A DNA stretch of 56,342 bases, filler included, from Mitosporidium daphniae (taxonomy: Eukaryota): the NCBI RefSeq assembly GCF_000760515.2. It is 2 parts of 2 records of this genome, joined end to end, with 100 filler letters (N's around TTAATTAATTAA, not from the genome) between each part and the next. Parts side by side here need not be neighbours in the genome. Positions count along the whole stretch, not along the records: positions 1 to 28,248 come from NW_013546163.1; 1 more part is not named here. One strand, given 5' to 3'. The translations under genes were made by a program, and so were the position numbers. The notes under the pieces are model-generated. The model did not search any database and was not told the origin of the DNA. It saw only the letters and a program-made list of their open reading frames with translations. Positions 1 through 56,342 of this stretch are shown one piece after another; positions within the stretch are counted from its first letter, which is position 1; every line of letters starts with the position of its first letter.

Positions 1-1098
1 AGTTGAGCCCGCCGCTAGGCATCCATTTGTTGGTAAGCATTTTCATGTAATGGCCAGATAAATTGCTTTATGACCTCTCCGAGCTCAACTCCCAAATTGA
101 CGATTTTTTCTTTTCCAAATCTTCATCGCCATTTTTCTCAACCAATGCGCCAGTACTTCACATTTACTTTGAAAAGCTATGGATTGCAATTGGAAACAAT
201 TTGCTCGACTGCATGGCTGATGGATTCATTTCCATCACCAAAGTACCAATCCTATATGCTAACCCACCTATCTTAGTGCACCGTTGCCGGTAGAGCACTG
301 ATGGCGTTAGAAACGGAAGAAATTGCTTCCATCCTCAAGTCAAGAGGAGGTCCCTCAGCAATCCAAAGGCTTTCTCGCGTTCAAAGCGTTATCAAAAGCT
401 TCTACGTCGACAAGGTATGCACCTGCTAGTATTTCCACAGACAAAGTCCGAATATTTCTCAGCACAGACCACATCATCGAGCCTGTCCAGCAGATTGGGA
501 AAATTGTTGAAAAGCACCTCCAGGCGCACACCGGGGTTTCCCTGACATATTTATCACAGCCGGAATTGTAGTGTATATATAAAGCGCATTGATAATCAGG
601 CTTAGGATATATGCAACTTGCAGTAATAGTAGGCATGAGGCATCAACATTTCGTTGCAAAGTTAGCATTCAAGACTTGCATGGCGAGCCAAAAATCTTAT
701 TTTTGGCAATCTTGATGTTCGGCCCTGCAACCTTTGCCTTTTTGGTTTGATTAGGATGTAAGGCCCAAGTTTTCCTCCTCCAATCGACTTACCCGGAGTA
801 TCTATGCCTGTGTTATCACACGGTGGCTTGAGTGGGATTTTGCACCAGAATCTTGAGGTCAATCGACTTTTTATTGCGGCGCTAGCCATGATAATGTGAG
901 AGAGGAAGGGGTATAAGCAGAGTTTTCACATCGCCTATTTGAAAGTTTACCACAGAAGCATGAATAGCTGAAAATTACATCCCAGAGCGATATTGGCTTT
1001 CCTCCCGGAATCGGAGTCGCAGGCGAATCAACAACTAAAGCTGACGAAAAAAGCCAGTTAGCATTCTAACAAATGAGAACCTTTAAATGCCCATCAAA

Positions 1099-1191
1099 CT
1101 GGCCTTTTAAACCGGGCTTGCTGGCCTTTTAAACTGGGCTTGCTGGCCTTTTAAACCGGGCTTGCTGGCCTTGTAAACTGGGCTTGCTGGC
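1099..1191. repeat. 22-bp tandem repeat (CTGGCCTTTTAAACYGGGCTTG) x4 plus partial
   Basis: Four near-identical 22-nt units read directly from 1099; non-triplet length; lies outside any listed ORF. Confidence 0.9.
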
Positions 1192-1399
1192 TTCGTATGT
1201 TTGTACTGTTTGCGGATGCCGGAAACACAATGGAAAATGACCAATTAAATTGGGATGTAGTTTCTGGCTCCTCGTTTTTATTTTGTAACGGCTACTTGGC
1301 GTCCCGGATGCAACTTTAATTTGTGTTTTATTTGCTAACGTTTACCAAAAAAAGAAGCCGCTCTATTTACAAAGTATTGCGATAACCTAGGACAGACGG

Positions 1400-2914
1400 T
1401 TACTCAACTTTGCCTCTTATTTCAGATTCGTCTTTACTTATCATTCGAAACTCGGCGCGCACCCCATAAGAGTCAACCTCAACAGGGAAAAGCAGCGGAC
1501 AAGGAGGGCTAGAAAACGAACTAGAGCCGGAAATAATTTTTATAAAGGAGTCTCGCTCACTTTGATTTGGAAAGACGTACAGAGCACAGCCACCGCCTCC
1601 AGCCCCAGTTATTTTAGAAGCAAATGTGAATGAACCACTTTCATTTCCAAGCTTTTCAATTTGACCTCGTAATTTGATGAATTCTTCAGAATCAACATCC
1701 AGTCCATATGGATTTGAACACGATAAAAGCTCTTGATTTTTTGAAATAAGCTTGGCCAGACAAGCAAAGTCCAGGATCCCGTTTTCGGTTAAAAATAAAT
1801 CTAGCGCCCTCTCAACAACGCTACCAATCGAATCAATGACTGCGTCAAATGATGCAGCATCGGAGTCTTTAAACTGCTTGACCCTTGCAACCATATCGCG
1901 AGTATTCCGCGAAATTCCAGAATATAAAATTGCCATCGAAAATTTCAACGATGAAGACTGCAGCGAAAATTGGCGCACCGAGATGGATTGTTCCAAATGG
2001 TGACTATCCATGGCGAAAAATAAATTTTCATTGGGCTTTCTGGAAAAGCGGATTGATCCTCCAAGCGTGCAGATTAACGGATCCAACCCGGAAGATGTGC
2101 CATGAATTATGGTCTCAGAAATATTGGACCAGGTGAAAATGTCCCCATCACAAGATATTAGGGAGAAAACAGATGCCACCAAAGCAGCCCCAAATGAGGC
2201 GGATGATCCAAGGCCAGCCCCTACCGGAATTTGCGTAAAGGTATGAAAAAGAACAGCACCATCTTCTTCCACAAAAGGACAGAGAAAAACGGCAGAAAAG
2301 AATAAAATAGACATTATGCCTCCGTTAGGAAACAAATTGCCTTTTTTTACAAAGGACACCGGTTTTAACGACGAAAGCAGAATGTTTACGAGCGAAATAG
2401 ATTCCTGCTTCCAAAGACGGTAATCTGTCAGCGATGAATTCCTCTCAGTGCAAAAAATTTTCAACTCGTTATGCAGTGATTTCAAATCTTTCACACAGAT
2501 ATGGGCAATTGCCGATGCATCCACCTGGTTTGGAACCGTTCCGATGCCAAAGGCGAGCATCGGTTTGTAACCGTCAATTGATGCTGCGTGGGTTAAATTG
2601 GCCCTGTCTACATGAGTGCCAACTTCATAACAAGCATTCGACTTGACTTCTTTCCTTTGGTCAAAATCCCCGAGTTCAATGCCAGTATTCTGCTGTTCCC
2701 GGTATGGGTTACCCTTCTTGTCTTCATCAGCGACGTTGCTTTGCTTTCCGGAACACAACTCTGTCCGAACAACTGTCCGCAAGTTAAGTGAAGTGGCAAT
2801 CGCAGGCTATGCAGTTAGTGAAACCTCCCCCCACAATACCTTTCCATAAACCACAGAGTGCTCTCCAAATAGGATCACTTTGGCTGGTGCACTTGCTTCT
2901 GCAAATTTGGGCAT
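1400..2914 (-). CDS. ERG12: Mevalonate kinase (GHMP family); 33-nt intron 2807-2839
   Basis: Spliced N-terminus SAPAKVILFGEHSVVYGK|PAIATSL; PVGAGLGSSA, HGTSSGLD and KITGAGGGG motifs; intron has a CACTAAC branch site. Confidence 0.92.
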
Positions 2915-2996
2915 TTTGAACTTTTGGCGCGGCTGTATAATTAGCGGACGAAAAACTTAAATTTCGCAATTCGGATCAAAATATCGTGCGTTTGAG

Positions 2997-4041
2997 ATGG
3001 AGCGCAAAATCAAAGAGCCTTCTGACATGGCCCTTTGGTACGCATCGCCAGCCTATGGCGATATCACCGATTTCTTAAAATCTTGCAATACCCAGCTGGC
3101 GGGCAAGACCCTAAGTGCCCTTGCAACTTTCAAAGTATGTCAATATCCCGCTCTTCGTTTAGGAGCCCTCCATTCTTTCTCAATACTTTTCCATTTTGGA
3201 TGACATCAAAGGCCTTGCAGATTCAATTGCACTAGATCCGCCTTTGGCAACAAGATATGGAAATGCGGCATTCAGGCGCTTCATTTCAGCGGTCGAGTCA
3301 GATGTGCTACCAAAAATAGCGGATCTTGAACTGCGGACCTATCTGCTTGAAAGCTTTGGAAATCCACTCAGGATCGATTATGGCACTGGTCACGAACTCA
3401 TGTTTATTTGCTTTCTTACTATTCTTTGGAAACATCTCAACTTTGCGTATCAATCTAAGACGGCATCTGAGGATCAAATCCTGTTCCCCTGTACCAAGTC
3501 AGGAGATCAACTGTCGCTGATGGACAAGCCTTCTATCAAAGAAGCGCTTGACATGCTTCCGCTTCTTTTTTCCAGGTACCTGGAAATATGTCGCTGCATC
3601 CAACTTCGTTTTCGCTTGGAACCCGCAGGCTCACATGGTGTGTGGGGACTCGATGACTTTCAATTTATTCCATTTCTTTGGGGCTCTGCCCAGCTCATGA
3701 ATGAGGCTGAAGAATCTTCAATACCCCCGAGCGCCGCCGTTCCGAAAGATAGCCTCTCCATTGCCATGATAGAGGAGTTGAGTCAGGACTATTTCTACTT
3801 TGGCGCTATCAATTTTATTTGCACAGTAAGTCCCCTTCTTGCAGGCCAACTTTAGGTCAAACCTGTGGGGTTTTTCGCGCAGCACTCACAGATGGTGTAC
3901 AATATCTCAGGCCTGGATTCCTGGACAAAGATAAATAGTGGGTTGATGAAAATGTATTTCAAAGAAGTCTTGGGGAAGCTGCAAGTCGTTCGAATGATGC
4001 CTTTTGGCACGGAACTTTGTTGGCACAAGTCCTCGCCTTAG
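2997..4041 (+). CDS. PP2A phosphatase activator PTPA (Rrd1/Rrd2 family); introns 3135-3162 and 3826-3855
   Basis: RYGNAAFR, SFGNPLRIDYGTGHE and LEPAGSHGVWGLDDFQF motifs; last exon HSQMVYNISG...GLMKMYFKEVLGK is in frame after splicing. Confidence 0.92.
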
Positions 4042-4163
4042 TGATAAAATGTTGGCATGCAAATGTTAGCCAAGATATTTGCATCAGCACAATCAAAGGG
4101 ATAACTGGCAAAGCTATAAATATACCCCATAATGGATGGGCTACACAAGCTAAGGTTGCTGGA

Positions 4164-5870
4164 TTATTTATTAACATCGACCTGGTCTTTCTGGAGTATT
4201 GTCTCGATGTGACGTCCAGTTATCTGATGATACAACTCCTTGACATCTGCACACACAGACTCAAAATGACTCGATGAGTCGTAGGAGCGGGAGATGAAAA
4301 GATTTTGGGGGCAAGAGCTGTTCTTTGCCGGCACGCAATAATTGGAGATGAAGACAAAGCTACAATCAACTCAATGGTAGAGGCTTACCATTCCAGAACT
4401 GGACCAAGTAGTGCTAGCGCTGATGAGATTTCATCAATAGGGTCCAAGTGCTCCTGTTCCTGCAACGTGCTAATATAGGCAAGGAAAAAAGGAGACGGAG
4501 CCACACCATGTGCATGTGAAAGCACCGTTATATACATATCTAGCGATAACCCAAAGACATGGCCTACCTGATAGCCGAAGCAGCTCGCGCTGTGGGATGA
4601 TAATTTGTAACGAGTCAATACCCCCTGTGTGCGGCACTGGGCCAGGTAGGATACAAACGGCTCGAATGATTTTTGATTTTGTTTCCACAAATGAAGGAAA
4701 ATATGAAGGATCTCCGATCACTCCTCGCCTGCACTGAAACGTACCGATGGGAGAAGATAAATTTGCTGCTGGATGGCTGTTAGATGCTTCTTTTCCAGCA
4801 CCATTAGAATGTACTTCCACAGGAACGGTCCGCACCCCGGAAATAACCTGACCGTGCTCATTTGCTTGTTCAAGCAGCACAACGTCACCTACATTAAGCA
4901 TGTAGGTGCCTCCATGAACTGCGCCCAATCTGCGTGTGAGAATAACCCTCTCACCTTGCAAATGCCTGGGAAAGGTCGCCAAGACCGAAAAGTGGGTAAA
5001 TGAATGGAGATTTCCCAAATCTTGTTACCGAATTCATATAAAGAGCGATGGCATTGCATGTAGGAAGAGCCTCCCGTGTGAGATATCTATGCCATCAACG
5101 AACATCCTTACGAATCATCGCTTTGTAATGCTAGAGCGTGGCCAATAAAGTCCTGAGCGCTCCTAGCAAGCCCGTATTTTTCATAGAGGGCGGCCATCGA
5201 ATAAGTGGCTAGTTCTAAAAGTAAATGCAATGGTCAATAGCTGGAAAACATATAATAATTGGGCAACAACCAGAAAATGACATGCTCAGGTTGAAGAATA
5301 GGAAAATTGCCTACGAGAACATACTTTTTTTTTCTTCCTCTCCGTGCTCAGCAGAGGAGCTCCTCCGTATAAAGTCGAAAAACTTGTATGCTCGCCGCTT
5401 CTCGAACAATCCGAACAGGGGAGAGAGAACTGTTTCCATCTCCGTTGCAGGTACTTTGTATATGTGTCCATCACGATACACAAAGGCGCCATCGATTTGA
5501 CGAAACTCTAGGTATTTTGTCACCGTCGTCAAGGCTAGAATTTGTGCAAAATCGCCTGCTGCCATCAGAAGCTTGGGAACGGTGTCGATGTAATACTCGC
5601 GTGGAGGTCCAAGGAGGGCGCCCCCTTTTGCGGTGTACTTGGCAGGCAATTCGGCGTTCAACAATTTTTCATAAATCTAGAAAAGCATATAACGCAGTGT
5701 GCTACTTGGCCAATTGAGAGCGATGTACAGGCACCTCCGTAATATGAGTTGCGGTCAATATGGAGGATGCGATGGCCCTCCTTGGAAAGAAGGCTGCTTA
5801 TGATGCACTCTACCAATCCCGTTCCTAGTACGATATAGTCATATTGGTTCGTATCGCCATTCTGGGCCAT
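4164..5870 (-). CDS. GDI1: Rab GDP-dissociation inhibitor, multi-exon
   Basis: YDYIVLGTGLVECIISSLLS...HIDRNSYYGG; PKLLMAAG; RLGAVHGGTYMLN; IGDPSYF; SLQIIIPQ. Confidence 0.93.
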
Positions 5871-6022
5871 TAGCAACGTAAGTGTCAAACCATATGGAAG
5901 AATTGTAAAAAATTAAGGCAAAAAGTAAATTTTATTGGGCCGCAAATTCAATATAACCCGGTCTCCTCATATGACACGTGAGTCATGATACGCAGTGCGT
6001 CATTCATCTAGAAATAAGCAAG

Positions 6023-6097
6023 TATTTCAGAATATGCCAGCAGGCGGTTGAACCATGAATTGCTCTTAAGACCGTCGTGATAATAGTCATCATAATT
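6023..6097 (-). ncRNA. snR73: Box C/D snoRNA, snR73/SNORD35-like (LSU Cm2959, yeast numbering)
   Basis: C box ATGATGA 6093-6087 and D box CTGA 6030-6027. 12-nt antisense to LSU AGACCGUCGUGA (6069-6080). The +5 rule from a degenerate D' (AAGA) hits the C of AGAC. Confidence 0.8.
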
Positions 6098-6253
6098 GTA
6101 CTCACCTTTTACAAATGTACATGCACGGCTGGCAGTTCCGGAGAAACTCAGCTGACAGGCTCAATTGATATTTTGTGAGCTGGCTAAAGCACTCTCAAAG
6201 GAGATTATGCGATATGGGAAACGGTCTATTTTGCAAAGTATGAGGATTGCCTA

Positions 6254-6328
6254 AGTCTCAGCAAAAATACAACATCATGGAAATGAATCAGACATATGCT
6301 TGTCTCTTATTTTTTTCGTCATCAACTT
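6254..6328 (-). ncRNA. snR74: Box C/D snoRNA, snR74/SNORD27-like (18S Am28)
   Basis: C TGATGA 6324-6319, D' CTGA 6291-6288, C' ATGATGT, D CTGA 6261-6258. 14-nt antisense to 18S 5' end CAUAUGCUUGUCUC; +5 position is A28. Confidence 0.9.
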
Positions 6329-6368
6329 ACTAAAAGTAAGAAAGCTAGAAAGAAGGGATAATAGTTGT

Positions 6369-6444
6369 TTTGTCAGACAGCATGAATGGATATTGTGTTA
6401 TTTCATCATCATGAAATATGGCTCGTCATCTTGTCATCATTCAA
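6369..6444 (-). ncRNA. snR75: Box C/D snoRNA, snR75-like (LSU Gm2288)
   Basis: C ATGATGA 6440-6434 and D CTGA 6376-6373. Antisense to LSU CUCGUCAUCU (6422-6431; +5 is G from a degenerate D' CATA). A second 12-nt match to neighbouring LSU GCAUGAAUGGAU lies at 6380-6391. Confidence 0.85.
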
Positions 6445-6543
6445 ATGTGAAGAAAGAAACTTACCTTTAATTAGTAGCACACTACATAAGAACTGCTTGT
6501 GATGATGGGTTCCCAAAAGCTAACCCCAGGCAATTCTAAAATA

Positions 6544-6611
6544 AGACTCGGCCAAAAAGTATCATCAAATGAAATATCAGCACCCAGTGCTCAATTGTTG
6601 TACATCATTGT
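6544..6611 (-). ncRNA. snR76: Box C/D snoRNA, snR76/SNORD88-like (LSU Cm2197)
   Basis: C ATGATGT 6608-6602, D' CTGA 6580-6577, C' TGATGA 6567-6562, probable D CCGA 6551-6548. Antisense to LSU CCCAGUGCUC (6583-6592); +5 is C. Confidence 0.8.
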
Positions 6612-6656
6612 CTTACCTATAAGTAAGATGATGATGATGAGAATGGAAAATGATCG

Positions 6657-6737
6657 TATGTCAGAATAGCCGCAAAATTTCATCACTAATCAGCCGGTAA
6701 TTCCAGCGTATAACGTATGATAGCAATCATCATTCAC
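6657..6737 (-). ncRNA. snR77: Box C/D snoRNA, snR77/SNORD65-like (18S Um578)
   Basis: C ATGATGA 6733-6727, D' CTGA 6693-6690, C' GTGATGA, D CTGA 6664-6661. 13-nt antisense to 18S CGGUAAUUCCAGC; +5 is the U of GGU. Confidence 0.9.
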
Positions 6738-6784
6738 ACGAGAAAACGGGTAGGATTCATACCTAAGCATAAGGAAATGCAATC

Positions 6785-6858
6785 AAAGTCAGAATATAAA
6801 TGAAAATCACTAGATTCAGATACTCTAGTCCGAATATATATAGTTGTGCATCACTCCT
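6785..6858 (-). ncRNA. snR78: Box C/D snoRNA, snR78/SNORD52-like (LSU Um2421)
   Basis: C GTGATGC 6854-6848, D' CTGA 6819-6816, D CTGA 6792-6789. Antisense to LSU ACUCUAGU(CCGA) at 6822-6833; +5 is the U of GACU. Confidence 0.8.
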
Positions 6859-7101
6859 TGAATGATTCCTACCTTTGGTTTGATAAAAAATTAGTAATCT
6901 ACAACTCTTACATTAAAAATACCAGGGTCCTCACACAATGCTTAATTTAAATTTAAAATTTTAAAGTTTGATTGGTTTGGGGATGTTCCATTTTGAAATT
7001 TTTTTGATATTGCAATGCCCCAATTGGGTTAGTTATCCTCGAATAATATGCCGTTTTACTTTATTTAACCTTTTCCTTTCTAGTCACGCATAATTAAAGA
7101 A

Positions 7102-8737
7102 ATGGGAATCAGCTCGATTATTGAAGGTCAGGTGTACATGAAGGAGAGAAGGAGCTTTTTCCGCGAAAACTGGAACAAAAAATATCTTGTTCTCAGAGAA
7201 TCCACATTGGGCATACATAAGGACAAGAGCGATACAAATGCTGTCTTTGTACTGCTCCTAAACGACGTTATCAATATCGATCGGCGGTCAAATAGGCCCT
7301 ATTGTTTAGAGTTGCAATTGGCCAGCTTAAAGCGATCTATGATGTTTGCATTTGATTCTGAAGAAGAAATGGTTAAATGGATGAACTCTCTAAAAAAGGT
7401 TTGGCGTTTGAAATATTATCCGTGATTTACGCTATGCTTTTTCGATTGCTTTTCTTACCATCTTAGTATTGTTCAAAGCTGGCGTGTGTCTCTGGTCCCA
7501 CTTCGTTCCGCCACAACTTGCACATTGGGTTTGATCCGAATACAGGATCGTTTACGGGGCTCCCAGAGTCATGGAAGAGAATGCTGAAGGCCTCGAGCAT
7601 TACAAAGGAGGATATCGAATCGAACCCAGATGTAGGTCCATTGCATATTTATATGCCTTTGTCTAGGTCGTCTTAGATGTGCTTGAATTTTATACAAAAG
7701 AGCAACACGCGGATGCGCAAGCAGGCGTAGAAAAAGAGGAAAAGCCAAAGCCATCATCTCCAGATCTTCATATGAAATCTCCAGGTTCCTCGCCTGAATT
7801 TGACTCGACCCACGATTCCATGGTAAAGGTGCCAGTTGCCGACGAGCTCCCATATATGGTTGCTTTAAGGCAATTGTGCACCCCCGGAAATCCCGCCGAA
7901 ATTTACACAAAATTAAAGAGGATTGGCCAGGGTGCTTCTGGAGAAGTTTTTGTCGGCCAAGAGAAAAAAACCGGCGCCCTTGTGGCAATTAAGCAAATGG
8001 ATATGAGGTATCAACAAAAACCCGCGTTGATTATAAACGAGATTTCGATCCTCAAAGCCTCACACCATCCAAATATTGTCAACTACTTGGACAGTTATCT
8101 GATGGGGTCCCAGCTTTGGCTTATCATTGAATATATGGAAGGAGGGGCCCTTACAGAGCTTCTCGAGTATCGGGGCAATTTGGATGAGCCAGATATTGCC
8201 ACAATCTCAAATGAGATTATAAAAGGACTTCATCATCTCCACTCGCGTTCGATCATACATCGAGATATCAAAAGCGACAACATCCTACTTGGTGCTGGAG
8301 GACAGGTGAAAATCTCTGATTTTGGATTTTGTGCAGAACTTTCTGCAGATCGAAGGAAAAGGGCCACCATGGTAGGCACGCCCTATTGGATGGCGCCTGA
8401 AATAATCAAGCAAAAGAGGTATGATGCAAGTGTGGATGTCTGGTCACTCGGTATTATGATGATTGAAATGATAGAAGGAGAGCCGCCCTATCTTTCGGAG
8501 GAACCACTAAAGGCGCTCTATCTGATTGCTACCAATGGGAGCCCTACTTTGAGGCACCCTGAGCGAATGTCTGCCCCGCTGATACAATTTGTGGATTCCT
8601 GTTTGAAAGTTAATGTGGCTACTAGAGCAAAAACCCAGGATCTTCTTCGTCATCCATTTCTCGTAAAAAATTCACGCGACTCCAAAACGCTGATCCCTCT
8701 TTTTAGCTCAATAATTAAAGAAGGCCTAATTTCATGA
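7102..8737 (+). CDS. CLA4: Cla4-type PAK kinase (PH + CRIB + kinase); introns about 7399-7466 and 7632-7666
   Basis: PH-like exon (WNKKYLVLRE...KWMNSL); CRIB VSGPTSFRHNLHIGFDPNTGSFTGLPESW; kinase IGQGASG, HRDIKSDN, DFG and MVGTPYWMAPE. Confidence 0.9.
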
Positions 8738-9014
8738 ATTATTTTATTAATAAATTAACAACATGTATGTGTGTTTGCCACTTTGCGGGAAGGTTTGGCA
8801 ATTTGTAGCACAATGTTTGCTTCATTCTTTCTGTAAATTTTAACTTTTTCGGCATTAGAAAAGAAGCCAACTTTTGACTGTGCTCCTGTTCCAACGCTAA
8901 AAATGTGCCGCCATTAAACGTAAAAATAAAAATTTATCAAGACACAAGAAGGGTAGCGTTCGGTGGTATGTTAATGGCATTAATTTATCTGTGTTCCAAT
9001 TTATACAAACAGAA

Positions 9015-9432
9015 TTAGTAGGCGCTCAGAATATCCTGGCTATCTTCATCCCAATTCTCCGGGTCTACCTGTGCTGTAGGTTCCTCCTCAGTAGGGGGGG
9101 CGGGCGTTGGCTTGAGCGGCTTATTTGCTGCTGCAAAATCATCCATCCAATCGCTGTACACATCTATTGGCTGCGAAAGATCTACAATTAAAAATTCCAT
9201 CGATACAGGTAATCGGGGTCTTGTAGTCTGCCTGGCAAACTTTGCAAATCAGATGGCCAATGTTACGCTGGCGATCCCTACCAAAGTCAGTATGTGTGGA
9301 ATCTTACAGCTTGCAATCAACCGATTTTTCGTGGTTGCAAATAGGGCATGAGAACATCACATCTAGCTTGCGTTGGTTATTTCTTTTGGCGGCAGATGGA
9401 GGGGCCTTTCTTTTTACTTTTCTGCGGACCAT
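9015..9432 (-). CDS. ELF1: Transcription elongation factor Elf1; two small introns
   Basis: Basic N-terminus; FSCPICNHEKSV; CKVC; LSQPIDVYSDWMD. Confidence 0.9.
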
Positions 9433-9458
9433 TTTGGAAAAATTTGAAATTTAATGCA

Positions 9459-9797
9459 TTAAAATTTATTTAATTTATCCTCTAATAAAACCTTGCTTTC
9501 AAAGTATACCAGAGGGGTATGGCCATCAATGCGCGTCAGGTCCCATTTAAGAATTTTTTCAAATGTATCCAGGGACCTCATTTGCTCCCCGATGAGGTTT
9601 TGCAATGCCTCCTGTTGAGTGGAGCCATATTGCTCAAGGGTTTCGCATCTATCTGGCTCGGCATATAGTTTGATTGTATCCTTGCAGTTCAAGGCAAATC
9701 TTTTCCCCACTTGAGGGTCTCTAAATAGCTTGGAAATGCGCAATGCTCTCCGATAAAGAGAGAGCACCGTAAAACTCCGCATTGAGGGCGGATTCAT
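9459..9797 (-). CDS. LYR-motif mitochondrial protein
   Basis: VLSLYRRALRISKLF at the N-terminus of a 112-aa ORF. Confidence 0.65.
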   Translation of the reverse strand: MNPPSMRSFTVLSLYRRALRISKLFRDPQVGKRFALNCKDTIKLYAEPDRCETLEQYGSTQQEALQNLIGEQMRSLDTFEKILKWDLTRIDGHTPLVYFESKVLLEDKLNKF

Positions 9798-9838
9798 CGC
9801 TCCAGAATAAAAATATTTTACAATTTATAAATTTAAAA

Positions 9839-11071
9839 TTAATCTGGAAGTACAATTTCATAGTTGTTTTTTGGGGCTGGCAGCTTTGAAAGAGCAATGG
9901 AGAGCCGCGACCTGACCAAATCAATTGGAGGCCCTTCCTCTCCAATTTCGCTGCCCTCTCTCGAATTTGGCGTAAAACTTCCGGAAAATTGGTCCGCTGG
10001 GCGACGAAGCGGAGTTTCTCCAGTCTCAATAACATATTCCCTTGCATCTTCTGTAGAAATGCCAAGCTTCAGCAGCTCACGGACGTCCTTCTCCTTGACT
10101 ATTGGCGATGGAAGGTTAAATGCAGCTCTTCTGATTTGAAATTGCTCTTGGGAGAGCTGCTTTAGACGAGCCGATTGGGCTGGGGTCAATTTGCCTTGAC
10201 TGGCAGCCTCTTTCCTTTCGGAAATTTCTTTCTTTTTGGCCTGCTCTTCAGTGGTGTCTCTTTTTGGTTCTTGAGAAAGAGAAGAGACAAGCGGAGACTT
10301 TAGTTTGAGAACCTCTTTTTCTCTTTGAACCTCTTCGTTTGTATCAAAAAAGCCAGGCGGTGGTTTTCTCTCAAAGGGAATTTCCGTGTTATAGTTGATC
10401 ACATAAACGCCGGTACCTTTACCCTTCATCCCGATTCTAGCCTCAATTCCAGCTTCTTTTAATTCTCGCCTCTTTTGGATGAGAGAAAGTCTTCTAGATT
10501 CATTCAAAATTTTTTCCCTTGCTTTGCGCTTTGCTTTTTTTCCTTGTGTGTTGGCCAGACGGGCCCTGGCTTCAGAAAGCATCTCCTTTTCGTCATCATC
10601 CATATCCACTGGATCAGGACGAGCCGGCCTTGTTTCTGGACACGGGTCAGCTTCTCCAGGACGCAGTCCACGAAGCATGTCAAGGTCTTCGAGCGAAGGA
10701 GCGCCTTCAATTAAAAGCTTGCTTTGTGCCGCATCCAACAATTGTTCGTAGTGTTGAAGACATTGATGGGCAGTGCGGCCAACAATAGATGAAATGGTCT
10801 GCCATTGCGAAGGGAGCACTTTCGCCAAATGTAAAAGCTTCTCCTCTTCCTCACGTGTCCATTCTGTCTTTTTAATGGCGGGGTCAATCCACTCGTACCA
10901 GCGAGCCTTGCACTGTTTTGGCGTTTTTCGAACCAAAAGTGATGAAATACGAGCCCATTGATTACGACCATATTTCATAAACGCGGCTTTAAGAATCTCA
11001 TCCTCGGTATTGGTCCAAATACCGCCTAAAAATTACTCGACCCAAATCCTACCTTTGATGGGACGGGGCAT
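9839..11071 (-). CDS. CEF1: Spliceosomal Myb protein Cef1/Cdc5, C-terminally shortened; 27-nt intron 11026-11052
   Basis: KG|GIWTNTEDEILKAAFMKYGRNQWARISSLL...KQCKARWYEW; DPVDMDDDEKEMLSEARARLANTQGKKAKRKAREK. Confidence 0.95.
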
Positions 11072-11108
11072 GATGATTAAATTAAATTTTTTTAATTTTA
11101 AAAATTTA

Positions 11109-11755
11109 TCACTTTGCCAATTCATTAATTTTTTTCTTGATCGACGAAATGGCGTCTGCAGCCCAATTGTGGACAGAGATTTGAGACTCCATTATTTTCA
11201 ATAAATCGCTTCCCGGGTCATTTTCATTGATTAAGTTGGAAAGGTAATTCTTGATCTCCTGCGAGGAGTTATCTACAGACTCTTCAAGCCTGGAAATTTC
11301 CAGACCGCAAGATTCAGCAATTGTAAACAATTTGTCCCTTTCAATGTCGGACGAAAGCAGTTGTGGAGGGTTCTCATAATACTTTGCAAGCTCGGTCTCG
11401 ATACGAGTGAGGGCCTGTTCTAGCTCTGTTTGCTGGCACTCAAGATAATCCAAATTAAGGGTGAGCTCCTTGGCAAGGCCTTCAATGGACACAGTATCCT
11501 TGTGCAGTTCAGAAATCTCAAATATTAAACATAACAAAAAGAAACCTTTTTTCCTTGTGCGATCAGAGCATCATCGACTTTTCCAATTGCGAGCGCCTGG
11601 CTCTTGAATTCTCGAAGATGAGCATCCAGGTCCTGTGTCCATTTTGTTATGATTTCCTCGATAGACCTATTTTGCAGAAATGAAGAGGGTGCCGTGGCCT
11701 GGGAAGACGGGGCCTGCGGGGCCACGCTATGGGCAATCGAGGAGCTGGGGAACAT
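11109..11755 (-). CDS. NSP1: Nsp1/Nup62-like coiled-coil nucleoporin lacking FG repeats; 29-nt intron 11517-11545
   Basis: NRSIEEIITKWTQDL...EFKSQA...DDALIAQGKK|ISEL...LDYLECQQTELEQAL...DIERDKLF matches the Nsp1_C pattern. Confidence 0.75.
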
Positions 11756-11833
11756 CAAATTAATAATAAATTTGAGCCAAAAGTTGTAATTAACATTGTG
11801 CAAGGCCATTTGGAGCCATTTTTTCGGTTTGTC

Positions 11834-12975
11834 ATGCCTTTGACTGTGATGGACGTTTACTGTGCAGGAATCTTAAATGATTCTAACTCTTGTTACTTTA
11901 ATAGCATCTTGCAGGTGAGGTTTCCACTTTTCTCTCAAGTTCCTAGCATCTTCGCCTTCGCTACGCGAATTCCTCAACATCCTACTCAGAGCCGAATCAA
12001 CAGCATGCGTGCCCGCGCTGTTGGACTTTCTTTCAAGTAAAAAATCTCTTTCTCTTTTACTTTCTAGAACTAGACCCGTCACCGCATCAGCAGACTCCTC
12101 TTTTCCCATTATATCTAAAAAGGCTTTTTTCTATCGATAGGAACTATGCACAGCAGGTTGTCTAATAGCATTTTTGCTCTTTTTTGTATGTTCATTTTTT
12201 CGATTTGACATCGTTTATTTTTATCGCTTTTGCATTCGTTTATCTCCAGGACTCGCACGAATTTCTGGTATGCCTTCTAACATCGCTTGGCCAAATTTAC
12301 GATAATATGCTGCCCGCAATACGAGCAGCGACTCCGCTTCTTTTCAAAGTATTCATTAATTTCGATCCAGTAGCAACTACCATTTACTTGGCTCGCTTCA
12401 TCGTACATCTTTTGCAAAAATTGCTCGCATGCTGTAAGTCACTTGTCAATTACTCCATTTCCATTTTACTATTTCCATGACGTTTAATTTTTTTGTCACA
12501 GGGCGCATTTAGGGCGGAAATGGAAAACATTGTCCCTGTCTATGTGACAGAGTTGACAGAGGCAATGAGCCTCTCCGAAATTCTGGAACAGGGAATTCTG
12601 AAGCCTTCTGTTGCATCGCTTGACGGGGCATGGCGATGCGATAAATGCGGCGCTCATGGTTGCGGTTATCGATATACAAAGTTTCTACGGCCACTAGGCA
12701 AGGGATTAATCGTTCACATTAACAGGATTTATCAATTTGAGAGAAAAAGCGATCAAAAGATAAAGATCTCAAAAAAGATTCACGTCCGAAACTCAGTTCT
12801 TTCCCTTCGTGCAGTGGTGGAGCATATTGGAAACTCTTTAGGCGGACATTATATCTGCTATCGTCGACTTGCAAACGGTCGGTGGGCAATGACCTCCGAT
12901 GCCACTGTCAAGTATATGCGTGGTCCACCCTCATCGCTGGAACCGTATCTTCTTCTATATGAACCTGTAGCTTAA
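11834..12975 (+). CDS. Ubiquitin-specific protease (peptidase C19), multi-exon
   Basis: Cys box GILNDSNSCYFNSILQ; QQ|DSHEFL; His box LRAVVEHIGNSLGGHYICYRR...SDATV...YLLLYE. Confidence 0.88.
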
Positions 12976-13137
12976 TCACAAAGATAAAAACCAAAAAGGC
13001 TTAGATAGATAGACACCCAATAAGGCACGTACCGCAGACGGGCAAACGCTAGGTTGATCCCTTGTATTGGGAAACATCGGACCAACTTATTAAAATTTAT
13101 TTAAATTGAAATAGCTAATCTCTTAATAACCTATTGC

Positions 13138-13653
13138 ATGCTGCCAGCGGTGCGCAGACTTTCTTCCATTGCGCACGGCCTCTCGCCATCTACGCGGCCA
13201 GGCTTCATCAGGGCTGATGAAATAGAAAAGCTCTTCGCATCCATGAAGCTCTTTAATATTTCTTCGTCACCACCAGCATCTGAGGTGAATGGAGAAAACA
13301 AGCCGTCTGCAACTCCTGCCAGCCATATGATTCGCAGACCAACAAAGACAGAATTGGCTACTATCAGACTGTTCCCAAAGGGTAGATTTACAGTTTCATT
13401 TGTAGTGGTGCAGTTTCTGCGCAACCAGGACTATCCATTTCAGCCAAGGGCCTTGTTACAGCCGCTTTCGAGCACCACATCTTCCGAGGACGATAGCAAT
13501 CAGCTTTACCTTACCCCTAGCTCGGAAAATTCGCCATTTGCGGCGCCGATTTTCTTTGCCAATGTCAAGAAGAAACGGAAATCACGTATGAATAAACACA
13601 AACGCAAGAAGCGCAGGCGGGCTCTGCGCTATAAGGCGTCATCGAATAAATAA
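13138..13653 (+). CDS. Mitochondrial ribosomal protein mS38 (Cox24/AURKAIP1-like)
   Basis: Presequence-like N-terminus (MLPAVRRLSS); C-terminal NVKKKRKSRMNKHKRKKRRRALR signature. An internal in-frame intron is possible. Confidence 0.75.
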   Translation: MLPAVRRLSSIAHGLSPSTRPGFIRADEIEKLFASMKLFNISSSPPASEVNGENKPSATPASHMIRRPTKTELATIRLFPKGRFTVSFVVVQFLRNQDYPFQPRALLQPLSSTTSSEDDSNQLYLTPSSENSPFAAPIFFANVKKKRKSRMNKHKRKKRRRALRYKASSNK

Positions 13654-13813
13654 CGAGGAAAAATAAACATCCATCAACCGAGCTAATTGAAACACCACTA
13701 GGATGTAACGGAGACACATCTGTAACTCCCAATTATATGGAAACAAACCAGCAAAAGCCGTTAATTATGCAATCAAATGCGGTAATGGTAATTACGAAAT
13801 AAATTTACTGCGT

Positions 13814-15638
13814 CTACTTCATAGGCGGTGGTGGTACGGCTCTTATTGTTTCGTCGACAGAGAGAATAAGAGTAGCAGCCTCCGTGGCCGCAGAAATCAT
13901 GTTTTCCTTGACGATAGTCGGCTCCCAAACAAATTCTTCCTTGAGATTGGCCACCAGGTCGCCGCCACTGGCAGCTAAGTTGACGCCATAGAAGCGTCCG
14001 CTGTAGGGTATCGGCGTGGTTTCTGCGGTGGGGCTTTCGGGCTGCGCGTGCCGCTTGCGGAGCAATGCTAAAACATCGACTGCATCGATGCCAGCATTAT
14101 AGCAGAGCTGCCGGGGGATGACCTCAAGTGCACGAGCATAGGCTTGCACTACACGTTGCAGACGTGAAGGGATAGCACGAGCAGCCTCTCGAAGAATCCT
14201 TGAGAGTGCCATTTCCGTGGCACCACCGCCAACAGAAAGGCGACGGTGGCGCAGCGCGCGCTGAACCACCATTAAAGCATCATGCAATGAGCGCTCTACC
14301 TCTGCAATAAATTGATCAGAGCCACCGCGCAGTAGAAACGTTGAGATGGCACTTTCATTGGCAAACCCGGAAAAAAAGTTGAAACGCTCAGCACCAACCT
14401 GGCGCTCTTCAAATATAGCACAATGGCCAACGGCAGCCTCCAAAGGCTCCCCGGCGGCTACTGTCGAAACAACGGGAACAACCAAAGCTTTACTCAACCT
14501 CTGGAGGTCTTCCATTGGCACACGACCAGCGGAAAAAAGACCACGATCGGCAAAATATTGCGTGGCAACGTCTCCAATGGGAAGTCTTGAGAGGACAACG
14601 GTGGCGCCGACTTCCACAATCCGTTCAAGTTTTTGGTGTAGTATTGTCCACTCTCCTTCAACTATCGCAGCATAGTCAGCGACACCCGCGATGCGTAGCT
14701 CGGCATTGTCACGTTCAGCCTTGAGCTCCAACTCTACATTAAGAAGCAACACACGGGGATCATCGATGCGCTTTGGTTGCTGCTCGTGACCCGCATAGGA
14801 AAAGGTCTTCTTGAAAGCGATTCCATTTACCAGAACAGAGTCCTCCATCGAGCCTCCCGGAATTCGCTTTATACCAGCGTCGCGCGATGAAGTATGCCAC
14901 GAGGGCTGTTGATTAGTAGAAGGTTGCTCTCGAGACTCATTGTTTATCTCTCTTCCAAGCTCATAATCGACCACTAGACGTGCAAAGTGCGTTTGGGCAC
15001 TCCGGATAATTTTCGAGTTCATTGAGGTGGAAGCGATGCGTTCCAGCATCTTCCGGTCGTTGTTATGCAGAGGAAAGACCAGACTTGCAAGGCTATCTTC
15101 ATCTACAAGGGCCTGTTGTGCCAGGGTAGCCGCCATACGAAAACCTCGGATGATGGCCCGTGGTGCCATTCCATCCTCGACAAGTGTTCGGGCCTCCGCC
15201 AAAAGCTCACCTGCAAGCAGTACAACCGAGGTCGTGCCATCACCGACCTAAAATTTCGAGTCGATGCTTACCTCTGCGTCTTGCGCACGCGCAATGTCAA
15301 CTAACGAGCGAGCTGCCGGATGAACGACGTCCAGCAGTTTCATGATTGTCGCTCCGTCGTTGGAGATAACCGCTTTTCCTAAAAATGAACACAAATCTCT
15401 GATACCTAAAATAATTGGTGCTAATGGTACACAAACCTTTCGAATCGACGATCAATTTATCCGAACCAGAGGGTCCCAACGTTGTGCGCAAAATATCGAC
15501 CACAGCCAGTGCAGCGGTGATGTTGGAAAGTAGCTGAGCCTTTCCTTGGCTCGTATCTGTACCGTCCTTCAGTAGTATCACTTGCGGATTCTATGGTAAA
15601 ACATAGCTAGCCCCTACCATCATCATCTGCATTGGCAT
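13814..15638 (-). CDS. CCT7: Chaperonin CCT/TRiC subunit eta, multi-exon
   Basis: [70 protein letters not shown]. Confidence 0.96.
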
Positions 15639-15759
15639 TTTATTATTTGGTGCGCCCAACATGTTGAAAATTTGCAAGCAATTTTATTCTTCTTTAAGTT
15701 AAATTGTGCATGTAAACTTTGGCTGCAAGTTTAATTTTAATTTATTGCAGAGCCTTACT

Positions 15760-16913
15760 ATGCCTGCGGCCCAGACCCTGCTGGACGTCGCCATCATTGT
15801 CGGCATATGCCTTTCTTATACACCACAGGTGTGTATTACCATTTCTTTTCTAGTTTAAAAAAATAGTCCGCATGGGTAGTAGCTATGGACTGCATCCACT
15901 TTCCGTACTGCTTGGTCTGCTCTCTCTCACTTGTACACTTGCAAACAATCTTATTATGCGCCTTCCTTTTTTACTAGGGTGCCTTTCAATGGTATGAAGT
16001 TGAACCAAGTTTATTTCAGAACTCCATCTGGACATGCGTTGGGGCGCTCCTTCCCTTCTTTCAAGTAGTCATGCAGTTTATAATGGCGCTCATATTGTAA
16101 GTGGTAAGACTGATTCTCTACGTAGGGCTATCGTTTACTGTTGCTATTTTCCAGTAGAAAAAAAGACCGTTCCTACGCTTATCGATCTGAATACTTTTTA
16201 CCCGATGGGGATTAATGCTCATTATATGGGCGCCAGTCCTCGCACTAAAGACGGCGCCACAGTTCCCAGCTTTTACGGATCATTTTCTGAACAGGGATGC
16301 TTTCGCGATTTTAATTCCTGCCGCCAACATACACATCGTAAAGTTTCTGCCGAATGGCGTCAAATACAACGCTATATTAAAATCTCTGGGGGCATCTTTT
16401 TTTTTCTGTCTCTATCCATTGGGGGGCTTCTTGCTCTCCTTGGCGAGAGGCATTTTGTTGTACGTCTATATGGGACGTCGCTAGGTGTAATTTCTATGAT
16501 TCTGGCAATCTGGCAGTACATTCCTCAAATTATGGCCGTCTGGCACAACTCTGCCATCGGTTCGCTTAGTATCTCGGCGATGCTAATCCAAGTACCAGGT
16601 ATTTATTGAAATTTTTATTTCTCCCACCCCTTTTTTGATTTCCATTTATTTGCCAGGATCAATTTTGCTTCTTGCTTGCCAGATGCTGGATAAGCACTCC
16701 CATTTTTCTTCATGGTTGGGGTACCTCTGCTCCTCTATTTTACAGCTTGTCCTGCTGTTAACATGCATCCAATCTAAAAGATACGAGCTTAGACCTTTGA
16801 CAGCCTGTCACGATCCATTTGCTGAAGACGAGACTGGCGCTACCCAGAGGCCAGCCCTTGTAAAAAGCCTTCGCGATGAGCTTTTTCCCTTGCTCTCGCC
16901 CACGATTGCGTAA
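15760..16913 (+). CDS. PQ-loop repeat membrane transporter, multi-exon
   Basis: First motif CLSYTPQ, second WQYIPQIMAVW...GSLSISAMLIQVPG; several hydrophobic helices. Confidence 0.8.
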
Positions 16914-17196
16914 TTTTGAACATTATTTAAACAGACCTGCTTTGGCAGCAGCCATATCCTCATGTAAAACTAAAATTCTTTCCCATCAACACTCCCTTCC
17001 AATGTAATAAAAGCAAAACAAGCTCAAATCCTGCGCTTATTATAAGCTTGAAAGCTAAAAAGTATCGTTATTTTGCAGATGCTTCGCTTTTGTCTTTCTT
17101 TAGACATCACTTATGGTCTTTCGTTTGAGGAGGCTACCCTTCAACCGAAAATCGGTAATCTTTTATTTACCAAAGCACTGTAGAAGGTGAATTTTT

Positions 17197-18134
17197 TTAA
17201 CCCAATTCTAGCTTTTCTGAAATTGGAGAATTTCTGGGATCAGACCCCTCTATGATGGGGGGAGATTGACGATGGAAGCGAGAGTAATATATGCATTGGG
17301 AAAGGAGGATTCCTTGACTTGTTCCGCTAATTAAATATGAGATCCACATCGAGTAGTCGCTATCCGGCCTCAATGCCAAGGAGACAATCAGAAGAAAGGT
17401 GCCTGGAGTTTGGAGCGCCATTGCAGGGATACTGAGAGCGCCTACCTCTTTTATTTTCCACGTTTTATAGATTTGAGGTGCACATTGGCAAGTTGTTAGA
17501 ATCAGCGAAATAAACCCAAGGATCCGGGCCCATCGCAAAAGCAGCGTTTCCGGAGATGCAGCGAATAGTTTTATGCAAATTGAGATTGTCGAAATGGAGG
17601 CAAGAAAGCACAAATTGATCATCAGTAAGAAGACAAGTTTACGCCACTCACGACCATTAATTCTGCATTCTCGCGGGAAATAAATAATGTAAAGCGCATA
17701 CCTGCAAGTGAGGTTAAAAATATCCACTTACAGAAAAAAAAACATTGAAACTTGAGTAAGAATCTGGGCAAAGCCAAGCATTCGTAACATACATGTGACG
17801 ATGTTCTGGGGAAAACAGAAACAAGCCTTTTTACCTCCTGGATACAGCAAATAAATAGGGACCATTGGATGATTATTGAAGTTACTAGCGTACTTGAGCT
17901 GCTACAAACTCCGAGCAGGAAGTAGTAGTGGGAATAGCCCGTAGATGAGCGTAGCTTTATTATTCTATAATGCTTTGTAGTGTGGAAGGAACAACTGCGT
18001 ACCTTCGGCGCATATGAACAAATAACTGCCAAAATCATAAATACGGATAAGATGTTGACCCAAAGGGAAGCAATCTCTCCGTCCCCACATTGAGGATTAT
18101 CTTCAAAGTTCAGATTGGAGGAGAACGTTCCCAT
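17197..18134 (-). CDS. PQ-loop repeat membrane transporter (paralogue), multi-exon
   Basis: CSYAPK|HYRIIKLRSSTGYS; CQCAPQIYKTWKIKEVGALSIPAMALQTPG. Confidence 0.82.
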
Positions 18135-18222
18135 GGCTATAGGGACAACAAAAAACTCAGATGTCAATTAAAATGAAAATTTACCGATTTTGTTGCATGT
18201 GATTTTTCTGAAGCTCCCATTG

Positions 18223-18816
18223 ATGAGGGTCATTATCCAAAGGGTGTCTCGAGCCTCGATTTCATTCGCTCAAAATCCGGAGAAAATAGTATGCTCCATT
18301 GGAAAGGGTTACGTAATTCTTGTCGGCATACATACCAGAGATACAGAGTGTGACATTGCTGAGCTGGTACCCAAAATTCTGAATATAAAGTTATTTTCGG
18401 ACGCAAGTGGAAACCATACTGGGCTTGAGGAAAAATCTAACCAAAAATCCCGTTGGAAAAGATCAATTATCGATGAAGAAGGCGAAATTGTTCTCGCTTC
18501 TCAGTTTACTCTTTACGCAATAGCAGGGAAAAGTAAGCTAAACACCTTTCTAATGCGTCGAAAAAGAAGGCCGAGCTCCGGATTTTCACAATGCCATGAA
18601 TGCAGATGATGCAAAGATTCTGTTTGAAAAATTCGCGCATGAATGTAAAAAGGCGTATGGTGCAGACAAAATTTTCAGTATGTTTACGCTGCGTTCTAAT
18701 TTTTAGCCGGGGTATTTCAGGAGCATACGCTTATAAGCCTTACGAATGACGGTCCCGTGACGATCACTATTGAGTCAACGTCTTACTTAAAAGAAGCAGG
18801 TGCATTACTGAAGTAA
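18223..18816 (+). CDS. DTD1: D-aminoacyl-tRNA deacylase; two introns
   Basis: MRVIIQRVSRAS; SIGKGYVILVGI; SQFTL; PDFHNAM; NDGPVTI. Confidence 0.93.
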
Positions 18817-18937
18817 AAATAAACTGTTTATAAAGTTGTTTTTTGGCTTTTTATGTATTGATATGATTGTGAGCAAAGGGCATGATAAATTGCTAACTTC
18901 AAAAGATTACAAATTTTCACAAGACTGCAATAAATAA

Positions 18938-20259
18938 ATGGAAAAGCCCCTTGAAATGTGTTTTTAATTTTTGAAGTGCATGACCCAAAAGCCTGCTTTG
19001 CATTACAAGAAGCTGAACGAAATTAACGATTGGATTTCAAAAGGCCTATCCACTGCAAAGAGCTCCACTTTGTGTCTATCTGGGCCATCTGGCACTGGAA
19101 AAAGATTTGTTCTCCAATATTTGTCTCATATTGTTGGGTTTACTTTGCAAAAAAATTTCATTTCCTCAATGGCTTTTAGAAGGACTTTATACACCAGAAT
19201 CTAACGCAAATGCAATCGGGTCCTTTTTGCAGTCTATTTTTCTATTTTCCTCTTCCAATGCTATCAACTTTGGACCGCCAGATGAAATCGATGATAGCCA
19301 TCCTATTGCAGCCAAGGCCGGGAAAATTTTCGTGATTGACGATTTTCCTTTTCACGTTGAAACCGCCATTCGCTGCTTGTTTTCGTTTTTAGGTGGTTCA
19401 TTTTTTGTTAAAAGCCAAGCATTTACCATTATTCTCGTTTATACGGAAATAAATTTCAAGGAAGACCGCATGTTCTTTGAGTACTGCTCGAAAGCAAATT
19501 TCGCTGTCATTAAGATGTCGCCCATTCCTGCTAGTTATATTGAAAGGGTGCTCAACATCAAATTTAGCCGTTCCAATGTCAAGCGCAATGTCTGCACAAA
19601 GAGCAACTTGATTAAGGAAATTTCGCATTCTAGTAATGGGGATATAAGAATGGCTCTAAACGCCTTTGATTTTTGGTGTTTATTGCCTAGCTTTGAAGAC
19701 CTGGAATATGTTGCCGATAGATTCTTCCGCTCACATAAGACACTTTATCACATTCTAGCATATCTATTCTTTGGCTTAAATGGCCCCACTGGCGGTATCA
19801 CTTCTGACTCAAACAAATGGCAGTCTTTTGTCAAGTATTACCACCACTCTAGGCGATACGTATCTTCTGATAACATTCTAGCTTGGATTTGGGAAAATGC
19901 TCCCCTATTTTTAAGCACCGATTCGATTTCGTTTCTTCATGTCCTTTTAGAGGCAGCTTCTGATTGTTCATTTGTATTTGATTGCTTTCAAGTACCCTTT
20001 TATGCAATTAACAATTTAGGACAGCCGAGACATCGATGATGTCGCTCAAACGATACTACTGCTACCGGCTTCTTTTTTATTAGGACAAAGACCTGGGCCG
20101 CAAGCCTTTTTCTTCCCCAAAGAATTATCTAATTTTGTCACTCCTCGGATTTTCTTTCATTCAGATCGCACTAGGAATTTCCACACATCCTCAACTGATA
20201 CAGAAACAGCCCACGGCGTGCCCAATGTTAGCGCAAATGATTACCATCTCCTTTCATAA
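18938..20259 (+). CDS. Rad17/Rad24-like checkpoint clamp loader (divergent AAA+); start uncertain
   Basis: ALHYKKLNEINDWI...LSGPSGTGK; IFVIDDFP; SNGDIRMALN; last exon 20020-20259 follows a small intron. Confidence 0.65.
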
Positions 20260-20290
20260 TTTAAATATTTATTTTTTGCGTCATAAATGG

Positions 20291-21998
20291 CTATTTAATT
20301 TTGCGCAAAGGATCTCGAGACAGCCTTTTCTTTTTTAGCTTGGAATGGTTTGTAGCAGAAAAAGCCGTTGTTTTGGAGAGGGAATATTTGAACTCAGAAT
20401 CTAACTTTGGCAAAGATATTCCCCTGGCCGAAGTGGATAGAAGATAATCGGGAATATGCTTCAGATGTGATTTGTTTTTCTTGGATCGAAGATCTTTGTC
20501 CTGCCTGAGAGATTTCAGGTCAAGAGGATTGGCTTCAAAGTGGTTTTTTAGTTTTTCGGAAATGGAAATGTGATTTTTCAAATCATTCACCTTGGATTCG
20601 TTGAGACAATTTGCAGTTATCCCAGACAACACATCCATCGCTCTATAGCGGAGACCTTCCACCTGAGCGATATCAAATAAAAAAGGTTTCATTTCAACTT
20701 GATGCTTCTTTAAAAACTGTACAATTCCTTCAAAGTCTGAGGCCTCCGAATCGCTCTTCAGGGAAAGGGTTGTCCCGTGTGCAATATTTCTTCCGGTTCT
20801 TCCAGCACGGTGACAATATGCCTTGACCGTGGTGGGGATATCAAAATTAATCACCACGGAAAGGCCTTTGAAATCGATTCCTCGGCTTACCCCGAACTCG
20901 TCTTCTGCCAATTTTTGGGGCTTTTTCGGCTTCAAGTCGACCTGATCAACAGCAATGATACAGTCAAATTTGCCTCGGTTAGCCTCTTCGATGATGTTAT
21001 ACCGAGATGTGAAGGGCAGCTCCCCATTTAGTACGCAGGCTTTAATGTAAAATGCCTCCAAAAACAGTTTCAGCCTATATGCAGTATCAGAGGAATTGGT
21101 GAAAATTAGGATTCTTCCCGAGATCAGTTTGAATTTAAAAAGAACTAAAGTCAATAGAAATTTATCCTCAATCGTATCAAGATGCAAGAAAAAGTGGGAA
21201 ATTGAGCCCTTTTGGGTTGACTCTTCAGAATGTGATTCCTCTTGCAGCTTAATAATGACCTAATGTTAATATTGTAGCCGTACCGGTTTAGATAGGAATT
21301 TTTTTTTCAAGCAATCGATTTCCTCATCAAGGGTGGCAGAAAGAAGAATTCGAGTGCAAGTTTGCGGTATGGCCGCAAGGATACTGTCAAGGTCATTTTG
21401 GTAGCCAATTCCTAGGATAAAATCAGCTTCATCAATAACGAAATATTTGAAACAAGCTACATTAAGATTGATCGCCTAAAAGAACAATGTAAATCAAGAA
21501 ATACCTTGTTATTTATAAATTTACAAAGAAGAGACGGGGTAGACAAAACAATAGAAGGCTGTAAAGATAACAAAGATTTTTTGAATAATTCTGAAGAATC
21601 TGCACACAAATTAACGAGTTGAATTTCATTAGGGCAATAGCGCATAATGGAATTAAAAACCCCCAAAACTTGCTGGGCCAAATCCCTGGTGGGCACTAGA
21701 ATAATTCCGCGGATTCCCTGATTAGAAATCTAAGATAAGAACAGTAAAAGGCAAAGCGTACCTCCTTTTGCGAACCCACGGCCGATGCCCATTGTAAGCA
21801 TTCTTTCAAAATAGGAAGAACATAGAGAAGGGTCTTTCCAGATCCAGTTTTTGCGTGAACAAAGATATCTAAATTTTGTTTCAAAATAATCGGAAGACCA
21901 TGGGCTTGGATGGGAGTTGGCTCTAGATAACCTGCCTTCAAAAGAGCCTTTTCAAGGCAAATGTCAAGCGACAACTCGGCAAAGCTTGGCAAACTCAT
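20291..21998 (-). CDS. DBP9: DEAD-box RNA helicase Dbp9/DDX56; three small introns
   Basis: PTPIQ, AKTGSGKT, PTRDL, DEAD and SAT motifs; YRLKLFLEAF; EFGVSRGIDF; HRAGRTGR; KHIPDYL; DPLRK. Confidence 0.94.
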
Positions 21999-22064
21999 TT
22001 GTTATGTAAAAACAAAATTCCAAAAATTTAACTAAAATTTAAGTAAAATTTAATTGTTTACGCC

Positions 22065-24771
22065 ATGCAACGGGTACTCCTCCTCAATGGGAGGTTTCTT
22101 TTCCCGACGCGGCCCGAATATACTGCAGCAATAGCAATGAAAAGCATAAAGCGTGGGATTTTTTTTACCGGGAAAAAACACTATACACTTAATCTGCCTG
22201 TTAAAAGCTACATAGAATCAATAGAGGCGCCTACCTTTACTACCATGTTGACCCATTCACTTTCCCTAAAATATCGCCAATCAGAATACTTTTCTCGCAT
22301 ACAATCGATATATAAATTTTGTGACTCTATGATGACTCTGCTAAGGGGCGCGTTTGCACAAAAAGATTCGACATCTAACGATCTTTTTGTTGAAAAAAGT
22401 TTACAGAAACTTTGTGTGTTGAAATCTTTGTCTTTGAAAGCATCATATGGTGATGATCTTTGCACTACCGACGTCGAAAGCTTATTTGGTGATACGGAGG
22501 CCGAATTTGAAGCCTTTTTATCTGTTTTCAATACACATTTCCGGCAAGATACTTTACTTCGGGATTCCTTCACCTTTTCGGAATCAACGTATTTGGAAAT
22601 TCTAAACATGATCTCCAAATATTCTCTTATAAATTCGCTAGCTCTAGTGTCTTTTATGCAAAATATTTTCCGATTTGCCTTCCCTTGCGACAGTCAGCAG
22701 GAAACACAACTTCTCCTGTTAGCTCACGATGAGTTTCAACACAGTCCACTATTATTTTCTGCGCCACAGGTGGAAATGGCAAAACTATTTGTCATACAAA
22801 CAATAGCCAATTGCAAGTTCCATCTTCTTGAGCCATATCTAAAGTGCCTTGTTTTTTTAGGTACAAATTTTTGTTTCACTCTTAGATGCCAATAGGATTG
22901 CCATTTTGCGTCCAAATTCACCTTTTCTTTTGGCCATACGAATTCTTGAAAAATCACAAACTGATTTCACGGAAATTTTCAACACTTTATTTTTCAAAGT
23001 CGCTATGAACTCTTCTAGCAGCAATTTTTTTTCGAGAAAGAAAATTTTCCTCTATGAATTGCTCGGCCAAGCATTGCACACTAGGAGTTCATTCGATTCG
23101 GAAAATACCCTTATTAGTGATAGCTTAAAGCTGGTGCCTTGTTTTACAGCAAGCCTTTTTCAACTCATTTTTTATTATCTCTTTGAGCTAATGCCACAGC
23201 GCGAAAAAGACGGCCTTTCAAAAGATATAACACAATTTTTTAAAGAAATTAGAAAATCTGGAAAGGCATCTCTTCTTGCGTATGTAATATACTTCAAATT
23301 TGTCAAGTCTAAGGGCACCGTCGAGGAAATCCGGTTTTTGGAAGCTGAAATGAATTCCAAGCATTGGGTTGCAGAGATTGATAAGATCAGAGAGGCTTCT
23401 GATATCATTCCCCAAGGCAACCCTGAACTATTGGCCAATGTTCACTATTTTCTACAATATTTGATAGACGAGCCACTCCCCAATTCACTTCGCCTGTTCT
23501 CGAATTTCAATTGCCTTGGCTCGATATTCATTCCTCTGTCAACGGTCGATGCAAGAGACATCATTCTGATCTCTGCATATTCAAAATTGAAGCTATGGGC
23601 CGATATTTATCGAATCTATTCCAATGTCAAAACAGAAGGTCGACTGGATATTCCAGCATCTGGAATTGTTAGATCTCCAATATTCCATCTTTCGCTTTCC
23701 ACGATAATCTTTAAAAATGTCCTTAATAATATTTCGTGGAATGAGGTCATACCATACCTTGAATTCCCATCGCCCTTGCTTTCGCGTGAGGGCTTTAGAA
23801 TAATTTATACGCATCTTTATTCAAAGCTATTCAACCTCCTTATTTCTTATGATAAGTTTTTGCTTATTCAATCGATCGTCATTATTCCACGGTCTCTGTT
23901 TATCAAAGACGATTATATTCTTCCATGTATCCTTTCAACATTTGCATGCTCCTCGGGAAGGGGCCCACTGGGCCCTCCAAATCGAATTCTATTCTACAAA
24001 TTATTGTCGAACCGCCTCGATATAGATATCATCTGTGAATCGTCGCCAACCCCACCCTCTAATCTGGCTGGAATTATAGCATCAGTCGACCCTCAGCTTT
24101 CCAATCTCCTACATTTCATAGAGCTCCATAAGATTCCATTAAGCCCCTCCAATTTTTTGAGCTTAATACTATCGCTTTTTAGGAGGCGGAGATATGATCT
24201 TGTCTGCCAGACATTCAATTTTAGAAATTCGCATTATAAGCAAGAATCTTATCTACATTATATATATCTGGCATCGGCCCTCAAAAATAGAGAATATGGA
24301 ATAGTGAGAACAGTGATCAACGAAAAAAGTAAAAGCTTCCTGATTCCGGAGCAGAACCTATTGCAGGAATCTATTTCAAATCATGAGATTGGCTTAATAT
24401 TGCCCTCTTCAATGTCGTCCGTGGCTGCTTTGGACAAATGGAGAGAACAGGGTCTCGTTTCAGATGCCGACTATAGTAGTTCTTTGGCTATTTGTCTCAA
24501 TTATAATTTGGAAAATTTGTTTTATCTTCGAAGGTTCATATCGCTTCAGCAGCAAGATCGAGAACACGCCCCAAAAACTGCTAAAAATGACTTGAAAGCA
24601 CGATTTCCAGATAGTGTTGTGCGGCTCTCTGCTATTCCAAATTATCTTCTAGAATATGAAAACAGATATTTTTCGATTAAGAAAAAACAAAATGTTATAG
24701 AGTCCGATGACGACGATGTAGAGGGTGAAGGCTTTTCCAATACCTATCTGTTGGACTCTGAAAATTTGTAA
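22065..24771 (+). CDS. Large hypothetical protein (about 890 aa); 25-nt intron 22861-22885 joins the two ORFs
   Basis: The GT...TAG intron restores frame between the 276-aa and 621-aa ORFs; no recognisable motif. Confidence 0.65.
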
Positions 24772-24862
24772 TTTACACCTGGCATGGCGATTTCTCAAAT
24801 TCCAATTTATTTAATTTTTAAGTAACTTTACAATTTAATGTTTATAATTTTTTTTGCCTTTT

Positions 24863-25876
24863 ATGTCCATTTCATCTTGTTCCTCAACTTCGTTTGGTGA
24901 AGTGTTGTCACATAAGATACTAAACCAAATCGAGTTTTATTTTGGGGATTTGAACCTCTCTAAAGATAAATTTTTGCTCACCAAAATAAGCGAAACCGCC
25001 GAAGGATGGGTTCCCATTTCTGTTATCGCAGATTTTGGTCGCATCAAGGCACAATTGAATAATATCAATGAAGAACAAGAGAAATATGCAGCAATTAAAT
25101 CAGCTTTATCCTCTTCATTGGTTGTTGAAATTAATGATCAAGGAAATTCTCTTCGAAGAAAAATTCCGCTCTCTACAACTAGAGATGATCTAAAGGCTAC
25201 CTTGTATGTGAAAGGATTTCCAAAGAATACATCTCTTGATGAGTTGCAATTGTTTTTTGGCAAACTGTCTGAAGTTCCATTTGCAATCAGAATGCGCCGC
25301 TTTCAAGATGCGGACAAGCTGTTTAAAGGATCCGTATATGTTGAGTTTCTCACAGAAGCTGAAGTGGACCGCTTTTTGGCTTTGAATGCATGCCCGCCCT
25401 TTATTGATGAGCATGGAGAAAATCATCCGCTCTTCCTTCAGAAAAAAATTGATCATGTTATGAAAAAAAATCACGGAGAAAAAGGCGTTGGATCGTCTCC
25501 CCTGAAGGAAATTTCTAAAGATTCCATCATCAAGGTTTCCCCTATTCCCGAAAACGCGGATTGGAAGCTCATCAAGGATGAGCTTTCAACAAAATTGCCT
25601 ATTTCTCGGGTGGTGGTTGACTCTGAGAATAAGATTGCTTTTGCTCTTCTTCGTGGCCCTATTGATGAGCAAAGTGAAGTTCCCCTTACATGGGCCTCTC
25701 AAGCCCTTCAAAAATGCCCCGATATTGCTTTTGGGGCACTTGATTCTACATTAAGCCTTCCCAGCGAAAGTGAATATGAAAGTGCAATTTCTTCTTTCGC
25801 AACGACGATAGGGAAGCCCAAACCCTTCGTCGCTTCGAGAAAAACAAGATTCTCCAAACGGCAAAAGGTGAACTAA
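24863..25876 (+). CDS. LHP1: La protein (La motif + RRM)
   Basis: QIEFYFGDLNLSKDKFL; GWVPISVIADFGRIK; LYVKGFP; FKGSVYVEF. Confidence 0.92.
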   Translation: MSISSCSSTSFGEVLSHKILNQIEFYFGDLNLSKDKFLLTKISETAEGWVPISVIADFGRIKAQLNNINEEQEKYAAIKSALSSSLVVEINDQGNSLRRKIPLSTTRDDLKATLYVKGFPKNTSLDELQLFFGKLSEVPFAIRMRRFQDADKLFKGSVYVEFLTEAEVDRFLALNACPPFIDEHGENHPLFLQKKIDHVMKKNHGEKGVGSSPLKEISKDSIIKVSPIPENADWKLIKDELSTKLPISRVVVDSENKIAFALLRGPIDEQSEVPLTWASQALQKCPDIAFGALDSTLSLPSESEYESAISSFATTIGKPKPFVASRKTRFSKRQKVN

Positions 25877-25935
25877 ATTTGACCTATCCTCTCTTTTTAA
25901 TAAAATCAATAAACTTTCAATTTTTACAATTTGGG

Positions 25936-27397
25936 ATGCTCCGCAAAAAGGTTGATGTCATCATCTTTGGTGCTACCGGATTTACAGGAAAATTCGTGCT
26001 TGAGGAGTTCCATCGCTACGCTTCCTTGCCGTTGAAAGATGCATCTACTGGTAAAGCTGTACCTACCTTTGCCGCTGCTGGGAGAAGTGAACAAAAGCTC
26101 AAAGGTTTTCTTGCTTTTGCATATGTTTGCTGTAGAACTAACTCTTGGTATTGATGCAAATATCCCGATCATCGTTGCCAATATTGAAGACAAGGAATCT
26201 CTTGAAAAAATGGCGGCTATGTGTCGTGTTCTAATTAATTGTGTGGGGCCTGTAAGCTTATTTTCGATGATGTCTAGTTTCGATTTTATGGCAAGTCTGT
26301 AATAGAGGCCTGCATCTCTATGAAATGCAACTATGTCGATATTAGCGGTGAACCTCAAGTATTTTTTACCTTTTATTTTCTAGTTTATGGAAGAGTGTTT
26401 GATCTTGTATAATGACCTCGCCATTAAGAGCAATGTATCGATTATCTCTGCGTGTGGATTTGATTCCATTCCAGCCGATATTGGGGTCTTTTTCACGTTG
26501 AAGAACATTCTGAAAGAAAAAAGTAGGAAACCCCTTTCAGTGGAATCTTTTATTGAGGTGGAGAATTCTATGGGAATGCCGGTGAAGGGGCATTTCACCA
26601 GCTTCGAATCGGCTGTACATGGTTTCTCAAGCCACGAAAATCTAAATGACTTGCGTCAGAGAGTTCCTTCTTTTGATAAAAAGATCCCCGACTCCACCAC
26701 AATAGGCGGCGAAACATTCCAGAGAAAACGATGGCCTTTTTACGAAGATCGAATTGGAAAGTGGTGTGTCCCATTTCCTGGCTCAGATCCATCAATTGTT
26801 CTTATAATTATGTGATCATTCTAGGTTCGTCGCTCGATTTCTGCTCTTGTTGCCCAGAATTACACATGCAACTTTCCATATGCTGCCTACTTTGCCGTAA
26901 ATTCATTTTACTCGCTAGTTGGGCTTGTGCTTTTTTCTAGCATCTTTTATTTGTTGACTAGATTTCAATGGGGTAAATCTTTGCTGTTGAAGGTTACATT
27001 TACTTGTGCTTTCTCCATAGTATCCGTCTTTTTTTACGGGAGGAGTCTTTTCTCATGAAGGTCCAACTCGCGGTGAAATCGATACTACCCGTTTCAGCAT
27101 CAAATTTTATGGCTCCTCCGTTTTGGAGGATGGAAGTGAGCCAAAAACATTTCGTGCAGTTCTTACGGGGCCTGGTTGTGGAGCCTTTGCTAATTACTAG
27201 AACCAGGATATAGAGCTACGCCAGCCTGCATCACGCTTGCAGCAATGACGATCCTTGAAGAAGAGGTAACTGTCTGTAATTAATGCGCCTAGCACAATAT
27301 CCCAAAGGGCGTTATTACCCCAGTAACTGCATTTAAAGATACCAGCTTTATTGAGAGGTTCCAGAGCAGTAGTTTAACGTTGCGGATGGACGAATAG
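25936..27397 (+). CDS. Saccharopine dehydrogenase-like oxidoreductase (SCCPDH type), many small introns
   Basis: IIFGATGFTG; AAAGRS; INCVGP; YVDISGEP; SACGFDSIPADIG; PKGVITP. Confidence 0.88.
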
Positions 27398-27547
27398 AAT
27401 ATTTCAAAATAAAATCACATGAAGACTAAGCGTAAACCAAGTCGATTTATTAAAGGATAAACCTTGACAAAAACCATTTGCGAAAAAGGATCGATCACCC
27501 TTGGCAGAAAAATTCTTGACAAAGTCCTTTCAATTCCTTTTTTCGGA

Positions 27548-28228
27548 TCAAAAAACTCTTAAATGGGAAAGGTTAGAAAACGCCTCCTTCATCAACTCTG
27601 GAGTTAGAGGGCACTTTTCCGAAGGCGCATAAAAAAGACTGTTCGCCCTCAAAGAGTCCAGTTGTACATCTGAATAGCGGGAAAATGTTTCAGCAATAGA
27701 TAAGGTCGAATTCTGTGTTGGGTGGGGCTGGCTTTCTTTCCGTCGTCTATTTCTAAGGGCAAGAGCCTCAATGGTAAGCTTTCGCAAGAATTCCCAAAGC
27801 AAAAAGCCGACAATATCTAGAAGATCATCAGAGGGCTTATAGCGCTCGTGGAATCCAAGCCAATCTTTGAATTTTTTTGCCTTTTTGTATGTAAAAGAGG
27901 CCTGTCGACACTCGGCAAATTCGATGTATTCCTCTTTGGACATTTTTCTTGTTAGAATATCGGCTTCCTAGCAATGTAAGAAAGATCTTCACAATCGAAC
28001 AGTATTGAAAGATAAATTGTGATATGTAGATATATATATACCTCCAAACGATCGCGAAATTCTTGATGGAATTCCGCCATGTCTTCCTCATCTTCTGATT
28101 GATCCGAGTCGCAAATGCTAGTAAGACAACGGGGAAACTCCCACTGAAAATGAATGTTCTTTTTGCGAATTGGAACATCGCGATCCTCGGAAACTCCTAC
28201 AGTAATTCTGGTAGGAGATACCTGAGGC
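27548..28228 (-). CDS. SPT3: SAGA subunit Spt3, 5' end lost in gap
   Basis: DRLE|EADILTRKMSKEEYIEFAECRQASFTYKKAKKFKDWL; DDLLDIVGFLLWE. Confidence 0.85.
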
Positions 28229-28248
28229 ATATATATATCTACATATCA

Positions 28249-28348
28249 NNNNNNNNNNNNNNNNNNNNNNNNNNNNNNNNNNNNNNNNNNNNTTAATTAA
28301 TTAANNNNNNNNNNNNNNNNNNNNNNNNNNNNNNNNNNNNNNNNNNNN
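28249..28348. other. Assembly spacer: N-run with TTAATTAATTAA six-frame stop linker
   Basis: 100-nt N44-TTAATTAATTAA-N44 block; the genes on both sides are truncated. Confidence 0.9.
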
Positions 28349-28525
28349 TCTGACACCTGGGATTCATGTTCTGACACCTGGGATTCATGTTCTGACACCT
28401 GGGATTCATGCTCTGACACATGGAATTCTTCGTTATCAACGGATTCGTGCTCAGTATTGACATCTTGGTCTTGTTCGTTCGGACCGGCTTGATCTTGTTC
28501 TTTTGGGCCGGCTTGATCTTGTTCC
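28349..28525 (-). repeat. Coding 21-bp tandem repeats (SEHESQV and EQDQAGP heptads) in PMT
   Basis: TCTGACACCTGGGATTCATGT x3+ running into the gap, plus EQDQAGP-type units. Confidence 0.85.
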
Positions 28526-30056
28526 ATAACAGGCGAGACTTGGTCGTTTAACAAGCTTTGCCCCGGTTCATCAGAACCGTCCCCAGAAACGCTTTCTGAA
28601 TATTGGTCTGGAAGTGCAAATATGTACTGAGAGGCAATGGGCATTTCATCGTATCTATTTTTAGCTCTGAATGCGTTGAATACTTCATCTTCATCCGCAT
28701 CGTTTAGCTCGTTCCCCTGGCTATCTGTAATCCGAATGATCCAGTCATCATTGGTATCGCCAAAAGAACGCACATCGTCAAGAAGACCGTAACACGAGAC
28801 TTCCCAATGGTGCTCCTTGTTTGAAAGAGGCGGAGAAACTACATGCGAATGCAGGCTTCTTCGAGTAAGGTGATGCACCAGTCGTATTCGATCCCCGTTT
28901 CGAAGTGGAACAAATGGATCAAGATCGTGAGGCGCGCTGAGATTTCCAGGCCACATGTTCCACCTGTATTGCTTCCTAAAGGGATCCGGGTATCGAGGCA
29001 AAACTATCCATTCATTGTTCAGATCGGAAAAAGGATACAATGTCACTTGCTGCTGCTCAGAACCTTCTGGGTAAAGATGCGAGTGCGAGTGAAGAAAACT
29101 CTTTTGAGAAAAATGGCGGATAGTCACTATGCTTCCATATCCCACGGGAGCGTTGGTCGGTGGGAGAATGTGGCTACCTTGCAGAGACTGCTGGAATAGC
29201 AAAGACATGGACGAGGCTCCTGGACCGGCCTTTGTCAGCATCTTGAAATGCATCCAGAAAGAGCCAACGTAGATTAGCACCGGGACAACAAGCAGGGCAA
29301 AAAATCTGGCCAAAAAATGGAGCGAGAAACGATTAATGGAAACTACTCGCGGGCTGCTGAACAGCTGCCAAAGATCAAACAGCGTGGCAAGACCAACGGT
29401 GGCCACAGTAAACAGACCTGCCCATTTACAACTGGAAGCGCATCCGATGCAGATGCCTGTCCCCATCAAGAAGATCCACCAACCCGGTGAGAATGGATCC
29501 CTTCTCTTTTTCTGAAAATACATGTAGAAACAAATGGCAGCTGCAGACGAAAATATAAGGTACGCGTCCAGAAAGACAAACCGAAATTGCGTTGTCAGTG
29601 CATTTTCGAACAAAACTAAAAGAGCGCCAAAAATCGAATATTCCACCTCAAGGCCCAGCCCAACACAAGTCAAAAACATCACGGGCACAAGCAGAGTGCC
29701 CAAAACGGCAGGCAGTAGCCGCAACCCAACATATGGAACATCTGCTTCCAAGTAATCGAGGCCAATGAGGTCGAAATTGAAATCTTCCGGAAGACCTAAA
29801 AGCCAGGAAAGCCCTGCAATCAGCATCTTGGCTCCGGGGGGGTGCACATCCAAAAAAAAGGTGCCCTTTTGATATTGCTGTGCAAATCCGCCAAAATGGA
29901 CCTCATCAAACCTAGCAACAATTAGAATACAGATTCCTACACCACAGATGAAGGATGGCTCAACAATGCCAGCTTAAATATGGCAGCAATGCCGGTCAAT
30001 ACAATACAAATATAAAAGCTCTGAAATCCTTTCCCAGAACTTCCCTCCTTGGTCAT
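28349..30056 (-). CDS. PMT: Dolichyl-phosphate-mannose protein O-mannosyltransferase, 3' end lost in gap
   Basis: HPSSVV|FDEVHFGGFAQQY...FFLDVHPP; SCKWAGLF; MIR domains LHSHSHLYPEGSEQQQVTLY and IRLVH. Confidence 0.93.
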
Positions 30057-30555
30057 GATGGCGAGAATTCAAAACGACCTTTGATGCATGAAAGATGCAA
30101 TGCACTTTATTTACCAGTTGGTGATCCACTATCGGCAACAGATGTCTTAAACAAGCGATCATCATTATCAATGATCGCCAAACAGATCATATTTCGAAAA
30201 TTAAAATTACAGGCTAGCATTAAAATTAAACTTTGGCGCATTAACAGAACAATTTGTCGATATCAGCTGATTGGATAATTTTATCCCAGCAACAGAATGC
30301 TAGGCGACGAAATGTATGTGCGCCAAATGGGTATTAGAAGCATGGTATGGCTGTCCTCAGTAAAGTTAGCGAGCGGCGCAGAAGGTAAAGATGGATGTTT
30401 AATTTTTTGTTATTTCATGTTTTTTACGCAAAATGTGATGTTTAAATGTCTCTCTTCCCATTAGAACCCTTGTCGTTGCACCCGCACATTGTAAAGATCG
30501 CTACCTAACCCTAAGACCATTTATCAGACTCGAGTGATTATCATCTCCGAACGTT

Positions 30556-30672
30556 CCTCATCATCCTCATCATCGTAATCATCCTCATAATCGTAATCAT
30601 CCTCATAATCGTAATCATCCTCATCATCGTAATCATCCTCATAATCGTAATCATCCTCATCATCTCCATCAT
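30556..30672. repeat. 18-bp minisatellite (TCATCCTCATMATCGTAA) about x5 with TCA-rich flanks
   Basis: Read directly; lies between the divergent PMT and CDC25 genes. Confidence 0.88.
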
Positions 30673-30812
30673 CAACACTGTATCTTATCTGTATCTGCCC
30701 AGCTGCTTGATTCTGTTGATAAAAAGATACATCCCTAATTTGCTTATATAGTAATTCGGAACTTGATCTGCTTAATCATTTGCACAGATATATCGATCGA
30801 TCAAGCGATCTA

Positions 30813-32195
30813 ATGGATAGCCGCGAGCTTTTTGGAAGTGACCCGGAGAATTTTGGGAAACCCCATGGGCACTGCCATTTATACCTGGGTTCGGTACTTT
30901 GCCTTCCGCGTACCCCTTTGATCCCGAGGAGTCATTCCGTTTCTGACCATGTTGAGTGTGAAAATCTTTTGCATGCACCCAGTTTTGGGAATGAGGAGGA
31001 CCCTTCAGACCTTTGTATGGCGTCTCCCAGTGCCCGAAAAAGATGTATCCCAGAGGCCGAACTCATCAATAGAACGACCCTCCTTTCGCACTGGAGCATT
31101 ACAAAGTCAGCCCCTTTGTTTGCCAAATGTTCATCCTCTTTACCTTCGCTGTGTACGCCTGAGGATTCCCCAAAGTCCACTTTGGACACCCTTTTTGCAT
31201 ATTTCCGGCGCTCTTCGCCAAAGTCTCCAATTACGGGCGTCTCTTGTAACGCCAGCGAGGAAACCTTGATACCGCTTCGCCCCATTTCAATGAATCTCAC
31301 CCATGCAATGACACCAGAAATGTCACCTTCGAAAGCCGAAGCAGGCACCATGCATTTGCAGCAAAACTTCGGAATTCCAGCCAAACTTGCAGCCAAGGCG
31401 GTTTCGCAATCAATTGCATTACCACGGTACGCAAAATCGCTTACGCGCTCGCCCCTGAAAACGGCGACGCAACGAAAAGTTGTCCGTCCTGCATGCAGAT
31501 CGCCGATGCCACGACGACTTATCTCGTCGCTCGATAACTATGCCACACCATCTTGTGTGGAGCTGCAGGATGAGGCGATACCGTTGGGACTACCCATACT
31601 CGATGTCAGATCAAAGGAAGCGATCCCACGGATTTCGCCAGAAACTCTGGCTAGCTTACTTGAGGGCGAATATGCGACGACCTACTCTACAATCCATATC
31701 ATCGACGCTCGTTTCCCGTACGAGTACCATGGCGGACACGTTGCAGGAGCACTTTCTTGCTCGTCCACAAACACTTTGGAGTCGATTTTCTTTAACGAGA
31801 CCATTCTAAATCAGCAGGATGCCGTTCAAAATCGGACAGCAATTATATTTCATTGCGAGTTTAGCTCACATCGGGCACCTTCGCTTGCCCTTTTTATGCG
31901 CAAGCGGGACCGTTCTCTAAATGCATATCCAAAGCTTTTCTATCCGGAGCTTTACATCCTGCATGGAGGATATCGCGAGTTTTTCAGGCGGTACGTGGGA
32001 TATTGCCAGCCACCACAATATCGTCAGATGCATGATCCTGCATTCAAAGACGAGCTCCGGATTGAGATGCGGCTCTTCCGAGCAGCCTCCGCGCGCCATG
32101 CAAGGCATTCCTTCCTACTGGATCCAGCCATAGAGGATCCTACTAGCGAGGAGGAAGATGACCATAGCCTTTCTCTCGCGTTCGATGCGAGCTAA
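30813..32195 (+). CDS. CDC25: Cdc25/Mih1 M-phase inducer phosphatase
   Basis: IIDARFPYEYHGGHV; FHCEFSSHRAP; RDRSLNAYPKLFYPELYILHGGYREFF. Confidence 0.94.
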   Translation: MDSRELFGSDPENFGKPHGHCHLYLGSVLCLPRTPLIPRSHSVSDHVECENLLHAPSFGNEEDPSDLCMASPSARKRCIPEAELINRTTLLSHWSITKSAPLFAKCSSSLPSLCTPEDSPKSTLDTLFAYFRRSSPKSPITGVSCNASEETLIPLRPISMNLTHAMTPEMSPSKAEAGTMHLQQNFGIPAKLAAKAVSQSIALPRYAKSLTRSPLKTATQRKVVRPACRSPMPRRLISSLDNYATPSCVELQDEAIPLGLPILDVRSKEAIPRISPETLASLLEGEYATTYSTIHIIDARFPYEYHGGHVAGALSCSSTNTLESIFFNETILNQQDAVQNRTAIIFHCEFSSHRAPSLALFMRKRDRSLNAYPKLFYPELYILHGGYREFFRRYVGYCQPPQYRQMHDPAFKDELRIEMRLFRAASARHARHSFLLDPAIEDPTSEEEDDHSLSLAFDAS

Positions 32196-32325
32196 AGACC
32201 TTGGGTCAATTTTGTTTTTGGGGCTTGGGACTGTATATACATTATACCACTAGAGACGCATCATCAAATCCTTTCATTAAATTCTAAATTCCAACTTTAA
32301 ATTTTAAAGCTCCACATTATTTGCC

Positions 32326-34588
32326 ATGAGCTCTGGGAGCTCATTGTCCAAGCCTCCTCTTGCGGCCAAAGACGCTGCCGCGTTTAAGTCGCTGCTGATG
32401 CTCTTTGAAAACAAGCTATACAAAAAGGCTCTGAAACAAGCCGAACAAATCCTGCGTGCACATCCCGAACATGGCGGTATTTCCCCATTTTTATTGTAGA
32501 GACACTTGCTGTAAAGGGGCTGGTGTTGGCGCACCTTGCAATGGACTCCACATCCTCCACAGACAAAGATTCTTCTGCAGCCAAAAATGAAGCCGCGGCC
32601 AGGGTTACACCAGAGGTGGACCCGCTGGAGTTGATCAAGGCCGGAGTAAGACTTGATACAACATCGTTCATATGTTGGCAGGTGCTCGGTCTTTATCATC
32701 GTCTGAAACGGAATTTTGCCGAAACTTTACGCTGCTACAAAACTGCTCTTCGTTTCGAACCACATCAACCTACCATTTTAAGGGACTCTGCGCTTCTCCA
32801 AGCGCACGAGCGTCAGTTTGCAGCTCTTGTTGAGTCACGTAACATGCTTTTGAGGATCAACGCCAGTGAGGGTGGCGCTGCAAATGCTGGCCAAATGTGG
32901 CGTGCGCTTTCCATCGCCTATGCTATGGCCGGCCAGCCGGAGGCCGCCTTGCGCGCACTTGAGGCCTCCTTCGCTACAAAGGAACAGCAGCAAGACACTC
33001 ACTGTGCCCCGGGGACGCGTTCAGAGTTGATGCGGTTTAAATGGAAGCTAGAGGCTCTCGCTGGCCACCCTACTACGGCCAGGGTCACTGATAATGTAAA
33101 CATTGAGGACGCCCCCATTGCAGACGCGGACTTACAGGACGAGGCTGTTGCGCTATATAGCCCGGATGAAACCCTCCGAGCATTGGCTTGTTCACGGCGC
33201 CTTGAGCGCAATCCAGATTTGCCCGTCAGTTCGGCCTTGGTCGAGCACCAGAATGCTGTTGTGGGGCACACTTCAGATGCATTGGCACTCGGTCGAAAAC
33301 TAGAGGTTGCCGTCAAGACTGGCAACATCGAATCTTTTGGTCTTGTTTTCACTTCACTGTTGAATGAGGGTTTACTGGAGAGAGCCCCCATTTCTCTATT
33401 CAAGCTGGTGACCATCGCGGCGTTTGATCAGAAACCTTCGCACATCGATGTGCGGACCATACACCAAACCATCTCGAATCTGCTTTCCGAACGCCAGTCA
33501 TCACTTGCTACTGTGATTTTTCAAGCGCTACTACTGGACGCCATCGGAAACAGCATTGAAGCTCTCGGTCTGATTTCTAGCGCAATTGGCCCCCACCACC
33601 CCAAAGGCGTCGTTGCCGAGGGCGATACCCAAGTTTCTGTCGACAATGACACCGTGAACGCTATTGCCCCGGCTACGGAAAACATTCATTTGCTTGTAGA
33701 TGCCTTCACAGTGCGTGCCAAAATACACAAGGTATTTTATTTTGTTAACGCTAGCACCTGGGACTGTATCGTGCAGCAGCAGATGATGCTATCGCGGCTT
33801 CAAAGCTTGCTTGTGGCGATCGTTCGCTCACGATATTTGCAATTCGGCATTTGCTTCGTGCAGACAAAGTCTCCGAGGTGGAGCATATCCATCTTCCAAT
33901 TCTTTTCAAGAAGCCTATGGAAGAAATCCGCGAACTTCAAGTGGCATGGTATCTCGTTCGTGCAGGCGAGGCATTTTGGCGCTTGGGACGCACCGATGAG
34001 GCTGTCGAGGCATGGTCCTTTGTCGCATTGTCCTTCCTTGGCACTTCGCTTGCTGATGATGTTTTTGATTTTCATGGCTATGCGCTTCGCCGATGCGCCC
34101 TTGTGGGGTACATGGAATTGCTCACGGCAACGCCGCCTTCCAAAGCCCCTATACTCCACAAACATCCCACCTGGCAGCGTGCAGCATGCAACCTGCTGCA
34201 TGCTGCAATTGTGTCCACTAACAAAGACTCCACTGGAGATGCCATAATTGATGGAGCATCATCCCGTTCAAGCTCTTTCCCCAGTTGTCAAACGAGCAGC
34301 TCAAAAACGACAACAAACGGCTCCGTCGTTGCAGACCAAATAGCAAAGCTCGTTCAAGAGCTCGCTCATTTTGAGCACGAGGCGTNCCCGTCGATACCGC
34401 CAAAATTGGCTCTACGCCGCCGGATTCTTCTTTGGCTATACGAGGATAATGGACATCGCATCCTGCCGTTTTTGCGCACGGAACGCTTCCCTAAAAAACT
34501 CGCCACGCGCGTTGAACCCTTAATTTCTGAGCTACAAAAGCATGGTTGCGGCACGGGGCTCCTGCCCCTCATATTTACACTTGTCTAA
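32326..34588 (+). CDS. NAT1: NatA auxiliary subunit Naa15/Nat1 (divergent); 23-nt introns 32477-32499 and 33732-33754
   Basis: FENKLYKKALKQAEQILRAHPEHG|ETLAVKGL; SFICWQVLGLYHR...CYKTALRF; ILRDSALLQ; DDVFDFHGYALRR. Confidence 0.88.
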
Positions 34589-34669
34589 TAAATCTCAAGC
34601 CAAATTGGATTGATCGCGCTCCTGGTGCCGATGGGCTTCCTCATTAACTTTATAATAAATTTAAACACT

Positions 34670-35971
34670 TCAGAACATGCGCGAGCGCCACGCAACATAG
34701 GCAAGGCATCCGAAAAGCCCAAACATCGTCATCATGACCAGAGCAAAGGGTCCCAGCTGCGTGATGCCGACACCCGGCTGCAGAGGCAACGGCACATTCA
34801 TCCCCATGATGCCGGCAAGCAATGTCAATGGAAGGAAGATCACAGTAAAGACTGTCAGCCGTTTGACGACTTCATTCATCCGATTAGAGGCATCCGTTAG
34901 TTCGATCGATATTTGTGCAAGGTAGTTGGAGTGCGCCGTGTTAAGCGTATCGCGAAAGTGTTCCAGAGACTGTCCCAGGGACAGTACATGGTCTTGTGCG
35001 TCTCGCATGTAAAGCAGTGTCCGTGGCGTGCCGCGTACCGGCACGGGGGCGCCTGTTCCGGGGGCCCCCGGGTATTTTGTTTGCCCCACATCACCAAGCA
35101 ATTTGAGCCCGACAGACTTGAAAAGCTCGCGCTTTGGAAGCAGAATCCGTAGCAGCGCTGTCGTTGCCTTGCGTGCGATGCCGATTCGCNGGACCATGTC
35201 TGATTTGTCCGCCTGAGAAAGCAGCAGAACCAGATCATCGATGGAATCGACTTCAAACTCTAGCGCTTTGGTAAGGGGAATCAGTGCGTCTACAAAGTCG
35301 TCCAAAAGTGCATATAGGATCCAATCTGGCGAGGCAGGAGCCGAATTCGAGCCGCCGGTTGCAGAGATCGCTGGAGGGGCGAATGGATTGTTTGAAGCAA
35401 TCGCAGCATCCAGGCGCCGCAATACGCGCGAGACATGGTGCGAAATAGGGCGTGGGTGCATCGAAATGATGCCCCGCTCAGAAATGCCAATGTAAATGTA
35501 GGCCGGGTCCACGGTGCTGCTTGTATCTCCGGCTGTGGCAATTGTTGAGACAACAATAAAAAGGTAATGATCAAACAGCTCGCATTTTTCGCGCGTATCC
35601 ATCTCCACAATGTCTTCAATGGTAAGCGGGTGAAAGCCGCCTCCGGGCACCATCGCCTGGCCACAGGTTATGATATCCTCCCTACTCGGAGAGGTCATGT
35701 CGATCCAAAAGGAGGCCTCTTCCGGCAACGTGTGTAGCGCAGACATGAGCCCAGTGCAGTCTTCAAAAAATTGAGCCTTTATGGAGTCCGAGTACAGCGT
35801 AAATCGTGGTTGCCCACCAAGATACGAGGAAATAGCGGTACGCCGACCGCCACTGGTCTTCCGATCCAAATAGTCGTCTGCCTGCTTCACGTTTGTACCT
35901 CCTCCGTTTCCATCTGTGAAGAGGCTCTTGGTAGGGTGTGGGCTCTGCTGGGGATTGGAGGAAGGATGCAT
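34670..35971 (-). CDS. CorA-family Mg2+ transporter (Alr1/Mnr2-like)
   Basis: FWID; HPLTIEDI...REKCELF; HSNYLAQISI; GIMGMNV motif between two TM helices. Confidence 0.92.
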   Translation of the reverse strand: MHPSSNPQQSPHPTKSLFTDGNGGGTNVKQADDYLDRKTSGGRRTAISSYLGGQPRFTLYSDSIKAQFFEDCTGLMSALHTLPEEASFWIDMTSPSREDIITCGQAMVPGGGFHPLTIEDIVEMDTREKCELFDHYLFIVVSTIATAGDTSSTVDPAYIYIGISERGIISMHPRPISHHVSRVLRRLDAAIASNNPFAPPAISATGGSNSAPASPDWILYALLDDFVDALIPLTKALEFEVDSIDDLVLLLSQADKSDMVXRIGIARKATTALLRILLPKRELFKSVGLKLLGDVGQTKYPGAPGTGAPVPVRGTPRTLLYMRDAQDHVLSLGQSLEHFRDTLNTAHSNYLAQISIELTDASNRMNEVVKRLTVFTVIFLPLTLLAGIMGMNVPLPLQPGVGITQLGPFALVMMTMFGLFGCLAYVAWRSRMF

Positions 35972-36220
35972 TGGTGAAACGAAAATGAATTTGGATGCCG
36001 AAATTCAACATAAATTGGGGGTTCCACCAATGGGAATCCGGGCAGGGTTAGGGTTGCAATGAAACACCAACTGCTCAAATCTTGATGCCATTGCAAGGTT
36101 CGGCGGCGCCATGCTACGCGCATCAATAGGCCGTTTAAATACTGCCGTTGCCTTAACGCGGCTCACACATCCCAATACATTTTTCCATTAATTTACTATA
36201 AGTTTGGTTGGGATTCGCGT

Positions 36221-39200
36221 TTAATGTTCCGGTTCGCGTACATAAAGAGCGAGCTCGTAAAGCGAGGGGGTCTCGCCCAGAGGAACAGCCGAAATCAGCG
36301 ATTGCACTTGATCCGGGGTAAGCCCTAGCTGCCGTCGTATCACATCAACAGGATCTGCTCGTCCAGGCTTGCAGCCCTGGCGCAGAGCTTGGACTAGGTC
36401 CATTGCCGCAAGGGCTGTGGACAAGTAATTGGCATCCTCCCCACAACTGCTCTTCAGTAAGCAAATGTCGACAACCGCGCTCAGCAGCGAAACGCCAAAT
36501 TTGACGTCCAAGGGCCCAGTTGCGTTAATAAAATCAACGCATGGCACCCTGATGTGACCAGCAGCACACGTGACCGTTGCTTGGGACAGAATGGCAAGCA
36601 GAGATTTGGCCCTCGTTGTTGGTAAAATGTTCGGCCAAACCATGGTGCGCAAAAGCTCGTCGCTCAGCCCATAATGAGTAGCCACACGTGCAAGTGTGGC
36701 AGGGGCATGGTCTGCGTGAGATTCTTTCTGCTGTGCCTCCTCGTCCATGTCTAGTGCGCTCTCAAGCGCCTCGGAAAGCCGCTCGGCAAGGACAATCTCT
36801 GAACGCTCTGTCAAATGGTAAAAGTTTGGATTTGCCCGCATCCGTTCAAGCAACCAACTGTGCTGACATATGTAATCCATAGCCGCCTGCAAGGTTGCTT
36901 CATCCCCAGCATTAGATGCGAGAAGTGCAGCTGGAAGTGCCATGGCTAGTGATGGCATCAGGACAGATTCTCCAGGGGACATCATCATGCTTGTCGAGAG
37001 ACCTTGGCTCTCGCAACTAAAGAGCACCGGGCCCATAGTGGCAGGTGCACCCATGGCTAGTCCCAATCCGAACATACAGGCATTTTCCAACACGGCCGCC
37101 GTTTGCCATGCAATGATTTGCTTCAATCGGCAAATTTCGGTGGAGGCGATGACCTCTCCTACCATCGAAAGTGGGGTGATGAGAATCGGGAGAAGCCCTC
37201 TATTGAAAGCCGTCCATCCAAGCGGATCGGCAGCATATGCGATGCCAGCTGCAAGCCATTCGAGATAATCGCATTTGACATCAGCCCCATCGCCAATCAA
37301 TTCTGCGATGGCATCGGCATCAGTAGCCAAGGAAAGCTTGTTGCAACGAACATGGCGCATCAATGTGGCGGCCAGCGCGTTTGCAGCGTCCTCATCAGCG
37401 ACGCAGAGTAACACGCTATCACGACTCGTTTGTGGGCCATTGTCTTCGATGAGCGGAAGCAATGGTAAAAAAGCACTGTTTTTCTCTTCATTCTGGTCAA
37501 CTCTCCAAAAGCGCACAACAGATGCCTGCGGTCGGCGATGCGGCAGGCGGAGAAGTCGGCCAGGGCTTGTCCCAACCCAGCGTCCAAGCGATCGTAATGA
37601 GGGCATGGTGGCAGGGGCCACAAGTAGCGACACAGAAGCATCTGCCAGAGCATGTATTTCTGTAAGCAAAAGCTCTTGGTACAGCATTTGAGACTCACTT
37701 ATCACCCCCCATTCCATCACCAAGCGGACGGAAAATGGGAAAGAAGACGCAGATACAGCACGAAGTAGTCCAAAAAGGAACGTGACTTCGCCCACTGCGA
37801 CTACAGGCTTTTGGTGATCCGCATTTTCAAACAAGGAGGCAAGGGCCGACGGAAGCGAATGCTTCTCATCCAAGAGCAACTGCCCGGGTTCAAAGAGCGC
37901 AGCCAAAGTGCGGCCCAACGCCACGCGCCTGCCACGCCATGGTGATGTGGCCAAAACCAGTTGCCTTTTCACTTTAGGTGTATCATCGATAAGAGCTACC
38001 TCTACAGGCTGTTCGCAAGCAATGGTCAAGCCTATGCCAAACTCCAGCAAACGCACCATAGTGGCTGCATCGGCAAGCAGCGAAAACGGTAACCCCACCA
38101 CCAATGGCGAACACTCCAATCTTAAAAGCCACAGAACATGCCGCTCTACGGCACTGAGCATGACGGTATGATCAGGGGAAGTGGTATCGGTTTTCATGCA
38201 ATCCGTAACATTGGCCTGGCACATATAAAGGGCGCGAACCTGCTCCAAAGAGACTGGCGCAAGCTGTTCGATGCGCTTTAGTGGCACTTCCTCATCCGCA
38301 GGGAGTTGCAAGGCACGGAAAGAAATAGGTAGCCTCACGTCGCAGTGATGAAACCTGTCTGAAAGCACGTGAATCATAATGGCTGGCGGCACAGGACGAC
38401 CAATGGGTACACGAAGAGTGGCTGTTGTCACAGTTTCACGTAACAAGAGCCGTTGGTGGTGCAGGATTTTCTCGTCCTCCAGGTCGGTCAGAAACAGCCA
38501 AAATGCAATCGAATGGGATTCCGTACGCTGGATGGCAACATCAACGCGAAGAATATCTTGTGTCAAGGGGATCGCAGAGGCTGTGATCTCAATGCTCGGC
38601 AACACGCTCAAATCAATCTTCTGCGGGATCAAGGCAGCTAATTCACCGGGAGTCAGCAATCGTAGCTGTGCCAGGTTCAATTCGCGACGTTCAAGACGCG
38701 CAAGATCTGCTGCTGCGGTGGTTTCTTTGTCAAGCAGCTGGATGACTGGCGAACAAGTGGGCCAACACCGCAGTTCTACTGAGCGCGCAAGCAGCAAGGC
38801 GGTACGGGCCACTGCAAACAGACCCGCTCCACCGCCTCGATTTCCTCTCTCCATCACCGCAATTTCAAAGATAGCGCGAAGTAATCGCGGAGCTATTGCC
38901 GCCACATGAGCAGCATCCATTGCCATAGGCCCATCCTCCAATCCAACGCGACTGATTACGGCCTGCAGAAGCAATGCTGCTTTGTGTGTACGCTCCATAG
39001 GCACAGGTAGAAGCGAGGCAAGGCGATCGAGCGCCCCTTGTTCTTCCTCGCGGATTCGCGAAAGGGCGGCAAGCTCCATGGTGCGTGAAAGCAAAGAAAG
39101 CACTCGTTCATATGCCGATACGGCAGCAATCGATGCTCTTTCGCCCTGTGGGCGGAGCTCATGGAGGATAGTCCGAATGGTGGCTGGTGCTATATAGAAG

Positions 39201-42200
39201 AAAGACGCAATCTCGCCCAGTGGAGTTGCGTGAAACAACGAAGAGGACGCTGTGGCGCCCTCCACTAGTCCAAGGAGGCGAATCAGCGCCATAGATGCTG
39301 ACGCCAGCGTCACAATCCACTCTCGGGGATCCCCCCCTTGAGGGTCTATCCCAAGCGCAGCTGGGTCGTCACGAACCATTTGCCCCAAAAACAATCGATC
39401 TGAAATCCATGCACATGCGTCGTCCATACTTCGTATAAGCGTAGAACGAGCAACTTCCGCAGCAAGGTGAGGAAGAATTCGCATCATCATAGAACAGGAG
39501 GAGGAAGAAAAGGAAGAAGCCGATGATGTGATGCCGTCGGCTTCCCCATCTGTCGCTGCCGTGGTGAGCATCTGAGAAAGCACCGGCTGTGCCGTGACAG
39601 CTACATACCGTGAGAGGTTCTCGTGCGAGGTCAGCAGCAATGCCTCGCCATGGCGGTCAAATTGAGGCCGCCCGGCACGCCCCCACATTTGAAGCAAGTC
39701 TTGGGAGCTTAGCAATGTCCATGCAGGGCCACTTCCTGATTCCGTGCCTGGATCGTATATTTCGGTGCCCTTAATGATGACCGTGTGTGCGGGCAAGTTA
39801 ACGCCCCATGCCAATGTGGCTGTGGAGACGAGCACAGAAAGCTGTCCGCTGCCAAAGAGCCGCTCAACAGTACCGCGGTCTTGCCGCGAAAGTCCAGCAT
39901 GATGGATGCCGATTCCCGCCGGCATCAGCTCGCCAAGCTCTGCCGAATCGAAAGCAGAATCGTTAGCATCTTCGGCGTCATTCCCGCCCGCGCGATGAAA
40001 AAGAGCAAGAAGGCCACGAGTGGCAGCTCCATCGCGCAGCAGCCGTGCCGTACGTGCTGTTTCCCGCCGCGAGTGCACAAACACAAGGATAGGGCCCTGC
40101 GGCAATCGTTCAATGACCTCTTCAAGCAGAATCTCATTCATCTTCGCCATGCGCTTGGATACCTTTCGTTCCATGACACCATAAAAGGAAAGGGATAAGG
40201 GACACGGGCGCCATTCGCCGCCAAAGCAATGAACGCGGGCTCGAAGCCAGCTACCCACTTGCTCAGCATTTGGAAGCGTGGCTGAAAGCGCCACAATACG
40301 CGCCTCGCCCAAAGAACGCGCTACGATCGCCTCCAGCGCAGTACCTCTTGGTGCATCTCCAATCAAATGCACTTCGTCTACGATCAGCAAATCAGGGATC
40401 AGTGCCGCCGGTTTTCTGGAAACGATGTCCCACTTTTCTGGCGTGGCCACTATTAGACGGCATGAGGCAAAGCCTTGTTCGGCGAGAAGAGCACCTAAAC
40501 CACCTCCCGATTCTCCTGTGAGTTCGGAGATGGCGAGTTCGTTGGAATCCCAAAGCCCACTTTCCAAAAAGCGGGATCGAAACGTAGCCGTAATTTCACT
40601 TACAAGCGCACGCATAGGGGCTATGTAAACGGCAATGGTGGACCGCTTGCTTGCGACGGTCTCGCCGTCAGAAGATTCTATAATCGTGCTGCAGCCTGGA
40701 AAGTCGATTTTACGCCCACAAGCAGAGCCAAACAGGCGTAACAAGGCAAGGATGGCAATTCCGGTCTTTCCAGCACCAGTGGGCGCAGAGACCAATAAAT
40801 TTTGATCCGAAAAAAAGGCGTGCGCAAGTACGGCAGACTGAATGCGATTGAGGGTCGGTTGGCCCTCCCAGGCCCCATGGGTCCATGAGGGGAGAGCCTC
40901 TACAACGCAAAGTGAAGGAGCATCGCGAACGTGAGCAGGAATCGCCGGAGGTGCTGGAACGTGAATCAGCTCATAGCCAGCATGAGCACGTCGCCAAGAA
41001 CCTGGCGGTAGTGGCAGTCTACGCGCAGCAAGCGTCTGCGCGTCGCGGGCATCACGCGCCATCGCCGCAAGTGTTTCCGCTGACGAGCTAGAACTTGATT
41101 TGGAAGGGGCAGTCGATGCTATTACAGAGGACGCGTCGACAGTAGAATTTTTTTCAAACGGCGCTACCGCAGATGTCGTCCTTGGGGTATCAACAAGCGC
41201 TGCAAGAACAGCGCCCTCTGGGCCTTCAGCGATGAGCTGCTGAAGAATAGCTTCTTTGGCCTCGCCATCTCCGCCGAGAGGGTCTGCCTCTGCAAGGGCT
41301 ATCCCCGCCACCAATGCCATACGATTGCTCACTAAAAGCGACAGAAGCTCAAATGGATTTTCGTGGCGTGAATGGTGCTTGCACAATTCTTTAAGGATCC
41401 GGCCTTCGAGGATCCAACCCTCGAGGGTACGGTCTTGCAACAAGGCGAGAACAGCTTTAGATCTTGAGTGAGAAACCCAGGCATCTTCTCCTGGCAAGGA
41501 GAGCAGTCGTTGTAGATAATGTACATCGATATCTCGAATGTCTATTCTCGGAATAGAACTTTTTGGCAGGTGCATGTCTCCTTGTTCCTCTTCAGAGGGT
41601 ACCACATGCGACAAGTAGAAGGGGTCGATTTCCGTTTCCTCATCGCCCCTAAATTGCCCGATATTTTCTTCGGGATCTTCCTTGATATCTGGGAGATACT
41701 GGCTTGCTTCGCCGCCGCCGTCATCATCATCATCATTGAGGAGATGGTCTGGTTCCACTACAGTTAGACCGAAAGATTCCTCTTCTGCCTCTGCAGTATT
41801 TGCTTCCGTAGATGTCGATGCCGAGGCATTCCAGTCTACCAGGCGTTTTGAGAGTGCAAGAAGCTGCGAAAATGCAAGACTTTCCATGGGGCGCATTAAC
41901 AGGGCCTCCAGAGAGCTCCTCTGCTCAAGCTCACGTAGTTCGGAAGAGCAGAGAATGATCAGAGCCTCGTCAAGAAGCGCCCGTCCCATTTCACCCGACT
42001 CTTCTTCGGCAAGGTCCATCACCAGCTTTAGCATGCGCTCGTAAATGGAGCGAGTCTCCTGAGTTCGTGGCCGATATTTTAGCGTCGCAAGCTCACTTAG
42101 GGTCAAAGAAGAAGATTGTGATAGCGCATCGCTCATATGACCGCCACCATTTGTAGATTCATCAGAGGGAGGCTTCCTTTTCGTGCTAGGCAACTTCGGC

Positions 42201-42376
42201 CGTTCCCTCTCCGCCTTTGCGCCGAATTCTAAGGGGTTGATGCGACCCCAAAGAGAGCCGATCTCACTGCCGTCCTCTACATCGTGCTCGCCTCGTTTTT
42301 TGCCGTCTGAATGAAGAACCAAATTCGCATTTCGGGCATAATCAAAGCGGTGTACATGCTCATCGTCGCCAGCCAT
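36221..42376 (-). CDS. BRR2: U5 snRNP helicase Brr2 (SNRNP200), intronless, degenerate second cassette
   Basis: N-terminal YARNANLVLHSD and YRPRTQETRSIYE; LNRIQS; APTGAGKT; TPEKWD; DEVH; LSATLPN; STATLAWGVNLPAHTVIIKGT; QMWGRAGRPQFD; RANPNFYHL. Likely start MAGDD at 42376. Confidence 0.92.
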   Translation of the reverse strand: MAGDDEHVHRFDYARNANLVLHSDGKKRGEHDVEDGSEIGSLWGRINPLEFGAKAERERPKLPSTKRKPPSDESTNGGGHMSDALSQSSSLTLSELATLKYRPRTQETRSIYERMLKLVMDLAEEESGEMGRALLDEALIILCSSELRELEQRSSLEALLMRPMESLAFSQLLALSKRLVDWNASASTSTEANTAEAEEESFGLTVVEPDHLLNDDDDDGGGEASQYLPDIKEDPEENIGQFRGDEETEIDPFYLSHVVPSEEEQGDMHLPKSSIPRIDIRDIDVHYLQRLLSLPGEDAWVSHSRSKAVLALLQDRTLEGWILEGRILKELCKHHSRHENPFELLSLLVSNRMALVAGIALAEADPLGGDGEAKEAILQQLIAEGPEGAVLAALVDTPRTTSAVAPFEKNSTVDASSVIASTAPSKSSSSSSAETLAAMARDARDAQTLAARRLPLPPGSWRRAHAGYELIHVPAPPAIPAHVRDAPSLCVVEALPSWTHGAWEGQPTLNRIQSAVLAHAFFSDQNLLVSAPTGAGKTGIAILALLRLFGSACGRKIDFPGCSTIIESSDGETVASKRSTIAVYIAPMRALVSEITATFRSRFLESGLWDSNELAISELTGESGGGLGALLAEQGFASCRLIVATPEKWDIVSRKPAALIPDLLIVDEVHLIGDAPRGTALEAIVARSLGEARIVALSATLPNAEQVGSWLRARVHCFGGEWRPCPLSLSFYGVMERKVSKRMAKMNEILLEEVIERLPQGPILVFVHSRRETARTARLLRDGAATRGLLALFHRAGGNDAEDANDSAFDSAELGELMPAGIGIHHAGLSRQDRGTVERLFGSGQLSVLVSTATLAWGVNLPAHTVIIKGTEIYDPGTESGSGPAWTLLSSQDLLQMWGRAGRPQFDRHGEALLLTSHENLSRYVAVTAQPVLSQMLTTAATDGEADGITSSASSFSSSSCSMMMRILPHLAAEVARSTLIRSMDDACAWISDRLFLGQMVRDDPAALGIDPQGGDPREWIVTLASASMALIRLLGLVEGATASSSLFHATPLGEIASFFYIAPATIRTILHELRPQGERASIAAVSAYERVLSLLSRTMELAALSRIREEEQGALDRLASLLPVPMERTHKAALLLQAVISRVGLEDGPMAMDAAHVAAIAPRLLRAIFEIAVMERGNRGGGAGLFAVARTALLLARSVELRCWPTCSPVIQLLDKETTAAADLARLERRELNLAQLRLLTPGELAALIPQKIDLSVLPSIEITASAIPLTQDILRVDVAIQRTESHSIAFWLFLTDLEDEKILHHQRLLLRETVTTATLRVPIGRPVPPAIMIHVLSDRFHHCDVRLPISFRALQLPADEEVPLKRIEQLAPVSLEQVRALYMCQANVTDCMKTDTTSPDHTVMLSAVERHVLWLLRLECSPLVVGLPFSLLADAATMVRLLEFGIGLTIACEQPVEVALIDDTPKVKRQLVLATSPWRGRRVALGRTLAALFEPGQLLLDEKHSLPSALASLFENADHQKPVVAVGEVTFLFGLLRAVSASSFPFSVRLVMEWGVISESQMLYQELLLTEIHALADASVSLLVAPATMPSLRSLGRWVGTSPGRLLRLPHRRPQASVVRFWRVDQNEEKNSAFLPLLPLIEDNGPQTSRDSVLLCVADEDAANALAATLMRHVRCNKLSLATDADAIAELIGDGADVKCDYLEWLAAGIAYAADPLGWTAFNRGLLPILITPLSMVGEVIASTEICRLKQIIAWQTAAVLENACMFGLGLAMGAPATMGPVLFSCESQGLSTSMMMSPGESVLMPSLAMALPAALLASNAGDEATLQAAMDYICQHSWLLERMRANPNFYHLTERSEIVLAERLSEALESALDMDEEAQQKESHADHAPATLARVATHYGLSDELLRTMVWPNILPTTRAKSLLAILSQATVTCAAGHIRVPCVDFINATGPLDVKFGVSLLSAVVDICLLKSSCGEDANYLSTALAAMDLVQALRQGCKPGRADPVDVIRRQLGLTPDQVQSLISAVPLGETPSLYELALYVREPEH

Positions 42377-42643
42377 GAACGCGATTTGTAAGCTCTGTAA
42401 AATTCGGTTGTGCTTGGCCGTTAATTTAAAATGTACGTTAAATTGTAAAGTTGTGTTTAAATGTTTACGATAAACATTTACAACCCTGCGATTGGATATG
42501 AATCGATCAGCAAAACATGGGATTGCTGGATATTTGTTTTGACAACGTCGAATGCTAATCAGAAACAGATGGCTGCATGTAAACAAAGGAAGTAGCCTGA
42601 ACTCTTTAAAAGGGACGCAAATCATGTCGCCAACATATTCCGA

Positions 42644-43558
42644 ATGAAATTGAATTTGTATCTCACCTCATTTCTTGCTACTGCATTGGCACTTTCGAGC
42701 GTCGGAGAGGCCAAAGAAGAAAGACTTTTTGGAATCGAAACGATCCCCACGTATAATGGCCGCACCCAATACGTTTACATTTATGGCCCCAACAAGCGTT
42801 CCCGCTGTGAGGCCGTCAAGGCATGCAAAGCTCTTTCTGGCGGCCATCTTGCCAGCATTCCATCTCAACATGTTTTGAAATATCTGGAAAAGTTTGTCAA
42901 AAAGAGTCCCGCATTTATCGGATCATGGGAGGGAAATGATTACCAAGGTGCTGCTATTGCAATCTACCCCGGCGGAGCCATTGCAATTGCCAACCCCGAA
43001 CTTGGCGATTTTATCTGCGAGGTACCTTTGGATGGCGCGTGTACGTGCTCAGAAAGCTCAAGCACTGAAGACTTGGAGACTTCCACTACATGGTGGTCCA
43101 CCACGGATAGCAGCGAGCCCACTACATGCTCGTCCACTTCAAGCGACTCTACCAGCTGCTCAACTAGCTCTAGCACCAGCTCAACTAGCTGCAGCACCAG
43201 CTCAAGCGACTCTAGCAGCACTACCTGCACGAGCTCGACATCATCAAGCAGCTGCCCATTCTACTTTAGTTCTGACATTCAAGAGTCAACTTCCACCTGC
43301 GATCATTCCTCATATAACTCGTGCGATTTGTTCGCTCCGATTAACTTTTCCTTTTCAGCCGACTCCTCGTCTGAACCTTTTTGTGATATGAACTTTGGCT
43401 ATAAGAACGCTGGAGACAATGCAATCGGTAATGATGACATGCCAAGCCCCCCCGTAGATAATGATCCTGATAGCACCCTCTCCACCATATCTGAAAATTC
43501 TAGTGAATATGTCCCAGATGTGGAAGAATACTATAAGACGTGGCCACTTTATGAATGA
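42644..43558 (+). CDS. Secreted protein: signal peptide + C-type-lectin-like domain + Ser/Thr/Cys-rich stalk
   Basis: Hydrophobic signal MKLNLYLTSFLATALALSS; EAVKACKALSGGHLASI...FIG...FICE pattern; long S/T/C tract. Confidence 0.7.
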   Translation: MKLNLYLTSFLATALALSSVGEAKEERLFGIETIPTYNGRTQYVYIYGPNKRSRCEAVKACKALSGGHLASIPSQHVLKYLEKFVKKSPAFIGSWEGNDYQGAAIAIYPGGAIAIANPELGDFICEVPLDGACTCSESSSTEDLETSTTWWSTTDSSEPTTCSSTSSDSTSCSTSSSTSSTSCSTSSSDSSSTTCTSSTSSSSCPFYFSSDIQESTSTCDHSSYNSCDLFAPINFSFSADSSSEPFCDMNFGYKNAGDNAIGNDDMPSPPVDNDPDSTLSTISENSSEYVPDVEEYYKTWPLYE

Positions 43559-44552
43559 ATTTAGCGGTTAATAAACTCTAGATTTTATTAGTGCTGCTTG
43601 TCAATCAAATGTGTTGATTTTGATGCACTCAAAGTTAGGGTTAGGGTTCAATCAGTCTGGCCAGGCGCAATTTTCCAAATTACATACGATGATCAGCAGC
43701 GGTGCGTTATTTACACTTACCACTTGGGAGAAGCGTGAGAAAATCCAAGTAGCTTGTGACAATATGCATCCCAATTTGGGTCAACATCGCTTATAAGGCG
43801 TACAAATCACTAAATATTGAGTTTATTAAAAATGAGCCTATCCAGACGCATCTTCAACCTCCATTTGTTTTTTAAATCACCGCACTCGCACGATCGCTCG
43901 AATCTCAATATGTTTTAGAAAGAGTTACAGAATGATCTCAAGAGAAATTTGCAAAAAATTCAATCAAATCGGTGCAAGCCCGTGGTTTAAGGGAGTTAGC
44001 TAACCCCTACAGGCACAAATCGAAATTAGTAATATGCCATTGCGAAATACTTGCTTTGGCCACAAACGTTCAGAGAAAAGCCTGCACCTGCGAGAAACTC
44101 AACGCGATCGATTTCTTTGCGGATAACCACGAAATCACTCAATCAATTGCCAATACATTGCGATTTCATTAAATAGGGCCAAACGACTTTATGTATAGGC
44201 CAAGTTAAAGGGAACCAAGGGTTTGTGCTTGTGGCATGACGCTCGAAAAGGTATTTGAAAGGCAAAGATGGCCACAATAAACTTGTAAAGCATGCTCAGG
44301 TAAGTTCCTGATCAACGGACGGACGTTCAGGAAATTTCATGTCAAATCGCTGAGATATGCAAAATAAAATGCCAATTACGGTGTCCAGCATCCATAAAAG
44401 AGCAAATTGAGCTTTAATTGGGGTCTGCGTCAACATGGTCGCGTTCTTTCTACTGATGGTTAGGTTCGAAAGCTTGCCAATGGATTTGGCTGACTCCTGA
44501 CTTTGACCTATGTGATGGATGACATCCAGGGACACCATTAAATGTTATTTTT

Positions 44553-45257
44553 ATGAATTTGAGTGATTCTATTGCAGTTGTGATACCTAGGATTTTTGAT
44601 GAATATAGCTCTGAACGTCTATGTTCAGAATATGTGTATCTGGGGCAATTAAAACGCAAATCAGACCTCTGTTATGTCGACATAGGCCTATGCAATCAAA
44701 AGAGCCCCAATCAGACCCCCAAAAACAGAGGCCATGGAATTGATTTTTATTCGTACGTTAGCAGTGATGGGAGTTTTCGAAATTTTAGCTCCAATAGGCG
44801 CTCCTCTGCTAAAGACACATCAATATGTTCCTCAGAAAGGCTATATCGGCGAAACAAAGGGAAATGCACTTTCCTACCTAGCCGGCAGCACATGCGCTCC
44901 GCCGGCTTGGAGTTATCTGATGCACTGTGTAGAAAAAGTCAATTACCGGCTACGTCTGAGGAAACCCTACTACCTGGCCTGGTTGAGCTGCCTTTTTATA
45001 ATCCTTTGCGAAAATTTAAGCGCAAATGTTCGGAATTTCGGGATGCAATGTCTGTTTTGAAACCTGCTTTTGCAAGCGTAGGCCTCCCACCAACTGGAAA
45101 ATCGCCCTCCGTTATATCGGTCGAGATAATTCGACCTAGTAGCCAGCATCCTGATCAGCTCTACCGAATGTGGCTTTCGCAGCAAACTTCACACAGATCA
45201 TTGAAGTCAACTTTGCTGAATTTCACAAACTGTGCGTCGAAAGTGCCTGCATTATAA
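44553..45257 (+). CDS. Hypothetical protein (may have upstream exons from about 43830)
   Basis: 234-aa ORF; intron-like GCTAAC...CAG at about 44000; no family recognised. Confidence 0.4.
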   Translation: MNLSDSIAVVIPRIFDEYSSERLCSEYVYLGQLKRKSDLCYVDIGLCNQKSPNQTPKNRGHGIDFYSYVSSDGSFRNFSSNRRSSAKDTSICSSERLYRRNKGKCTFLPSRQHMRSAGLELSDALCRKSQLPATSEETLLPGLVELPFYNPLRKFKRKCSEFRDAMSVLKPAFASVGLPPTGKSPSVISVEIIRPSSQHPDQLYRMWLSQQTSHRSLKSTLLNFTNCASKVPAL

Positions 45258-45566
45258 ATACTTGACTTGCCAATTTGGCTCCACGGGGTATTTTTATTTG
45301 GATGGCGAGATTCAAGCTGCAGCGCATCAAAAGAGACATAGGCCAAGTTGTTTTGGTGCGCTCGGGACGTGTGTTTGCTATGTATTTGCATTGCACATGC
45401 TTGATCTCCCTTTAAGAACAAAAAATAGGGTAGCAAATCGGTGTTTTGCAAGAGACTCTGATGTAAAAGTATCTTCGCATCTAGCAAGCACGCTGCTCCT
45501 CAAATGCACAGTCGCCCCTATGCTTTATACCATTACATGGAACGTGTGTACATTGATGCTCAAAAT

Positions 45567-45755
45567 TTATGAAAGTTCAAATCCAAATGAACGCATGCAT
45601 GCAATATGGGCTTCAATGATATCCCTGCATGAAGTTTCGCCATCTTGGTGGGCCATCATGCATTCATCTCTCGCTTTTCGAGTTTCTTTGCAAACGCAAC
45701 AAGGCTTTACGGGCGTCATGGATTCAGAGTTCGAGGAAACAGGGCATGACTCCAT
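45567..45755 (-). CDS. COX17: Cytochrome c oxidase copper chaperone Cox17
   Basis: KPCCVCKETRKARDEC...CRDIIEAHIACMRSFGF. Confidence 0.95.
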   Translation of the reverse strand: MESCPVSSNSESMTPVKPCCVCKETRKARDECMMAHQDGETSCRDIIEAHIACMRSFGFELS

Positions 45756-45845
45756 AGGGTCAAGAATTCGAATTTATAAAAATTGCACCCTCTCCTCCCC
45801 CCAATTATTCATTTATTTGTCGTCAGCCCCAAAATTATTGGTGGT

Positions 45846-47554
45846 TTATTTGAGCTTTCGGTACAAAAGAGCGGTACCAAGTATTCCGGCAATTCCGCAG
45901 GACACTGAAACCGCCAAGATATTGTCTTTAAAAAGGCTTCCAAACCAATCCAATGCCTTTCCGCGCGACGCCACAGAAATATCTTTTGCATGGGCAACAA
46001 AAAGTGTGATCGGAGCATCAATGGATGCCCCGGAGCTCGATCCCAGTATCATTTCGATAAGAGAAACCAGGTCGTCGTCATTAAAAATGGGTACAAGATC
46101 ATTCTCGCTGTCTTTGAATGATATTGAAAACGGCTCGTCAAGGCAAAGCTTTTCTTTGACGGCCAAAACCAATGCCGAGTGAAGCGGCTGCTGAATGTGG
46201 ACATAAACAACATTGCTGCCATTGCGGACTTTGAAGGACCATCTATTGCCCTTTGAAATTTTGGAGCTGGCATTGGTTTCTAGCGACGTGACGCTGGCAG
46301 TATCATCTTCCGTGAACTCATCCTGAATGTGAGGCGAAGAATTGTCTGTAACGCATGAAGATGGGGCCGAAAAAAACCCTTCAAAATCAATCTCCTTTTT
46401 CATCTACAAATAAAACAGTGCGAAACAAAGATACCTTTCCAATGACATGGATGCAAATATCCAAAATGTCAATCAGGGATGAATGGCCATCCTCCTTGAT
46501 CACAGGTAGATGCAAGTATTTTCCTGCATACATTTTCTCTAATGCCAATAATAAGGAAGAATCTAAAGAGATGGTTTCTGGATTTGGCGTCATCACGCGG
46601 GTAAGGGTCGTCCTCAAAGGATCCAGCTTGCATGAGATTACGCGGCGAACAATGTCCTTTGATGTGAAGATGCCGATAAGAGATCCCGATTCATCCAATA
46701 CCAAAACAGCTGTGCTTGACGCTGCTTTCATTGTGATGGCTGCGCTTCTAATCGTTGTCTTTAGCAAGCACGAGGCAGACGTGTTCAAAAGTGATGAGGC
46801 AAAGATACCGGCAACTTCTGGGGTGGAGAGCTGCTTTTTGAGCAGCTGAGTAAAGCCCATCAACTGCTCAGTGCCTATCGTCGTTATGGACATGCAAAAT
46901 ACCAGCATAATGGTGGTCCTGGGTGACATGCCCAACTGCAGAAGTCAGGCTACGAGTTAGCTCTTCCGATTTGCGTAATTTCTCAATGGCACCTCGCATT
47001 GCAAGCGTAATATCCAACACGCCCTCGATTTCTCCAAACGCCGAAACAACAGGCAAGTGGCGAAAGTGCTTATCAGTCATGATTTGAAGCGCATCATTCA
47101 TCGAGGTGCCCGACTGTATGGTAATTGGGTTGGGGGTCATTATGGAGGAAATCAGCACGATTGCTGGGTCGAGCCCTTCTGCAATCACTTTGTAAGCAAT
47201 GTCTTTGTCGGTGACAATTCCAATCAAAACAGAGGGCACCGTCGTCTGCACATCTTCGACAACTAGAAGCGAAGAGGCCCGCAGTGATGCCATTTTCTGG
47301 CATGCCTGTAAAACTGTGCTTGTGTGCGGAACGATAACAGATGGCTCCAGCGCATCTGCCCTGGTGATGGAAGACGCATTGCTTGCAAAGCCTTTTGAAG
47401 CGAATTTCTGAGGTGCCTGGGACGCCCGGTTTGCCGGCATTCCCTTTTTTGCGCCCTGAGAGGGCGCGAAATCGGAGGGTGAAGCAAGGCTTGTCTTGCG
47501 GCGATTGCCGAGCAGATCGACTGGCTCTCTCGCTGACCCCGCTGTGCTTGTCAT
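45846..47554 (-). CDS. CBS-pair x2 + PB1 domain protein with C-terminal TM (Mug70/CBSCBSPB-like); two small introns
   Basis: GIVTDKDIAYKVIAEG...IMTPNP; FRHLPVV; GIFTSKDIVRRVI; YLHLPV; PB1 ISFKDSENDLV; hydrophobic tail. Confidence 0.88.
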
Positions 47555-47661
47555 TTGGCAGATAAATATTGCCCCAATTTCGCTCCCAATTAAACATGTA
47601 ATTTTACTTTCACATTAAAGTCAACAATTCCAAACTGCGGATTGCTGCACATTTGGCCCAA

Positions 47662-47988
47662 ATGCCGCATTCGGTCTCGCAAGACGACACCGAAGCAATA
47701 TCCCTGGTGCGCGGCCCCGCAAAGCTGGACGGGTTTCTCAAAGCCTTGGTGCTATTGGGCGTGGTGGGCACCGGATTTTCAATATTCCAAATGTCTATTT
47801 ATTTGAAAAAGGGCAACAACGTAAAGCTCGATTTGTGGCAAAAGATGCGGTTGGTCGGCCAAGGCCTCACCATCAGCACAATCACAGCAGGCGTGTTTGG
47901 ACCGATGCTATATGACCAGGTTTTGCTTTACTCCAGCATTCGACGCCATGCTTTGGCCCAACCGCCGCTGCCAAATAAAGTGCAGTAA
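47662..47988 (+). CDS. HIG1-domain respiratory supercomplex factor (Rcf1/HIGD-like)
   Basis: Two TM segments with KKGN...QKMRLVGQGLTI. Confidence 0.72.
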   Translation: MPHSVSQDDTEAISLVRGPAKLDGFLKALVLLGVVGTGFSIFQMSIYLKKGNNVKLDLWQKMRLVGQGLTISTITAGVFGPMLYDQVLLYSSIRRHALAQPPLPNKVQ

Positions 47989-48170
47989 ACTTTAGCACCG
48001 GCCACGCCTGCTAACTTTAATGTTTGGCATCTGATCTGATGTGATCTGATATTTGTCGCGAAGCTGATTAATGGCCCGGCAAAATGTCTTAATCGGGACA
48101 TCAAATCTTCCAAATCTAATTTTCAATTGCGACCGGGCGTGCATCACCTTTGTCTGAAACCAACACCCAC

Positions 48171-49778
48171 ATGACGATTAACGAGGAATTTTTAGGAAGA
48201 GATTCCGGAATCGAAAGCCGCAATGTTTATCGCAATGCATCGCCCGCTGTCTTGTATGAAGAGGCCCTCACACACGAGTCCGGTACATTTATTACATCTA
48301 CCGGAGCACTTGTTACAAGTTCAGGCTCAAAAACGGGTCGCTCGCCTTCTGATAAACGCATTGTAAAGGAGTCCAGTACGCAGGATGACATTTGGTGGGG
48401 CCCCGTCAACACAGCCATGAGCGAGCATGTTTTTGACATCAACAGAGAAAGAGCGGTCGATTATTTGAACACAAGGACTCGCCTGTTTGTCTTTGATGGG
48501 TTTGCCGGGTGGGATCCCAAATATCGCATAAAAATTCGTGTAATTTGCTCCAGCGCCTATCATGCGCTATTTATGCGGAATATGCTGATTCGCCCAACAA
48601 ATGAAGAGCTGTCCCGATTTGGCAAACCCGATTTTACAATTTTCAATGCCGGCGAGTTTCCTGCAAACAAATTTACGGAGGGCATGACTTCAAATACCTC
48701 CATCGCAATCAACTTCAAGGCCAGGGAAATGGTTGTTTTGGGCACACGATATGCCGGTGAAATGAAAAAAGGCGTTTTCACCGTAATGCACTACTTGATG
48801 CCCAAGGCGGGGGTTCTTTCACTTCACTCCTCTGCAAATGAGGGAAATGATCCGTCGGACGTGACGCTCTTTTTTGGATTATCTGGAACCGGAAAAACCA
48901 CGCTATCTGCCGACATTAATCGCCGCCTTATCGGCGATGATGAACATTGTTGGAGTGACAATGGGATCTTCAACATTGAGGGCGGCTGCTACGCCAAGTG
49001 CATCGATCTATGCCGCGAAAAGGAGCCGGAGATCTTTGATGCGGTGCGGTTTGGAAGTGTGCTTGAAAATGTCGTTTTGGACCCGCATTCGCGAGTCGTT
49101 AACTATGGAGATAAAAGCTTCACCGAAAATACAAGATGCGCCTATCCCATTGAGTATATCCCCAATTCCAAGATCCCATGCATCGCTGGGCATCCGAAAA
49201 ATCTTATTTTACTCACATGCGATGCTTTTGGGGTGCTTCCCCCGGTCTCTAAACTGACCTCAACTCAGGCAATGTACCACTTTATTTCCGGCTACACGGC
49301 AAAGATTCCAGGAACGGAGCAAGGAATCTCCTTGCCGACACCAATATTTTCTGCCTGTTTTGGCCAGCCATTCTTGGCTTGGCATCCCGTCAAATATGCC
49401 AAAATGCTTTCAGAAAAGATGAGCAGGCACAATGCTGACGCCTGGCTTATAAACACCGGATGGTCTCAAGGGCCATATGGCATCGGGAAGAGAATACCGT
49501 TGGCCTGTTCTCGTGCAATCATTGACGCCATCCATTCGGGAGAGCTGTCCAAGCAAAAATACACCACATATCCCGTTTTCAACCTCCAAATTCCTACCGG
49601 TGTCTCCAAGGTGCCTTGTGACATACTTGACCCCCGAAAAGTGTGGTCCAAAGCCAATCCGATCAATGTCGATGAGGCCATTGTAAATGTTGCCAAACTG
49701 TTTGCCGATAACTTTTCCAAATATGCCCAAGATGCCGGCGATGAGATCCGTGCAGCTGGGCCAGTGATTTCGGCATAA
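48171..49778 (+). CDS. PCK1: Phosphoenolpyruvate carboxykinase (ATP)
   Basis: [58 protein letters not shown]. Confidence 0.97.
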
Positions 49779-49829
49779 AAGAAGAATAAACACCGCAACA
49801 CGCTTGCGAATAGCCAAAACATTAATTTA

Positions 49830-50988
49830 TTAAAAATCCAGCTGTATCACCAGCGAGGGACGGCAAACGGTGATTTTTGGGAACGTGCAGATCATCGAAA
49901 CGGTCAAAAAGTCCAAAACAGAGGAAATCTTATATACAAAGGAGGTGCCTGCACATTCAGAATAGCATGCACAAAGGTAGGAGGATGGCGGAGGCGATGC
50001 ACTCTCGTTTACATTCGGTGGTTGCGCTACGCAATGCGTTAGTGCTTGTCATCGATACCTGATTTGCATATTTCGACTCCGGTTGCAAAGTTTGACTCCA
50101 AGCTGTGCACGTTAAAGTCAAACCTTGAAGACAGCTTGAGGTTTTTTAAGCGTGGCAGAGGGATCCCGGTCGAGTATGTAGACGATAGATGTCCCAGAAA
50201 CGGATTGCACGCGACAATTAGGCTCGAATTGGAGTCCACAATGGCTCTCAGAACAGTGCCCACTTGCAAATAAGGTAACGTTAAAAATACCTCCGCCAAT
50301 TTGGTCTTTCATTGAAAAGTATGCCTCGCCACCCATTGAGAACTCAACCGAGCTGTATTTCTTAAAATGGAAAACACCCCTGATGCCGCCAATATGGCTT
50401 CCAGAGTTGTCGTATTGAAAAGAAGCCTCGGAATATATTGGAAGGCCGAAGGGTTCATTGATGTTGAAAAAGGATTGAATGGTGGAGAGCTCTTTTTTGG
50501 AAAAATTTAACGATGTATTAACTTGCAACAAAACTTTCGGGTTGATCAGAAGCAGGCTCTTGGTATTTACTTTGCAAAGCGCTTTGGAGGAGGACAGTGC
50601 AAACGCCCACTTTGGAAATGCCGGAAAGAACCCTAAAATCTGAAAAAAGCCAAAAAACGCGGTACCCTTTGCAGAGGATTGCTGGTGGTGTGCGACAAAT
50701 GCGACGCAGAATTGATATTCGACGTGGTCAGCAAAAAGGACGGACAAAGAGACGGAAGCAACGTAAATTGCAGCAAGGATCGGGGCGCTATGGATGCAGT
50801 GGAGACTTTTACACACAATGGGGAAGATGGAACCTGAAAGTCATATAGACCTAGAATGCGTAAATAGCGCTAGCCTCACTTTTGGACTCTGTACACAATG
50901 CCAAATAGAGCTTGTTGTTATGGATTGAAGAGAACGGTTTCAGTTCAGGGGCCGCCGAATACAAAAAGTTATCCAGGACAAAATCCAT
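49830..50988 (-). CDS. MDM10: Mitochondrial outer-membrane beta-barrel Mdm10 (ERMES/SAM), divergent, multi-exon
   Basis: FSMGGEAYFS...GG; CNPFLGHLSSTYS; LSSRFDFNVHSLESNFATGVEI resemble conserved Mdm10 blocks (NPLMG.LSSTY; SRFDFNVYS.ES). Confidence 0.72.
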
Positions 50989-51072
50989 CGTCACCGGTAA
51001 GTAAAGTTAAAATTAAAATCCAACTGGCGCTGCCGCAGCGATAAACAATTAAAAAGTTCAATTTATTGGGAA

Positions 51073-51558
51073 TTAGTAAGATCTTTCATGGCCTTCATAA
51101 GATGATGATCGGCCGGCTCCGTTTGAAGAAGATCTTTCATGAGAATAGGGTCTTGGCTGGTCGCTGGGCGTTCGCGGGGTGCGGCTTTCATAGTCACCGC
51201 CACGACGGCGACGATCTCCACCATTAAATCTGTCTGATCTCTCACCACCAAATCGGTCGGATCTTTCACGGAAAGAACCGCCACTTCCACCAAAGGACTT
51301 TCCACGGGAAGATCTTTCGCCTGCAAAGTCGACTCTTATTTTGCGGCCATCAAGGTCTTGGTTGTTGGTTTTCTCAACGGCATCACGAGCCTCATCAGTG
51401 TTGCTCAACGTAACGAACCCAAATCCACGCGAGCGATTTGAATCTCTATCAAGAATCACCTCGGCATCGGTTACCTCGCCAAATTGTTCGAAATGAGAAC
51501 GCAGAGACTCATTGTCTGTCTTCCAGGCAAGTCCGCCAACAAAAAGCTTCGTAGCCAT
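51073..51558 (-). CDS. Glycine/arginine-rich single-RRM RNA-binding protein
   Basis: MATKLFVGGL (RNP2); RSRGFGFVT (RNP1); LDGRKIRVD; G/R/S tail. Confidence 0.92.
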   Translation of the reverse strand: MATKLFVGGLAWKTDNESLRSHFEQFGEVTDAEVILDRDSNRSRGFGFVTLSNTDEARDAVEKTNNQDLDGRKIRVDFAGERSSRGKSFGGSGGSFRERSDRFGGERSDRFNGGDRRRRGGDYESRTPRTPSDQPRPYSHERSSSNGAGRSSSYEGHERSY

Positions 51559-51664
51559 AAAAATATTAATTACAACAGTGGTGCCCCTTGGTTTATAATG
51601 CGATGTGATTCGCATTAAAGCATTTTTAAATTTTTGTTTTATTTCCTGCTCAACTTTAAAATAT

Positions 51665-51807
51665 AGTGCATTAATACGGTGCATTGACAAAGTGCATTAA
51701 TACGCTGCATTGACAAAGTGCATTAATACGCGGCATTAATAGAGGGCATCAATACGCTGCATTAACAGAGGGCATCAATACGCTGCATTAACAGAGGGCA
51801 TCAATAG
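51665..51807. repeat. 26-bp tandem repeat (dimer of 13-mers) x5.5
   Basis: AGTGCATTAATACGSTGCATTGACAA grading into AGGGCATCAATACGCTGCATTAACAG. Confidence 0.9.
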
Positions 51808-51876
51808 AGTGGCACAGGCAGTACATGTTGCAGTACATTACATGGATGCAGACTAAAGTTTAGCGATAAAATCTGA

Positions 51877-52515
51877 TCAAATGTAAAGCCGCCTTATTTT
51901 TCTAACATGGGATCTTTGGCGACAAAGGGGGCAAAGAGGCTGCCGCTCCATCGCAGCCAGCAAGCAGGCCATGCAAAAAACATGACCACATTCTGTTGCT
52001 GCAGGCTCTACCAACACATCCATGCAAATTCTGCACTGTGGATTGTCTGAATGTTGCCCGTGGCCGCGGGGCGGAGATTTTGTCAAGTCTTCAACAATTC
52101 GCTCATCGGTGAGATCAAACATGGTATGGATATCTGAATCATGAAATGCTTTTTTGGTGTTTCTTCCGATTGAAGCAGGCAAAATCGATAGTTCGCCCAT
52201 ATCAGATTGATCGGTCAAAAATGTTATCTCTGGATTTCTTCTGTCAGCATTAGGTCGTTGAGACCTTCTGTGATTTGACCTGCTTGAGCTTTCTAACTGG
52301 TCATTTGAAGTGGATGTCTCTGAATGGCTTAGGATCTCTAATACCTCCGGTTCAGAGCCACCACCGCCATCTTCACCATTGGCGCCATCATCGCTCTCAT
52401 CAGAAAAAATATACACAATATTTTCCTTCAACGAGGCCGTGTTGAAGGCCTTGAACTCCCGTGCGATAGAACTGGTGAGCACGGCATTTTGTTTTCCTGC
52501 AGTGTCATCTGTCAT
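51877..52515 (-). CDS. RING E3 ligase with SIM-like motifs (RNF4/Slx8-like STUbL)
   Basis: C-terminal C3HC4 CRIC...CGHVFCMAC...CPLCR...RLYI; acidic-flanked hydrophobic motifs IVYIFSDESDD, FDLTDE and VEDLT. Confidence 0.8.
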   Translation of the reverse strand: MTDDTAGKQNAVLTSSIAREFKAFNTASLKENIVYIFSDESDDGANGEDGGGGSEPEVLEILSHSETSTSNDQLESSSRSNHRRSQRPNADRRNPEITFLTDQSDMGELSILPASIGRNTKKAFHDSDIHTMFDLTDERIVEDLTKSPPRGHGQHSDNPQCRICMDVLVEPAATECGHVFCMACLLAAMERQPLCPLCRQRSHVRKIRRLYI

Positions 52516-52587
52516 GCCAGAATTAAAGCCCTCTACAAGATGATAAAATTTAAATTTTAATTTTCTTAAACATTCGCTTCATAATTT

Positions 52588-53331
52588 CTAAATCTCATCC
52601 GAGTCGGAAATTAGCGACGACACCGAGCTAATATCATCTTCATCTGACACCAAACGCCGATTGCATTCGATTTCGGAGCCTTTGTCATTTCCGGCACCTG
52701 GAAAGGGGCTCAGTTTGTCGTTTGCTGGGTACATATCTGGCCTGGCATATTTTTTTATATACTCTGGAACAGTTAGCAGAGCGAAGCGCACCTTTTACTT
52801 GGTTTTCATATTTGATAGAGTCCCGGAGCAATAGTGCAGCGGCTTCCCCGTTAAGAGGATCCGAAGGATTTGGGTATCGAAGCAACTGTGGAAGGAAAAC
52901 ATCGAAAATATTTATCATTCCTAAAATAAAAGAAACACGCCAGTACCAAACATGGGGCTCCACGTTTGGTTGATCACGTCCAGACAGACGGTTCCACTTC
53001 TACAAAATAGGTTACCATACCGTACATTTCATCGATATTTGGATGAAAGATTCTGTTGACAAATCCGATCGAAGGGCTTTTGTACGGATATTGGTCTGGT
53101 ATTTCGACCCGGACCTTCCATATGCCAGACTCAAAGGGCGCTTGAAAATGACATGCAAAATATCTCCTACTCTCGCTTGGGCCGCTGAATTTTACATGGA
53201 ATTCTTGCACATTATTGTTAATCAATTCTATTTCGTAATTGCTCATCATCCTATTGCAGTTGGTGAGAACGAGCCGGATCTTACAGCTTCATCACATCAG
53301 CCTCGATTCTTTTCCTGAATGTATTCCTCAT
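52588..53331 (-). CDS. UBC8: Ubiquitin-conjugating enzyme Ubc8/UBE2H, multi-exon
   Basis: [61 protein letters not shown]. Confidence 0.93.
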
Positions 53332-53494
53332 CCACAGTGTCGGAAAGCTAAGAAAATGTTAATGCAGCATTCCGAAGTTTAATTGATAAAATTGCTATGA
53401 GATGACAACCAATCAACAGGTTCTGCACAATCTATCCTTTCAACAATTGCAATGTTGCAGATTTAAAATTTTGTTTTCATCTCAACTTGACCGC

Positions 53495-54361
53495 ATGGTG
53501 GACGTTACCATTGTGGCTGCGTTGTGTGCCAAAACCGGCGCAATTGGGTTTCAAAATAAGCTTCCCTGGCGTGATCGTTTGAACATTGATATGGCATTTT
53601 TCAGATTTGTTACCACAGTTCCTTGGTCTCTTTCGTGCGCCGCCGATGGCCATCATGCTAGGGCCCCAAAAGAGGCTGCCCCATCAACGGCGCCTTTGGA
53701 GCCGTACTGTGCCACCAATCGCTGGAGAGGCATCTTTGACACCGATGCTTGCTTTCCCCATATTGAGTGCACATTGGCGTTCGAAAATCTCACTTGCCCT
53801 CCGAACCCAAACAATGCAATAATAATGGGCCGTAAAACGGCAGACTCAATCCCAGTTGCGCTGCCTTTACCCGGGCGTGTAAATGTTGTGTTGTCAAAAA
53901 GCCTTAATGATAGCGAAAATTGTCACGTGCCCGATTCTTCTATTTCCAAAGACCATAACGGCATATTATATTGCAAAGACATCCAATCCGTTTGTCGGGA
54001 TCTATCTCGAATAACGGCATTGTCGAACATCTTGGTGATTGGAGGCTCCGAAATTTACTCTCAATTTCTCAAACTTGGCCTTGTAGATCATTTGCTTCTT
54101 ACTTTTGTATCCCTACAAACGCCAAGCTCTTTCAAGGGGGCTGATGTCTTTTTCCCATCAATTCCAGCAAACTACCGGTTCGTTGCAAACATAAGCTATC
54201 AAGCTGCAAACGCCTTGTTGGAGTGGATTGGAACCCCACAAGATACAAAGCGTTTGTTGAGACACCAAATAGATACTGGCCTCATTCTGAAATCAGGCTC
54301 AATCAAAGAGTCTAGTGGCCATTTGCTGAACATTCTTTGGTTTCAAAAAATGCGTTGCTGA
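53495..54361 (+). CDS. DFR1: Dihydrofolate reductase with long insertion
   Basis: IVAA...GAIGFQNKLPW...DMAFFRFVTT; NAIIMGRKT; PLPGRVNVVLS; VIGGSEIY; ADVFFP. Confidence 0.9.
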   Translation: MVDVTIVAALCAKTGAIGFQNKLPWRDRLNIDMAFFRFVTTVPWSLSCAADGHHARAPKEAAPSTAPLEPYCATNRWRGIFDTDACFPHIECTLAFENLTCPPNPNNAIIMGRKTADSIPVALPLPGRVNVVLSKSLNDSENCHVPDSSISKDHNGILYCKDIQSVCRDLSRITALSNILVIGGSEIYSQFLKLGLVDHLLLTFVSLQTPSSFKGADVFFPSIPANYRFVANISYQAANALLEWIGTPQDTKRLLRHQIDTGLILKSGSIKESSGHLLNILWFQKMRC

Positions 54362-54521
54362 CAACCTGCGGTTTCCCAGGGAGTGAGTATCTAATTTAAA
54401 CACGGTTTTTATTGGCTAAAGCACTATATTCTCAATTGGGGAGTTCAACTTATCCGGCCAATTAAATAAATTTAAAACCGACCTATTAAAATTAAAATAC
54501 ACGATGGTTTTTTATCTTTAA

Positions 54522-56078
54522 ATGGCATCTTTGCCGTTTTCCATTTCTAATAGAAACCGTGCGAAAATAGCACAGGTAACGGAGGAATTTGGGGCCGAAT
54601 ATCTGAAAAGCAATCTTTCTAGCAATATAAAAGAAATACCTGGGATTAGCAATCGGATCATGACAGATTTTGTCATGCCTGGTTCGTCTGCTCGCACAAT
54701 GTTCCAACCAACTGTTCAATTCGGTAATTCCTACTTTAATTTTGGCTTTATCAAATCATTGTTTGGCTCTTTTGTTTTTGCAAACAAATCTGAACTTCAT
54801 GTTCCGCTTGCAGGCATCAAGGCTGCAAACATGGGAGGATTTCATGACGTGAATGGCCACCAAAACGCCTCCTCAAAGCTGCATAGCTTTTTGAAAGGCC
54901 CTTTTATTAAAAGAATTCTGTTTTTATCCTTCATTTTCACGTTTATCTTCTACATGCTTATGCTCGTCTTTATCTACCCGCCTTATCGGTATCAAATGAC
55001 TTCAACTTCTCTCGAATTGTGCAACCACGAATGCAGCAATAAAAACAGCACTCTAGGGTCTTTTAACGGCAGTTTTTTGGCTTTAGATAGAAAAAACGAA
55101 TTTTTATTAGAGTTCTATGCTTCAAATATAGAGGAACATCGTGAAAGTGCTGCTGATGATTCCATGAAAGTCTCTAGCTCTGTCACGCCGCATTACAGCG
55201 CGGTTTCATATAGACCATCTTTTTCGGTGTCTTTTTTCGATCCGAGCAATATGCTTAATAATTTTCACTCAACATCTCCTTTTTGTAATACATTGGTTTT
55301 CCAGTGTATGCACCTGCTACAATCAACGCCGACCATCAACATTTTGTATTTATGTGAATTGTTTCGTCTGGTGAAGGAAAAGGTCTCTGTATTGTTTCCA
55401 TTTTCATACCTCAGTTTTGATTCGTCCTCTGTATCCTGCTTTTCTTCATTCCCGCCATTTTATAGAATTGAGCAATGGTTCTCGACATTTTGGGATGATC
55501 CAGATGACCCAGAAGATCCTCCATTCGAGATCGTCTTTTCACTTCCCATATTGGGCCTGGTACGCCTATCATTTGATGTTGCAGAATTAGATCAGCTCGT
55601 GATAGGAAACCCGTTTTTTTCAGAACAAAAGGGTAAACAGACATCAATTTTGTCTCTTTCGAGGCTGTTTGCGTCTGCCACTGTAAATGTAAATTTGTCG
55701 ACCAGGCTTTTTGAACGGTCCTTGGCCTCCATTAGATGTCTCGTTCAAAACGCCACACTTTTCCTTTTACAACCCACCGATTGTAAACTTCCTGTTTTTG
55801 ACATATTGATCCCGGATTTTAGAATCGAAAGCTTGACCTCATTTGAGGCAACTAGGGGCATTTTCAATGCCGTACTAAATCGGTACCAGTATGTTTTGAC
55901 AGAAAGAACGCAAAAGGTGCTTTCTCGAAGACTTAATAGGTCTCTTAGAGTGGCTACCAAGAAAATTTCACGGGCAATCAGCCTAGGATCTTTTTTAGAG
56001 TTTATCGTTAGCGTTTGTTTGAGGCATCCTTTGAAGTTTTGCGCAGAAAATATCAAGCTCTTTTTGAAAGGCAAATAA
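54522..56078 (+). CDS. Hypothetical membrane-anchored protein
   Basis: 518-aa ORF with one strong TM segment (ILFLSFIFTFIFYMLMLVFIY); no family recognised. Confidence 0.6.
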   Translation: MASLPFSISNRNRAKIAQVTEEFGAEYLKSNLSSNIKEIPGISNRIMTDFVMPGSSARTMFQPTVQFGNSYFNFGFIKSLFGSFVFANKSELHVPLAGIKAANMGGFHDVNGHQNASSKLHSFLKGPFIKRILFLSFIFTFIFYMLMLVFIYPPYRYQMTSTSLELCNHECSNKNSTLGSFNGSFLALDRKNEFLLEFYASNIEEHRESAADDSMKVSSSVTPHYSAVSYRPSFSVSFFDPSNMLNNFHSTSPFCNTLVFQCMHLLQSTPTINILYLCELFRLVKEKVSVLFPFSYLSFDSSSVSCFSSFPPFYRIEQWFSTFWDDPDDPEDPPFEIVFSLPILGLVRLSFDVAELDQLVIGNPFFSEQKGKQTSILSLSRLFASATVNVNLSTRLFERSLASIRCLVQNATLFLLQPTDCKLPVFDILIPDFRIESLTSFEATRGIFNAVLNRYQYVLTERTQKVLSRRLNRSLRVATKKISRAISLGSFLEFIVSVCLRHPLKFCAENIKLFLKGK

Positions 56079-56342
56079 ATAAAATATTTATCCATTTTGA
56101 AGGGGGGCTTCCCCCATGCAATGTCCGATGCGTAGTCGATAGATGGTGCTTTACTTGGCATCTAGTAACAAAAGTTGCATTTATTAAAGGATAGAAGGGC
56201 TGTGTAGCAGTAGACACGGACCGTATGGTGGGTTTATTCATTGGAATGGCATGCATGTGTTGCTTGTGTTTGTCTTTGTTTGGAATCATAGTTCTTGATT
56301 GCCTTATAGCTTTGGGAGCTCCATTAAAAACTTGTCCACAAG

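Follow-up and report, generated by a model that had tools for sequence, protein, structure and literature searches.

The genome of the water-flea parasite Mitosporidium daphniae very probably contains its own copy of a known fungal snoRNA cluster, in which one non-coding host would yield six C/D snoRNAs, each likely from its own intron and each predicted to direct one rRNA 2'-O-methylation, and which would have been present in the fungal ancestor. This reading is drawn from the sequence of the window, by which we mean the whole stretch of 56,342 nt (filler included) that was analysed. The cluster spans 6008-6872 on the minus strand (865 nt), in a gap of approximately 0.9 kb between two protein genes, and the kilobase around it has the highest AT content of any in the window (GC 0.355).

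Of the two flanking genes, the Rab GDI gene has a spliced ORF of 486 aa that matches Pfam GDI and is 47% identical over 468 columns to P0136; no M. daphniae GDI record is among 62 homologues. The divergent kinase gene encodes an N-terminal PH-like part and a CRIB-like motif, and we take its product to be a PAK/Cla4-like kinase. AAAAAAATTTCAAAA at 7006-6993 (-), upstream of the cluster, resembles what we take to be the fungal RRPE ribosome-biogenesis promoter motif. TGACTCACGTGTCA at 5985-5972 (-), approximately 100 nt before the GDI ATG, presumably includes AP-1-like and E-box-like sites. The window also holds two runs of 44 N (28249-28348) and single N at 34386 and 35190, none of them near the cluster.

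Table 1. Features of the cluster and its flanks, in the order of the minus strand. The snoRNA rows run from box C to box D, and their second coordinate is the start of box C.
Feature	Coordinates	Strand	Details
Divergent kinase gene	7102-8737	+	ATG 7102; Pfam search covered the kinase exon
Probable first exon and AT-rich promoter	6873..7010	-	Predicted; shared with the divergent kinase gene
Predicted intron 1	6763..6872	-	110 nt, GTAGGA...CTTAT-N4-AG; abuts intron 2 without an exon
snR78 orthologue	6789..6854	-	D' guide 6833-6822; predicted to target the equivalent of LSU Um2421; Rfam E 0.017
Predicted intron 2	6617..6762	-	146 nt, GTATGA...CTTAC-N4-AG; abuts intron 3 without an exon
snR77 orthologue	6661..6733	-	D' guide 6707-6695; predicted to target the equivalent of SSU Um578; snoR77Y E 1.7e-5
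Predicted intron 3	6536..6616	-	81 nt, GTAAGA...CTTAT-N3-AG (TAG)
snR76 orthologue	6548..6608	-	Box D CCGA; D' guide 6592-6583, 10/10; predicted to target the equivalent of LSU Cm2197
Probable non-coding exon	6465..6535	-	71 nt, ends AAG; suggested by splice motifs
Predicted intron 4	6330..6464	-	135 nt; CTTAC-N4-AG ends at 6330
snR75 orthologue	6373..6440	-	D' guide 6431-6422 (D' = CATA); predicted to target the equivalent of Gm2288; Rfam E 3.5e-6
Predicted intron 5	6251..6330	-	GTAAGT; candidate 3' ends 6251 (80 nt) or 6226 (105 nt)
snR74/U27 orthologue	6258..6322	-	D' guide 6306-6293; predicted to target the equivalent of SSU Am28; SNORD27 E 7.9e-7
Probable non-coding exon	6106..6250	-	145 or 120 nt, ends AAG
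Predicted intron 6	6008..6105	-	98 nt, GTGAGT...CTTAT-N4-AG
snR73/U35 orthologue	6027..6093	-	D' guide 6080-6069 (D' = AAGA); predicted to target the equivalent of Cm2959; SNORD35 E 0.051
Probable last exon	5931..6007	-	AATAAA at 5936-5931, presumed poly(A) signal
Rab GDI gene	4164..5870	-	Downstream; ATG 5870, 6 introns; used to calibrate splice signals

Sequence inspection recovers six minus-strand cassettes with a box C to box D length of 61-73 nt, all of which show RUGAUGA and CUGA boxes 50-100 nt apart once variants are included. Box C departs from the consensus in snR78 (GTGATGC), snR76 (ATGATGT) and snR74 (ATGACGA), and the D' boxes of snR75 and snR73 are degenerate. Rfam returns no match at gathering score anywhere in the window; judged by E-value on 5400-7500, the 28 matches listed include SNORD27, the counterpart of snR74 (47.5 bits; gathering score 52), snR75 (39.7 bits; gathering score 40), and, likewise below gathering score, snoR77Y and snR78. 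SNORD35, which we take to be a member of the snR73 clan, is matched below gathering score when a 266-nt stretch is searched. The third cassette draws generic C/D models alone and no family-specific match; its identification as snR76 rests on its boxes and on a 10-nt guide beside a perfect D', and it also has a 7-bp closing stem. Since all six fall below the Rfam cut-off, a standard Rfam scan misses every one of them, and some reported losses may therefore be failures of detection. A scan that joins boxes to guides gave six rows, equivalent to five distinct cassettes, whereas 2000 shuffles averaged 0.074 and never exceeded 2. Elsewhere in the window the scan picked up three weak loci; it missed snR74 because the corresponding target was lacking in the scan. 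Read along the strand, the cassettes fall in the order snR78-77-76-75-74-73, one of the 720 possible orders of six. We also observed that snR75 keeps a 12-nt extra rRNA-pairing element (6391-6380, minus strand), a kind of pairing that boosts methylation in yeast (PMC3116282).

The guides were tested on 16 pieces of rDNA from other eukaryotes. These come from 18 loci fetched with two snR75 elements, among which L028 and L037 were dropped as non-rDNA because they lack the 12-nt rRNA spacer retained in the others; all 18 (L025-L042) belong to prokaryotic assemblies, and the eukaryotic LSU rDNA in 16 of them reflects contamination or misassembly of those records. On this foreign rDNA, complements of at least 10 nt, which stop 1-2 nt short of D or D', place the +5 nucleotide on a known site for snR78, snR77, snR76 and snR73. 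The snR76 guide points to a C at offset -88 in 7/10 rows and that of snR78 to a U at offset +136 in 8/12, while the other rows miss the site by one position, are broken up by insertions or match only in part at other places. The snR75 guide points to a G at offset +3. If this G is set to 2288, then -88 and +136 become 2197 and 2421, which are the yeast methylation sites of snR76 and snR78 as given in PMC8307265 and PMC3116282. The snR75 match itself is circular, since its own guides had served to fetch these loci. The snR73 guide pairs at 12/12 positions in five loci with a C as target (+676 in L041, as against +674 expected from yeast), and that of snR77 at 13/13 in two of four loci (L036, L042) with a U as target; the snR74 guide was compared only with the consensus of Rfam and with the 5' end of a single, divergent SSU. 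In a search of 5850-7100 with seven loci, no complement of at least 10 nt to the snR72 target region was found, the site being placed where we presume it to lie on the rRNA, and snR72 was found in the cluster neither as a seventh member nor fused to snR78. As it is missing from the cluster in most fungi (PMC3596301), snR72 is no defining feature of what is termed cluster I.

The preliminary description of this DNA had proposed six minus-strand C/D cassettes with rRNA guides, in the above order and without an snR72 equivalent. The boxes, guides and shuffle control bear out the first point, the guide targets together with Rfam names for five of the six the second, and the search of 5850-7100 the third. 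Its call for Rfam support is answered in part, with five families named by E-value and none at gathering score, snR76 being without a family match. Likewise, its assignment of the +5 nucleotides to yeast methylation sites holds for the 2197/2288/2421 spacing, snR73 and snR77, with snR75 being circular and snR74 placed by the Rfam consensus. It makes no mention of exon-less or base-sharing junctions, nor of splice sites that overlap closing stems. All six guides are intact and in the +5 register. This, along with the functionality of divergent D' boxes in yeast (PMC3116282), makes it extremely improbable that the cluster is in decay and has lost its expression, as might be surmised from the CCGA box D, the degenerate D' boxes and the sub-threshold Rfam scores; the four strain variants within 6008-6872, too few for a test, also miss the boxes, guides and splice sites.

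To characterize the splice signals of this genome we used nine introns of the GDI and CCT-eta genes, which are backed by restored reading frames: 7/9 are 24-29 nt long, all nine end in YAG, and 7/9 carry TNAY 3-5 nt before the AG. In the cluster, a donor lies 8-29 nt ahead of box C in every cassette, and a branch motif and AG like those of the genome's own introns follow five of the six. The pattern CTTAY-N3-4-AG occurs five times in the 865-nt cluster against 0.13 expected, and a composite acceptor-donor motif three times against 0.06 expected, both patterns having been chosen post hoc; a window-wide test of branch-motif-to-AG spacing shows no enrichment. Each snoRNA likely sits in its own predicted intron, and the intron-nested form that had been claimed for the cluster finds support in the donor and acceptor motifs around the cassettes. 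One might instead suppose that real snoRNAs are cut by an RNase III-type nuclease, the route used by S. cerevisiae (PMC5033589), from an unspliced or singly spliced precursor with vestigial splice motifs, especially as GT and AG dinucleotides abound in this AT-rich region and the spacer after snR76 folds into a hairpin. Given the regular placement of the donors and of the branch motifs with their AGs, and a spacer hairpin no more stable than those of shuffles (z -0.65), we consider this quite unlikely.

Under the intronic reading, the acceptor abuts or shares a base with the next donor in three places (6763/6762, 6617/6616 and the shared G at 6330). Downstream of box D, those at 6763 and 6617 are each the sole AG ahead of the following donor, which they directly touch, leaving no room for an exon after snR78 and snR77. 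A third exon-less junction would arise if intron 3 ended instead at the AAG at 6465, with a length of 152 nt. At the junction of introns 4 and 5, G6330 probably serves as both the last base of the former and the first G of the donor of the latter, resulting in a nested (-1) junction; the alternative end of intron 4 at 6345, which would yield a 14-nt exon, is without a CTTAC-type motif. For intron 5 there are 11 AGs ahead of the following donor, and the TNAY-N3-5 motif accompanies none of them. Two further candidates were set aside. An extra 39-nt intron at 6911-6873 is doubtful, as it ends in AAG unlike all nine calibration introns, and a strain variant at 6893 (in one contig) alters its branch motif. 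An H/ACA snoRNA in 6106-6250 was rejected, with no H/ACA match in Rfam, fold z-scores of 0.81 to -0.37 and no recurring target.

We posit that a Pol II transcript would run from approximately 6960 to the poly(A) signal at 5936; the longest ATG-initiated ORF in the modelled spliced host RNA is 19 aa. Introns 1-3 would be removed stepwise from 5' to 3' through the two AG|GT sites without an exon, the manner of splicing to which RT-PCR and EST data point for adjoining snoRNA introns elsewhere (PMC3596301). Removal of intron 4 would then take away the G of the intron 5 donor, which the final G of the upstream exon (ending in AAG) would restore, as happens in Candida cluster II (PMC5033589); recursive and nested splicing of such hosts has been shown (PMC5033589, PMC3596301). 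The lariats would then go through the standard route of debranching and trimming (PMC10557570), down to 65-80 nt. These introns could, in principle, form part of the Rab GDI 5' UTR, with no separate non-coding host, for the two are on the same strand, the last acceptor at 6008 is only 137 nt from the GDI ATG, and UTR-hosted snoRNAs are known in Candida and S. pombe (PMC5033589, PMC4138321). However, those 137 nt contain five upstream ATGs and an AATAAA, and the published hosts of the cluster are independent non-coding RNAs (PMC2780460, PMC4138321), making such an arrangement unlikely.

Returning to the separate non-coding host, the first 8 nt of its snR76, snR74 and snR73 introns pair through 6-7 bp (7 bp for the snR76 donor) with the bases directly following box D (p = 0.007, 0.002 and 0.032, respectively). 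Across all six introns the combined Fisher p is 7e-5 and a permutation of cognate partners gives p = 0.015; such pairing occurs in one of the nine protein-gene introns. With branch motif and acceptor held fixed, p rises to 0.14 on the four introns long enough, so part of the pairing is generic complementarity between donor and branch site. Since the donor doubles as the 5' arm of the closing stem in these three introns, the snoRNP probably closes only after splicing; stem closure and splicing would compete, with splicing presumably coming first. A further-reaching and tentative reading, which we regard as doubtful as a whole, combines introns shrunk to snoRNA size by genome compaction, a chain of junctions that fixes the order of release, a cluster older than all living fungi and possible exon-less pairs in protein genes. 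Here, the 81-nt snR76 and 80-nt snR74 introns would use the 5' splice site as one arm of the closing stem and the branch/acceptor region as the other, whereby debranching alone would give a nearly mature snoRNA in a mirtron-like route. If real, such introns would test the minimum length of a host intron.

Two protein genes of the window offer observations on exon-less pairs. The CCT-eta gene (13.8-15.6 kb) encodes a product 100% identical to a Mitosporidium daphniae protein, the next match being 76% and the rest around 50% identical. Its 58-nt intron 2 (15436-15379, minus strand) has an internal TAG|GTA that divides it into pieces of 31 and 27 nt, both of typical size. The 8-residue spacer obtained when all 58 nt are removed is present in 106 of the 107 matching homologues (120 examined), and there is therefore no exon between the two pieces; intron 2 is possibly an exon-less intron pair. 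The public CCT-eta protein model is two residues short at this intron. In a PQ-loop gene, a candidate abutting pair of 30 and 39 nt is seen at 17731-17663 on the minus strand (GTAAGT...CTCAC-N4-AG|GTATGC...CAG).

Single contigs from three studies span the cluster and part of the GDI gene with near-identical sequence. This, together with intron ends in the genome's own style and the low Rfam scores expected of a distant vertical homologue, renders it very improbable that the cluster came from another fungus through contamination, misassembly or horizontal transfer and is uninformative on the fungal ancestor, a notion that could appeal to its being seen in only one genome and to one metagenome scan that found no cluster-bearing relative. 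The pattern used in that scan, an snR75-snR74 pair with 67-127 nt spacing, was narrow and exact, and the scan hence gives no evidence of absence; the sole locus it returned (L043) is a chance match inside a bacterial gene. Among viral contigs there are 24 matches to the snR74 guide, one with a box C motif upstream; this candidate scores weakly (E 0.066), reads as coding DNA and was rejected, and the viral contigs gave no rDNA match. Four of 24 sequencing runs were examined; they contain no splice joints and are DNA-like in appearance.

Mitosporidium daphniae is filed under Microsporidia by NCBI and is their first branch, with Microsporidia and Rozellomycota forming the sister group of other fungi (PMC5381614). 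The claim of an early-diverging source thus stands on this placement and the CCT-eta identity. The order shared with yeast in turn implies that the last common ancestor of Microsporidia/Rozellomycota and the other fungi already had the cluster with its six members. The earlier suggestion that it lies near the fungal root is supported to this extent, the dating resting on one genome. The published accounts disagree on its age: PMC5824354 has it form at the root of Ascomycota from scattered genes, and PMC3596301 reports it also from Basidiomycota and Rhizopus, in the latter without snR76. As it had thus been reported outside Dikarya, the M. daphniae copy extends the depth of the cluster rather than revealing it; the cluster and its exon-less junctions are already published for other fungi, and depth is the new part. 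The main text of PMC5824354 is without the word 'Rozella', and a literature search with most subscription journals outside its scope found no description of the cluster in Mitosporidium or Rozellomycota. With regard to this disagreement, a six-member, same-order copy in the sister lineage of other fungi speaks for an ancestral cluster with later break-up, one that snR72 either joined afterwards or has often left. It also times the loss of snoRNAs in Microsporidia, for clustered, intronic and SSU-targeting guides would still have been present when Mitosporidium split off. Plant U15 and snoR7 reportedly show the same linkage as snR75 and snR76, a pair whose origin may then be older. The available text of PMC5122169 confirms the U15-snoR7 cluster and not the link to yeast.

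Within the same phylum, the snoRNAs of Encephalitozoon and Nosema (PMC5499648) are similarly compact C/D guides. However, they amount to nine snoRNA-like genes, among which no guide for an SSU site was found, and that study considered intronic ncRNAs improbable, in contrast to the two SSU guides and predicted intronic location of the M. daphniae cluster. Two C/D families have been found in Microsporidia (PMC5824354), and PMC6349667 discusses possible intronic snoRNAs in microsporidia, its available text not extending to the snR78-73 cluster. The S. cerevisiae snR78-snR72 polycistron (PMC5033589) has its first six members in the same order and with the same targets, but differs in being intronless, Rnt1-processed and endowed with a seventh member. 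Clusters II and III of Candida, Debaryomyces and Yarrowia (PMC5033589, PMC3596301) likewise show AG|GT junctions and a shared G; there, recursive or nested splicing is backed by RNA data, whereas it is only predicted in M. daphniae, where the case concerns cluster I in a genome whose ordinary introns are mostly 24-29 nt.

The closest parallel is the intronic form of fungal cluster I in Neurospora (PMC2780460), S. pombe (PMC4138321) and Candida (PMC5033589), surveyed in PMC3596301, which has the same members, order and strand, and one snoRNA per intron of a non-coding host, as predicted here. The M. daphniae version is shorter, with 865 nt as opposed to approximately 1.5 kb in Ascomycota (PMC5824354), and has its donors 8-29 nt from box C as against mainly 41-60 nt in Neurospora (PMC2780460). 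It has neither snR72 nor an snR78/72 fusion, and it has kept snR76, which Rhizopus and fission yeasts are reported to have lost (PMC3596301). Its lineage is much deeper than those of the other carriers of an intronic cluster I.

What the first reader, a model, noticed from the sequence alone, without database searches (positions are those of the whole stretch)
6611..6792. Back-to-back snoRNA introns with zero-nucleotide exons (AG|GT junctions)
Downstream of the snR78-like D box, the first AG is CTTAG, followed at once by GTATGA (junction 6763/6762). Downstream of the snR77-like D box, the first AG ends a pyrimidine-rich run as TATAG, followed at once by GTAAGA (6617/6616). No exon sequence can lie between these introns. 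The transcript would be processed by recursive or ratchet-type splicing purely to release snoRNAs. Other junctions show a possible gradient of exon erosion: about 71 nt (6535-6465, itself ending TACTAATTAAAG|GTAAGT) and 14 nt (6344-6331). Stepwise splicing of fungal snoRNA hosts may have precedent, so novelty is for this lineage.
Basis: partly seen in the sequence, partly recalled or inferred. Interest (0 to 1): 0.82.

Follow-up and report, generated by a model that had tools for sequence, protein, structure and literature searches.

The report
Exon-less snoRNA introns in basal microsporidian

Summary
On the minus strand, acceptor and donor motifs touch at 6763/6762 (CTTAG|GTATGA) and 6617/6616 (TATAG|GTAAGA). 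The DNA is Mitosporidium daphniae or near-identical (CCT-eta 100% identical). The locus is fungal snoRNA cluster I, snR78-77-76-75-74-73, in yeast order.

A splice model from 32 hand-curated coding introns of the window ranks these sites 2nd and 4th of 1,434 candidates.

No RNA run showed any splice, so stepwise splicing is inferred. Zero and -1 exons in snoRNA hosts are published for ascomycetes (Luo 2013, Donovan 2016), and this scan met the zero-exon layout before on other DNA.

What is new is the lineage. Six members in order in a basal microsporidian imply the cluster is older than the Ascomycota origin proposed by Canzler 2018, and older than Luo's Rhizopus record. Verdict: real in sequence, known kind, new lineage.

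The parts
6873..6945 (-). Putative first exon of the non-coding host, ending CCAAAG; its 5' end is not known
   Evidence: Sequence; donor GTAGGA follows at 6872 (score 6.6); start inferred from the AT-rich tract near 6960-6940
6763..6872 (-). Predicted intron 1 (110 nt) with snR78-like C/D snoRNA at 6858-6787
   Evidence: Rfam snR78 32 bits, E 0.01, below gathering; guide targets a U in 2 of 3 LSU rRNAs; acceptor 11.8 with CTTAT at -8
6757..6774 (-). Junction 1: branch-like CTTAT, TAG|GTATGA, zero-nt exon
   Evidence: rank 2 of 1434; 1 of 3000 shuffles
6617..6762 (-). Predicted intron 2 (146 nt) with snR77-like snoRNA at 6739-6653
   Evidence: Rfam snoR77Y 39.5 bits, E 1e-5; 13-bp perfect pairing to SSU rRNA in L135 and L141
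6611..6628 (-). Junction 2: branch-like CTTAC, TAG|GTAAGA, zero-nt exon
   Evidence: rank 4 of 1434; 0 of 3000 shuffles
6536..6616 (-). Predicted intron 3 (81 nt), almost filled by an snR76-like snoRNA: C box 6608, D' 6580, variant D box CCGA at 6551; the donor is the 5' arm of its terminal stem
   Evidence: No snR76 Rfam hit; guide pairs 10 WC + 2 GU next to D' in 3 of 3 LSU rRNAs and targets a C; 9-pair terminal stem; acceptor 11.9
6465..6535 (-). Probable 71-nt exon; its end (CTAAT, AAG|GTAAGT) could serve as an alternative acceptor giving a third zero exon
   Evidence: Acceptor 7.7; 125 of 3000 shuffles reach the score; AAG acceptors in 2 of 32 coding introns
6330..6464 (-). Predicted intron 4 (135 nt) with double-guide snR75-like snoRNA at 6445-6371
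   Evidence: Rfam snR75 39.7 bits, E 2e-6; two LSU guides
6325..6341 (-). Junction 4: CTTAC, TTTTA-G-TAAGT; one G ends intron 4 and starts intron 5 (exon size -1)
   Evidence: Rank 1 of 1434; 0 of 3000 shuffles
6251..6330 (-). Predicted intron 5 with snR74/U27-like snoRNA at 6327-6254; acceptor uncertain (6251 or 6226)
   Evidence: Rfam SNORD27 47.5 bits, E 4.5e-7; guide targets A28 of L141 SSU; acceptors score 6.9 and 5.5
6106..6250 (-). Probable exon of up to 145 nt; no zero-exon signal
   Evidence: 2851 of 3000 shuffles reach the best composite score
6008..6105 (-). Predicted intron 6 (98 nt) with snR73/U35-like snoRNA at 6098-6025
   Evidence: Rfam SNORD35 19.5 bits, E 0.23; 12-13 WC pairs to 3 of 3 LSU rRNAs; acceptor 12.4
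7103..8737 (+). Flanking divergent gene: PAK-type kinase (PH, PBD, kinase)
   Evidence: Pfam
4203..5871 (-). Flanking downstream gene: Rab GDI with six predicted introns

Best explanation
This is the fungal snoRNA cluster I of Mitosporidium daphniae (snR78, 77, 76, 75, 74 and 73 in that order), in which acceptor and donor motifs touch at two junctions and share a G at a third, so the host RNA is likely spliced stepwise, one snoRNA-bearing lariat at a time. Shown by sequence and calls: six C/D snoRNA-like units with rRNA-complementary guides; a donor upstream of each and a species-typical branch-plus-acceptor downstream (weak for intron 5); exon sizes 0, 0, 71 (or 0), -1, up to 145; no ORF over 19 aa in one assumed spliced host. 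Inferred: removing intron 1 would place exon 1 (ending AAG) against GTATGA, and removing intron 2 would place it against GTAAGA. At 6330 intron 4 would leave with the shared G, and the G at 6465 would rebuild the donor of intron 5. The reverse order is also possible if the acceptor is 6251, which is followed by G. Each lariat would be debranched and trimmed to a snoRNA guiding rRNA 2'-O-methylation. The exons carry no product and so could erode to nothing.
For: Junctions rank 1, 2 and 4 of 1434 sites, with shuffle counts 0, 1 and 0 of 3000. GTATGA, GTAAGA and GTAAGT each occur as donors in coding introns, and a branch-like A at -7/-8 is the commonest class, 17 of 32. Only 1 of 32 coding acceptors is followed by a donor this strong, giving P about 0.0003 for 3 of 5 junctions, or 0.03 at the upper bound of that rate. 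Predicted targets C, G, U lie 91 and 133 nt apart in L132 and L135, exactly as Neurospora Cm2159, Gm2250 and Um2383 for snR76, snR75 and snR78. 5'-to-3' intermediates were seen in 42 ESTs of cluster III and by RT-PCR in other fungi (Luo 2013). Zero and -1 exons were seen by RNA-seq in Candida (Donovan 2016).
Against: No spliced read or contig: the only RNA run gave one unspliced 151-nt contig at 6133-5983 in 19.3 kb laid. No relative's cluster was recovered, so conservation of the junctions is untested. The splice model rests on 32 introns curated by eye without RNA. AG|GT alone is common (5 of 32 coding acceptors), and the rank-3 site is an ordinary coding acceptor. All Rfam hits are below gathering score, and whole-intron folds are no more stable than shuffles. 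The rRNAs used are from other eukaryotes. In introns 3 and 5 the C box lies only 8 nt from the donor and the terminal stem would cover it.
Confidence: 0.7

Rival explanations
1. Same introns, removed inside-out or in any order: intron 3 is cut first using the end of intron 2 as its 'exon', then intron 2, then intron 1. Separate lariats still form.
For: Each internal donor already has AG at -2/-1, as do 16 of 32 coding donors. Candida uses two orders at its -1 junction.
Against: Luo 2013 never detected removal of a downstream intron first. Stems over the donors of introns 3 and 5 would delay them.
Confidence: 0.12
2. One donor (6872) is joined directly to alternative acceptors (6617, 6536 or later), giving lariats with several snoRNAs that a nuclease then separates.
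For: Luo 2013 raise this as an alternative. Exon skipping is reported in cluster I of Neurospora and Candida.
Against: It does not explain strong donors exactly at three acceptors. It may still occur as a minor path.
Confidence: 0.1
3. The splice signals are relics, and the snoRNAs are cut from an unspliced transcript, as in Saccharomyces.
For: The one RNA contig is unspliced across intron 6, though it may be precursor or DNA. Donors 3 and 5 may be conserved as stem arms.
Against: Acceptors at 6763, 6617, 6536, 6330 and 6008 score 11.8-12.9, the top of the training range 2.0-12.9. The genome is intron-rich.
Confidence: 0.04
4. Short real exons remain: 23 nt at junction 1 (donor 6739) and 14 nt at junction 4 (acceptor 6345).
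For: Donor 4.0 and acceptor 7.8 both lie within the training range.
Against: The competing sites score 6.8 and 12.9. No such option exists at junction 2.
Confidence: 0.08

Closest known systems
Fungal snoRNA cluster I (snR78-77-76-75-74-73-72) intronic host; Luo et al. 2013, PMC3596301 (parts 1-4 of 6 read; figures and supplementary tables not visible)
   Same: Same members and order, one snoRNA per intron, non-coding host, 'complex introns' without exons (61 exon losses across three clusters).
   Different: Luo sampled Ascomycota, three Basidiomycota and Rhizopus (cluster lacking snR76), and reported exon loss only in Ascomycota. Here a basal microsporidian keeps snR76, has no separate snR72 in the cluster, and has typical introns of only 29 nt.
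Candida parapsilosis snR57-55-61 cluster II; Donovan et al. 2016, PMC5033589 (passages read)
   Same: Recursive splicing at exon size 0, and nested splicing where one G is shared and restored by a neighbouring exon.
   Different: Different cluster and lineage; in that paper the cluster I introns are separated by exons. Shown there by RNA-seq, only predicted here.
(D1,2)/(A2,3) stwintrons; PMC8469720 (passages read)
   Same: [quoted passage not shown]
   Different: The passages read concern ascomycete pre-mRNA introns not assigned to RNA families; here both introns carry snoRNAs.
The fungal snoRNAome; Canzler et al. 2018, PMC5824354 (section 28 and passages read)
   Same: Describes the snR77-73 polycistron and its fixed order.
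   Different: Places its origin at the root of Ascomycota, with the genes scattered at the root of Dikarya; this locus conflicts with that.
Recursive splice sites of long animal introns (recalled, no call)
   Same: AG|GT site that regenerates a donor.
   Different: Those subdivide very long introns of coding genes; here units are 80-150 nt and each lariat is the product.

Membership tests
Box C/D snoRNA cluster I | C and D boxes with terminal stems | tested here: met
   Boxes in 6 of 6 units (unit 3 has variant C and D boxes); stems of 6, 7, 9, 4, 6 and 3 pairs
Box C/D snoRNA cluster I | Guides complementary to the conserved rRNA targets | tested here: met
   6 of 6 units pair 9-13 WC with eukaryotic rRNA loci; spacing 91 and 133 matches Neurospora. 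Mitosporidium rRNA was not available
Box C/D snoRNA cluster I | Order snR78-77-76-75-74-73(-72) on one strand | tested here: met
   First six in order; no seventh C/D unit seen down to 5950
Box C/D snoRNA cluster I | Rfam gathering score | tested here: not met
   0 hits at gathering; best 47.5 against 52 and 39.7 against 40. This reflects divergence; the assignment rests on guides and order
Box C/D snoRNA cluster I | Non-coding, single spliced transcript; snoRNAs expressed | tested here: inconclusive
   Longest ORF 19 aa in one assumed exon set; one unspliced RNA contig only
Recursive splicing at zero-nt exons | Functional-looking acceptor directly followed by a donor | tested here: met
Recursive splicing at zero-nt exons | Splicing intermediates and separate lariats, 5' to 3' | not testable with these tools
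   No raw RNA reads offered; no joints
Recursive splicing at zero-nt exons | Junction conserved in relatives | tested here: inconclusive
(D1,2) stwintron | AGT overlap and GGT start | tested here: met
   AGT at 6331-6329 and GGT at 6465-6463 (definition)
(D1,2) stwintron | Two-step excision intermediate | not testable with these tools
   No spliced RNA available

The most novel reading that the evidence does not exclude
snoRNA cluster I was already assembled, in today's order, in the common ancestor of microsporidia and all other fungi. In Mitosporidium, whose spliceosome normally handles introns of about 29 nt, its first five introns have independently fused into one exon-free chain (0, 0, 0, -1) that is ratcheted off exon 1, with two introns so tight that the 5' splice site doubles as the snoRNA's terminal stem. 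The same ratchet may work in coding genes (CCT7, 31+27 nt).
Probability: 0.2. Interest if true: 0.55.

Novelty: new member of a known kind. Interest (0 to 1): 0.3.

Why it matters
The splicing design is not new. The value is evolutionary. A six-member cluster in yeast order in a basal microsporidian moves the cluster's origin to the base of Fungi (likely, about 0.85; a single genome, horizontal transfer not tested). Exon loss to 0 and -1 would then have arisen far outside Ascomycota. It also marks what canonical microsporidia lost: Belkorchia 2017 (passages) found no SSU-targeting snoRNA there, whereas two units here pair with SSU rRNA.

Tried and rejected
No whole genome is held, so other snoRNA clusters and this organism's rRNA could not be examined.

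RNA: one metatranscriptome run holds a single unspliced 151-nt contig and nothing else in 19.3 kb. It shows no splicing and does not prove expression.

Relatives: the one metagenome scan used a 16-nt guide pattern and returned 119 loci, mostly chance matches. Twelve were scanned with Rfam; several are snR77-like genes of other eukaryotes, none with cluster I neighbours. Viral scans gave 0, 0 and 7 loci, none with a C box. A close relative exists (PEPCK 91%, CCT-eta 76%) but its DNA could not be fetched.

Whole-intron folding was uninformative (z -0.3 to 0.9). A zero exon at 6106/6105 is rejected (acceptor 0.1). An snR72-type second guide in unit 1 was not supported by the rRNAs used. A second Pfam batch was not obtained, so the CBS and NatA introns rest on reading frames alone.

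Mitrovich 2010 is not held and is cited only through Luo, Donovan and Diao. Luo's supplementary tables could not be read and may list zero exons in cluster I. Searches for a prior description in Mitosporidium found none; the library omits most subscription papers.

Full report
Source and setting. The window is eukaryotic and gene-dense. The CCT-eta frame at 15247-13817 is 100% identical to a protein labelled Mitosporidium daphniae; the next hit is 76%. NCBI files the species under Microsporidia incertae sedis, and Whelan et al. [quoted passage not shown] The finding lies on the minus strand, in an AT-rich gap between a divergent PAK kinase gene and a Rab GDI gene.

The snoRNAs. No Rfam family reaches gathering score. 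At relaxed threshold the region gives snR78 (6858-6787), snoR77Y (6739-6653), snR75 (6445-6371), SNORD27 (6327-6254) and a weak SNORD35 (6098-6025). SNORD27 = snR74 and SNORD35 = snR73 are recalled equivalences. The third unit has no snR76 hit. I fetched eukaryotic rRNA present as contamination in prokaryotic assemblies (4 of 23 loci typed by Rfam; three LSU and two or three SSU stretches used). Every unit has a guide of 9-13 Watson-Crick pairs. By the fifth-base rule, units 3, 4 and 1 target C2251, G2342 and U2475 in L132 and C2531, G2622 and U2755 in L135. The spacings, 91 and 133, equal those of Neurospora snR76, snR75 and snR78 targets Cm2159, Gm2250 and Um2383 (Liu 2009, PMC2780460, table passage). 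L141 matches unit 3 but has mismatches for units 1 and 4. The order is therefore snR78-77-76-75-74-73, as in cluster I.

Splice signals of this genome. I curated 32 introns from coding genes by reading frames, with Pfam or tblastn support for most genes and no RNA support; several are less sure. Median length is 29 nt. Donors are GT, then mostly A, and G at +5. Acceptors are TAG 23, CAG 6, AAG 2 and GAG 1. A branch-like A lies at -7 or -8 in 17 of 32. Two introns pass over an AG 20 nt or more inside, so the first AG is not a safe guide.

The junctions. With a matrix trained on those introns only, the acceptors at 6763, 6617, 6536, 6330 and 6008 score 11.8-12.9 (training range 2.0-12.9), and the donors at 6872, 6762, 6616, 6464 and 6330 score 6.5-7.4. 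Among 1434 AG|GT or shared-G sites on both strands of the window, 6330 ranks first, 6763 second and 6617 fourth. Third is 17702, a training acceptor whose exon happens to start with a donor-like word; two other assemblies lack one base beside that intron, so its frame is not certain. Spacer shuffles reached the observed score in 1, 0, 125, 0 and 2851 of 3000 for junctions 1-5. Against this, the plain motif YAGGTAWGW is not enriched window-wide (3 against 1.67), and 5 of 32 coding acceptors are followed by GT, 1 of them by a strong donor. Junction 2 leaves no room for an exon. Junction 1 has a weaker alternative donor at 6739. Junction 4 is better read as a shared G than as a 14-nt exon. Junction 3 most likely keeps a 71-nt exon, with a possible AAG acceptor at its end.

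Compactness. The donor lies 8 nt before the C box in introns 3 and 5, and there it forms the 5' arm of the terminal stem (9 and 6 pairs). Liu 2009 report mostly 41-60 nt for that distance in Neurospora. These two snoRNAs would need almost no 5' trimming (inference).

RNA evidence. Six runs were offered. Five, of unrecorded kind and unspliced, span the cluster without change; four are from one study and one may be the source. The one RNA run holds a single unspliced 151-nt contig over intron 6 and nothing else in 19.3 kb. No splice is shown.

Mechanism. Most likely each intron is removed as its own lariat, 5' to 3', with exon 1 supplying the AG context for each newly exposed donor, and with the G at 6465 restoring the donor of intron 5. 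The order is borrowed from other fungi. Inside-out removal, direct skipping and short residual exons are the rivals.

Comparison. Luo 2013 counted 61 exon losses in three clusters in Ascomycota and found only 5'-first products among 42 ESTs. Donovan 2016 saw zero and -1 exons spliced in Candida cluster II. Diao 2014 (PMC4138321, passages) note juxtaposed snR57/snR55 introns in fission yeast. Stwintron work defines the shared-G form. Eight earlier notes of this scan describe zero-exon snoRNA introns in other genomes, one at the same snR78/snR77 junction; they are unchecked, and I formed my reading before seeing them. The design is therefore known.

What is added. Canzler 2018 put the cluster's origin at the root of Ascomycota, while Luo had it in Rhizopus without snR76. 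A copy with six members in order in Mitosporidium points to an origin at the base of Fungi. Four searches found no description of it in this organism. Verdict: real in sequence, unproven in RNA, new member of a known kind, interest 0.3.

Noticed in passing
window 15436-15379 (-), CCT7: The 58-nt stretch that must be removed to keep the conserved spacing (110 of 120 homologues) has an internal TAG|GTATCA that splits it into 31 + 27 nt, both of typical intron size. It could be a zero-exon twin intron in a coding gene (composite 14.5, rank 19; 1 of 5 long introns). The public protein P0121 is two residues short here.
   Followed up: partly
window 5324-5215 (-), Rab GDI: A 110-nt predicted intron, long for this genome, with no Rfam hit at E<1; it might host an unrecognised small RNA.
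   Followed up: partly
window 6922-6899 (-): A possible extra 24-nt intron (GTATTT...GTAG, acceptor 9.0) in the host's first exon.
   Followed up: no
window, 32 coding introns: Introns are tiny (median 29 nt, minimum 23) with the branch-like A 7-8 nt from the end and occasional AAG acceptors.
   Followed up: partly
window 6261-6251 (-): If 6251 is the acceptor of intron 5, the A of the D box sits at the branch position (-8).
   Followed up: no
window 17734, 19149, 22033: Small deletions in other assemblies relative to the window; those at 17734 and 19149 are single bases and may be homopolymer errors or strain differences.
   Followed up: no
L120-L142: Eukaryotic rDNA contigs sit inside prokaryotic genome records, i.e. 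contamination.
   Followed up: partly
window 36989-36941 (-): Weak SNORD48 match (E 0.44) inside the long helicase frame; probably chance.
   Followed up: no

Follow-up and report, generated by a model that had tools for sequence, protein, structure and literature searches.

Ratchet points break up introns many kilobases long and often come with a cryptic exon. Recursive splicing at such points has been described for long introns of Drosophila and vertebrates (PMC8605326, PMC2773006, PMC4482092). In fungi, juxtaposed exonless introns have been described in snoRNA host genes of the Candida clade, Debaryomyces and Yarrowia (PMC3596301, PMC5033589), and the 336-nt SPNCRNA.445 of S. pombe is presented as a snoRNA host of the same kind (bioRxiv 10.1101/226894). 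In the accounts given by these three sources, the juxtaposed introns are backed by RT-PCR or sequencing. Stwintrons, another fungal arrangement, are nested, the inner intron lying in or next to the donor, branch site or acceptor of the outer one (PMC6616335, PMC7138796), and abutting introns are listed as a type separate from them (PMC6616335).

The 58-nt interruption of the CCT7 gene of Mitosporidium daphniae shares with ratchet points an AG/GT joint at which a donor would be regenerated after the first splice. Ratchet points, however, lie in very long introns, whereas the CCT7 interruption is just 58 nt long, each half being of modal size. As in fungal snoRNA hosts, a 5′ splice site comes immediately after a 3′ splice site, with complete U2 units open to stepwise removal, apparent conservation across species and a fungal lineage. 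These hosts are nevertheless non-coding, their introns carry snoRNA and RNA evidence is available, in contrast to CCT7, which is coding, has units of 27–31 nt without cargo and is known from DNA. Like a stwintron, it would place two short U2 units at a single site in a coding gene and take two reactions to excise; for some stwintrons a one-step alternative exists. Unlike in stwintrons, the units lie end to end, each with its signals uninterrupted by the other. Zero-nucleotide exons have precedents in fungal snoRNA hosts and at ratchet points of the fly, and the CCT7 twin would represent a new variant, as yet unproven. No report of such splicing was found in the open-access literature for Mitosporidium or Rozella.

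The CCT7 gene and its 58-nt interruption

The window, that is the whole 56-kb stretch of Mitosporidium daphniae DNA analysed here, carries the CCT7 gene on its minus strand, with the following features.

13814..15638, minus strand: CCT7 (T-complex protein 1 subunit eta) gene, assigned by its exon 4
15638-15618, minus strand: exon 1 (gene model)
15591..15617, minus strand: intron 1, a single 27-nt mini-intron (gene model, in agreement with P0001 and P0121)
15437..15590, minus strand: exon 2 (matches P0001 and P0121; 46 of 48 compared residues identical to the relative P0246)
15406..15436, minus strand: intron 2 unit 1, a 31-nt GT-AG mini-intron in phase 1 (sequence; removed in P0121)
15379..15405, minus strand: intron 2 unit 2, a candidate 27-nt GT-AG mini-intron (splice scores, low GC, register in P0246)
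15405..15406, minus strand: internal AG/GT joint between units 1 and 2, the putative 0-nt exon (sequence, scores, L-G-M of the relative)
15272..15378, minus strand: exon 3, 107 nt (35 of 35 residues identical to P0246)
15248..15271, minus strand: intron 3, a single 24-nt mini-intron (gene model; 26 nt deduced in the relative)
15247-13814, minus strand: exon 4 (100% identity with P0001, which its sources call CCT-eta of Mitosporidium daphniae)

Intron 2 covers minus-strand positions 15436-15379 (58 nt, GT..AG). The layout proposed in an earlier note on this DNA is confirmed by the sequence: TTTTAG/GTATCA at 15406/15405 splits the 58-mer into 31 and 27 nt, so that a 3′ splice site abuts a 5′ splice site. 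Both units are complete, and taking out either leaves the other intact. Since no differences were listed over these 58 nt in five of five DNA runs from two studies, the layout is not an assembly error; the interruption and its 31 + 27 nt split are real. Branch-site candidates in the two units are only degenerate (CCAAT, TTCAT) and YTRAY is present in neither; among the 53 short introns of the window, only 21 have YTRAY. An origin of the twin by duplication of one unit was rejected, 241 of 1378 unrelated intron pairs aligning equally well; the units are not detectably related.

Unit 1 holds the donor of intron 2 and its retention shifts the frame. The CCT7 frame is likewise shifted when unit 2 alone, or nothing, is removed. 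The claim that protein continuity requires removal of all 58 nt was not confirmed: if only unit 1 is excised, the frame stays open and gains nine residues (unit 2 is a multiple of three and has no stop), and this is exactly what the public model P0121 contains. The two public models differ at the site: P0001 takes a farther acceptor and loses two residues, while P0121 keeps unit 2 as exon. A P0121-type model was also the output of the gene finder used here, which forbids adjacent introns, so the P0121 annotation alone is not evidence. The twin would explain this annotation trap, in which models of –2 and +9 residues disagree, since gene finders barring 0-nt exons cannot yield the conserved CCT7 protein.

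We examined 124 homologous proteins, of which 113 carry both anchor motifs. The spacing obtained after removal of the full 58 nt equals the hairpin spacing in 107 of these 113, and leaves no gap relative to the human chain. The acceptor of unit 2 is at the position common to other eukaryotes. The six exceptions comprise both public models of the gene, two naturally occurring variants (+2 and +4) and two cases of apparent intron retention. The position of intron 2 is old: among 364 fetched proteins, 63 start in non-homologous sequence just ahead of one shared glycine, and in several an insert is read through at that point. The starts of P0003 and P0127 (8 and 7 codons before the junction, respectively), considered as marks of the unit 2 donor, were uninformative: such starts span 2–40 codons over 63 ORFs. 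A metagenome scan returned nine loci; eight were inspected, all from distant fungi that have no intron at this position of CCT7. A viral scan gave no match. In the AlphaFold model of P0121 (mean pLDDT 84.4), the hairpin strands 50–53 and 68–71 are kept and the insert forms a low-confidence loop. The predicted structure, compatible with a nine-residue insert, does not separate the splicing models.

Splice signals and the introns of the window

All statistics cover the 56-kb window, not the whole genome. Hand curation of the introns drew on family motifs, Pfam matches, continuity of the reading frame and a simple gene finder. Sixty were curated first and 59 remained after one, a 42-nt RAD17 'intron', was dropped as a reference error: an A run at window position 19149 has a base that is missing from five of five DNA runs, and the RAD17-like frame is open without it, so that the window likely carries a homopolymer error here. 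Scores in bits were derived from position weight matrices of the window introns, short introns being scored leave-one-out. Unit scores and exonic decoys rely on the 59-intron model; shuffle nulls, branch motif, GC, twin scan and the score of the 58-mer on the 60-intron model.

Among the 59 curated introns, 53 measure 23–35 nt and six 58–110 nt, with a median of 29 nt for all. A spliced contig confirms just one of the 59, the mini-intron predicted at 26993-27020 (plus strand), whose 28 bases are precisely those missing from a contig of run X1. Run X1, the one RNA-like run, contains spliced transcripts of Mitosporidium daphniae, and none of its contigs lies over the CCT7 interruption. The 31 and 27 nt of the CCT7 units fit the short class, as had been proposed, the curated range being 23–35 nt instead of 23–33. 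AAG acceptors and one GAG acceptor are present in the set. Two further candidate introns with AAG acceptors, both of 30 nt (a multiple of three) and stop-free, were read through by the gene finder, at 53170-53141 (minus strand) in a ubiquitin-conjugating enzyme gene and at 18002-17973 (minus strand) in a PQ-loop gene.

In 57 of the 59 introns, the acceptor used is the first AG from position 20 onwards. Internal AGs at positions 20–40 occur once per 560 positions (a value partly circular for short introns) and once per 126 in the six long ones. The CCT7 58-mer has three within this interval, at 31, 38 and 40. Internal AGs are skipped in two of the six single introns of 58–110 nt. None of these six long coding-gene introns has an AG/GT, in agreement with the earlier note, and long introns of the window are therefore apparently removed whole. 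The broader suggestion that zero-length exons may be a general device in protein-coding genes finds no support in this count, and within the window they are not such a device. The longest coding-gene intron found in the window, 110 nt in the GDI gene (5324-5215, minus strand), skips three internal AGs and has no Rfam match. At its position 30, behind a run of T, the 93-nt USP intron (12157-12249, plus strand) has a strong donor-like GTATGT with no AG ahead of it; this is possibly a decayed joint.

Unit 1 scores 8.5 bits (donor 3.4, acceptor 5.1), above 45 of the 53 short introns. Unit 2 totals 9.2 bits (donor 2.9, acceptor 6.4), above 47 of 53, a score which is not independent evidence since its acceptor would serve one-step removal too. 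Both units outscore all 612 GT..AG decoys drawn from 22.5 kb of exon (decoy maximum 5.4 bits). Taken alone, the unit 2 donor is mid-range, exceeding 31 of 53 short introns and equalled by 13 of 929 exonic GTs. The GC content of unit 2 is 30% compared to 53% in exon 4, and is below that of all 1404 exon 4 windows. As one intron, the complete 58-mer scores 9.9 bits.

We further estimated how often such a joint would arise by chance. For one intron of this size, a plain YAG/GT leaving halves of 23–35 nt appeared in 1.0–7.7% of 100,000 shuffles or draws, depending on which of four nulls was used. A joint as strong as that of CCT7 was obtained in 0.12–0.31% under the four nulls (again 100,000 shuffles or draws). 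Acceptors directly followed by GT are common, being found in eight of the 59 curated introns; a comparable downstream unit was found at none of the eight other acceptors of this type in the window. Over both strands of the window, the CCT7 twin is the sole one in which both units exceed 6 bits, and 60 shuffles gave none.

A diverged relative and the alternatives to a probable two-step removal

A relative is available through P0002 (76% identical) and P0246, each on a contig of 72,054 nt, taken as one. P0246 is a read-through ORF, which crosses the CCT7 interruption at the corresponding site by 19 codons (57 nt). Its flanks are nearly invariant (46/48 and 35/35 residues identical), whereas just two of eight residues are shared in unit 2. 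At the nucleotide level, at least 10 of 24 nt of unit 2 are changed between the window and P0246, eight of them in the four middle codons. The one internal glycine of P0246 lies in L-G-M at 30 + 27, compared with L-G-I at 31 + 27 in the window, the bases of the relative being deduced from its residues. A [LIV]-G-[IM] at the joint codon was found in 0.06% of 200,000 simulated stop-free introns; under the null, an L-G read-through corresponds to AG/GT in only 554 of 3000 cases. In the tail of P0246, where exon 4 is read off-frame, 13 of 22 positions differ, indicating that neutral divergence is high. Judged from one relative and at the peptide level, the twin arrangement has likely been kept while its middle diverged, and we regard the twin mini-intron as probably conserved.

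Taken together, these observations lead us to consider it fairly probable that the 58 nt are two abutting U2 mini-introns separated by a 0-nt exon and removed in two steps. Support for two abutting introns comes from the register of the joint, conserved across species, and from the splice-signal scores. The idea of two fused mini-introns, already put forward in the earlier note, thus remains the best reading; what that note missed is a competing one, also in frame, in which a 31-nt intron is followed by 27 retained nucleotides. A trivial origin, i.e. an ordinary 58-nt intron whose internal AG/GT arose by chance and has no role, is very improbable. A plain YAG/GT does turn up in 1–8% of the shuffles, and several long introns were inspected, but so strong a joint is far rarer in the simulations above, and its register is kept in a diverged relative; the P0246 comparison nearly removes this model.

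The same comparison splits two-step removal from a coding insert less sharply, because unit 2 is 27 nt, a multiple of three and stop-free in both the window and the relative. Its length is constant while unit 1 (30 nt in the relative, 31 nt here) and intron 3 (an implied 26 nt against 24 nt) vary, a pattern that an insert also fits. Only the 31-nt unit would then be intronic, the 27 nt being an exonised intron tail that encodes, in the manner of P0121, a constitutive nine-residue insert at the hairpin tip of the CCT7 stem-loop. Consistently, both hairpin strands are kept in the AlphaFold model of P0121, other loop insertions exist in CCT7 of this lineage, and natural variants of +2 and +4 residues are known. 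We nevertheless find such an insert quite unlikely. The stretch is more intron-like than 612 of 612 exonic decoys and its GC is below every exon 4 window, an intron-likeness which would have lasted through high neutral divergence; its residues have diverged between near-identical flanks, and the annotation of P0121 need not reflect RNA.

One-step removal is possible given the six single introns of 58–110 nt in the window, two of which skip internal AGs. It would involve one donor (15436) and two acceptors, mostly with a single 58-nt splice and with a minor +9 form produced through the proximal AG, the internal GT being unused. The 9.9-bit score of the whole 58-mer is in line with such a scheme, and the same alternative is raised for juxtaposed snoRNA introns in the account of PMC3596301. 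However, it would have to skip routinely a TTTTAG at modal distance, against the first-AG pattern of 57 of 59 introns. Moreover, it leaves unexplained the retention of G-[I/M] (GT-AT) in the relative, and the product of proximal splicing would still contain a top-ranking 27-nt intron. We thus hold the one-donor scheme to be unlikely.

What the sequence shows is the layout, the strength of the four splice sites and the conserved hairpin regained on full removal; the RNA-level steps of two-step removal are inferred and could be as follows. The spliceosome would join every donor to the first good AG that it meets at about 23–35 nt. If unit 1 leaves first, exon 2 would be joined to unit 2 in an in-frame intermediate that still contains a strong 27-nt intron; if unit 2 leaves first, unit 1 would remain with its 3′ end intact. 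Either order would produce the identical mRNA. Incomplete splicing could give a +9-residue CCT7 escaping nonsense-mediated decay, since unit 2 is a multiple of three and stop-free. Splicing of short introns averages less than 20% in Encephalitozoon cuniculi, according to the figure given in PMC6349667, which makes some retention of unit 2 plausible. A single ancestral intron, at an old position, is the likely source of the twin, which would predate the split from the relative. A wider proposal, that abutting mini-introns of modal size are an inherited splicing mode of rozellid (Rozella, Mitosporidium) coding genes and that unit 2 of CCT7 is kept as a +9 retention switch invisible to nonsense-mediated decay, is tentative and rather doubtful.

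If confirmed, the CCT7 twin would bring recursive splicing near its smallest possible scale, with two rounds of spliceosome action inside 58 bases of an essential protein-coding gene and a layout kept between species. Zero-length exons would then not be confined to giant animal introns or snoRNA hosts. The twin also provides a test of how size-based intron definition treats introns that touch each other.

The snoRNA host and other features of the window

A second locus of the window bears on the abutting introns.

6008..6873, minus strand: snoRNA cluster host (snR78, snR77, snR75, SNORD27-like; Rfam matches, all below gathering score)

This snR78-snR72-type cluster (6873-6008) occupies consecutive introns of a non-coding host. 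AG/GT joints are located at 6763/6762, 6617/6616 and 6465/6464; two are strong and the third has an AAG acceptor, and an overlapping AG/GT is found at about 6330. The parallel drawn earlier with this host stands as far as the joints are concerned, which are real, but the arrangement is one already known from fungi. Joints between snoRNA-bearing introns of the same window count in favour of abutting introns in CCT7.

Beside CCT7, two PQ-loop genes face each other, at 15872-16913 (plus strand) and about 18140-17197 (minus strand). In the second, a homopolymer base before a donor (window 17734) is absent in runs X2, X5 and X6 and present in X3 and X4, representing either a frameshift polymorphism or a contig error. 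Two contigs are joined by an N-filled stretch at 28250-28349, which includes a short spacer motif. Short tandem repeats are located at about 1095-1190, 28350-28420 and 51690-51810.
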